Of a stretch of DNA of 64,000 bases, positions 1 to 64,000 are shown piece by piece. The stretch's first letter is position 1. Every line of letters starts with the position of its first letter. The stretch comes from Escherichia coli. GTDB lineage: Bacteria > Pseudomonadota > Gammaproteobacteria > Enterobacterales > Enterobacteriaceae. The stretch lies in NCBI RefSeq assembly GCF_003334785.1, contig NZ_QOWV01000001.1. One strand, 5' to 3'. Below the pieces are notes generated by a model. That model did no database searches, had not been told where the DNA came from, and saw only the letters and a list, made by a program, of their open reading frames with translations. The position numbers and the translations under genes were made by a program.

Positions 1-19982: not shown

Positions 19983-21053
19983 ATGACAACGTTTCATTCC
20001 TTAACAGTGGCAAAAGTCGAGTCGGAAACCCGTGATGCGGTGACCATTACCTTTGCGGTGCCCCAGCCTTTGCAGGAGGCGTATCGCTTTCGCCCCGGTC
20101 AACATTTGACCTTAAAAGCCAGCTTTGATGGTGAAGAATTACGCCGTTGTTACTCCATTTGCCGCAGCTATCTGCCTGGCGAAATTAGTGTGGCGGTGAA
20201 AGCCATTGAAGGCGGACGTTTCTCCCGCTATGCCCGCGAACACATCCGCCAGGGTATGACGCTGGAGGTCATGGTGCCGCAGGGGCATTTCGGCTATCAG
20301 CCGCAGGCCGAACGCCAGGGGCGCTATCTGGCAATTGCAGCAGGATCAGGTATTACGCCAATGCTGGCGATTATCGCCACCACTTTACAAACCGAGCCTG
20401 AAAGTCAGTTCACCCTGATCTACGGTAACCGTACCAGCCAGAGCATGATGTTTCGCCAGGCACTGGCAGACCTGAAAGACAAATATCCTCAGCGTTTACA
20501 GTTGTTGTGCATTTTCAGTCAGGAAACCCTCGACAGCGATCTGCTTCACGGGCGTATTGACGGTGAAAAATTACAGTCACTTGGGGCCTCGCTCATTAAT
20601 TTTCGTCTTTATGATGAGGCATTTATTTGTGGTCCGGCGGCGATGATGGATGACGCGGAAACCGCCTTAAAAGCACTGGGAATGCCAGATAAAACCATTC
20701 ATCTGGAGCGGTTTAATACGCCTGGCACGCGCGTCAAACGTAGCGTTAACGTGCAAAGTGACGGACAAAAAGTGACTGTACGTCAGGATGGGCGGGATCG
20801 GGAAATCGTGCTTAATGCCGACGATGAAAGCATTCTCGATGCGGCATTGCGCCAGGGGGCGGATCTGCCCTATGCCTGCAAAGGCGGCGTCTGTGCGACC
20901 TGCAAATGCAAAGTGCTGCGTGGCAAAGTGGCGATGGAAACCAATTACAGTCTGGAACCGGATGAACTGGCCGCAGGTTATGTGTTGAGTTGCCAGGCAC
21001 TGCCGCTGACCAGCGATGTGGTGGTTGACTTTGACGCGAAGGGGATGGCATGA
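19983..21053 (+). CDS. paaE: Phenylacetyl-CoA epoxidase reductase subunit (FNR-like flavin domain + plant-type 2Fe-2S ferredoxin), 356 aa
   Basis: MTTFHSLTVAKVES...; C-terminal 2Fe-2S motif CKGGVCATCKCKV; track start 19773 runs into paaD and is rejected. Confidence 0.9.
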   Translation: MTTFHSLTVAKVESETRDAVTITFAVPQPLQEAYRFRPGQHLTLKASFDGEELRRCYSICRSYLPGEISVAVKAIEGGRFSRYAREHIRQGMTLEVMVPQGHFGYQPQAERQGRYLAIAAGSGITPMLAIIATTLQTEPESQFTLIYGNRTSQSMMFRQALADLKDKYPQRLQLLCIFSQETLDSDLLHGRIDGEKLQSLGASLINFRLYDEAFICGPAAMMDDAETALKALGMPDKTIHLERFNTPGTRVKRSVNVQSDGQKVTVRQDGRDREIVLNADDESILDAALRQGADLPYACKGGVCATCKCKVLRGKVAMETNYSLEPDELAAGYVLSCQALPLTSDVVVDFDAKGMA

Positions 21054-21817
21054 GCGAACTGATCGTCAGCCGTCAGCAACGAGTATTGTTGCTGACCCTT
21101 AACCGTCCCGCCGCACGTAATGCGCTAAATAATGCCCTGCTGATGCAACTGGTAAATGAACTGGAAGCTGCGGCTACCGATACCAGCATTTCGGTCTGTG
21201 TGATTACCGGTAATGCACGCTTTTTTGCCGCTGGGGCCGATCTCAACGAAATGGCAGAAAAAGATCTCGCGGCCACCTTAAACGATACACGTCCGCAGCT
21301 ATGGGCGCGATTGCAGGCCTTTAATAAACCACTTATCGCAGCCGTCAATGGTTACGCGCTTGGGGCGGGTTGCGAACTGGCATTGTTGTGCGATGTGGTG
21401 GTTGCCGGAGAGAACGCGCGTTTTGGGTTGCCGGAAATCACTCTCGGCATCATGCCTGGCGCAGGCGGAACGCAACGTTTAATCCGTAGTGTCGGTAAAT
21501 CGTTAGCCAGCAAAATGGTGCTGAGCGGAGAAAGTATCACCGCTCAGCAAGCACAGCAGGCCGGGCTGGTTAGCGACGTCTTCCCCAGCGATTTAACCCT
21601 CGAATACGCCTTACAGCTGGCATCGAAAATGGCACGTCACTCGCCGCTGGCCTTACAAGCGGCAAAGCAAGCGCTGCGCCAGTCGCAGGAAGTGGCTTTG
21701 CAAGCCGGACTTGCCCAGGAGCGACAGTTATTCACCTTGCTGGCGGCAACAGAAGATCGTCATGAAGGCATCTCCGCTTTCTTACAAAAACGCACGCCCG
21801 ACTTTAAAGGACGCTAA
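21050..21817 (+). CDS. paaF: 2,3-dehydroadipyl-CoA hydratase (enoyl-CoA hydratase/crotonase family), 255 aa
   Basis: Crotonase fold; ATGA overlap with paaE stop. Confidence 0.9.
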   Translation: MSELIVSRQQRVLLLTLNRPAARNALNNALLMQLVNELEAAATDTSISVCVITGNARFFAAGADLNEMAEKDLAATLNDTRPQLWARLQAFNKPLIAAVNGYALGAGCELALLCDVVVAGENARFGLPEITLGIMPGAGGTQRLIRSVGKSLASKMVLSGESITAQQAQQAGLVSDVFPSDLTLEYALQLASKMARHSPLALQAAKQALRQSQEVALQAGLAQERQLFTLLAATEDRHEGISAFLQKRTPDFKGR

Positions 21818-22605
21818 TGATGGAATTCATCCTCAGTCATGTAGAAAAGGGCGTGATGACACTAACGCTCAACCGCCCGGAACGCCTGAACAGTTTTAAT
21901 GATGAGATGCACGCACAACTGGCAGAGTGCCTGAAACAGGTCGAGCGCGACGACACTATCCGTTGCCTGTTACTTACAGGTGCCGGGCGCGGATTTTGTG
22001 CTGGTCAGGATCTTAACGATCGTAACGTTGATCCCACAGGCCCCGCACCGGATTTAGGGATGTCAGTTGAACGTTTCTATAACCCACTGGTACGTCGCCT
22101 GGCAAAACTGCCAAAACCGGTGATCTGTGCAGTCAATGGCGTGGCGGCAGGGGCAGGCGCAACACTGGCACTGGGGGGCGACATCGTTATTGCTGCCCGT
22201 TCAGCAAAATTCGTCATGGCGTTTAGTAAGTTAGGCTTAATACCCGATTGCGGTGGAACCTGGTTACTGCCACGCGTTGCCGGACGAGCGCGCGCCATGG
22301 GGCTGGCACTGCTGGGGAATCAACTGAGTGCTGAACAGGCGCACGAATGGGGGATGATCTGGCAGGTTGTTGATGATGAAACGCTGGCAGATACCGCGCA
22401 ACAGCTGGCACGGCATCTGGCGACACAACCGACATTTGGTCTTGGACTTATCAAGCAAGCGATAAATAGCGCTGAAACCAATACGCTCGATACGCAACTG
22501 GATCTGGAACGTGACTATCAGCGACTTGCCGGACGGAGCGCAGATTATCGTGAAGGTGTCAGTGCGTTCCTGGCTAAACGCTCACCGCAGTTCACGGGGA
22601 AATAG
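21817..22605 (+). CDS. paaG: 1,2-epoxyphenylacetyl-CoA isomerase (crotonase family), 262 aa
   Basis: Second crotonase-family ORF, MMEFILSHVEKGVMTLTLNRPERLN... Confidence 0.9.
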   Translation: MMEFILSHVEKGVMTLTLNRPERLNSFNDEMHAQLAECLKQVERDDTIRCLLLTGAGRGFCAGQDLNDRNVDPTGPAPDLGMSVERFYNPLVRRLAKLPKPVICAVNGVAAGAGATLALGGDIVIAARSAKFVMAFSKLGLIPDCGGTWLLPRVAGRARAMGLALLGNQLSAEQAHEWGMIWQVVDDETLADTAQQLARHLATQPTFGLGLIKQAINSAETNTLDTQLDLERDYQRLAGRSADYREGVSAFLAKRSPQFTGK

Positions 22606-22606
22606 C

Positions 22607-24034
22607 ATGATGATAAATGTGCAAACTGTGGCAGTGATTGGGAGCGGCACCATGGGGGCAGGCATTGCTGAAGTTGCTGCCAGTCATGGACACCAGGTTT
22701 TACTGTATGACATTTCTGCTGAAGCGCTGACCCGCGCAATCGACGGGATACACGCGCGGCTAAATTCACGCGTGACGCGGGGAAAACTGACTGCTGAAAC
22801 CTGTGAACGCACATTGAAACGCCTGATCCCGGTGACCGATATTCACGCGCTGGCAGCTGCGGACCTGGTCATTGAAGCGGCGTCTGAACGTCTGGAAGTC
22901 AAAAAAGCGCTCTTTGCACAGCTGGCGGAAGTTTGCCCGCCACAAACGCTATTGACCACTAACACTTCGTCAATCTCTATAACCGCGATTGCTGCGGAGA
23001 TAAAAAATCCTGAACGTGTTGCGGGGCTGCATTTTTTTAACCCGGCACCGGTGATGAAGTTGGTGGAGGTGGTCAGTGGGCTGGCAACGGCGGCGGAAGT
23101 TGTTGAGCAGTTGTGTGAACTAACGTTGAGTTGGGGTAAGCAGCCTGTGCGCTGTCATTCGACTCCTGGATTTATCGTTAACCGTGTTGCGCGTCCTTAT
23201 TATTCCGAGGCCTGGCGGGCACTGGAAGAGCAGGTTGCTGCACCAGAAGTGATTGACGCTGCACTTCGCGATGGCGCTGGTTTCCCGATGGGGCCGCTGG
23301 AATTAACCGATCTGATTGGTCAGGACGTCAATTTTGCTGTCACCTGTTCGGTGTTTAACGCTTTCTGGCAGGAGCGTCGTTTTTTACCTTCGCTGGTGCA
23401 ACAGGAACTGGTGATTGGTGGACGGTTGGGCAAGAAAAGTGGGCTGGGCGTGTACGACTGGCGCGCGGAACGTGAGGCAGTTGTTGGCCTGGAAGCGGTA
23501 AGCGACAGTTTTAGCCCAATGAAAGTAGAAAAGAAAAGTGACGGTGTCACGGAAATTGACGATGTTTTATTGATTGAGACACAAGGCGAGACGGCACAGG
23601 CGCTGGCAATACGACTGGCACGCCCGGTGGTAGTGATCGATAAAATGGCGGGCAAGGTGGTGACCATTGCTGCTGCAGCGGTGAACCCGGACTCAGCGAC
23701 CCGCAAGGCCATTTATTACCTGCAACAGCAGGGCAAAACAGTGCTGCAAATTGCAGATTACCCAGGAATGCTGATTTGGCGAACGGTAGCAATGATCATC
23801 AATGAAGCCCTTGATGCGCTTCAAAAAGGCGTGGCCTCTGAACAGGATATCGATACCGCCATGCGTCTTGGGGTGAATTATCCATATGGCCCACTTGCCT
23901 GGGGAGCGCAACTTGGCTGGCAGCGAATATTAAGGCTCCTTGAAAATCTACAGCATCACTATGGCGAAGAACGCTATCGCCCATGTTCATTGCTGCGCCA
24001 ACGGGCGCTTCTGGAGAGCGGTTATGAGTCATAA
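22607..24034 (+). CDS. paaH: 3-hydroxyadipyl-CoA dehydrogenase (3-hydroxyacyl-CoA dehydrogenase family), 475 aa
   Basis: MMINVQTVAVIGSGTMGAGIAEVAA NAD-binding motif; start trimmed from track 22511, which overlaps paaG. Confidence 0.9.
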   Translation: MMINVQTVAVIGSGTMGAGIAEVAASHGHQVLLYDISAEALTRAIDGIHARLNSRVTRGKLTAETCERTLKRLIPVTDIHALAAADLVIEAASERLEVKKALFAQLAEVCPPQTLLTTNTSSISITAIAAEIKNPERVAGLHFFNPAPVMKLVEVVSGLATAAEVVEQLCELTLSWGKQPVRCHSTPGFIVNRVARPYYSEAWRALEEQVAAPEVIDAALRDGAGFPMGPLELTDLIGQDVNFAVTCSVFNAFWQERRFLPSLVQQELVIGGRLGKKSGLGVYDWRAEREAVVGLEAVSDSFSPMKVEKKSDGVTEIDDVLLIETQGETAQALAIRLARPVVVIDKMAGKVVTIAAAAVNPDSATRKAIYYLQQQGKTVLQIADYPGMLIWRTVAMIINEALDALQKGVASEQDIDTAMRLGVNYPYGPLAWGAQLGWQRILRLLENLQHHYGEERYRPCSLLRQRALLESGYES

Positions 24035-24446
24035 GGCCTGGCAAAATGCCCATGCAATGTATGAGAACGATGCCTGCGCCAAAGCGCTTGGCATCGACAT
24101 TATCTCAATGGATGAAGGCTTTGCTGTAGTGACCATGACCGTCACTGCACAAATGCTTAACGGTCATCAAAGTTGCCACGGCGGGCAGCTATTTTCACTG
24201 GCTGATACTGCCTTTGCCTACGCCTGCAATAGCCAGGGGCTGGCAGCCGTCGCTTCTGCCTGCACGATTGATTTTTTGCGTCCAGGCTTTGCCGGAGACA
24301 CCTTAACTGCTACTGCGCAGGTACGTCATCAGGGCAAGCAAACCGGTGTTTACGACATCGAAATTGTTAACCAACAACAAAAAACGGTTGCGCTGTTTCG
24401 CGGTAAATCTCACCGCATCGGCGGCACCATTACAGGAGAAGCCTGA
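24024..24446 (+). CDS. paaI: Hotdog-fold acyl-CoA thioesterase PaaI, 140 aa
   Basis: MSHKAWQNAHAMYENDACAKALGIDIISMDEG...; overlaps paaH 3' end by 11 bp; start trimmed from track 23940. Confidence 0.9.
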   Translation: MSHKAWQNAHAMYENDACAKALGIDIISMDEGFAVVTMTVTAQMLNGHQSCHGGQLFSLADTAFAYACNSQGLAAVASACTIDFLRPGFAGDTLTATAQVRHQGKQTGVYDIEIVNQQQKTVALFRGKSHRIGGTITGEA

Positions 24447-25651
24447 TGCGTGAAGCCTTTATTTGTGACGGAATTCGTACGCCAATTGGTCGCTACGGCG
24501 GGGCATTATCAAGTGTTCGGGCTGATGATCTGGCTGCTATCCCTTTGCGGGAACTGCTGGTGCGAAACCCGCGTCTCGATGCGGAGTGTATCGATGATGT
24601 GATCCTCGGCTGTGCTAATCAGGCGGGAGAAGATAACCGTAACGTAGCCCGGATGGCGACTTTACTGGCGGGGCTGCCGCAGAGTGTTTCCGGCACAACC
24701 ATTAACCGCTTGTGTGGTTCCGGGCTGGACGCACTGGGGTTTGCCGCACGGGCGATTAAAGCGGGCGATGGCGATTTGCTGATCGCCGGTGGCGTGGAGT
24801 CAATGTCACGGGCACCGTTTGTTATGGGCAAGGCAGCCAGTGCATTTTCTCGTCAGGCTGAGATGTTCGATACCACTATTGGCTGGCGATTTGTGAACCC
24901 GCTCATGGCTCAGCAATTTGGAACTGACAGCATGCCGGAAACGGCAGAGAATGTAGCTGAACTGTTAAAAATCTCACGAGAAGATCAAGATAGTTTTGCG
25001 CTACGCAGTCAGCAACGTACGGCAAAAGCGCAATCCTCAGGCATTCTGGCTGAGGAGATTGTTCCGGTTGTGTTGAAAAACAAGAAAGGTGTTGTAACAG
25101 AAATACAACATGATGAGCATCTGCGCCCGGAAACGACGCTGGAACAGTTACGTGGGTTAAAAGCACCATTTCGTGCCAATGGGGTGATTACCGCAGGCAA
25201 TGCTTCCGGGGTGAATGACGGAGCCGCTGCGTTGATTATTGCCAGTGAACAGATGGCAGCAGCGCAAGGACTGACACCGCGGGCGCGTATCGTAGCCATG
25301 GCAACCGCCGGGGTGGAACCGCGCCTGATGGGGCTTGGTCCGGTGCCTGCAACTCGCCGGGTGCTGGAACGCGCAGGGCTGAGTATTCACGATATGGACG
25401 TGATTGAACTGAACGAAGCGTTCGCGGCCCAGGCGTTGGGTGTACTACGCGAATTGGGGCTGCCTGATGATGCCCCACATGTTAACCCCAACGGAGGCGC
25501 TATCGCCTTAGGCCATCCGTTGGGAATGAGTGGTGCCCGCCTGGCACTGGCTGCCAGCCATGAGCTGCATCGGCGTAACGGTCGTTACGCATTGTGCACC
25601 ATGTGCATCGGTGTCGGTCAGGGCATCGCCATGATTCTGGAGCGTGTTTGA
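24446..25651 (+). CDS. paaJ: 3-oxoadipyl-CoA / 3-oxo-5,6-dehydrosuberyl-CoA thiolase, 401 aa
   Basis: Thiolase signatures ([11 protein letters not shown] active-site Cys region; C-terminal CIGVGQG). Confidence 0.95.
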
Positions 25652-25677
25652 GCATATCAACCTGCGAGTACCCTACA

Positions 25678-26991
25678 ATGATAACCAATACAAAGCTTGA
25701 CCCGATTGAAACCGCGTCTGTTGATGAGTTACAGGCGTTGCAAACACAGCGTCTGAAATGGACGCTCAAACACGCGTATGAAAATGTGCCGATGTATCGG
25801 CGCAAATTCGACGCAGCAGGCGTACATCCTGATGATTTCAGGGAACTTTCAGACCTGCGTAAATTTCCCTGTACCACCAAACAGGATCTGCGCGACAACT
25901 ATCCCTTTGACACCTTTGCCGTGCCAATGGAACAAGTGGTGCGCATTCATGCTTCTTCGGGAACCACAGGTAAACCGACAGTTGTCGGCTATACGCAAAA
26001 CGATATTGATAACTGGGCCAATATTGTAGCGCGTTCTTTGCGTGCGGCAGGGGGCTCGCCCAAAGACAAAATTCATGTTGCCTATGGTTACGGCCTGTTT
26101 ACTGGTGGGCTGGGTGCGCACTATGGTGCCGAACGTCTGGGCGCTACGGTGATCCCGATGTCTGGCGGGCAGACGGAAAAACAAGCGCAACTGATCCGTG
26201 ATTTTCAACCAGATATGATCATGGTTACGCCATCTTATTGCCTTAACCTGATTGAAGAGCTGGAGCGGCAGTTGGGCGGTGATGCCAGCGGTTGCTCGCT
26301 GCGGGTTGGAGTATTTGGTGCTGAGCCGTGGACACAGGCCATGCGTAAAGAGATTGAGCGTCGCCTGGGGATCACCGCACTGGATATTTATGGCCTGTCA
26401 GAAGTGATGGGGCCGGGGGTGGCGATGGAGTGTCTGGAAACTACCGACGGCCCAACCATTTGGGAAGATCATTTCTATCCTGAAATTGTTAATCCTCATG
26501 ACGGCACACCGCTTGCCGATGGTGAACATGGCGAACTGTTATTCACCACGCTGACCAAAGAAGCATTGCCGGTCATTCGTTACCGCACGCGTGATTTAAC
26601 CCGACTGTTACCAGGAACGGCGCGGACTATGCGCCGCATGGATCGCATCAGCGGACGCAGCGATGACATGTTGATTATTCGCGGTGTAAATGTCTTTCCG
26701 TCACAACTGGAAGAAGAGATTGTCAAATTCGAACATTTATCGCCGCATTACCAACTGGAGGTGAACCGCCGGGGGCATCTTGATTCACTTTCTGTGAAAG
26801 TGGAGTTGAAAGAAAGTAGCCTGACATTGACGCATGAGCAGCGTTGCCAGGTATGCCACCAGCTGCGCCATCGGATTAAGTCGATGGTGGGGATCTCTAC
26901 CGATGTGATGATCGTTAACTGTGGCAGTATCCCGCGTTCAGAAGGCAAGGCGTGTCGGGTGTTTGATCTGCGCAATATTGTTGGTGCCTGA
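25678..26991 (+). CDS. paaK: Phenylacetate-CoA ligase, 437 aa
   Basis: MITNTKLDPIETASVDELQALQTQRLKW...; adenylate-forming enzyme AMP-binding motif SSGTTGKPT; start trimmed from track 25594. Confidence 0.95.
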   Translation: MITNTKLDPIETASVDELQALQTQRLKWTLKHAYENVPMYRRKFDAAGVHPDDFRELSDLRKFPCTTKQDLRDNYPFDTFAVPMEQVVRIHASSGTTGKPTVVGYTQNDIDNWANIVARSLRAAGGSPKDKIHVAYGYGLFTGGLGAHYGAERLGATVIPMSGGQTEKQAQLIRDFQPDMIMVTPSYCLNLIEELERQLGGDASGCSLRVGVFGAEPWTQAMRKEIERRLGITALDIYGLSEVMGPGVAMECLETTDGPTIWEDHFYPEIVNPHDGTPLADGEHGELLFTTLTKEALPVIRYRTRDLTRLLPGTARTMRRMDRISGRSDDMLIIRGVNVFPSQLEEEIVKFEHLSPHYQLEVNRRGHLDSLSVKVELKESSLTLTHEQRCQVCHQLRHRIKSMVGISTDVMIVNCGSIPRSEGKACRVFDLRNIVGA

Positions 26992-27000
26992 TGTATCGTC

Positions 27001-27030
27001 TGGCCCTGGTGGGGTAAAGCGCCAGGGCCA
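27001..27030 (+). terminator. Hairpin downstream of paaK (TGGCCCTGG-N12-CCAGGGCCA), possible operon terminator/attenuator
   Basis: 9-bp GC-rich perfect inverted repeat 10 bp after paaK stop; no strong U-tract, so efficiency uncertain. Confidence 0.4.
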
Positions 27031-27091
27031 GAAGTCGATACGACCTGTGCTATGATTCATAAATCACAACAATAACAACAGACTGAAGCGA

Positions 27092-28042
27092 ATGAGTAAA
27101 CTTGATACTTTTATCCAACATGCTGTAAACGCTGTTCCGGTCAGTGGCACATCTTTGATCTCCTCTCTGTATGGTGATTCGCTTTCCCATCGTGGTGGTG
27201 AAATCTGGTTGGGTAGTCTGGCTGCTTTGCTGGAAGGGCTGGGATTTGGTGAGCGTTTCGTGCGCACCGCTTTGTTTCGTCTTAATAAAGAAGGCTGGCT
27301 GGATGTTTCCCGCATCGGGCGACGCAGTTTCTATAGCCTCAGTGATAAAGGCTTGCGCCTGACGCGACGGGCAGAAAGTAAAATTTATCGCGCAGAGCAA
27401 CCTGCATGGGATGGTAAATGGCTCCTGTTGCTCTCGGAAGGTTTAGATAAATCAACGCTGGCTGATGTCAAAAAGCAGTTGATCTGGCAAGGTTTTGGCG
27501 CACTGGCACCCAGCCTGATGGCATCGCCGTCGCAAAAACTGGCCGATGTACAGACACTTTTGCATGAAGCGGGTGTGGCGGATAACGTGATTTGTTTTGA
27601 AGCGCAAATACCACTGGCGCTTTCTCGCGCAGCACTGCGTGCCAGAGTAGAAGAGTGCTGGCATTTAACTGAACAAAATGCCATGTACGAAACCTTTATT
27701 CAGTCATTCCGCCCGCTGGTGCCGCTTTTAAAAGAGGCGGCAGACGAGTTAACCCCGGAGCGGGCATTTCATATTCAGCTTTTACTGATCCATTTTTATC
27801 GCCGTGTCGTCCTTAAAGACCCATTGTTGCCGGAGGAGTTGCTTCCGGCACACTGGGCAGGGCATACGGCGCGTCAGCTGTGTATCAACATTTATCAGCG
27901 CGTAGCGCCTGCTGCTTTAGCGTTCGTTAGTGAAAAAGGTGAAACCTCGGTCGGTGAACTGCCTGCGCCGGGAAGCCTGTATTTTCAACGTTTTGGCGGC
28001 TTGAATATTGAACAGGAGGCGTTATGCCAATTTATCAGATAG
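27092..28042 (+). CDS. paaX: PaaX transcriptional repressor of the paa operon (phenylacetyl-CoA responsive), 316 aa
   Basis: 316-aa [36 protein letters not shown]...; conserved position after paaK. Confidence 0.9.
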
Positions 28043-28614
28043 ACGGTCTGACTCCGGTTGTGCCAGAAGAGAGTTTTGTCCATCCGACAGCGGTATTGAT
28101 CGGCGATGTTATTCTCGGCAAGGGCGTTTACGTTGGGCCAAATGCCAGCCTGCGTGGCGATTTTGGTCGTATCGTGGTGAAAGATGGCGCGAACATTCAG
28201 GATAATTGCGTTATGCACGGTTTTCCCGAGCAGGATACTGTTGTAGGAGAAGATGGACATATTGGTCATAGCGCTATCCTTCACGGCTGCATTATCCGCC
28301 GCAATGCATTAGTGGGAATGAACGCGGTAGTGATGGACGGTGCGGTGATTGGCGAGAACAGCATTGTTGGTGCATCCGCATTTGTGAAAGCCAAAGCAGA
28401 AATGCCAGCTAATTACCTGATTGTCGGCAGCCCGGCGAAAGCGATTCGTGAACTCAGTGAGCAGGAGTTGGCATGGAAAAAGCAGGGTACGCATGAGTAC
28501 CAGGTGCTGGTGACACGCTGTAAGCAGACGTTACATCAAGTCGAGCCATTGCGGGAAATTGAACCTGGCAGGAAACGCCTGGTATTTGATGAGAATCTGC
28601 GACCGAAACAGTAA
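28024..28614 (+). CDS. paaY: PaaY, hexapeptide-repeat (gamma-carbonic-anhydrase-like) thioesterase, 196 aa
   Basis: Left-handed beta-helix hexapeptide repeats; overlaps paaX 3' end by 19 bp. Confidence 0.9.
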
Positions 28615-28647
28615 CAGATGTAAAATTATTTTGTCCCTTTAATTATA

Positions 28648-28685
28648 AAGCAGAGTTATGTTTAAGCTCTGCTTTATTTATTTGA
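28648..28685 (+). terminator. Rho-independent terminator after paaY
   Basis: AAAGCAGAG-N10-CTCTGCTTT stem followed by TATTTATTT. Confidence 0.55.
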
Positions 28686-28944
28686 GTATTAATTCATACC
28701 GTTTTTTCATCATATAATTATTTATAATGAGAATGTGGTTTTAATTTGTAATTTATATTATATACACAATTTATATATTTCATGGTCTTTTTTTATTCAC
28801 CTGAATTATAATTGTGAATTATAGGAAAGTATGTTTGATTAGATAATAATCTACTGGCAATATTGGATGTCTTCTATGTTTTAAATAACTAATTGGTCGG
28901 GTTAGTGCATCCGGCTTTCTTTATATTCGCCAGAAGGATTTATT

Positions 28945-31900
28945 ATGCAAAGGAAAACTCTATTGTCGGCCTGTATTGCATTAGCTCTGAGTGGTCAGGG
29001 TTGGGCGGCAGATATCACAGAGGTAGAAACCACCACAGGTGAAAAGAAAAATACCAATGTGACTTGTCCGGCAGACCCAGGAAAACTCAGTCCGGAAGAG
29101 CTTAAACGCTTACCCTCTGAATGCTCTCCTTTAGTCGAACAAAACCTGATGCCATGGCTTTCCACAGGCGCTGCTGCGTTAATCACGGCCTTAGCCGTAG
29201 TGGAACTAAACGACGATGATGATCATCATCATCGCAACAATTCTCCACTCCCACCGACACCCCCTGATGATGAATCAGACGACACTCCAGTTCCCCCAAC
29301 TCCTGGCGGAGATGAGATAATACCGGACGATCCGGATGATACGCCTACACCTCCCAAACCGGTTTCGTTTAATAATGACGTTATTCTCGATAAAACAGAA
29401 AAAACGTTAACTATTCGCGATTCAGTTTTTACTTATACCGAGAATGCTGACGGGACTATATCTCTGCAAGATAGCAATGGTCGTAAGGCAACGATTAATC
29501 TTTGGCAGATTGATGAAGCGAATAACACTGTTGCCCTTGAAGGGGTGAGCGCAGATGGCGCAACGAAGTGGCAATATAATCACAACGGTGAGCTTGTTAT
29601 TACGGGTGATAATGCCACAGTAAACAACAATGGCAAAACCACCGTTGACGGTAAAGATTCCACCGGTACGGAAATCAACGGTAATAACGGGAAAGTGATT
29701 CAGGACGGCGATCTGGATGTCAGCGGCGGCGGTCACGGTATTGATATCACCGGTGACAGCGCGACGGTGGATAACAAGGGCACCATGACCGTCACCGATC
29801 CGGAGTCCATGGGTATCCAGATCGACGGTGACAAGGCCATCGTCAATAACGAAGGCGAGAGCACCATCACCAACGGTGGCACCGGCACCCAGATTAATGG
29901 TGATGACGCCACGGCAAACAACAACGGCAAAACCACCGTTGACGGCAAGGATTCCACCGGTACGGAAATCAACGGTAATAACGGAAAAGTTATTCAGGAC
30001 GGCGATCTGGATGTCAGCGGCGGCGGTCACGGTATTGATATCACCGGCGACAGCGCAACGGTGGATAACAAGGGCACCATGACCGTCACCGATCCGGAGT
30101 CCATCGGTATCCAGATTGACGGCGACCAGGCCATCGTCAATAACGAAGGCGAGAGCACTATCACCAATGGCGGCACCGGCACTCAGATCAACGGTAACGA
30201 CGCCACCGCGAATAACAGTGGAAAAACCACTGTTGATGGAAAAGATTCCACGGGTACCAAAATCGCGGGCAATATCGGCATTGTAAATCTGGATGGTAGC
30301 CTGACTGTTACAGGCGGTGCGCATGGTGTTGAGAACATTGGTGACAACGGCACGGTTAACAACAAAGGAGATATTGTTGTTTCCGATACTGGATCGATTG
30401 GCGTGCTCATCAACGGTGAGGGGGCAACAGTATCCAATACGGGTGATGTTAACGTTAGCAATGAAGCGACAGGGTTCAGCATCACAACCAACAGTGGGAA
30501 GGTTTCGCTGGCAGGCAGTATGCAGGTTGGCGATTTCTCGACCGGGGTAGATCTTAATGGCAACAATAACAGCGTGACGCTGGCGGCAAAAGATCTAAAA
30601 GTGGTCGGGCAGAAAGCGACGGGCATAAACGTTTCTGGCGATGCGAATACAGTGAATATCACTGGTAACGTTCTGGTTGATAAGGATAAAACCGCAGACA
30701 ATGCGGCGGAATATTTCTTCGATCCATCCGTGGGTATCAACGTTTACGGCAGTGATAATAACGTGACGCTGGATGGAAAGTTAACTGTTGTATCAGACAG
30801 TGAGGTTACTTCTCGTCAGAGTAATTTATTTGATGGCAGCGCAGAGAAAACGTCAGGTCTGGTTGTGATTGGCGATGGCAATACCGTTAATATGAATGGT
30901 GGACTTGAACTGATTGGAGAGAAAAACGCGCTTGCAGATGGGTCGCAGGTTACTTCCTTGCGCACAGGATATAGTTATACCAGCGTTATTGTCGTTAGTG
31001 GTGAGTCGTCGGTATATCTGAATGGAGATACGACAATCAGCGGAGAATTCCCTCTGGGGTTTGCCGGGGTTATTCGGGTACAGGATAAAGCTTTGCTGGA
31101 AATTGGCAGTGGCGCTACGCTAACAATGCAGGATATTGACAGTTTTGAACATCATGGGACAAGAACCCCAGAACTTACTTATGCTGATTCCGGTGCGAAA
31201 ATTGTTAATAAAGGTACTGTTGAAATTCAGAATTTAGGTTTTGCTTTTGTTACTGGTGAAAATACAACAGGTATAAATAGTGGCACGATCTCGTTATTAC
31301 AAAATGGTAAAGATCCGGCACCGTCTCCCATTGTTTTACTGGCTACTAACGGAGGGAGCGCCACTAATGCAGGTACGATCACAGGTAAAGTGACGGAACA
31401 ACATAGCGTATTTAACAAGTATTCAACGGGCACATCGAATTCATTTATTTTTAATAACGATGTCAGTAGCATAACAGGGTTAGTCGCTCAATCGAATAGC
31501 ACAATTATCAATACTGACAGCGGCATCATTGATTTGTATGGTCGTGGTAGTGTCGGCATGCTTGCTATAGCAGATTCAACAGCAGAAAATCAGGGTAAAA
31601 TTACACTGGATTCTATGTGGGTAGATGCAAATGACACTACCGCAATGCGAGATATAGCTAGCAACAGCGCCATTGACTTCGGTACAGGTGTGGGAGTTGG
31701 TACTGATAGTTATAGTGGTGCAGGGAAAAATGCAACAGCAATTAACCAATTGGGCGGTGTTATAACTATTTATAACGCCGGCGCAGGTATGGCGGCCTAT
31801 GGCGCCAGCAATACAGTTATTAACCAGGGGACGATTAACCTCGAAAAAAATGGTAATTATGACGATAGTCTGGCAGCAAATACTCTGGTAGGGATGGCTG

Positions 31901-34713
31901 TTTATGAGCATGGTACTGCTATCAACGACCAGACGGGTGTTATCAATATCAATGTTGGTACTGGTCAGGCGTTTTATAACGATGGCACAGGAACAATTGT
32001 TAACTATGGTACAATCTGCACTTTCGGCGTGTGCCAATCGGGGAATGAGTACAATAATACAGATGATTTCACCTCACTGATCTATACCGGTGGCGATACG
32101 ATTACACGAAGCGGAGAAACTGTAACGCTAAATAAATCTGCTGCTGTGACTGATAAGCTGGCTGGGAATGTTGTTAATAGCGGAACGCTTTCCGGTGATC
32201 AAATTACGGTATCAAGCGGTCTTCTGGAAAATACCAGCGGTGGCATCATCAATAACTTAGTAAAACTTGACAAGGGTGCCGTCATTAAAAATGCCGGGGT
32301 GATGACGAATAACGTCGATGTTAGCGGTGGAATCCTCAATAATGCCGGAGAAATGACTGCGCAAATTACCATGAATGCTGGTGCTGATAGTTCGTTAGTG
32401 AACAACACCGGAACCATCAATAAAATCGTGCAGAACGCGGGGGTATTCAATAATAGTGGCAGTGTAACAGGGCGGATGATGTCGGCTGGCGGGGTCTTTA
32501 ATAATCAAACTGACGGGGCGATTATGAGAGGTGCTGCGCTGACAGGTACTGCAGTGGCAAATAACGAAGGAACCTGGAACCTCGGAAGTAGTAGTGAGGG
32601 TAACAACACCGGGATGCTGGAAGTTAATAATAATTCAGCTTTCAATAACCGCGGCGAGTTTATTCTTGATAACGACAAGAATGCTGTGCACATCAACCAG
32701 TCCGGTACGCTTTATAATACCGGTCACATGAACATCAGTAATTCTTCCCACAACGGAGCCGTTAATATGTGGGGCGGAAATGGTCGTTTTATCAATGACG
32801 GAACGATTGATGTTTCTGCGAAGTCACTGGTAGTCAGCGCTAATAATGCCGGCGATCAGAATGCCTTCTTCTGGAACCAGGATAACGGGGTCATCAACTT
32901 CGATCACGACAGCGCCAGTGCCGTGAAAGTCACCCACAGCAACTTTATTGCCCAGAATGACGGCATCATGAACATCAGCGGCACCGGTGCTGTGGCTATG
33001 GAAGGTGATAAGAACGCGCAGCTGGTTAACAATGGCACCATCAACCTCGGTACCGCAGGCACTACTGACACGGGTATGATCGGTATGCAACTCGATGCCA
33101 ACGCCACGGCGGATGCGGTAATCGAAAACAACGGCACCATCAATATCTTCGCCAATGACTCGTTTGCATTTAGCGTACTGGGTACAGTAGGTCATGTGGT
33201 TAACAACGGCACGGTGGTGATTGCCGATGGGGTTACGGGTTCTGGACTGATCAAGCAGGGCGACAGCATCAATGTTGAAGGTATGAACGGTAACAACGGT
33301 AATAGCAGCGAAGTGCATTATGGCGACTATACGTTGCCGGATGTGCCGAAGCCCAATACGGTTAGTGTAACGTCGGGAAGTGATGAGGCTGGTGGCAGCA
33401 TGAACAACCTCAACGGCTATGTCGTCGGTACCAACGTTAACGGCAGCGCCGGGAAGCTGAAGGTTAACAATGCCAGCATGAACGGCGTGGAGATTAACAC
33501 GGGCTTTACCGCTGGTACGGCAGACACCACTGTGAGTTTTGATAACGTAGTGGAAGGTAGCAACCTGACCGACGCTGACGCCATCACCTCAACGTCCGTG
33601 GTATGGACTGCCAAAGGCAGCACCGATGCCAGCGGTAACGTTGACGTCACCATGAGCAAAAATGCCTACACCGATGTGGCAACAGATGCCTCGGTGAATG
33701 ACATCGCGAAAGCACTGGATGCGGGTTACACCAACAACGAACTGTTTACCAGCCTGAACGTCGGCACGACTGCTGAACTGAACAGTGCTCTGAAACAGGT
33801 CAGCGGTAGCCAGGCGACCACGGTATTCCGCGAAGCGCGCGTGTTAAGCAACCGCTTTAGTATGCTGGCAGATGCCGCGCCGAAAGTGGGTAACGGTCTG
33901 GCGTTCAACGTTGTCGCGAAAGGCGATCCGCGTGCCGAGTTAGGTAATAATACCGAATACGACATGCTGGCATTGCGTAAAACTATCGACCTGAGCGAAA
34001 GCCAGACGATGAGTCTGGAGTACGGTATCGCTCGTCTCGATGGTGATGGTGCGCAGAAAGCGGGTGATAATGGCGTTACAGGCGGTTATAGCCAGTTTTT
34101 TGGCCTGAAACATCAGATGTCGTTCGATAACGGCATGAACTGGAATAACGCCTTGCGTTACGACGTTCACAACCTTGACAGCAGCCGCTCGATTGCATTT
34201 GGCAACACGAACAAAACGGCTGATACCGACGTGAAACAGCAGTACCTGGAGTTCCGCAGCGAAGGGGCGAAGACTTTCGAACCGAGCGAAGGACTGAAGG
34301 TTACGCCATATGCGGGTGTAAAACTGCGTCACACACTGGAAGGTGGCTATCAGGAGCGCAATGCCGGAGACTTTAACCTGAATATGAACAGTGGCAGCGA
34401 AACGGCGGTGGACAGCATCGTCGGGCTGAAACTGGACTACGCAGGTAAAGACGGCTGGAGCGCTAGCGCTACGCTGGAAGGCGGGCCGAACCTGAGCTAC
34501 GCGAAGAGCCAGCGTACGGCAAGCCTGGCAGGCGCAGGCAGTCAGCACTTTAACGTCGATGACGGTCAGAAGGGCGGCGGCATCAATAGCCTGACAAGCG
34601 TCGGCGTGAAGTACAGCAGCAAAGAAAGTTCGCTGAATCTGGATGCGTACAACTGGAAAGAGGATGGCATCAGCGATAAAGGCGTGATGCTGAACTTCAA
34701 GAAAACGTTCTAA
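28945..34713 (+). CDS. ydbA: Giant autotransporter (type Va secretion) with Gly/Asn/Thr-rich beta-helical passenger and C-terminal beta-barrel, 1922 aa; appears intact
   Basis: Single uninterrupted 5.8-kb ORF; N-terminal signal-like segment MQRKTLLSACIALALSGQGWA; Pro/Thr/Asp-rich linker; C-terminal approx 280 aa with alternating amphipathic strands ending ...GVMLNFKKTF (terminal aromatic, typical of OM beta-barrels). Gene symbol by synteny with the E. coli ydbA locus. Confidence 0.85.
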   Translation: MQRKTLLSACIALALSGQGWAADITEVETTTGEKKNTNVTCPADPGKLSPEELKRLPSECSPLVEQNLMPWLSTGAAALITALAVVELNDDDDHHHRNNSPLPPTPPDDESDDTPVPPTPGGDEIIPDDPDDTPTPPKPVSFNNDVILDKTEKTLTIRDSVFTYTENADGTISLQDSNGRKATINLWQIDEANNTVALEGVSADGATKWQYNHNGELVITGDNATVNNNGKTTVDGKDSTGTEINGNNGKVIQDGDLDVSGGGHGIDITGDSATVDNKGTMTVTDPESMGIQIDGDKAIVNNEGESTITNGGTGTQINGDDATANNNGKTTVDGKDSTGTEINGNNGKVIQDGDLDVSGGGHGIDITGDSATVDNKGTMTVTDPESIGIQIDGDQAIVNNEGESTITNGGTGTQINGNDATANNSGKTTVDGKDSTGTKIAGNIGIVNLDGSLTVTGGAHGVENIGDNGTVNNKGDIVVSDTGSIGVLINGEGATVSNTGDVNVSNEATGFSITTNSGKVSLAGSMQVGDFSTGVDLNGNNNSVTLAAKDLKVVGQKATGINVSGDANTVNITGNVLVDKDKTADNAAEYFFDPSVGINVYGSDNNVTLDGKLTVVSDSEVTSRQSNLFDGSAEKTSGLVVIGDGNTVNMNGGLELIGEKNALADGSQVTSLRTGYSYTSVIVVSGESSVYLNGDTTISGEFPLGFAGVIRVQDKALLEIGSGATLTMQDIDSFEHHGTRTPELTYADSGAKIVNKGTVEIQNLGFAFVTGENTTGINSGTISLLQNGKDPAPSPIVLLATNGGSATNAGTITGKVTEQHSVFNKYSTGTSNSFIFNNDVSSITGLVAQSNSTIINTDSGIIDLYGRGSVGMLAIADSTAENQGKITLDSMWVDANDTTAMRDIASNSAIDFGTGVGVGTDSYSGAGKNATAINQLGGVITIYNAGAGMAAYGASNTVINQGTINLEKNGNYDDSLAANTLVGMAVYEHGTAINDQTGVININVGTGQAFYNDGTGTIVNYGTICTFGVCQSGNEYNNTDDFTSLIYTGGDTITRSGETVTLNKSAAVTDKLAGNVVNSGTLSGDQITVSSGLLENTSGGIINNLVKLDKGAVIKNAGVMTNNVDVSGGILNNAGEMTAQITMNAGADSSLVNNTGTINKIVQNAGVFNNSGSVTGRMMSAGGVFNNQTDGAIMRGAALTGTAVANNEGTWNLGSSSEGNNTGMLEVNNNSAFNNRGEFILDNDKNAVHINQSGTLYNTGHMNISNSSHNGAVNMWGGNGRFINDGTIDVSAKSLVVSANNAGDQNAFFWNQDNGVINFDHDSASAVKVTHSNFIAQNDGIMNISGTGAVAMEGDKNAQLVNNGTINLGTAGTTDTGMIGMQLDANATADAVIENNGTINIFANDSFAFSVLGTVGHVVNNGTVVIADGVTGSGLIKQGDSINVEGMNGNNGNSSEVHYGDYTLPDVPKPNTVSVTSGSDEAGGSMNNLNGYVVGTNVNGSAGKLKVNNASMNGVEINTGFTAGTADTTVSFDNVVEGSNLTDADAITSTSVVWTAKGSTDASGNVDVTMSKNAYTDVATDASVNDIAKALDAGYTNNELFTSLNVGTTAELNSALKQVSGSQATTVFREARVLSNRFSMLADAAPKVGNGLAFNVVAKGDPRAELGNNTEYDMLALRKTIDLSESQTMSLEYGIARLDGDGAQKAGDNGVTGGYSQFFGLKHQMSFDNGMNWNNALRYDVHNLDSSRSIAFGNTNKTADTDVKQQYLEFRSEGAKTFEPSEGLKVTPYAGVKLRHTLEGGYQERNAGDFNLNMNSGSETAVDSIVGLKLDYAGKDGWSASATLEGGPNLSYAKSQRTASLAGAGSQHFNVDDGQKGGGINSLTSVGVKYSSKESSLNLDAYNWKEDGISDKGVMLNFKKTF
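29617..30260 (+). repeat. In-frame tandem repeat inside ydbA: two full 294-bp (98-aa) units plus a diverging partial third
   Basis: Unit beginning ...NNGKTTVDGKDSTGTEINGNNGKVIQDGDLDVSGGGHGIDITGDSATVDNKGTMTVTDPES(M/I)GIQIDGD... recurs with period 294 bp (e.g. GGCAAAACC at 29632 and 29926); copies differ at roughly 20 mostly synonymous positions by eye. Confidence 0.85.
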
Positions 34714-34732
34714 TTTTTAGCATGTGATCCCT

Positions 34733-34768
34733 AAACCGCAACGCTGATACAGGTTGCGGTTTTTTTAT
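34733..34768 (+). terminator. Rho-independent terminator after ydbA
   Basis: AACCGCAACGCTGATACAGGTTGCGGTTTTTTTATT: stem plus T7 run. Confidence 0.7.
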
Positions 34769-34920
34769 TGCCGGATGTGGTACGTGACGCGTTTTGTTTT
34801 GTGTCTTTCAGGACAATAGAGCAACTCATCCAGTAATCTTGTTTACACCTTCGCATTATTTATCTCTTTTCGTTTCTATACTGATTTTTCTTAATCCGTT
34901 TTATTACAGGGCAGGGTGCG

Positions 34921-35781
34921 ATGAGCAGCAATACATTTACTCTCGGTACAAAATCCGTTAACCGTCTTGGTTATGGCGCGATGCAACTGGCAGGTCCTGG
35001 AGTTTTTGGCCCCCCACGAGATCGCCACGTCGCTATAACCGTGCTGCGTGAGGCGCTGGCATTGGGCGTCAATCATATTGATACCAGCGACTTTTATGGT
35101 CCGCACGTCACCAATCAGATTATCCGCGAAGCGCTTTATCCTTACTCTGACGACCTGACAATTGTCACTAAAATTGGTGCGCGGCGTGGAGAGGACGCAT
35201 CCTGGTTGCCCGCATTTTCTCCGGCAGAGCTGCAAAAAGCGGTGCACGATAATCTACGTAATCTCGGGCTGGACGTGCTGGATGTGGTTAACCTGCGCGT
35301 TATGATGGGGGATGGTCATGGCCCAGCGGAAGGATCGATTGAGGCCAGCCTGACCGTGCTGGCAGAGATGCAACAACAAGGCCTGGTAAAACATATTGGC
35401 CTGAGCAACGTCACACCGACGCAGGTTGCAGAGGCGCGCAAGATTGCCGAAATTGTCTGTGTGCAAAACGAATACAACATCGCGCACCGTGCTGATGATG
35501 CAATGATTGATGCTTTGGCCCACGATGGCATTGCCTACGTGCCGTTCTTCCCGCTCGGGGGCTTTACACCGCTGCAATCGTCCACACTTTCCGATGTTGC
35601 TGCGAGCCTGGGTGCAACACCAATGCAGGTGGCGCTGGCGTGGCTGTTACAGCGTTCACCGAATATTTTGCTGATCCCAGGGACGTCTTCGGTTGCGCAT
35701 TTACGGGAGAATATGGCTGCTGAAAAATTGCATCTTTCTGAGGAAGTGTTGTCTACGTTGGATGGTATTTCGCGAGAATAA
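34921..35781 (+). CDS. ydbC: Aldo-keto reductase family NAD(P)H-dependent oxidoreductase, 286 aa
   Basis: AKR family features (IDTSDFYGP; C-terminal IPGTSSVAHLREN). Confidence 0.85.
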   Translation: MSSNTFTLGTKSVNRLGYGAMQLAGPGVFGPPRDRHVAITVLREALALGVNHIDTSDFYGPHVTNQIIREALYPYSDDLTIVTKIGARRGEDASWLPAFSPAELQKAVHDNLRNLGLDVLDVVNLRVMMGDGHGPAEGSIEASLTVLAEMQQQGLVKHIGLSNVTPTQVAEARKIAEIVCVQNEYNIAHRADDAMIDALAHDGIAYVPFFPLGGFTPLQSSTLSDVAASLGATPMQVALAWLLQRSPNILLIPGTSSVAHLRENMAAEKLHLSEEVLSTLDGISRE

Positions 35782-35843
35782 CGAATATACAAAAGGGAAA
35801 GATGCATTTCCCTTTTTTTCTTTTTTAATGGCATGGAGTGCAT

Positions 35844-38150
35844 ATGTTTAAGGCCAGGAATTGCGGCTGGATACGTTTACTGCCCCTGTTTATGCTGAGT
35901 CTACCAGTACAGGCGGAACTTCGATGTGTTGCAAATGCAGTTGATATTGAATCATTTTTTTCTGCGGCTACCGCTGAAGATAAACAACAAGTTGAACAAG
36001 CTATCAACAGTAGCGTGAATCTTGTCCCCTTCGGTTTATCTGCATCGAACTGGAAAGTGCATCGTGGCGATTTAGTGGTAGAAGGTAATATAGAGAGTAA
36101 TCAAAAATTGATTGTTCTTGGGAATTTGACAGTCAAAGGTAATATTTCCACTTTCTCTCTTTCTAATCCATGGGTTATTCTCGGTAACGTGACGGCAACG
36201 AATATAGTTGCGGATTCACCACTGTTAATTACCGGTTCGATAAATGCAAGTGGACTGGTATTTATCGACTCATATTACGATAATCCGTCTACGATTAAGG
36301 GGAGTATTAATGCGCGTGGGATATTTATCAATGACATAATTGCACCTGTTGTTGCGTCTTCGACAAATAGTGAATTCATGGTCCGTGCGAGTGACAAACA
36401 TGACACTGAAAATGTCAAAAAAGCGCTGATGATAATAAATCCTGATGCATATTATTGGGGGCTAATTAATGATGAAGATGCTCTGAAAGAAATTTTTAAG
36501 CGAAGCAATATTCGCATGGCAGGGAATGTCTGTAATCAGATGAAAAAAGAAGCGCTGTTTCGCCCTAAGCCTTCTCCTGAGTTAGTGCAAGAATTGCAAA
36601 TGCTGGATGAAGGCAAAGTTGCTGCATTTGAAGGACGAGACATTGCGACATTTGATCTTGCCGTAATGCGAACTCTCCCAAGGCTTAAAGGAATTTCAGC
36701 TAACCTACGCAAACAACTTATTAATAGCAATGATGAACAAACGATTGAAAGTATGGCGAGATATATGCCTGACAATGAGATTCTGGAGTTGACCGATCAG
36801 CAATTGGGTTACCAGCCTGTTGTTCTGGGGTTGCTCGACCGTGAACCGCTCTCTGTCGAAATAATGACGCGAATGAGTCGTCTACCTGATGGTGTCGGTC
36901 CGTTGAATCTTGCGCTACGTGAAAATCTCCCTCTGGATATCGTCATGACTCTGGCGAAAAGAGATTGGGATATGATCATTCAGGAGCTTTATAAAGATGC
37001 GTGGTTATTGCCTGAATCCATTATTGATGGCTATATCCGCAGTGATGATTCCTCTATTCGTCAGGTCGGTGCTGGAGGACAACTCACCTACAATCAGGCA
37101 ATGCAGTTGGCGAACGATTCATCAAACAATGTTGTCACAAGCTTAGCGTTCAAGCTGGCAGAGATGAAACACCATGGTCAATTGTTGCGGATGACGCCAC
37201 AAGAGAGTGACAAAGTTGCAGGCTATTTATACCAAAAATTCGAGAATGACGATGATCTAATACGTGTGTTATTTTTAGCATTGCCAGATAACTTACAGTT
37301 TAATTTTGTTAAAAGGATGGAGAAAAAATCCCCGGCCTACTTTTGCTGTCGGGATATGCAGGTAATTCACTCTGACGCTGCTTTACAACGGTTATTGACA
37401 CGTTTCAACGATCCTGAAGGGTGGAGTAATCTGGCGAAAAATCAGTATCTGAGCACGTCGATGAAACAAAAAATTTGGCAACGTGCTTTATCGCATCGGA
37501 AAAATAATCCGAAAGCAGATTCAGATGCATATGAAACCAGCGCTGATATGATTTTGTCTGAGCTGATTAGCCACGGCGAAGTTGATGACCAGATGCTATT
37601 AAATGCCACCGCCCTGATACGTTCGGACGACTGGGACTTTTTAGAGAGTGCATTAATTAGTTGGGATAATTTACCCGCTGTTGTTCTCAAGGAATTACAG
37701 CAAAACACGCCACGCAATGATATTTGGGCGAAGTTTTTTCTGAGGCAGGAAAACAGTTCCCGTGCGCAGGTTGACGAAGCGTTACGTGTTTATTATGCAC
37801 TAGACCCCGATGCGTTAGCACAACTGGATGTACTGGCAAAACAACCGGATCGTATATGGTGGAGTACACTGGCGAAAAGCAATCTCACATTTTTCAAGTT
37901 CGGCGCACTTAACAACCGCCACACACCGCCTGCAGTACTGGCGGCAGAAATTGATCCCGAGTGGTGGATTGTGGCGATGAATAATCCCCGTTTTCCAGTT
38001 GATGTATTAAAGGCGAGGCTGAAACGTGATCCTTTGCTGGCGTTAGAGCTTGTTAACCCTGAACTGGATTTAGTCCGCCAGCTGGCGCTTAACGGTAAGA
38101 CGCGCGCAATACGGGAACAAGCGATGAGAAAACTTGATGAGTTGTATTGA
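35844..38150 (+). CDS. ydbD: Large secreted/periplasmic protein of unknown function YdbD, about 768 aa
   Basis: Signal peptide MFKARNCGWIRLLPLFMLSLPVQA; AT-rich coding sequence relative to neighbours (by eye); ATG at 35844 chosen over track 35838. Confidence 0.8.
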   Translation: MFKARNCGWIRLLPLFMLSLPVQAELRCVANAVDIESFFSAATAEDKQQVEQAINSSVNLVPFGLSASNWKVHRGDLVVEGNIESNQKLIVLGNLTVKGNISTFSLSNPWVILGNVTATNIVADSPLLITGSINASGLVFIDSYYDNPSTIKGSINARGIFINDIIAPVVASSTNSEFMVRASDKHDTENVKKALMIINPDAYYWGLINDEDALKEIFKRSNIRMAGNVCNQMKKEALFRPKPSPELVQELQMLDEGKVAAFEGRDIATFDLAVMRTLPRLKGISANLRKQLINSNDEQTIESMARYMPDNEILELTDQQLGYQPVVLGLLDREPLSVEIMTRMSRLPDGVGPLNLALRENLPLDIVMTLAKRDWDMIIQELYKDAWLLPESIIDGYIRSDDSSIRQVGAGGQLTYNQAMQLANDSSNNVVTSLAFKLAEMKHHGQLLRMTPQESDKVAGYLYQKFENDDDLIRVLFLALPDNLQFNFVKRMEKKSPAYFCCRDMQVIHSDAALQRLLTRFNDPEGWSNLAKNQYLSTSMKQKIWQRALSHRKNNPKADSDAYETSADMILSELISHGEVDDQMLLNATALIRSDDWDFLESALISWDNLPAVVLKELQQNTPRNDIWAKFFLRQENSSRAQVDEALRVYYALDPDALAQLDVLAKQPDRIWWSTLAKSNLTFFKFGALNNRHTPPAVLAAEIDPEWWIVAMNNPRFPVDVLKARLKRDPLLALELVNPELDLVRQLALNGKTRAIREQAMRKLDELY

Positions 38151-38320
38151 TCCACAACGTAATGTTTTTTAACTATCTGATTAATTGGGGATAATCATTC
38201 CTGACAGTGAGTCCCCAATACCTTGATATATTCTGAATTTTTAATGAAACGGCGTGTTGCGATATCTCCGTCAGGGGAATTGATGCACCATAGCGCAAAC
38301 CGAATTATCAAGGATTGATA

Positions 38321-38926
38321 ATGACGCTCTACCAGATAAAACCGCTCTTTCAGTCGCTGTTAAGGCCGACGATGTTTTGGCTTTATAAGCACCACGTTAC
38401 AGCGAATCACATCACTCTTGCTGCACTGGCGCTTTCTCTTCTTACCGGATTGCTGTTGATGTTGGCGGCACAACCCATCCTCTTTTTGCTATTGCCCATC
38501 GTGCTTTTTATCCGTATGGCGCTCAATGCGCTGGATGGCATGTTGGCGCGTGAGTGCAACCAGCAAACACGTCTGGGGGCGATTTTGAATGAGACTGGCG
38601 ATGTTATTTCCGATATTGCGCTCTATTTACCATTTTTATTTTTACCGGAAAGTAACGCATCACTCGTGATACTCATGTTATTTTGCACCATATTGACCGA
38701 GTTTTGCGGTTTACTCGCGCAGACGATTAACGGTGTTCGCAGTTATGCCGGTCCATTTGGCAAAAGCGATCGCGCGTTAATATTTGGTCTGTGGGGTCTG
38801 GCCGTTGCCATTTATCCACAGTGGATGCAGTGGAATAATCTTTTATGGAGCATTGCTTCAATTCTGCTTCTCTGGACTGCGATTAATCGTTGTCGGAGTG
38901 TGCTTCTTATGAGCGCTGAAATATAA
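38321..38926 (+). CDS. ynbA: CDP-alcohol phosphatidyltransferase family inner-membrane protein, 201 aa
   Basis: Polytopic membrane protein with CDP-alcohol phosphotransferase-like motif region (ALNALDGMLAR...); ATG at 38321. Confidence 0.8.
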   Translation: MTLYQIKPLFQSLLRPTMFWLYKHHVTANHITLAALALSLLTGLLLMLAAQPILFLLLPIVLFIRMALNALDGMLARECNQQTRLGAILNETGDVISDIALYLPFLFLPESNASLVILMLFCTILTEFCGLLAQTINGVRSYAGPFGKSDRALIFGLWGLAVAIYPQWMQWNNLLWSIASILLLWTAINRCRSVLLMSAEI

Positions 38927-39822
38927 TGCTGGAAAAATCTCTGGCAACACTTTTCGCGTTGTTAATTTTAGCAACGCTGATAAACCGTTTTCTGCTATGG
39001 CGGTTACCGGAGAGAAAAGGGGGTGAGGTTACATTACGTATTCGTACCTGGTGGGGCATCGTCATTTGTTTTTCAATGGTGATTTCAGGTCCACGCTGGA
39101 TGACGTTGACGTTTTTTGCGCTGATAAGTTTTCTGGCATTGAAAGAATATTGTACGCTTATATCTGTACATTTTCCGCGTTGGTTATATTGGGGTATTCC
39201 TCTTAACTATTTGCTTATCGGTTTTAATTGCTTTGAGCTGTTTCTGTTATTTATACCTTTGGCTGGGTTTCTGATATTAGCCACCGGGCAAGTTTTAGTG
39301 GGTGACCCCTCTGGTTTTCTGCATACCGTGAGCGCCATTTTTTGGGGCTGGATAATGACCGTTTTCGCCTTGAGTCATGCCGCCTGGTTATTAATGTTGC
39401 CAACCACAAATATCCAGGGCGGGGCGTTACTGGTGTTATTTCTTTTGGCATTAACCGAGTCAAACGATATTGCACAGTATTTATGGGGAAAATCCTGCGG
39501 CAGAAGAAAAGTGGTCCCTAAAGTCAGCCCGGGAAAAACATTGGAAGGTCTGATGGGCGGCGTCATCACCATCATGATTGCGTCACTGATTATCGGGCCG
39601 TTACTGACACCGCTAAATACATTACAGGCATTATTAGCGGGTTTGTTAATTGGTATTAGTGGTTTTTGCGGCGATGTCGTGATGTCAGCCATCAAACGAG
39701 ATATTGGTGTTAAAGATAGCGGAAAACTATTGCCAGGACATGGCGGACTCCTTGACAGGATTGACTCATTAATTTTCACCGCTCCGGTATTTTTTTATTT
39801 TATACGCTACTGCTGTTACTGA
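38926..39822 (+). CDS. ynbB: Phosphatidate cytidylyltransferase (CdsA-like CDP-diglyceride synthase) paralog, 298 aa
   Basis: Polytopic membrane ORF with CTP-transferase-1-like C-terminal region (KRDIGVKDSGKLLPGHGGLLDRIDSLIF); ATGA-type overlap with ynbA stop. Confidence 0.8.
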   Translation: MLEKSLATLFALLILATLINRFLLWRLPERKGGEVTLRIRTWWGIVICFSMVISGPRWMTLTFFALISFLALKEYCTLISVHFPRWLYWGIPLNYLLIGFNCFELFLLFIPLAGFLILATGQVLVGDPSGFLHTVSAIFWGWIMTVFALSHAAWLLMLPTTNIQGGALLVLFLLALTESNDIAQYLWGKSCGRRKVVPKVSPGKTLEGLMGGVITIMIASLIIGPLLTPLNTLQALLAGLLIGISGFCGDVVMSAIKRDIGVKDSGKLLPGHGGLLDRIDSLIFTAPVFFYFIRYCCY

Positions 39823-39837
39823 AGGAAAATAGAGAAA

Positions 39838-42901
<3,064 letters not shown>

Positions 42902-42954
42902 GTGGATTGAGATGTGGACTGAATATCTACAGTCCACATCAAGACCGTGTCCGG

Positions 42955-43569
<615 letters not shown>

Positions 43570-43760
43570 TTATAGATGTTTGAATGGGCGATGCCCCGTT
43601 GCTTGTTGACACTTTATTCACAATCCTGCCACAGAGATAGCGCAATAAATCGAAGCCTATGTTCGAATTTATTGAACAACGCATAGAAAGCCGCGATGTG
43701 GTACTCTATATCTATCATTTAAAAGAAAATTAATCAGGCAGACTACTGCCCACTAACGTT

Positions 43761-46700
43761 ATGACAGAACAACAAAAATTGACCTTTACGGCCTTGCAGC
43801 AGCGGCTGGATTCGCTGATGCTGCGTGACAGACTGCGTTTTTCTCGCCGTCTGCACGGCGTGAAGAAGGTTAAAAATCCTGATGCACAACAGGCCATTTT
43901 CCAGGAGATGGCGAAAGAGATTGACCAGGCGGCAGGGAAAGTCCTGCTGCGTGAAGCGGCACGACCGGAAATTACTTATCCTGACAATTTACCGGTTAGT
44001 CAGAAAAAACAGGACATTCTCGAAGCGATTCGTGATCACCAGGTGGTGATCGTCGCCGGGGAAACGGGTTCTGGTAAAACGACTCAGTTACCGAAAATCT
44101 GTATGGAGCTGGGGCGCGGGATTAAAGGACTGATCGGCCATACCCAGCCGCGTCGTCTGGCGGCAAGAACAGTGGCGAACCGTATTGCGGAAGAGCTGAA
44201 AACGGAGCCGGGCGGTTGCATCGGTTACAAAGTGCGTTTCAGCGATCACGTAAGTGATAACACGATGGTCAAGCTGATGACCGACGGTATCCTGCTGGCG
44301 GAGATCCAGCAAGACCGCCTGCTGATGCAGTACGACACTATCATTATTGACGAAGCGCACGAACGCAGCCTGAATATCGATTTTTTGCTCGGCTATTTGA
44401 AAGAGTTGCTGCCGCGGCGTCCTGACCTAAAAATCATTATCACTTCCGCGACTATCGACCCGGAACGCTTTTCGCGCCACTTTAATAATGCGCCGATTAT
44501 TGAAGTCTCCGGTCGGACCTATCCGGTGGAAGTGCGCTATCGCCCGATTGTTGAAGAAGCCGATGACACCGAGCGCGATCAGTTGCAGGCGATTTTTGAC
44601 GCCGTAGACGAACTGAGTCAGGAAAGCCATGGCGACATTCTGATCTTTATGAGCGGCGAGCGGGAAATCCGCGATACCGCCGATGCGCTGAACAAGCTGA
44701 ACTTACGCCATACCGAAATCTTGCCGCTTTATGCGCGGCTTTCGAACAGCGAACAAAATAGGGTATTCCAGTCGCACAGCGGACGGCGCATTGTGCTGGC
44801 GACCAACGTCGCGGAAACGTCGCTGACCGTACCGGGGATTAAATACGTTATCGACCCCGGTACAGCTCGTATCAGCCGCTACAGCTATCGCACCAAAGTG
44901 CAGCGTTTGCCGATTGAGCCGATTTCCCAGGCGTCTGCCAATCAGCGTAAAGGCCGCTGTGGTCGTGTGTCCGAAGGGATCTGTATTCGTCTCTATTCCG
45001 AAGACGATTTCCTCTCGCGCCCGGAGTTTACCGATCCGGAGATTCTGCGTACCAACCTGGCCTCGGTTATTTTGCAGATGACCGCGCTGGGGCTGGGCGA
45101 TATCGCTGCGTTCCCGTTTGTCGAAGCACCGGATAAACGCAATATCCAGGATGGCGTGCGTCTGCTCGAAGAGCTGGGCGCGATCACCACTGATGAACAG
45201 GCCAGCGCCTATAAACTGACGCCGCTCGGTCGCCAGCTCTCGCAGTTGCCTGTCGACCCACGTCTGGCGCGTATGGTGCTGGAAGCGCAAAAACATGGCT
45301 GCGTGCGTGAGGCGATGATTATCACGTCCGCGCTCTCCATTCAGGATCCGCGCGAACGTCCGATGGACAAACAGCAGGCATCGGACGAAAAACATCGTCG
45401 CTTCCACGACAAAGAGTCTGACTTTCTCGCGTTTGTGAATCTGTGGAATTATCTTGGCGAGCAGCAAAAGGCGCTTTCTTCCAACGCCTTCCGTCGCCTG
45501 TGTCGTACCGATTATCTCAACTATCTGCGCGTGCGCGAATGGCAGGATATCTACACCCAGTTGCGTCAGGTGGTGAAAGAACTTGGCATTCCGGTTAACA
45601 GCGAACCGGCGGAGTATCGCGAAATTCACATTGCGTTGCTGACCGGTTTACTTTCCCATATCGGCATGAAAGATGCCGATAAACAAGAATATACCGGCGC
45701 ACGTAACGCGCGTTTCTCCATCTTCCCCGGTTCTGGTTTATTCAAAAAACCGCCTAAATGGGTAATGGTGGCGGAACTGGTAGAAACCAGCCGCCTGTGG
45801 GGGCGCATTGCTGCGCGTATCGACCCGGAATGGGTGGAGCCAGTTGCTCAGCATTTGATTAAACGCACCTACAGCGAACCGCACTGGGAACGGGCGCAGG
45901 GCGCGGTGATGGCAACGGAAAAAGTCACTGTTTATGGTTTGCCGATTGTTGCCGCGCGCAAGGTCAACTACAGCCAGATCGATCCGGCGTTATGTCGTGA
46001 ACTCTTTATTCGCCACGCGCTGGTGGAAGGTGACTGGCAGACGCGTCACGCATTCTTCCGTGAAAACCTGAAACTACGGGCGGAAGTAGAAGAGCTGGAA
46101 CACAAATCACGTCGCCGCGATATTCTGGTTGATGACGAAACGTTGTTTGAGTTCTACGACCAGCGCATCAGCCACGATGTAATCTCCGCTCGCCACTTCG
46201 ACAGCTGGTGGAAAAAAGTCAGCCGCGAAACGCCTGATTTGCTCAACTTTGAAAAAAGCATGTTGATCAAAGAGGGCGCAGAAAAAATCAGCAAGCTGGA
46301 TTACCCGAACTTCTGGCATCAGGGCAATCTCAAGCTGCGTTTGAGCTATCAGTTTGAGCCCGGCGCGGATGCTGACGGTGTGACCGTACATATTCCGCTG
46401 CCGTTACTTAACCAGGTTGAGGAAAGCGGGTTTGAATGGCAGATCCCCGGTCTGCGCCGCGAACTGGTGATTGCTCTGATTAAATCGTTGCCGAAACCGG
46501 TACGCCGTAATTTTGTACCCGCGCCAAACTATGCCGAAGCGTTTTTAGGCCGCGTCAAACCGCTGGAGTTACCGTTGCTCGACAGCCTTGAGCGCGAGTT
46601 ACGGCGGATGACCGGCGTTACCGTTGACCGCGAAGACTGGCACTGGGATCAGGTGCCCGATCACCTGAAAATTACCTTCCGCGTGGTGGATGACAAAAAC

Positions 46701-47663
46701 AAGAAGCTAAAAGAAGGGCGCTCGCTACAAGATCTGAAAGATGCGCTGAAAGGCAAAGTGCAGGAAACGCTATCTGCGGTGGCGGATGACGGTATCGAGC
46801 AGAGCGGCTTACATATCTGGAGTTTTGGTCAGCTGCCGGAAAGCTACGAACAGAAGCGTGGCAACTACAAAGTGAAGGCGTGGCCGGCGCTGGTGGATGA
46901 GCGCGACAGTGTGGCGATCAAACTGTTTGATAACCCGCTGGAGCAAAAGCAGGCAATGTGGAACGGTCTTCGCCGTCTACTGCTGCTGAATATTCCATCG
47001 CCAATCAAATATTTACATGAAAAGTTACCGAACAAAGCCAAGCTGGGACTGTACTTTAACCCGTATGGCAAAGTGCTGGAGCTGATCGACGACTGTATCT
47101 CCTGCGGTGTGGATAAATTGATCGACGCCAATGGTGGCCCGGTCTGGACGGAAGAAGGCTTTGCTGCGCTGCATGAAAAAGTGCGTGCCGAACTGAACGA
47201 CACGGTGGTGGATATTGCGAAGCAGGTCGAGCAAATCCTTACGGCAGTGTTCAATATCAACAAACGTCTGAAAGGGCGGGTGGATATGACCATGGCGCTG
47301 GGGCTTTCTGACATTAAAGCGCAGATGGGCGGGTTGGTATATCGCGGTTTTGTCACTGGTAACGGCTTCAAACGGCTGGGCGACACGCTGCGATATTTGC
47401 AGGCGATTGAAAAACGGCTGGAAAAACTGGCGGTTGATCCACATCGCGACCGTGCGCAGATGCTGAAAGTCGAAAACGTCCAGCAGGCGTGGCAGCAATG
47501 GATCAACAAACTGCCGCCCGCACGTCGTGAGGATGAAGACGTGAAAGAGATCCGTTGGATGATAGAAGAGTTGCGCGTTAGTTACTTCGCTCAACAACTT
47601 GGTACGCCTTATCCGATTTCAGATAAGCGTATTTTGCAGGCGATGGAGCAGATTAGCGGTTAA
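43761..47663 (+). CDS. hrpA: ATP-dependent DEAH-box RNA helicase HrpA, 1300 aa
   Basis: Walker A GETGSGKTTQLP, DEAH box IIIDEAHERS, SAT-like motif TSATID, and HA2/OB C-terminal region; single 1300-aa ORF. Confidence 0.95.
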   Translation: MTEQQKLTFTALQQRLDSLMLRDRLRFSRRLHGVKKVKNPDAQQAIFQEMAKEIDQAAGKVLLREAARPEITYPDNLPVSQKKQDILEAIRDHQVVIVAGETGSGKTTQLPKICMELGRGIKGLIGHTQPRRLAARTVANRIAEELKTEPGGCIGYKVRFSDHVSDNTMVKLMTDGILLAEIQQDRLLMQYDTIIIDEAHERSLNIDFLLGYLKELLPRRPDLKIIITSATIDPERFSRHFNNAPIIEVSGRTYPVEVRYRPIVEEADDTERDQLQAIFDAVDELSQESHGDILIFMSGEREIRDTADALNKLNLRHTEILPLYARLSNSEQNRVFQSHSGRRIVLATNVAETSLTVPGIKYVIDPGTARISRYSYRTKVQRLPIEPISQASANQRKGRCGRVSEGICIRLYSEDDFLSRPEFTDPEILRTNLASVILQMTALGLGDIAAFPFVEAPDKRNIQDGVRLLEELGAITTDEQASAYKLTPLGRQLSQLPVDPRLARMVLEAQKHGCVREAMIITSALSIQDPRERPMDKQQASDEKHRRFHDKESDFLAFVNLWNYLGEQQKALSSNAFRRLCRTDYLNYLRVREWQDIYTQLRQVVKELGIPVNSEPAEYREIHIALLTGLLSHIGMKDADKQEYTGARNARFSIFPGSGLFKKPPKWVMVAELVETSRLWGRIAARIDPEWVEPVAQHLIKRTYSEPHWERAQGAVMATEKVTVYGLPIVAARKVNYSQIDPALCRELFIRHALVEGDWQTRHAFFRENLKLRAEVEELEHKSRRRDILVDDETLFEFYDQRISHDVISARHFDSWWKKVSRETPDLLNFEKSMLIKEGAEKISKLDYPNFWHQGNLKLRLSYQFEPGADADGVTVHIPLPLLNQVEESGFEWQIPGLRRELVIALIKSLPKPVRRNFVPAPNYAEAFLGRVKPLELPLLDSLERELRRMTGVTVDREDWHWDQVPDHLKITFRVVDDKNKKLKEGRSLQDLKDALKGKVQETLSAVADDGIEQSGLHIWSFGQLPESYEQKRGNYKVKAWPALVDERDSVAIKLFDNPLEQKQAMWNGLRRLLLLNIPSPIKYLHEKLPNKAKLGLYFNPYGKVLELIDDCISCGVDKLIDANGGPVWTEEGFAALHEKVRAELNDTVVDIAKQVEQILTAVFNINKRLKGRVDMTMALGLSDIKAQMGGLVYRGFVTGNGFKRLGDTLRYLQAIEKRLEKLAVDPHRDRAQMLKVENVQQAWQQWINKLPPARREDEDVKEIRWMIEELRVSYFAQQLGTPYPISDKRILQAMEQISG

Positions 47664-47684
47664 CCCTGCTATTTGCCTGATAAA

Positions 47685-47720
47685 GAAAAAACCCGGTAAG
47701 CATTTAGCGCCGGGTTTTTT
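47685..47720 (+). terminator. Rho-independent terminator after hrpA
   Basis: AAAAAACCCGG...CCGGGTTTTTTATT hairpin with flanking A- and T-tracts. Confidence 0.6.
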
Positions 47721-47934
47721 ATTAATTCTAAAACGGTAAGGGTAAAAATTCAGGAATTCAGAAAAATACAATTCTCTGCTGCAAGATGAATAATGTTTAT
47801 CTACAGCATTTCCTTAAAAGATATGTCAGGCTTGCGGAGTGGCGGTTAAGGACATACGATTTCCTCCTTTCAGAGTGCTCCGCTTCTCACTATTATCTCA
47901 CGCAGTATTCTTAAGGGAACGATAAGGAGGAACC

Positions 47935-48735
47935 ATGAACATTACCCCGTTTCCGACGCTTTCGCCGGCAACTATAGATGCCATAAATGTTATCGGACAG
48001 TGGCTGGCGCAGGATGATTTCTCCGGTGAGGTGCCGTATCAGGCCGATTGCGTGATCCTTGCAGGCAATGCGGTTATGCCGACTATCGATGCGGCATGTA
48101 AGATTGCCCGCGATCAGCAAATTCCTTTACTGATTAGTGGTGGTATCGGTCACTCGACAACTTTTTTGTATAGCGCCATCGCACAGCATCCGCACTACAA
48201 CACTATCCGCACCACTGGCAGAGCAGAAGCGACCATCCTGGCGGATATCGCTCATCAGTTCTGGCACATTCCGCATGAAAAAATCTGGATTGAAGACCAG
48301 TCAACAAACTGCGGTGAAAACGCACGCTTTAGCATCGCGCTATTGAATCAGGCCGTAGAACGAGTTCATACGGCTATCGTTGTTCAGGACCCCACCATGC
48401 AGCGGCGCACGATGGCGACGTTCCGCCGTATGACTGGGGACAATCCCGATGCACCACGCTGGTTAAGTTATCCCGGATTCGTTCCTCAGTTAGGAAATAA
48501 CGCAGACAGTGTAATCTTTATTAATCAGTTACAAGGATTATGGCCAGTTGAGCGTTATCTCTCACTACTCACTGGCGAGCTGCCGCGTTTACGCGATGAT
48601 AGCGATGGCTACGGTCCCCGCGGGCGAGATTTTATCGTTCACGTTGATTTTCCGGCAGAAGTCATCCATGCATGGCAAACGCTGAAACATGATGCGGTGC
48701 TCATCGAGGCGATGGAAAGTCGCTCGTTACGTTAA
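47935..48735 (+). CDS. ydcF: DUF218-domain protein YdcF, 266 aa
   Basis: 266-aa ORF with AAGGAGG RBS 6 bp upstream of ATG; identification by N-terminal sequence and synteny. Confidence 0.8.
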
Positions 48736-48931
48736 AAATTGCCCGTTTGTGAACCACTTGTTTGCAAACGGGCATGACTCCTGACTTTTATTTCTGCCTT
48801 TTATTCCTTTTACACTTGTTTTTATGAAGCCCTTCACAGAATTGTCCTTTCACGATGCCGTCTCTCTGATGATTGATGTTAATTAACAATGTATTCACCG
48901 AAAACAAACATATAAATCACAGGAGTCGCCC

Positions 48932-50371
48932 ATGTCAGTACCCGTTCAACATCCTATGTATATCGATGGACAGTTTGTTACCTGGCGTGGAGACGCATGG
49001 ATTGATGTGGTAAACCCTGCTACAGAGGCTGTCATTTCCCGCATACCCGATGGTCAGGCCGAGGATGCCCGTAAGGCAATCGATGCAGCAGAACGTGCAC
49101 AACCAGAATGGGAAGCGTTGCCTGCTATTGAACGCGCCAGTTGGTTGCGCAAAATCTCCGCCGGGATCCGCGAACGCGCCAGTGAAATCAGTGCGCTGAT
49201 TGTTGAAGAAGGGGGCAAGATCCAGCAGCTGGCTGAAGTCGAAGTGGCTTTTACTGCCGACTATATCGATTACATGGCGGAGTGGGCACGGCGTTACGAG
49301 GGCGAGATTATTCAAAGCGATCGTCCAGGAGAAAATATTCTTTTGTTTAAACGTGCGCTTGGTGTGACTACCGGCATTCTGCCGTGGAACTTCCCGTTCT
49401 TCCTCATTGCCCGCAAAATGGCTCCCGCTCTTTTGACCGGTAATACCATCGTCATTAAACCTAGTGAATTTACGCCAAACAATGCGATTGCATTCGCCAA
49501 AATCGTCGATGAAATAGGCCTTCCGCGCGGCGTGTTTAACCTTGTACTGGGGCGTGGTGAAACCGTTGGGCAAGAACTGGCGGGTAACCCAAAGGTCGCA
49601 ATGGTCAGTATGACAGGCAGCGTCTCTGCAGGTGAGAAGATCATGGCGACTGCGGCAAAAAACATCACCAAAGTGTGTCTGGAATTGGGGGGTAAAGCAC
49701 CAGCTATCGTAATGGACGATGCCGATCTTGAACTGGCAGTCAAAGCCATCGTTGATTCACGCGTCATTAATAGTGGGCAAGTGTGTAACTGTGCAGAACG
49801 TGTTTATGTACAGAAAGGCATTTATGATCAGTTCGTCAATCGGCTGGGTGAAGCGATGCAGGCGGTTCAATTTGGTAACCCCGCTGAACGCAACGACATT
49901 GCGATGGGGCCGTTGATTAACGCCGCGGCGCTGGAAAGGGTCGAGCAAAAAGTGGCGCGCGCAGTAGAAGAAGGGGCGAGAGTGGCGTTCGGTGGCAAAG
50001 CGGTAGAGGGGAAAGGATATTATTATCCGCCGACATTGCTGCTGGATGTTCGCCAGGAAATGTCGATTATGCATGAGGAAACCTTTGGCCCGGTGCTGCC
50101 AGTTGTCGCATTTGACACGCTGGAAGATGCTATCTCAATGGCTAATGACAGTGATTACGGCCTGACCTCATCAATCTATACCCAAAATCTGAACGTCGCG
50201 ATGAAAGCCATTAAAGGGCTGAAGTTTGGTGAAACTTACATCAACCGTGAAAACTTCGAAGCTATGCAAGGCTTCCACGCCGGATGGCGTAAATCCGGTA
50301 TTGGCGGCGCAGATGGTAAACATGGCTTGCATGAATATCTGCAGACCCAGGTGGTTTATTTACAGTCTTAA
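48932..50371 (+). CDS. aldA: Lactaldehyde / glycolaldehyde dehydrogenase (NAD-dependent ALDH), 479 aa
   Basis: ALDH signatures (LELGGKAP, catalytic Cys region GQVCNCAERVYV); N-terminus MSVPVQHPMYIDGQFV. Confidence 0.95.
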   Translation: MSVPVQHPMYIDGQFVTWRGDAWIDVVNPATEAVISRIPDGQAEDARKAIDAAERAQPEWEALPAIERASWLRKISAGIRERASEISALIVEEGGKIQQLAEVEVAFTADYIDYMAEWARRYEGEIIQSDRPGENILLFKRALGVTTGILPWNFPFFLIARKMAPALLTGNTIVIKPSEFTPNNAIAFAKIVDEIGLPRGVFNLVLGRGETVGQELAGNPKVAMVSMTGSVSAGEKIMATAAKNITKVCLELGGKAPAIVMDDADLELAVKAIVDSRVINSGQVCNCAERVYVQKGIYDQFVNRLGEAMQAVQFGNPAERNDIAMGPLINAAALERVEQKVARAVEEGARVAFGGKAVEGKGYYYPPTLLLDVRQEMSIMHEETFGPVLPVVAFDTLEDAISMANDSDYGLTSSIYTQNLNVAMKAIKGLKFGETYINRENFEAMQGFHAGWRKSGIGGADGKHGLHEYLQTQVVYLQS

Positions 50372-50380
50372 TGAGTGAAA

Positions 50381-50406
50381 GAGGCGGAGGTTTTTTCCTC
50401 CGCCTG
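50381..50406. terminator. Hairpin between convergent aldA and gapC (AGGCGGAGG-TTTTTT-CCTCCGCCT)
   Basis: 9-bp GC-rich perfect stem with T6 loop, 10 bp after aldA stop and 7 bp from the gapC 3' end. Confidence 0.5.
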
Positions 50407-50412
50407 TGCGCG

Positions 50413-51425
<1,013 letters not shown>

Positions 51426-51601
51426 TCAGGAACGTTCGGATGAAAATTGATCCTTTCCAGGCTTAGACCAGGATGGCGGGATGGGCAATCTCCATTCTCA
51501 CAGTGAAACGTAACGTACTGAAAACGGGTGAACAATATTTAATGAAATTTTGAGAAAAGCCCGTTATGTTAACGGAAAATTATGTTAAAGCAGGAAATGT
51601 T

Positions 51602-52132
51602 ATGGAAAATAAATATTCAAGGTTACAAATCAGCATTCACTGGCTGGTCTTTTTACTGGTTATCGCAGCGTATTGCGCAATGGAGTTTCGTGGTTTCTTC
51701 CCACGTAGCGATCGGCCACTCATCAACATGATTCATGTTTCCTGTGGCATCTCAATTCTCGTGCTGATGGTCGTTCGTCTTTTGTTAAGGCTGAAATACC
51801 CAACCCCGCCGATTATACCTAAGCCAAAACCGATGATGACGGGACTGGCGCATTTGGGACATTTGGTGATTTATCTCCTGTTTATTGCGCTGCCAGTGAT
51901 TGGTTTGGTGATGATGTATAACCGGGGCAACCCGTGGTTTGCGTTTGGTTTGACGATGCCTTACGCTTCAGAGGCCAATTTCGAACGGGTAGATAGCTTA
52001 AAGTCGTGGCATGAAACGCTGGCGAATCTGGGATATTTTGTCATCGGGTTGCACGCTGCGGCTGCACTGGCACACCACTATTTCTGGAAGGACAACACAC
52101 TTCTACGCATGATGCCGCGTAAACGTTCCTGA
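51602..52132 (+). CDS. cybB: Cytochrome b561 (superoxide:quinone oxidoreductase), 176 aa
   Basis: MENKYSRLQISIHWLVFLLVIAAYCAMEF...; four-TM cytochrome b561 with conserved His; start trimmed from track 51566. Confidence 0.9.
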   Translation: MENKYSRLQISIHWLVFLLVIAAYCAMEFRGFFPRSDRPLINMIHVSCGISILVLMVVRLLLRLKYPTPPIIPKPKPMMTGLAHLGHLVIYLLFIALPVIGLVMMYNRGNPWFAFGLTMPYASEANFERVDSLKSWHETLANLGYFVIGLHAAAALAHHYFWKDNTLLRMMPRKRS

Positions 52133-52142
52133 AGGATATTTA

Positions 52143-52206
52143 AAGAAAACGCCTGTACTAAAACCGACCCGTGGTACAGGCGAAGAATACGGGTCTACAT
52201 CGGAAG
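52143..52206 (-). ncRNA. rydC: RydC small RNA (Hfq-binding pseudoknot sRNA; regulates cfa and other targets)
   Basis: Minus-strand sequence CTTCCGATGTAGACCCGTATTCTTCGCCTGTACCACGGGTCGGTTTTAGTACAGGCGTTTTCTT matches my recollection of the 64-nt RydC; lies immediately downstream of cybB. Confidence 0.75.
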
Positions 52207-52376
52207 CGCCTATTATATTTATTTGTATGATAAATAAAACCATAATCCTTGCCCATACGTCCATCTGGCTTATTTTTAATCAATTCACCCGATCTTTGAT
52301 CTCATCAACGGTATCAAAATAAACCAGCGTATAACGTTCAAATCGAACATAAGATTCGATAAACCATGGAGGTTAT

Positions 52377-52550
52377 ATGAAAAAACTGGCACTTATTTTG
52401 TTTATGGGAACGCTTGTTTCCTTTTATGCCGATGCCGGGCGCAAACCCTGTTCTGGTTCGAAAGGGGGGATCTCACACTGTACGGCAGGCGGCAAATTTG
52501 TCTGTAATGATGGTTCTATTAGTGCATCGAAAAAAACATGCACTAACTGA
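52377..52550 (+). CDS. ydcA: Small secreted Cys-containing protein YdcA, 57 aa
   Basis: ATG at 52377 with GGAGG RBS 6 bp upstream; MKKLALILFMGTLVSFYADAGRKPCSGSKGGISHCTAGGKFVCNDGSISASKKTCTN; below the ORF-track length cut-off. Confidence 0.75.
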   Translation: MKKLALILFMGTLVSFYADAGRKPCSGSKGGISHCTAGGKFVCNDGSISASKKTCTN

Positions 52551-52621
52551 AGTGTAAAAGGGGTGCCATGAGAAAATGAATCTGCTAGTCAAATGCGCGG
52601 GGAAAATCCCCGCGCTTGCCC

Positions 52622-52818
<197 letters not shown>

Positions 52819-52829
<11 letters not shown>

Positions 52830-52875
52830 TCGTTGGCCTCGGTTGATAGAAATATCGGTCGGGGCCTTCGTCTTT
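52819..52875 (+). ncRNA. sokB: SokB antisense RNA (antitoxin) overlapping the mokB translation initiation region; boundaries approximate
   Basis: Inferred from hok/sok architecture, in which Sok is antisense to the mok start; coordinates placed relative to the mokB start from memory, not independently verifiable here. Confidence 0.4.
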
Positions 52876-53103
52876 CTGATTCCCGGTTAGCCTGAAAACA
52901 GAAAGTCTCAGGCACCCGCAGGCATCCTATGAGGTTTCCTTAGGGACGAAAATAATCACTTCACGAAATTGCGTGCTGTTTTCCAGAATTTTTCGTCATT
53001 CGGGTTAGCCAGTTTAGCCATTCGTTACTCTCTTCATTCCAATAGCATTAATTTTCTATGCAATAATTGTTGTAAAAATGTGACGCAAAGAGGTTTTTGG
53101 TCA

Positions 53104-53130
53104 TAAGTAATTACCGTCAAGTGCCGATGA
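53104..53130 (+). promoter_or_regulatory. Sigma-28 (FliA) class 3 flagellar promoter for trg
   Basis: TAAGTAAT-N11-GCCGATGA versus consensus TAAAGTTT-N11-GCCGATAA, about 40 bp upstream of the trg start codon. Confidence 0.55.
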
Positions 53131-53169
53131 CTTTCTATCAGGAGTAAACCTGGACGAGAGACAACGGTA

Positions 53170-54810
53170 ATGAATACAACTCCCTCACAGCGATTAGGTT
53201 TTTTGCATCACATCAGGTTGGTTCCGTTATTTGCCTGCATTCTAGGCGGTATCTTAGTTCTATTCGCATTAAGTTCAGCCCTGGCTGGCTATTTCCTCTG
53301 GCAGGCCGATCGCGATCAGCGTGATGTTACTGCGGAGATTGAGATTCGGACCGGGTTAGCGAACAGTTCAGATTTTTTGCGTTCAGCCCGGATCAATATG
53401 ATTCAGGCCGGGGCTGCGAGTCGTATTGCGGAAATGGAAGCAATGAAGCGAAATATTGCGCAAGCCGAATCGGAGATTAAACAGTCGCAGCAAGGTTATC
53501 GTGCTTATCAGAATCGACCGGTGAAAACACCTGCTGATGAAGCCCTCGACACTGAATTAAATCAACGCTTTCAGGCTTATATCACGGGTATGCAACCTAT
53601 GTTGAAATATGCCAAAAATGGCATGTTTGAAGCGATTATCAATCATGAAAGTGAGCAGATCCGACCGCTGGATAATGCTTATACCGATATTTTGAACAAA
53701 GCCGTTAAGATACGTAGCACCAGAGCCAACCAACTGGCGGAACTGGCCCATCAGCGCACCCGCCTGGGTGGGATGTTCATGATTGGCGCGTTTGTGCTTG
53801 CCCTGGTCATGACGCTGATAACATTTATGGTGCTACGTCGGATCGTCATTCGTCCACTGCAACATGCCGCACAACGGATTGAAAAAATCGCCAGTGGCGA
53901 TCTGACGATGAATGATGAACCGGCGGGTCGTAATGAAATCGGTCGCTTAAGTCGTCATTTACAGCAAATGCAGCATTCACTGGGGATGACAGTAGGGACT
54001 GTTCGACAGGGCGCGGAAGAGATTTATCGTGGCACCAGCGAAATTTCAGCTGGCAATGCGGACCTGTCATCTCGCACCGAAGAACAAGCGGCGGCTATCG
54101 AACAAACTGCCGCCAGCATGGAGCAACTCACTGCGACGGTGAAACAGAATGCGGATAACGCGCATCATGCCAGCAAACTGGCGCAAGAGGCTTCTATTAA
54201 AGCCAGCGATGGCGGGCAGACGGTTTCCGGTGTAGTAAAAACGATGGGCGCTATCTCCACGAGTTCGAAGAAAATTTCTGAGATCACCGCCGTCATCAAC
54301 AGTATTGCTTTCCAGACGAATATTCTGGCACTGAATGCTGCCGTTGAAGCCGCGCGAGCGGGTGAGCAAGGGCGTGGATTTGCCGTTGTCGCCAGCGAAG
54401 TACGGACACTCGCAAGTCGCAGCGCTCAGGCGGCGAAAGAGATTGAAGGCTTGATCAGTGAATCAGTCAGGTTAATTGACCTGGGGTCGGATGAGGTGGC
54501 AACGGCCGGGAAAACCATGAGCACTATTGTTGATGCCGTCGCGAGTGTCACACATATCATGCAGGAAATCGCCGCCGCCTCGGATGAACAAAGTAGAGGC
54601 ATAACGCAGGTTAGCCAGGCGATTTCTGAAATGGATAAGGTGACGCAACAGAATGCTTCTCTGGTAGAAGAGGCCTCAGCGGCGGCGGTGTCCCTTGAAG
54701 AACAGGCGGCACGATTAACTGAGGCGGTGGATGTATTCCGTCTGCACAAACATTCTGTGTCGGCAGAACCTCGCGGAGCGGGTGAACCAGTTAGTTTCGC
54801 TACGGTGTGA
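53170..54810 (+). CDS. trg: Methyl-accepting chemotaxis protein III (ribose/galactose sensor), 546 aa
   Basis: Two TM segments flanking a periplasmic domain, HAMP, and the conserved MCP signalling region ([21 protein letters not shown]... ; [33 protein letters not shown]). Confidence 0.95.
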
Positions 54811-54847
54811 AAATGTTCAAGGAGGGATCGACAGATCCCTTCACCTT

Positions 54848-55771
54848 TCAGAACGGCATTGATTTTCGAATAGCGTTAATCATCAACTGGCAACCAGAAG
54901 AGAACGTCGCATCTACGCGGGTCAGTATTCCAATCGGTTCGCCTGCACCATGTCCCGGAACAGGCAGGGCCACCAGCGTGGCATGACGCAGGTCGTCTTT
55001 TACAGCGCCAGAAGGGACAAACCACACGTAATCGTATTCAACCGTAAGTTGACGAGATAGCGAAGCAGACAGCGTTTCGATACAACCCGAAGGAATTTTA
55101 CAGCCCTGGCTCTGCACTAATGCATCTGAATGCTGGCGTGGCGCAGTGCCTTCTGGTGATACAACGACCGGCCATTCCAGCACCCGGCTTAGCGTTACGT
55201 TCTCCTGAAGTAGCGGGTGATTAGGGCGGACAACCAGCTTCAACGATTCAAGAAACAGCAGTTCGTAATTAAGCCCGGTCATCAGTTCAGGATCTGACAT
55301 CCGACCAATGCCGATATCGATTTCCCCGGTTTTTAAACCCGCCAGAATCATAGGGTTACTCATTGTCGCAACTTGCAAGGTCGTCTCTTTTTGTTGCTGA
55401 TGAAACTGACCTATAACCGAAGGTAATATCCCCAGTGCCGCAGTAGGTAGTGCACCAACCCTGACGACATCATTATTAAGACCTTCTTTACGATGAAGCG
55501 ACCGTCCGGCAGTGTTGATGGCGTCAAGAACTCTGACTGCATGCGTTAAAAATTGTTCGCCGGGTAAGGTAAGTTGCGCCCCCTGACGACCACGCTCAAA
55601 CAAGCGAGCGCCAGTCAGCTGCTCCAGTTCATTCAATGTCTTAGAGAGCGCAGGTTGACTCAAATTAAGGGTTTCAGCCGCGCGCCCCAAAGTTCCTTGT
55701 TGTGCGACAGCTACGAATGTATGAAGGTGGCGCAAACGGATGCGCTGACTAAACAGACTATTTTTTTCCAT
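54848..55771 (-). CDS. ydcI: LysR-family transcriptional regulator YdcI, 307 aa
   Basis: N-terminal LysR HTH (LRHLHTFVAVAQQGTLGRAAETLNLSQPALSKTLNELE); start trimmed from track 55912 to ATG 55771. Confidence 0.85.
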   Translation of the reverse strand: MEKNSLFSQRIRLRHLHTFVAVAQQGTLGRAAETLNLSQPALSKTLNELEQLTGARLFERGRQGAQLTLPGEQFLTHAVRVLDAINTAGRSLHRKEGLNNDVVRVGALPTAALGILPSVIGQFHQQQKETTLQVATMSNPMILAGLKTGEIDIGIGRMSDPELMTGLNYELLFLESLKLVVRPNHPLLQENVTLSRVLEWPVVVSPEGTAPRQHSDALVQSQGCKIPSGCIETLSASLSRQLTVEYDYVWFVPSGAVKDDLRHATLVALPVPGHGAGEPIGILTRVDATFSSGCQLMINAIRKSMPF

Positions 55772-55987
55772 AAGCGATGTTAAAAACGAAGCGGTGTCGC
55801 TGACAAGTGAAGTTGTTTGATTATGATAACTTGATTGCAAAATATTATTAACAATTAAAGCAATTATGTTACAGCAAAATGGATAATATTGATGTTTTCG
55901 CGGCGAGATCACAGTTTGTAAATTCTTCCCGCAAGAGTGAATGCGGTTACCTACACTCCAGATTACTGACCACTGGAGGCAGACACT

Positions 55988-64000: not shown

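Follow-up and report, generated by a model that had tools for sequence, protein, structure and literature searches.

The region analyzed here is the intergenic gap between paaY and ydbA of Escherichia coli (NCBI RefSeq assembly GCF_003334785.1, contig NZ_QOWV01000001.1), examined in the context of a contiguous stretch of 64,000 nucleotides, hereinafter the window. The bounds of the gap are exact, with the paaY open reading frame (ORF) ending at 28614 and the ydbA ORF starting at 28945, and the features assigned to the gap and its surroundings are listed in Table 1. In the preliminary description of this DNA, the gap was treated as the leader of ydbA. The tract does adjoin ydbA, but the label captures only a part of its content because the tract is composite and also holds the paaY terminator and a small gene, ynbG, that had been overlooked. 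We suggest that the annotation should likewise be composite, comprising the terminator, ynbG, and the ydbA promoter together with the 5' UTR.

Table 1. Features of the paaY-ydbA intergenic region and its surroundings (window coordinates)
Feature	Coordinates	Strand	Evidence
Sigma-54 binding site inside paaY (IS16)	28468..28484	+	Exact motif match (Bonocora et al. 2015)
Published promoter island paaY/ynbG/ydbA_1, reported to be H-NS-occupied	28590..28974	.	PMC3661553 and offset mapping
AT-rich intergenic tract	28615..28944	.	25.2% GC; 100% identical to K-12; 34 alleles with 23-31% GC
Intrinsic terminator of paaY / paa operon	28645..28688	+	11-13 bp stem at 28645-28677, then TTTATTTATTTG; terminator scan
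Variable AT core with -10-like hexamers dense on both strands	28700..28835	.	Hexamer counts, allele alignment
ynbG, 21-codon ORF, translation MKYINCVYNINYKLKPHSHYK	28718..28783	-	K-12 RefSeq 66-nt CDS WP_010723099.1
Candidate ynbG expression signals: AGGTGA 28803-28798, TATAAT 28823-28818 and 28810-28805	28798..28823	-	Sequence reading, TATAAT count
Conserved proximal block, candidate ydbA core promoter / operator	28836..28894	+	Contains GATAAT 28842-28847; conserved across 34 alleles
Leader hairpin, 8-bp stem 28895-28902 / 28909-28916, then T-rich TTCTTTATATT	28895..28927	+	Terminator-like hit
ydbA Shine-Dalgarno AGAAGGA 28932-28938 and ATG 28945-28947	28932..28947	+	Invariant in all non-disrupted alleles
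ydbA, intact 1922-aa BigA-like autotransporter gene, 49.1% GC	28945..34713	+	ORF; NCBIfam auto_BigA

With 25.2% GC over 330 bp, against 49.8% in the window, the gap has the extended AT-richness, far under the genome GC content, that is characteristic of H-NS-silenced promoters. Of all 330-bp stretches in the 64 kb, the one beginning at 28616 has the lowest GC content, with just 0.02% of the sliding 330-bp windows equally low; in 200-bp windows at 28600-28899, the GC content falls to 22-22.5%, with both flanks at approximately 50%. The window has 27 non-ORF gaps that are 80 bp or longer (mean GC 43.2%, sd 7.2%; runner-up 32.0%), among which the tract ranks lowest, 2.5 sd under the 26 remaining gaps. 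The next most AT-rich non-ORF gaps are located at 17196-17479 (32.0% GC) and 6397-6603 (32.4% GC). The tract contains runs of six T at 28702 and seven T at 28788, 46 TpA steps, and 13 W-runs with a minimum length of 8 nt. Both flanking genes have an ordinary composition (ydbA, 49.1% GC and 51.7% GC3; paaY, 50.6% GC), the GC content of ydbA being indistinguishable from those of paaY and ydbC. The windowed GC analysis confirms the original observation that the gap is conspicuously AT-rich, rich in A/T tracts, and unlike the flanking genes. Given that ydbA itself contains 49.1% GC, the tract is best described as a sharply bounded AT trough rather than an AT-rich foreign island.

Over the 801 bp that surround the tract, the sequence is 100% identical to E. 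coli K-12 (e.g., BW25113), and the same DNA has been described in K-12. Panyukov and Ozoline (2013; PMC3661553, Table 1 and Table S1) listed 78 promoter islands of MG1655, identified with PlatProm, one of which, 1463061_385 (U00096.2 1463061-1463445, 385 bp), is denoted 'paaY(+)/ynbG(-)/ydbA_1(+)'. The offset between the U00096.2 and window coordinates (1434471) was verified via the sigma-54 motif TTGGCATGGAAAAAGCA; because the site reported at 1462947 (Bonocora 2015) corresponds to the IS16 position in Table 1, this island can be mapped to 28590-28974 and encompasses the entire tract. The mark 'K' assigned to the island in Table 1 of PMC3661553 denotes H-NS binding in the chromatin immunoprecipitation (ChIP) data of Kahramanoglou (MG1655) and Oshima (W3110) but not in those of Grainger. 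The earlier proposal that the tract is an H-NS target thus agrees with published ChIP occupancy in two of the three data sets and is left without a counterpart in the Grainger data. The authors of PMC3661553 report that H-NS covers up to 90% of the summed length of the islands, and that promoter islands are bound by RNA polymerase and form open complexes but yield mostly oligonucleotides of 9-14 nt and almost no full-length transcripts.

The tract is accordingly one of the 78 loci in the group of K-12 promoter islands delineated by Shavkunov, Panyukov and Ozoline (e.g., appY, yjgL and fimB-fimE-fimA), and shares with them a length of at least 300 bp, very high AT content, crowding of promoter-like sites on two strands, reported H-NS binding, and the proximity of a variably present gene. 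No essential difference sets it apart from these loci; ydbA is a pseudogene in the K-12 reference and intact in the window strain. That the AT tract in the ydbA leader is an H-NS-bound promoter island is already known, from the literature of 2009-2013, and the idea of silencing is not new given that H-NS occupancy of the identical K-12 DNA has been published. Beyond confirmation, the present results matter little for what looks like a textbook-style platform for xenogeneic silencing; the additions are modest: the tract is resolved into its several parts, the terminator gains support from compensatory changes, ynbG proves to be restricted to one lineage, and the tract is recognized as part of a ydbA indel module.

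The allelic variation of the leader was surveyed by scanning metagenomes with an invariant 28-mer, which yielded 117 loci with 34 distinct leaders. All 34 distinct leaders have GC contents between 23 and 31% despite a central divergence of more than 20%, with identity down to about 78%. Given that the GC content is stable while the leader identity falls, the constraint appears to act on composition and not on the sequence itself. We excluded three contigs from metagenomes (L032, L056, and L090) as chimeric assemblies. These contigs join the E. coli leader, inside the AT core, to unrelated DNA and apparently represent assembly chimeras seeded by low-complexity sequence; the alternative that they carry insertions in the leader was rejected since the upstream proteins are unrelated and no insertion sequence (IS) element was matched. 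The unrelated DNA on these contigs has a Firmicutes-like or Gram-positive-like look, which we take as its presumable affinity.

The 5' portion of the tract contains a Rho-independent terminator with a stable, conserved stem-loop followed by a U-rich tract, which is interrupted (UUUAUUUAUUUG). The predicted fold has a free energy of -17.5 kcal/mol (z = -5.0, none of 200 shuffles being as stable), and the minus-strand fold yields z = -5.9; the terminator is possibly bidirectional, also serving the minus-strand ynbG. In the divergent paaY-bearing allele L013, three base pairs of the stem show compensatory double changes (A-U to C-G, G-C to A-U, and C-G to A-U), a level that is reached by one of 500 shuffles, and in the alleles with the paa genes deleted, the stem gathers mismatches. 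The compensation in L013 together with the decay in the paa-less alleles indicates that this stem is the terminator of the paa operon. A scan of 28000-29500 against Rfam at E <= 1 produced no matches.

The central part of the tract evolves fast, with a fraction of invariant columns of only 0.37-0.63, and is crowded with promoter-like sites. By a consensus-based proxy, the 330 bp contain 14 promoter-like hexamer pairs (42/kb compared to 6/kb in the window), the highest density in the 64 kb, so that the tract displays the exceptional density over at least 300 bp by which promoter islands are recognized, although the total count matches the expectation from composition (12.7 +/- 4.1 under a Markov-1 model). 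Perfect TATAAT hexamers are enriched beyond that level: 7 of the 16 copies in the window are located here, compared to 2.3 expected (P about 0.011), and some of these are divergent, at 28805-28823(-) and 28807(+). These sites could be sufficient for silencing if, as in the model of the Ozoline group, the tract functions as a trap for RNA polymerase or causes promoter interference without H-NS, so that collisions or abortive products silence ydbA. We regard this as a possible, albeit minor, contender. The 14 promoter-like sites with perfect TATAAT on both strands, the short oligonucleotides produced from promoter islands (PMC3661553), and the activating mutations in the appY island, which removed surplus promoters and left H-NS binding unchanged (PMC7054387), all agree with this model. 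The promoter-like density, however, is what composition predicts, and polymerase trapping is compatible with H-NS silencing rather than exclusive of it.

In K-12-like strains, the core also encodes the product of WP_010723099.1, YnbG (YNBG_ECOLI, b4674). Translation of this protein was reportedly shown by Hemm et al. (2008), as cited by Goodall (2018), and ynbG (b4674, 21 aa) belongs with the small proteins of that set (ynbG, yobI, yqcG, and others). Unlike conserved functional small proteins, it is confined to a single haplotype group of the E. coli leader. Of the 34 distinct leader alleles, 6 retain an intact ORF, all from the K-12 haplotype group (five encode the K-12 peptide and one, L093, a version with a single substitution), so that the ORF is not preserved at orthologous loci as a conserved gene would be. 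Twenty of the 34 alleles lack the start codon, and in most of the others it has moved, is deleted or is followed by a frameshift: alleles of the 93% identity class retain it but change frame behind it, those of the 96% class carry it one base away, and L013 has lost it. Upstream of the ORF, the TATAAT hexamer at 28805-28810 is invariant across the alleles.

The same gene has been called 'essential' in two transposon-sequencing studies, because neither of two independent, saturated libraries has a Tn5 insertion in it (Goodall 2018; Choe 2022, supplementary table). Given that ynbG is missing from most E. coli leader alleles, this call is very probably an artefact. Choe et al. (2022) showed that regions coated with H-NS and StpA are protected from Tn5 and are the source of most false 'essential' calls, and DNA coated by nucleoid proteins has likewise been found to be Tn5-protected by Kimura (2016; PMC4999555). 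The cold spot in ynbG therefore most likely reflects nucleoid-protein protection or the bias of Tn5 against AT-rich DNA, not essentiality.

The 3' third of the tract shows the opposite trend to the core, with an invariant fraction of 0.73-0.77 in the A1 alignment of the proximal block, which is conserved across the 34 alleles, and with 50 nt ending in AGAAGGATTTATTATG that are invariant. The leader hairpin follows the proximal block, with its T-run about 30 nt before the ydbA ATG. Conceivably, ydbA could be controlled mainly at the transcript level if the hairpin and T-run at 28895-28927 attenuate transcription and CUUUCU at 28916-28921 acts as an anti-Shine-Dalgarno sequence, so that the two would halt or mask the majority of ydbA mRNAs. 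The terminator-like score is in line with such control, as are the retention of the outer stem in 34 of 34 alleles, including L013 and L038 with their loop insertions of 23-25 nt, the pairing of the stem in 100% of the cells with three one-sided changes that preserve pairing, and the invariance of the following 50 nt. There are, however, no compensatory double changes, the stability is unexceptional (z = +0.52), Rfam provides no match, and in the K-12 allele the stem consists of just 8 bp, three of them G-U, with an interrupted T-run. Given the lack of covariation and of excess stability, we rejected the hairpin as a structured RNA, its role as an attenuator is a mere possibility, and transcript-level control is quite unlikely.

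Each of the two loop insertions, at L013:2446-2470 and at the homologous site in L038 (window 28903-28908), contains a sequence reminiscent of a transposon end. The L038 insertion holds TGTAGATTCAA, the first 11 nt of both terminal inverted repeats of IS30 (K-12 copy), and the L013 insertion holds the same motif with one extra base (TGTAGAGTTCAA). Judging by this similarity, these insertions may be a footprint left by IS30 or may resemble its target sequence.

The product of ydbA resembles the Salmonella BigA adhesin (bigA): the C-terminal 800 residues of YdbA match the NCBIfam auto_BigA model, and RefSeq names the N-terminal region 'BigA/YdbA N-terminal beta-barrel domain'. The score of 1076 bits, however, is far under the equivalog cutoff of 3400. 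A search of the genome contigs with the YdbA N-terminus retrieved one E. coli locus only. The ydbA gene contains a 294-bp unit repeated 2.2 times at 29605-30264, and the alleles of the gene are highly divergent and vary widely in length among strains (5.0, 5.8, and 8.5 kb).

Of 5426 complete genomes of E. coli, 2436 carry the tract, in allele classes whose identity ranges between about 78% and at least 99%. In the genomes that lack ydbA and retain paaY, the region from 28616 to about 34704 is missing as one block, so that 28615 joins about 34705. In the empty state (L006:3216-3235), GTCCTGATGCTGGAC is followed by the last ydbA codons, GTTCTAA. Given that this remnant resembles the last codons of ydbA, the ydbA-less state appears to be a deletion, derived rather than ancestral. 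In the genomes without the paa genes, the tract, beginning near 28630, lies between ydbL and a ydbA allele. The tract segregates with ydbA, not with paaY, and is part of a ydbA indel module.

This pattern of joint gain and loss, the divergence and length variation of the ydbA alleles, and the association of the island with foreign genes by two of the five predictors in PMC3661553 are all that would be expected if the AT-richness were simply the composition of the donor of a horizontally acquired ydbA island. This explanation is largely refuted, and in our view highly improbable, because the AT-rich part is the non-coding 330 bp only, whereas the ydbA coding sequence shows no AT bias, including at third codon positions. 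A more speculative scenario is that the tract is a co-inherited 'silencing cassette', maintained at 23-31% GC by selection on composition, the promoter-dense core of which gave birth de novo to the translated micro-gene ynbG in the K-12-like lineage only. We consider this scenario unlikely; if true, promoter islands would not only silence genes but also serve as nurseries of new small proteins.

The preliminary description further posited that the DNA of the tract is curved. Curvature calculated under the Bolshoy-Trifonov wedge model averages 8.0 deg/turn in the tract compared to the window median of 6.4. This ranks the tract among the highest 16% of 330-bp windows but does not exceed the value for composition-matched shuffles (8.9 +/- 1.1). 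Curvature has two local peaks, at 28702 and 28786, which coincide with the T6 and T7 runs. AA/TT dinucleotides in the tract show no periodicity around 10.5 bp, i.e., no phasing of A-tracts. Intrinsic curvature and phased A-tracts, which are classical although non-obligatory features of H-NS-silenced promoters, were thus not found, and the description of the tract as curved is not supported. As for the high-affinity H-NS motif TCGATAAATT, the tract contains one site with at most two mismatches (28768) and five TCGATAAATT-like sites with at most three, or 15/kb compared to 9/kb in the window.

Taken together with the published data, these observations make it probable that the tract is the known E. 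coli promoter island of the ydbA module and takes part in H-NS-based silencing of ydbA. Under this model, H-NS, with StpA, would nucleate on the AT patch of 330 bp that includes the ydbA promoter region, polymerize along it, and occlude or trap RNA polymerase at overlapping promoter-like sites on both strands, so that ydbA would remain nearly untranscribed in the laboratory until some anti-silencing signal acts. In the predicted layout, the paa terminator at the 5' end would be followed by the fast-evolving AT-rich center, which would merely happen to encode the 21-aa ynbG in K-12-like strains, and by the conserved 3' third with the putative ydbA promoter, 5' UTR, and ribosome-binding site. 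The data presented here or in the cited papers establish the composition of the tract, its identity with the published island, the reported occupancy, its joint inheritance with ydbA, the terminator, and the confinement of ynbG to one lineage; from these we infer both that H-NS occupancy keeps ydbA off and where the ydbA transcription start site is located. We count the top promoter-like density and the TATAAT excess as support for silencing, as well as the zero Tn5 insertions in ynbG since nucleoid-protein-coated DNA behaves in this way.

Several observations run against H-NS-based silencing. Given that the patch is approximately 330 bp long and the downstream coding sequence has 49% GC, any H-NS filament would be short. 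The anti-AT bias of Tn5 could equally explain the transposon cold spot. In addition, occupancy is absent from the Grainger data, curvature is ordinary, there is a single TCGATAAATT site with at most two mismatches, and the promoter-like density is at the level expected from composition. Some of these observations would be accounted for if the tract were ordinary intergenic DNA in which the terminator, the small divergent ynbG and a weak promoter together make up an AT-rich gap by chance, under relaxed selection and AT-biased mutation and with no silencing. The terminator, ynbG, the Shine-Dalgarno sequence, and the hairpin together account for about half of the tract, and the fast evolution of the center, together with curvature and promoter density at the compositional level, is equally in accord with such an origin. 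This explanation is nevertheless unlikely: the GC content of the tract stands apart from those of the 26 other gaps and stays low in all alleles despite their divergence, H-NS occupancy has been published, and perfect -10 hexamers are enriched beyond composition.

The H-NS-based silencing model places ydbA alongside other cryptic surface adhesins of E. coli, both autotransporters and chaperone-usher fimbriae. In hns mutants, upaC, ehaG/upaG, yeeJ and the cryptic fimbrial operons are released from repression. Like the H-NS-silenced adhesin promoters, the ydbA locus combines AT-rich upstream DNA with a large, variably present adhesin gene that is silent in the laboratory, and H-NS occupancy is reported; it differs from them in that the coding sequence is not AT-rich and in that the literature searched contains no report of ydbA derepression, or other expression data for ydbA, in hns mutants. 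The supplements of Fuqua and Wagner (2024) include no fragment from the paaY/ynbG/ydbA island. In an rpoZ mutant, the RNA polymerase occupancy of ydbA increased 29.8-fold, among the largest gains, and the ydbA transcript went up 7.7 +/- 6.2-fold (Yamamoto et al. 2018). This rise suggests that ydbA is normally quiet, yet can be transcribed, or derepressed.

Silencing was also originally put forward as the reason why such autotransporters are cryptic in the laboratory. In K-12, IS2 and IS30 have broken ydbA up into a pseudogene, and these interruptions come before any silencing as the cause of crypticity. In the window strain, ydbA is intact under a leader that is 100% K-12-like, which indicates a strain other than K-12 or one free of these IS elements, and the K-12 IS2 site is likewise free of interruption in at least 828 complete genomes of E. 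coli. Strains with an intact ydbA and an unaltered leader are the right background in which to address H-NS control of this adhesin.

Disruptions of the leader itself are found in about 34 of the 2436 genomes. In strain 300081, an IS1 copy sits 3 nt upstream of the ydbA ATG (L007:745, window ~28942), strain PM4 has two IS1 copies in or near the tract, and another truncation occurs at about 28937. These disruptions fit published ideas that IS elements target H-NS-bound AT-rich DNA (PMC11335895). At the other end of the locus, the sigma-54 site within paaY faces ydbA from 464 bp upstream of the ydbA ATG, and a transcript from this site toward ydbA would have to get past the paaY terminator and then cross the AT tract.

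Follow-up and report, generated by a model that had tools for sequence, protein, structure and literature searches.

The ydbA gene in the window, the whole 64,000-nucleotide stretch of Escherichia coli DNA that was analysed, is very probably an intact K-12-type copy encoding a type Va autotransporter of the BigA/YdbA family, whose 294-bp repeat units correspond to four-rung modules that are changed by recombination or slippage and are under purifying selection; an adhesin role is suggested by analogy. Already on record are ydbA and the domains of its family, its status as a pseudogene in K-12 and the occurrence of intact copies in other strains; the finding is correct but ordinary, with little importance beyond correct annotation. 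What is added here is that the window has the K-12 allele exactly as it stood before the insertions, and that the 294-bp units behave as four-rung modules whose number changes by crossover, including apparent events in K-12 laboratory lineages. The features of the locus are listed in Table 1.

Table 1. Features of the ydbA locus, in window coordinates (aa, residue of YdbA; AF2 confidence as pLDDT).
Feature	Position	Strand	Details and basis
paaY-ydbA intergenic region, presumed ydbA promoter/regulatory region	28615..28944	+	330 bp, AT-rich
paaY terminator hairpin	28645-28677		within the paaY-ydbA intergenic region
21-codon small ORF (MKYINCVYNINYKLKPHSHYK) between paaY and ydbA	28718..28783	-	RefSeq WP_010723099.1; translation checked
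ydbA coding sequence, intact	28945..34713	+	1922 aa plus stop; ORF reading, matches to annotated genomes
Sec-type signal peptide, aa 1-21 (MQRKTLLSACIALALSGQGWA, then AD)	28945..29007	+	by inspection
Conserved Cys-x18-Cys segment, aa 41-60 (CPADPGKLSPEELKRLPSEC)	29065..29124	+	family alignment
Conserved hydrophobic Gly/Ala-rich segment, aa 68-88 (LMPWLSTGAAALITALAVVEL)	29146..29208	+	hydropathy, alignment
Asp/His cluster NDDDDHHHR, aa 89-97, then Pro/Asp/Thr-rich spacer, aa 98-139	29209..29361	+	translation
BigA_N small beta domain, aa 140-220, predicted solenoid cap	29362..29604	+	Pfam PF25784; AF2 pLDDT ~85-92
Repeat unit 1 (U1), type t01	29605-29898	+	98 aa, four solenoid rungs of 25+24+25+24 aa; equals K-12 unit 1
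Repeat unit 2 (U2), type t02	29899-30192	+	equals K-12 unit 2 over 1-216 and K-12 unit 3 over 94-294
Diverged third unit (U3)	30193-30486	+	same four-rung pattern; ~61% nt identity to U1 and U2
Remaining passenger	30487..33264	+	one more recognisable rung ending at aa 538, then increasingly degenerate Gly/Asn/Thr-rich solenoid-like rungs to ~aa 1440
K-12 IS2 target AACCC, empty in the window	31164-31168	+	alignment breakpoints against K-12 loci L002 and L007; target read from sequence
K-12 IS30 target ACT, empty in the window	31216-31218	+	alignment breakpoints against K-12 loci L002 and L007; target read from sequence
BigA_beta sandwich, aa 1491-1574, passenger/translocator junction	33415..33666	+	Pfam PF25783; AF2 strands pLDDT 82-94
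Predicted long alpha-helix, aa 1626-1644	33820..33876	+	AF2 model residues 187-205, pLDDT ~82-88
Outer-membrane beta-barrel (translocator), aa ~1670-1922, terminal Phe	33952..34710	+	Pfam PF03797, AF2
Terminator-like intrinsic hairpin 3' of the ydbA stop	34734..34768	+	AACCGCAAC, 10-nt loop, GTTGCGGTT, seven T; read from sequence

The ydbA open reading frame begins with ATG, has an AAGGA ribosome-binding site ~7 nt upstream, and translates through 1922 codons with zero internal stops. The gene order, paaX-paaY-ydbA-pdxI-ydbD, agrees with that of annotated genomes, and the gene was identified as the ydbA orthologue from its position between paaY and pdxI (ydbC) and its identity to the K-12 ydbA fragments. 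The same 5769-nt ORF is present at 100.0% identity in the complete genomes P13-6, DLI.6n, and SW070917, which were assembled independently, and the window sequence is therefore not a one-off read artefact. The preliminary description had reported a single uninterrupted frame and had named hidden frameshifts as a finding that would overturn it; the P13-6 copy is annotated as an intact CDS (WP_001573416.1). The compositional features reported at the same time (a signal-like N-terminus, an Asp/His stretch, a Pro/Asp/Thr-rich linker, a Gly/Asn/Thr-rich passenger, and a terminal Phe) were each located in the translation. The name "EntS/YbdA MFS transporter", which is widespread in RefSeq for the YdbA protein, is an error that needs correction.

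The preliminary description had also taken ydbA to be a pseudogene broken by insertion sequences in K-12, and in K-12 derivatives IS2 plus IS30 indeed interrupt the gene, at positions 2224 and 2272. When the window gene was aligned to these fragments, positions 1-2224 matched the 5' fragment of MC1061 and positions 2272-5769 matched the K-12 3' fragment, each at 100% with no mismatch. Since the fragments are identical to the window, the latter holds the exact uninterrupted K-12-type allele, that is, the K-12 allele minus IS2 and IS30 in its pre-insertion form. The locus, the allele, and the upstream region (330/330 nt) are all shared with the K-12 pseudogene, from which the window copy differs in lacking both insertion sequences and in having two repeat units rather than the three of MG1655-type K-12. 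The two parts of the pseudogene are ydbA_1/ydbA_2 (b1401/b1405), and a sigma-54 binding sequence that PMC4591121 reports within ydbA_1 sits in K-12 unit 3 and is missing from the window ydbA. The window allele, a naturally intact version of the K-12 pseudogene, could be cloned for work on YdbA function.

The assignment of YdbA to the autotransporters comes from both ends of the protein. The putative signal peptide, assigned by inspection, has a positive n-region (MQRK), a hydrophobic core, and a GWA/AD cleavage site with small residues at -3 and -1, and it is conserved across the BigA/YdbA family in the alignment; such a peptide would take YdbA to the periplasm by the Sec route. A lipoprotein reading, prompted by a lipobox-like LSAC at aa 7-10, was rejected, since the family does not conserve this Cys, which also lies too near the N-terminus to leave room for a hydrophobic core. 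At the other end, the Autotransporter domain PF03797 matches aa 1696-1892 (E = 7.2e-19), and the AF2 model of the C-terminus (pLDDT 83) has ~12 long strands, mostly above 90 pLDDT. The top Foldseek matches of this model, with probability 1.0, are AaaA, EstA, and NalP (target-normalised TM 0.69-0.70), EspP, BrkA, and Hbp. Because the model matches NalP and EspP, the long helix at aa 1626-1644 is taken to be the linker in the barrel pore. The chain ends in ...GVMLNFKKTF, and the terminal F, an aromatic residue of the kind that serves as the beta-signal for BAM, is nearly invariant in a 28-sequence alignment. With a Sec signal by inspection, PF03797, a predicted 12-stranded barrel with a helical linker, and a C-terminal aromatic residue, YdbA is classified, on domain and model evidence, as a classical (type Va) monomeric autotransporter of the BigA/YdbA family. 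It is proposed that the C-terminal ~250 residues form the 12-stranded barrel, with the helical linker in its pore, and export the N-terminal passenger.

Membership of the family is indicated by two further domains, BigA_N (PF25784, E = 8e-33, model positions 1-80/80), which is placed after the Pro-rich spacer, and BigA_beta (PF25783, E = 2.4e-25, full model length). Over its C-terminal 483 aa, YdbA shares 72-78% identity with Salmonella BigA-type proteins. The NCBIfam model NF033178 (auto_BigA) scores YdbA at 1075.9 bits against a curated cut-off of 3400, and YdbA is therefore a relative of BigA and not BigA proper. A word-based homologue search returned E. coli fragments only and the family was seen via the full HMMER search, with both the barrel and the N-terminal module conserved throughout Enterobacterales.

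Between these ends, the passenger is rich in Gly (14.8%), Asn (12.2%), and Thr (10.8%). The AF2 models covered aa 1-340 and 1440-1922, and in aa 221-340 each rung of 24-25 aa has three short strands with pLDDT 90-98. An HMM made from 8 rungs recognises 13 rungs strongly in aa 221-538 and gives weak matches as far as aa 1433; by this HMM the 98-aa unit equals four rungs. A closely spaced Cys pair (C1025 and C1030) also lies in the passenger. Foldseek of the N-terminal model against the PDB gave no significant match; the weak matches of the solenoid model were to polygalacturonase, pectin lyase, and pentapeptide-repeat solenoids (best E = 0.065), so it is the AF2 strand pattern that carries the solenoid assignment. 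A PDB sequence search with whole YdbA returned nothing at E <= 0.01, and neither the AIDA nor the pertactin passenger domain of Pfam was detected in YdbA. We suggest that the passenger folds as a long three-faced beta-solenoid capped by BigA_N, as modelled for aa 140-340 and extrapolated to the rest, and that the Pro-rich spacer and the conserved module of Cys pair and hydrophobic segment lie at its far end.

The closest known architecture outside E. coli is that of Salmonella enterica BigA ("surface-exposed virulence protein"), which shares the signal peptide, the Cys pair, the hydrophobic segment, the Asp/His cluster, the Pro-rich spacer, BigA_N, the predicted solenoid, BigA_beta, and the NalP-type barrel with YdbA. 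Both genes have in-frame repeats of variable length; those of bigA form the MLVA marker STTR3, located between its signal peptide and the remainder of the protein (PMC5183578), whereas the 294-bp repeats of ydbA lie in the predicted solenoid and not in the Pro-rich spacer. The two genes occupy different loci, and a further, BigA-like paralogue (P0024, P0133) is present in E. coli. The self-associating E. coli autotransporters AIDA-I, Ag43, and TibA are, as is predicted for YdbA, monomeric type Va proteins with repetitive beta-helical passengers, and these passengers mediate adhesion or aggregation. By analogy with these and other beta-solenoid autotransporters, the YdbA passenger is most likely a surface adhesin or aggregation factor. 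The rungs of YdbA, at 24-25 aa in a four-rung super-repeat, are unlike those of AIDA-I, which are about 19 aa long. The BigA passenger was termed "AIDA-I-like" by Celik et al. (PMC3419190); the YdbA barrel falls in the NalP group and not in the AIDA-I group of that study, and YdbA has an extra N-terminal module compared with the AIDA-I type. No functional study of YdbA or Salmonella BigA was found in the searchable literature.

The repeat array is far beyond chance. Tandem Repeats Finder reports a period of 294 over 29605-30264, with 2.2 copies, 90% matches, no indels, and a score of 1082, and because 294 is 3 x 98 the repeat is in frame. The array had been placed at 29617-30260, with two 98-aa units and a diverging third; this is the same array in a slightly shifted phase, our units extending over 29605-30486. 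U1 and U2 are 92.9% identical, and their 21 nucleotide differences affect 16 codons synonymously and 4 non-synonymously (dN 0.018, dS 0.31, ratio ~0.06), from which it follows that the protein sequence is constrained; U1 and U2 thus appear to remain under protein-level purifying selection. The earlier statement that the differences are mostly synonymous is borne out. Its reading as an old duplication under constraint stands for the constraint; the old duplication is too simple, since the units have been reshuffled among arrays by repeated recombination and their divergence dates no single event.

The suggestion that the repeats are a substrate for copy-number variation was also upheld. Among 5,426 complete E. 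coli genomes there are 1 to 14 megablast-detectable 294-bp units per genome (median 3-4), which rules out an invariant repeat number. CDS lengths of 5475, 5769, 6063, and 7239 nt correspond to intact arrays of 1, 2, 3, and 7 units in steps that are multiples of 294, alleles one exact unit apart exist, and hybrid units of the crossover type are seen. By unit type, the arrays are t01-t04-t05 in K-12, t01-t04-t02 in strain 1409, t01-t02 in the window, and t01-t05 in a hybrid assembly of J53, and the single unit of strain TST3 equals window U1 over 1-149 and window U2 over 94-294. The window array is one unit shorter than the three-unit arrays of K-12 and strain 1409 and one unit longer than that of TST3, the direction of such steps resting on parsimony. 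Type t02 matches at >=99% in only 19 of the 5,426 complete genomes; it is also terminal in arrays of 3, 4, and 7 units, which weakens a derivation of window unit 2 uniquely from K-12 units 2 and 3. MC1061 retains the K-12 IS2 and IS30 and yet has the array t01-t02, so the same one-unit loss would have occurred within the K-12 lineage after the insertions, although the two-unit arrays of MC1061 and J53 could be collapsed repeats in those assemblies.

We propose that adjacent units, at 92-96% identity, undergo homologous recombination or replication slippage by which complete four-rung modules are added or lost, and that such changes would preserve both the reading frame and the solenoid register. 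At ~0.48 nm per rung, each unit gained or lost would make the stalk roughly 2 nm longer or shorter. A phase-variable on/off pattern was not found, as 294 bp (3 x 98) keeps the frame in arrays of 1, 2, 3, and 7 units; judged from these frames, unit variation alters length and not the on/off state. E. coli UpaH and Rickettsia rOmpA likewise have large in-frame passenger repeats whose number varies between strains and complicates assembly. These belong to other families with other repeat units, and in ydbA the crossovers can be traced unit by unit, including in a laboratory lineage. The ydbA array might serve as a typing marker, and it is known to cause trouble in short-read assembly.

The N-terminal region ahead of BigA_N holds a conserved module. 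Across 19 family members with identities of 27-82%, C41, P42, L48, L56, C60, and G75 are invariant, and the module is conserved in 64 representative clusters. The only 19-residue windows in YdbA with a Kyte-Doolittle mean of at least 1.4 fall in aa 68-88 (peak 1.78, start 68), and the corresponding values across the family are 1.26-2.08. Such a segment (mean 1.78) directly behind the signal peptide is not what is usually seen in a passenger, which must cross two membranes, and to that extent it counts against the autotransporter reading. The spacer in homologues is of the same kind, with a variable number of PPDDGG(D/N)xT repeats. AF2 gave no confident structure for aa 1-138; the Cys-pair segment was modelled as short helices at only ~60 pLDDT, and the hydrophobic segment was below 50.

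Several other readings of these data were weighed. One is that the two-unit array is an assembly artefact in which a repeat has collapsed, the true gene having three or more units as in K-12. Short-read assemblies do break in the array, where hundreds of "partial" proteins of 236-382 aa end, and assemblies of J53 disagree on 2 or 3 units. However, t01-t02 is shared by at least ten complete genomes that were assembled independently and come from various hosts and countries, the flanks of the array are perfectly collinear, and the hybrid unit has the exact structure of a real crossover, which together make a collapse very improbable here; even if it were true, the unit count would change and the identity of the gene would not. 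A reading that we consider possible but doubtful is that ydbA is intact yet cryptic, effectively silent and drifting towards loss, so that its frame is open only for want, so far, of a disrupting event in this lineage and it has no adhesin role in this strain. Independent disruptions are frequent across E. coli and include IS2/IS30 in K-12, IS3 in MLI108K2, IS2 plus IS1 in 510016, ISKpn26 in NMBU-W12E19, a split into two CDSs in O157:H7, and frameshifts in Nissle and FG31-1, and at least 80% of the window allele is found in one place in only 987 of the 5,426 genomes; because the gene is lost so often, selection for it is conditional at best. E. coli autotransporters are normally silent in laboratory culture, and laboratory silence does not mean loss of function. 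The gene is a pseudogene in MG1655 and full-length in about 42% of phylogroup A strains (PMC4951805), and a rise of the K-12 transcript was seen in an rpoZ mutant alone (PMC5811629). The upstream region has a GC content of 25.2% over 330 bp against 49.8% for the whole window, and its K-12 equivalent, to which it is identical at 330/330 positions in MC1061, is listed as a "promoter island" in the H-NS section of PMC3661553. Against this silent state, dN/dS is ~0.06 between units and 0.07-0.17 between intact alleles (leaving out TUM11352, which was misaligned by indels), pointing to purifying selection for most of the gene's history, and the N-terminal module and barrel are conserved across Enterobacterales.

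The last two readings concern the N-terminal module, the only part of YdbA that might repay experimental work. It is unlikely that the family module (the Cys pair CP-x17-C, the hydrophobic segment, the Asp/His cluster, and the spacer) represents a new type Va functional tip or an element for envelope retention or quality control. If so, the tip might act as a hydrophobic "hook" that inserts into membranes or depends on a metal; carried by a flexible tether, it would lie at the far end of a ~25 nm solenoid stalk, and the number of units would tune its reach. Alternatively, the module might hold the N-terminus in the envelope during secretion. Less likely still, the passenger would not be mainly an adhesin at all, its Gly/Ala-rich segment on the Pro-rich tether serving as a membrane-active tip that inserts into a target membrane. 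The N-terminus of a type Va passenger ends up farthest from the cell, and the Helicobacter autotransporter toxin VacA offers a loose parallel in its N-terminal hydrophobic GxxxG region, which inserts into membranes. The spread and invariant residues of the module and the unique hydropathy of the segment also count in favour of such a tip, but the low AF2 confidence for the segment, the lack of sequence similarity to VacA, and the resemblance of the remaining passenger to an ordinary adhesin-type solenoid argue against it, and hydrophobic patches can equally serve folding or self-association.

A promoter scan found 11 sigma-70-like sites compared with 10.6 in shuffled sequence, and therefore no promoter was assigned; in the region upstream of ydbA, one weak site (28752-28779) is at chance level. 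The small ORF on the opposite strand, which we take to be K-12 ynbG, is annotated in every related genome fetched. Downstream of ydbA, the terminator-like hairpin was missed by a consensus terminator scan because its loop exceeds 8 nt. It is proposed that ydbA is monocistronic, having an AT-rich upstream region and a terminator of its own. An antisense 300-aa ORF across the array (29422-30324, - strand) matched nothing above threshold (a chance match to FlgG scored 15 bits versus a cut-off of 253) and is taken as a by-product of the codon composition of the repeat.

The ydbA locus of the window carries one uninterrupted open reading frame of 1922 codons with an ATG start (28945-34713, + strand), as claimed in the preliminary description, and the signal-like N-terminus, Pro/Asp/Thr-rich stretch, Gly/Asn/Thr-rich passenger, terminal Phe, and Asp/His stretch in the linker (NDDDDHHHR, aa 89-97) listed there are each present. 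A megablast search of 5,426 complete E. coli genomes returned the 5769-nt ORF at 100.0% identity in P13-6, DLI.6n, and SW070917. In P13-6 the gene is annotated as intact (WP_001573416.1, 'BigA/YdbA N-terminal beta-barrel domain-containing protein'), with paaX-paaY before it and pdxI-ydbD after it, and these flanks identify the ORF as the ydbA locus. The region 5' of the gene is 330 bp long with 25% GC, a hairpin and T-run lie ~20 nt past the stop codon, and the gene looks monocistronic. The features of the locus and the arrays compared are collected in the table.

Features of the window and YdbA, and ydbA alleles compared
Feature	Position	Strand	Basis or detail
Ribosome-binding site AAGGA	directly 5' of ydbA ATG	+	sequence
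U1	29605-29898	+	in-frame unit
U2	29899-30192	+	in-frame unit
U3, diverged	30193-30486	+	in-frame unit
Empty IS2 target site	31164-31168		sequence read
Empty IS30 target site	31216-31218		sequence read
Cys-x18-Cys segment CPADPGKLSPEELKRLPSEC	aa 41-60
Hydrophobic Gly/Ala-rich segment	aa 68-88
NDDDDHHHR, then Pro-rich spacer	after hydrophobic segment		part of N-terminal module
BigA_N	aa 140-220		Pfam, E = 8e-33
BigA_beta	aa 1491-1574		Pfam, E = 2.4e-25
Autotransporter beta-domain	aa 1696-1892		Pfam, E = 7.2e-19
MicC RNA	671-791	+	Rfam, above gathering score
RydC RNA	52143-52206	-	Rfam, above gathering score
sok antitoxin RNA	52766-52917	-	Rfam, above gathering score
TST3 ydbA			CDS 5475 nt; array t03
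Window-type ydbA			CDS 5769 nt; window array t01-t02
PEC1009 ydbA			CDS 6063 nt; array t01-t04-t05
K-12 ydbA			array t01-t04-t05
Strain 1409 ydbA			array t01-t04-t02
J53 hybrid assembly ydbA			array t01-t05
ETEC6 ydbA			CDS 7239 nt; array t09-t10-t11-t11-t12-t04-t05
FG31-1 ydbA			array t09-t10-t11-t11-t13-t12-t02

The gene had been described as a pseudogene in K-12, and this is correct: J53, CETR2G40, and MC1061 hold two pseudogene pieces with IS2 and IS30 between them. The 3' piece is identical to positions 2272-5769 of the window gene, the 5' piece in MC1061 matches positions 1-2224 base for base, and the 330-bp upstream regions of the window and MC1061 are identical. The identity of both pieces and of the upstream region indicates that the window carries the K-12 allele prior to the insertions. 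The MG1655 gene is on record as an autotransporter pseudogene, and ydbA is full-length in ~42% of phylogroup A strains (PMC4951805); the gene, its family, its state in K-12, and intact copies elsewhere were already known. Across E. coli genomes ydbA is disrupted by insertions of IS2/IS30, IS3, IS1, and ISKpn26; in O157:H7 it is divided between two CDSs, and the Nissle and FG31-1 copies are frameshifted. Since loss is frequent, any benefit must be conditional. Short-read assemblies routinely break at ydbA, so that draft genomes under-report intact copies. Hundreds of 'partial' database proteins (236-382 aa; P0002-P0013) have ends that fall within the repeat array.

Tandem Repeats Finder reported the array at 29605-30264 with a period of 294, 2.2 copies, 90% matches, no indels, and a score of 1082. 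Two 98-aa units plus a diverging third had been described, and this holds with the arbitrary repeat phase shifted by a few bases; U3 is ~61% identical to U1 or U2. The copies were also said to differ mostly at synonymous sites under protein-level constraint. Between U1 and U2 there are 21 differences in 294 nt, affecting 16 codons synonymously and 4 non-synonymously (dN = 0.018, dS = 0.31), and dN/dS is 0.07-0.17 among intact ydbA alleles. These comparisons point to past purifying selection at the protein level, both in the units and across the whole gene. A profile derived from eight rungs (turns of the predicted beta-solenoid) detects 13 regular rungs of alternately 25 and 24 residues over aa 221-538, with weaker rung-like matches as far as ~aa 1433, and the 98-aa unit is exactly four rungs. 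The super-repeat length varies between allele groups; the divergent alleles of 23AR0806 and Nissle 1917 (77-88% identical) have copies at 441-bp (six-rung) and 294-bp spacing. A 300-codon antisense ORF opposite the array (29422-30324, - strand) has a single NCBIfam match, to FlgG, which is at chance level (15 bits; cut-off 253), and is probably a by-product of codon composition in the repeat.

Copy-number variation was predicted for this array and is seen. The four annotated ydbA CDS lengths in the table differ by multiples of 294, and more divergent alleles measure 5022, 5856, 8316, and 8604 nt. A one-unit query matches ~2,390 of 5,426 genomes, each with between 1 and 14 copies (median 3-4). 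Arrays were compared by typing units on exact sequence (types t01-t13), and this unit-by-unit reconstruction confirms the prediction and holds no surprise. Type t02 is identical to t04 at positions 1-216 and to t05 at 94-294; t03 is identical to t01 at 1-149 and to t02 at 94-294. Types t02 and t03 are what would be expected of crossover among adjacent units, and parsimony favours an order from the K-12-type allele (three units) through that of the window (two) to that of TST3 (one). At least 99% match to t02 was found in just 19 of the 5,426 genomes, which makes the window array type uncommon. Unit gain and loss stays in frame, so ydbA is not a phase-variable contingency locus. A sigma-54 binding sequence, CCGGTACGGAAATTGCT, has been reported inside K-12 ydbA_1 (site IS17; PMC4591121); it lies at 3065-3081 of the three-unit K-12 locus (L007), in a K-12-specific patch of unit t05 (K-12 unit 3), and no counterpart was found in the two-unit array of the window (29605-30486).

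Two K-12 derivatives bear on how units are lost. MC1061 (L020, 4047-6278) has the array t01-t02 and J53-p1-pV-hybrid-1 (L002, 3001-5232) has t01-t05, both with IS2 and IS30 still in place, whereas MG1655-type K-12 has t01-t04-t05. These two-unit arrays reflect either the recent deletion of one unit in laboratory lineages or collapse of the repeat in the two assemblies. The MC1061 array beside the K-12 insertions argues for a one-unit loss that created t02 within the K-12 lineage, unless the assembly collapsed the repeat. An old duplication had also been proposed; as t02 is also the terminal unit of longer arrays, the history is better described as a network of exchanges than as one such event.

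In its testable features YdbA passes as a type Va autotransporter of the BigA/YdbA family. It scores 1076 bits against the NCBIfam auto_BigA model, far under the curated 3400-bit cut-off for Salmonella BigA proper, and is therefore a relative of that protein. A PDB sequence search with YdbA gave no match. The C-terminal model (last 483 aa with 27 homologues from Escherichia, Salmonella, Citrobacter, Trabulsiella, Chimaeribacter, Budvicia, Nissabacter, and others; pLDDT 83) contains a small beta-sandwich, a helical region closing in a long helix (aa 1626-1644), and ~12 long strands. Among solved structures, Foldseek matched it best to the autotransporter translocators AaaA, EstA, NalP (target-normalised TM 0.69-0.70), EspP, BrkA, and Hbp, in agreement with Celik et al., who grouped the BigA barrel with NalP and termed the passenger AIDA-I-like (PMC3419190). 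The N-terminal model (first 340 aa with 18 homologues) shows, at aa 140-340 (pLDDT 85-98), a small beta domain and then rungs that each have three short strands; aa 1-138 have no confident structure. The solenoid had no significant structural neighbour among PDB structures and stands as a prediction. In many RefSeq/PGAP records this autotransporter carries the name 'EntS/YbdA MFS transporter' (including 492-8807 of the 23AR0806 locus, L010, and P0007-P0011 and P0013), in what looks like a mix-up of YdbA with YbdA; MFS features are absent from the protein, and the wrong name sits on clusters of hundreds of member sequences.

A module outside the coverage of the Pfam version used (29065-29361, aa 41-139) sits between the signal peptide and BigA_N; it is common to YdbA and a BigA-like paralogue. 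A full HMMER search placed this region in 64 representative clusters, nearly always at the start of 1,000-2,000-aa proteins, and 19 members with just 27-82% identity all retain C41, P42, L48, L56, C60, and G75. The hydrophobic segment is the only part of the protein with a Kyte-Doolittle mean of at least 1.4 in 19-residue windows (peak 1.78), which is odd in a passenger crossing two membranes. AF2 gave no confident structure for the module. The Pro-rich spacer corresponds in position to STTR3, a VNTR typing marker in Salmonella bigA between the signal peptide and the remaining chain (PMC5183578).

Sequence and prediction support a Sec signal peptide, a C-terminal barrel like those of solved autotransporters, and, over at least aa 221-340, a beta-solenoid. 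From what is established for type Va secretion, BAM would insert the barrel and the passenger would thread out C-terminus first and fold outside the cell as a stalk. By analogy the stalk would mediate adhesion or aggregation, and from the geometry each unit would lengthen it by ~2 nm. We found no test of any of these steps in the open literature on YdbA or BigA, and a 2026 preprint lists BigA as a candidate adhesin. Expression in culture is probably low, as a study of H-NS-bound regions (PMC3661553) lists the sequence upstream of K-12 ydbA as a 'promoter island' and the ydbA transcript rises in an rpoZ mutant (PMC5811629).

Over its 64 kb the window matches E. coli O141:H4 strain P13-6 at 99.96-99.98% identity. 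That genome is missing 872 bases (window 20428-21299), and paaE and paaF are annotated there as truncated pseudogenes; the window is without the deletion. The sok match adjoins the hokB position annotated in P13-6. The ydbD gene (35838-38150, + strand) is a 770-aa ORF annotated in related genomes as 'DUF2773 domain-containing bactofilin', which is unusually large for a bactofilin-type protein.

Follow-up and report, generated by a model that had tools for sequence, protein, structure and literature searches.

The gap between cybB and ydcA raises the question of whether a short sequence on its minus strand is the gene of the small RNA RydC and, if so, whether it is a complete and functional gene or else something that only resembles one: the structured end of the cybB transcript, a silent relic or a hidden coding sequence. 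The initial annotation had recognised there, from the letters alone, a 64-nt RydC at 52143-52206, and on the matter of identity the answer is straightforward. In an Rfam 15 scan of the entire window (the whole 64-kb stretch of DNA analysed here) at gathering thresholds, RF00505 (RydC; gathering score 48) matched at 52143-52206 on the minus strand, over positions 1-64 of the 64 in the model, with 92.5 bits and E = 5.2e-17. Thus, the covariance-model scan that had been proposed as a check, with the lack of any hit as the outcome speaking against RydC, recovered the RNA at full length and at exactly the proposed coordinates. The scan yielded three matches in the window in total, with RydC represented only once, and nt 1-18 of the RNA occur at a single place in the 64 kb even when 3 mismatches are allowed, against a chance expectation of 0.06.

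The RNA reads CUUCCGAUGUAGACCCGUAUUCUUCGCCUGUACCACGGGUCGGUUUUAGUACAGGCGUUUUCUU, and alignment of the surrounding region with the genome of K-12 MG1655 (NC_000913.3) gives 100% identity over 300 bp. That genome carries the ncRNA rydC (b4597, 'small regulatory RNA RydC') at 1491442-1491506 (-), between cybB (b1418) and ydcA (b1419); the annotated b4597 corresponds to window positions 52142-52206, with the same 5' end and a 3' end that extends by one more U (65 vs 64 nt). The E-value, together with the exact identity to the annotated rydC, rules out a chance match, and we consider it practically certain that 52143-52206 (-) is the rydC gene of E. coli. RydC, first described in 2005, is an already known, annotated and mechanistically characterised sRNA. 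The gene and its two neighbours are arranged as follows:

52143-52206, minus strand: rydC gene, starting at 52206 (in RefSeq, 65 nt with the end at 52142); assigned by RF00505 and by identity to b4597
51602-52132, plus strand: cybB (cytochrome b561 / superoxide oxidase), the convergent neighbour 3' of rydC; genomic context, not part of the sRNA
52377-52550, plus strand: ydcA (57-aa periplasmic protein), divergent from rydC; genomic context

This arrangement agrees with the placement of RydC directly after cybB in the initial annotation. The two genes are convergent, with the cybB stop at 52132 facing the RydC 3' end at 52142/52143, so that 9-10 nt separate the RNA from the stop codon, and upstream of RydC, 170 nt from its start, ydcA begins at 52377. 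A rydC 3' end facing cybB is the synteny found in most species (PMC11340327). In at least six complete genomes, including that of E. coli 2013C-4991, an IS1A element lies between rydC and ydcA (equivalent to window position ~52309-52312), at a distance of ~105 nt from the rydC start and ~65 nt from the ydcA start codon, upstream of both; this insertion leaves rydC and its core promoter intact and probably disrupts the upstream region of ydcA. Just past ydcA is a hokB/mokB/sokB type I toxin-antitoxin locus (hokB/mokB ORFs at 52622-52829 (-); sok model RF01794, 109.7 bits, at 52766-52917 (-)), and in the E. whittamii locus, the sok element is present in two tandem copies, at 1135-1286 and 1632-1783.

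Several other features of the window bear on its relationship to the reference genome. The glyceraldehyde-3-phosphate dehydrogenase pseudogene gapC, at 50413-51413 (-), is represented by broken ORFs here, and reference records give it a frameshift and an internal stop. Towards the left edge of the window, at 671-791 (+), a full-length match to the MicC sRNA (RF00121, 125 bits) is placed just upstream of ydbK by the NC_000913.3 offset and is another known sRNA that ORF-based annotation would miss. The ydbA gene is an uninterrupted ORF of 1922 aa at 28945-34713 (+), which in K-12 MG1655 is split by IS2D and IS30C. Near 29.9-31.2 kb of the window, the coordinates jump by 294 and 2559 bases relative to NC_000913.3, the 294-base length difference from K-12 lying near 29.9-30.1 kb, and the conversion window = NC_000913.3 - 1439300 is valid only to the right of ~31,250. 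Because ydbA lacks the IS2/IS30 interruption, the window, taken as a whole, does not come from MG1655 but from a non-K-12 E. coli, although the rydC region is still identical to that of K-12.

The expectation that RydC would be missed by any ORF-based annotation was a fair one. None of the 20 sampled RefSeq rows lists any feature under the rydC match, and the same is true of the 3 PGAP-annotated loci inspected, whereas the curated K-12 record includes rydC. In the sampled records, then, a nearly universal E. coli gene is left unlabelled by routine PGAP annotation, and a 64-nt sRNA proved to be recognisable from raw sequence with base-exact coordinates. With rydC already part of the reference annotation, the finding is right but ordinary, and as a discovery, it carries little weight: RydC already has a crystal structure with Hfq, defined targets and an identified repressor, YieP.

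The anatomy of the RNA can be laid out, in the order of the transcript, as follows:

52196-52206, minus strand: 5' seed, RNA nt 1-11 (CUUCCGAUGUA), single-stranded and outside both helices; base-pairs with targets
52189-52195, minus strand: 5' arm of helix S1, nt 12-18, GACCCGU; part of a perfect 7-bp inverted repeat and of a helix in the Rfam consensus
52174-52182, minus strand: 5' arm of helix S2, nt 25-33 (CGCCUGUAC); part of a perfect 9-bp inverted repeat, between the S1 arms
52166-52172, minus strand: 3' arm of helix S1, nt 35-41, ACGGGUC; from the pair list, the inverted repeat and the alignment of relatives
52150-52158, minus strand: 3' arm of helix S2, nt 49-57 (GUACAGGCG); together with the tail, the Rho-independent terminator
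52142-52149, minus strand: 3' U-rich tail, UUUUCUU(U); the terminator tail, in contact with the proximal face of Hfq by the published structure (PMC4337610)

RydC thus contains two perfect inverted repeats that interleave: S1, of 7 bp between nt 12-18 and 35-41, and S2, of 9 bp between nt 25-33 and 49-57. Both are Watson-Crick throughout, and the helices, each taken alone, have energies of -10.5 kcal/mol (S1) and -13.8 kcal/mol (S2). The resulting pseudoknot is of the H-type, with loops of 6, 1 and 7 nt and with nt 1-11 unpaired, and UUUUCUU(U) comes after the S2 hairpin on the minus strand. The nested minimum free energy fold of the 64 nt contains S2 only and is unremarkable (z = -0.48) because a nested fold cannot represent a pseudoknot; this score was, accordingly, set aside as a pseudoknot test, and the two helices were checked explicitly instead. 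At least 16 interleaved pairs are possible in ~1.2% of mononucleotide shuffles, so the fold taken on its own is weak evidence, merely suggestive. The crystal structure of Salmonella RydC shows a compact H-type pseudoknot (PMC4337610), and the pseudoknot anticipated in the initial annotation is borne out here by the two interleaved perfect helices, which are retained in relatives with compensatory changes.

Upstream of the RNA, two further elements come into play:

52212-52217, minus strand: sigma-70 -10 box, a perfect TATAAT at -11 to -6, invariant in 8 Escherichia/Salmonella loci
52221-52235, plus strand: putative YieP operator ATTTGTATGATAAAT, identified by motif match; spans positions -15 to -29 of the rydC promoter

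No recognisable -35 box was found upstream of the rydC -10 box, and the promoter has been described likewise, as TATAAT without a -35 box (PMC11340327). In the alignment of the 8 Escherichia/Salmonella loci, the segment between roughly -37 and +1 hardly varies, and further upstream, divergence is complete where the neighbouring gene differs. The generic scan missed both ends of the gene: the lack of a -35 box hid the real -10 box from it, and a 15-nt hairpin loop hid the real terminator. The promoter (TGGGCA-17-TATCAT, 52255-52227) and the minus-strand hairpin (52181-52167) that the scanner proposed fit neither the mapped start nor the mapped end of rydC and were rejected.

The putative operator, part of which (52223-52230) is TTGTATGA, lies inside the conserved -37 to +1 segment and agrees at all high-information positions with the YieP motif atTTGTaTGAcaAAT derived by ChIP-exo (PMC7642389). 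The exact YieP consensus is present in 6 of the 7 other loci aligned; the window and one other E. coli have T for C, a change at a single low-information position. The allele shared by the window and K-12 is TGATAAAT, and most of the other aligned Escherichia have the perfect palindrome TGACAAAT. The YieP core pattern TTGTNTGANNAAT has 2 matches in the 64 kb, against 0.23 expected. The other exact match to this pattern, TTGTTTGATGAAT at 37117-37129 (-), lies in an ORF-rich region and may be due to chance. Judging by the motif, 52221-52235 is probably a YieP operator. Deletion of yieP raises expression of rydC'-lacZ 20-fold, and RydC shows up on Northern blots only if yieP is deleted or the RNA is supplied from a plasmid; the operator at rydC is not defined in the same paper, which also notes that rydC is absent from the YieP regulon list of one ChIP-exo study (PMC11340327). 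Both rydC and ydcA are among the YieP-related candidates picked for follow-up (PMC7642389). The operator observation could help the mapping of YieP repression of rydC.

Inverted repeats are legible on both strands, and so close to the end of a convergent gene, they might be mainly the terminator or 3' UTR structure of cybB, with the RydC-like match being incidental. The location lends this account some appeal: the element starts 9-10 nt past the cybB stop codon, the repeats form an 11-bp hairpin on the plus strand, and a generic scan found no other terminator-like plus-strand site between cybB and ydcA. However, the plus-strand hairpin is followed by AAGAAUACGGG, without a U run, and is for this reason not a canonical intrinsic terminator, whereas it is the minus strand that carries the U tail, the correctly spaced perfect -10 box and the full-length match to the covariance model. 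Moreover, rydC is conserved in Klebsiella and Enterobacter, where it lies beside other genes (PMC11340327). We consider it very improbable that the hairpins belong primarily to cybB; they may have a secondary role in stopping cybB transcription, but this cannot replace their assignment to an sRNA.

The absence of a U run has another side. Over 52125-52250 on the plus strand, no canonical intrinsic terminator follows cybB before rydC, so that transcription of cybB may continue across rydC and yield RNA antisense to RydC. Such RNA, fully complementary to RydC, may act as a sponge for it, or the read-through may interfere with the transcription of rydC. It is conceivable, albeit rather doubtful, that a single YieP operator serves both rydC and ydcA, that the variant allele alters basal RydC, and that cybB read-through acts by an antisense effect or by interference. 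The TGATAAAT allele, if the operator is read correctly, could set a different basal level of RydC.

With the terminator-bearing minus strand thus taken as that of rydC, we turn to the selective constraint on the gene. The 551 bp around rydC are matched in 5416 of the 5426 complete E. coli genomes (99.8%); the region is missing from 10 complete genomes, and 5 of the 5416 matches are on plasmid-labelled records. The 64 nt of RydC itself occur as a single copy in 5416 genomes, in 4064 of them at 99% identity or more and in 1350 at 95-99%. The common E. coli variant, A13G, converts the A13-U40 pair to G-U, and the most divergent E. coli sampled has, beyond this, two changes in loop 1, U20C and C22U, together with A35G, by which U18-A35 becomes U-G. 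Relatives were collected by a pattern scan of species-representative genomes, in which the seed (nt 1-10) and six S2 pairs were fixed by the pattern, so that invariance at these positions is uninformative. The scan matched seven loci, those of E. albertii, E. whittamii, three other Escherichia lineages, one more E. coli and S. enterica arizonae; the five relatives that were rescanned with RF00505 score 83-91 bits (S. enterica arizonae, 83). The seed is invariant in all aligned relatives, with nt 1-10 being pattern-fixed.

Across 9 distinct Escherichia/Salmonella sequences, all 144 of 144 cells of the pseudoknot pairing are occupied by standard pairs, compared with 26-46% of cells paired in a control in which the 3' partners were slid by 1-3 columns. 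The changes that do occur are of the kind expected of paired positions: the apical pairs of S2 in S. enterica arizonae are replaced from UAC/GUA to CGU/ACG, which amounts to three compensatory pairs, all from this single lineage, and S1 shows two wobble-preserving changes in relatives. The Klebsiella, Citrobacter and Enterobacter homologues known from the literature were not recovered by this strict-pattern scan, and because the pattern was too strict for them, the covariation evidence is thin.

The seed can be connected with a target directly. Nt 3-11 pair with positions -107 to -99 of the K-12 cfa 5' UTR in 9 contiguous pairs (-12.6 kcal/mol), overlapping the RNase E site GGAUUAU at -101, and 1.35% of shuffled seeds pair with cfa equally well. 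The site of RydC on cfa is published, along with the compensatory pair C4G/G101C (PMC6755755); in the register obtained here, C4 is opposite G-100, a one-base difference in numbering. The complementarity of seed and cfa is, thus, reproduced from sequence. Pairing at the RNase E site is how RydC activates the long isoform of cfa, and RydC counteracts Rho-dependent termination as well; it also modestly represses yejABEF, csgD, pheA and trpE and is antagonised by the OmrB sRNA (PMC6755755, PMC11340327, PMC3985669). The stability of RydC requires both Hfq and the pseudoknot, and the Hfq-contact residues named in the structural work, U23, U24, U46 and U47 along with the 3' tail, are all present here (PMC4337610). 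Northern blots have been published for E. coli (PMC11340327) and for Salmonella (PMC4337610). Dependence on Hfq, activation of cfa and repression of other targets, all of which the initial annotation had named, are, thus, on record for the same RNA (PMC4337610, PMC6755755, PMC11340327, PMC3985669).

An intact gene need not be an active one, and rydC in this strain could, in principle, be a functionally silent relic that is never derepressed in nature. In laboratory cultures of the wild type, RydC can indeed hardly be detected, and YieP has no known inducing signal (PMC11340327). The pattern of conservation nevertheless argues for function: 99.8% of complete E. coli genomes keep a single copy, the variation seen preserves the structure, and the seed, helices, -10 box and putative operator are conserved across Escherichia and Salmonella. 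In addition, an acid-sensitivity phenotype has been published for the rydC mutant (PMC6755755). A silent relic seems to us, then, a most unlikely description of this gene, and a functional, tightly repressed sRNA the far better one.

Next to no credence can be given to a small minus-strand protein as the real product, despite the two mechanical ORFs that do overlap the element (52103-52264, 53 aa, and 52158-52283, 41 aa), because both begin upstream of the mapped transcription start and the -10 box and would, therefore, need a different promoter, the 53-aa ORF overlaps the coding sequence of cybB in antisense, conservation drops off abruptly at the 3' end of the sRNA and at ~-37, boundaries that match neither ORF, none of the records inspected annotates them, and the substitutions obey the rules of RNA pairing.

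The scheme that emerges for RydC as a regulatory RNA would run as follows. In standard culture, the GntR/FadR-family repressor YieP holds rydC almost silent, presumably by promoter occlusion because the YieP motif overlies the promoter spacer, at -15 to -29. Once the gene is transcribed, transcription would stop at the S2 hairpin and the U tail, leaving ~10 nt up to the stop codon of the convergent cybB, and the 64-65-nt product would fold into the compact H-type pseudoknot, leaving the seed, nt 1-11, free. According to the literature, the proximal face of Hfq binds the 3' U tail and its rim the U-U steps of the loops, which stabilises RydC and presents the seed. The seed would then pair with the long cfa mRNA isoform, which has a 212-nt 5' UTR, over the RNase E site, a pairing reproduced here; as reported, this would block both the cleavage of cfa and Rho-dependent termination, yielding more cyclopropane fatty acid synthase, which, also by published accounts, would alter membrane lipids and improve acid resistance.

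Comparison with known systems places this RNA with little ambiguity. The closest is rydC of K-12 (b4597), to which all 64 nt are identical and with which the strand, the neighbours cybB and ydcA, the pseudoknot, the seed, the tail and the promoter are shared; the RNA itself is without difference, the RefSeq 3' end being merely drawn one U further. The Salmonella RydC that was crystallised with E. coli Hfq (PMC4337610) has the same seed, S1 and six closing S2 pairs, as well as the same U-rich tail and a U-U step in each loop, but differs in the three apical S2 pairs, which are swapped in a compensatory way (UAC/GUA to CGU/ACG), in one-base loop insertions and in the identity of the 5' neighbour gene. 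ArrS and CpxQ, by contrast, are akin to RydC in target rather than in ancestry. Both, like RydC, act on the long cfa 5' UTR isoform, and the ArrS site on cfa overlaps that of RydC and affords the same protection from RNase E (PMC6755755). However, ArrS, which is antisense to the gadE leader, and CpxQ, which derives from the cpxP 3' UTR, are unrelated to RydC in sequence and origin, and, unlike RydC, neither has a pseudoknot; CpxQ, moreover, represses cfa instead of activating it.
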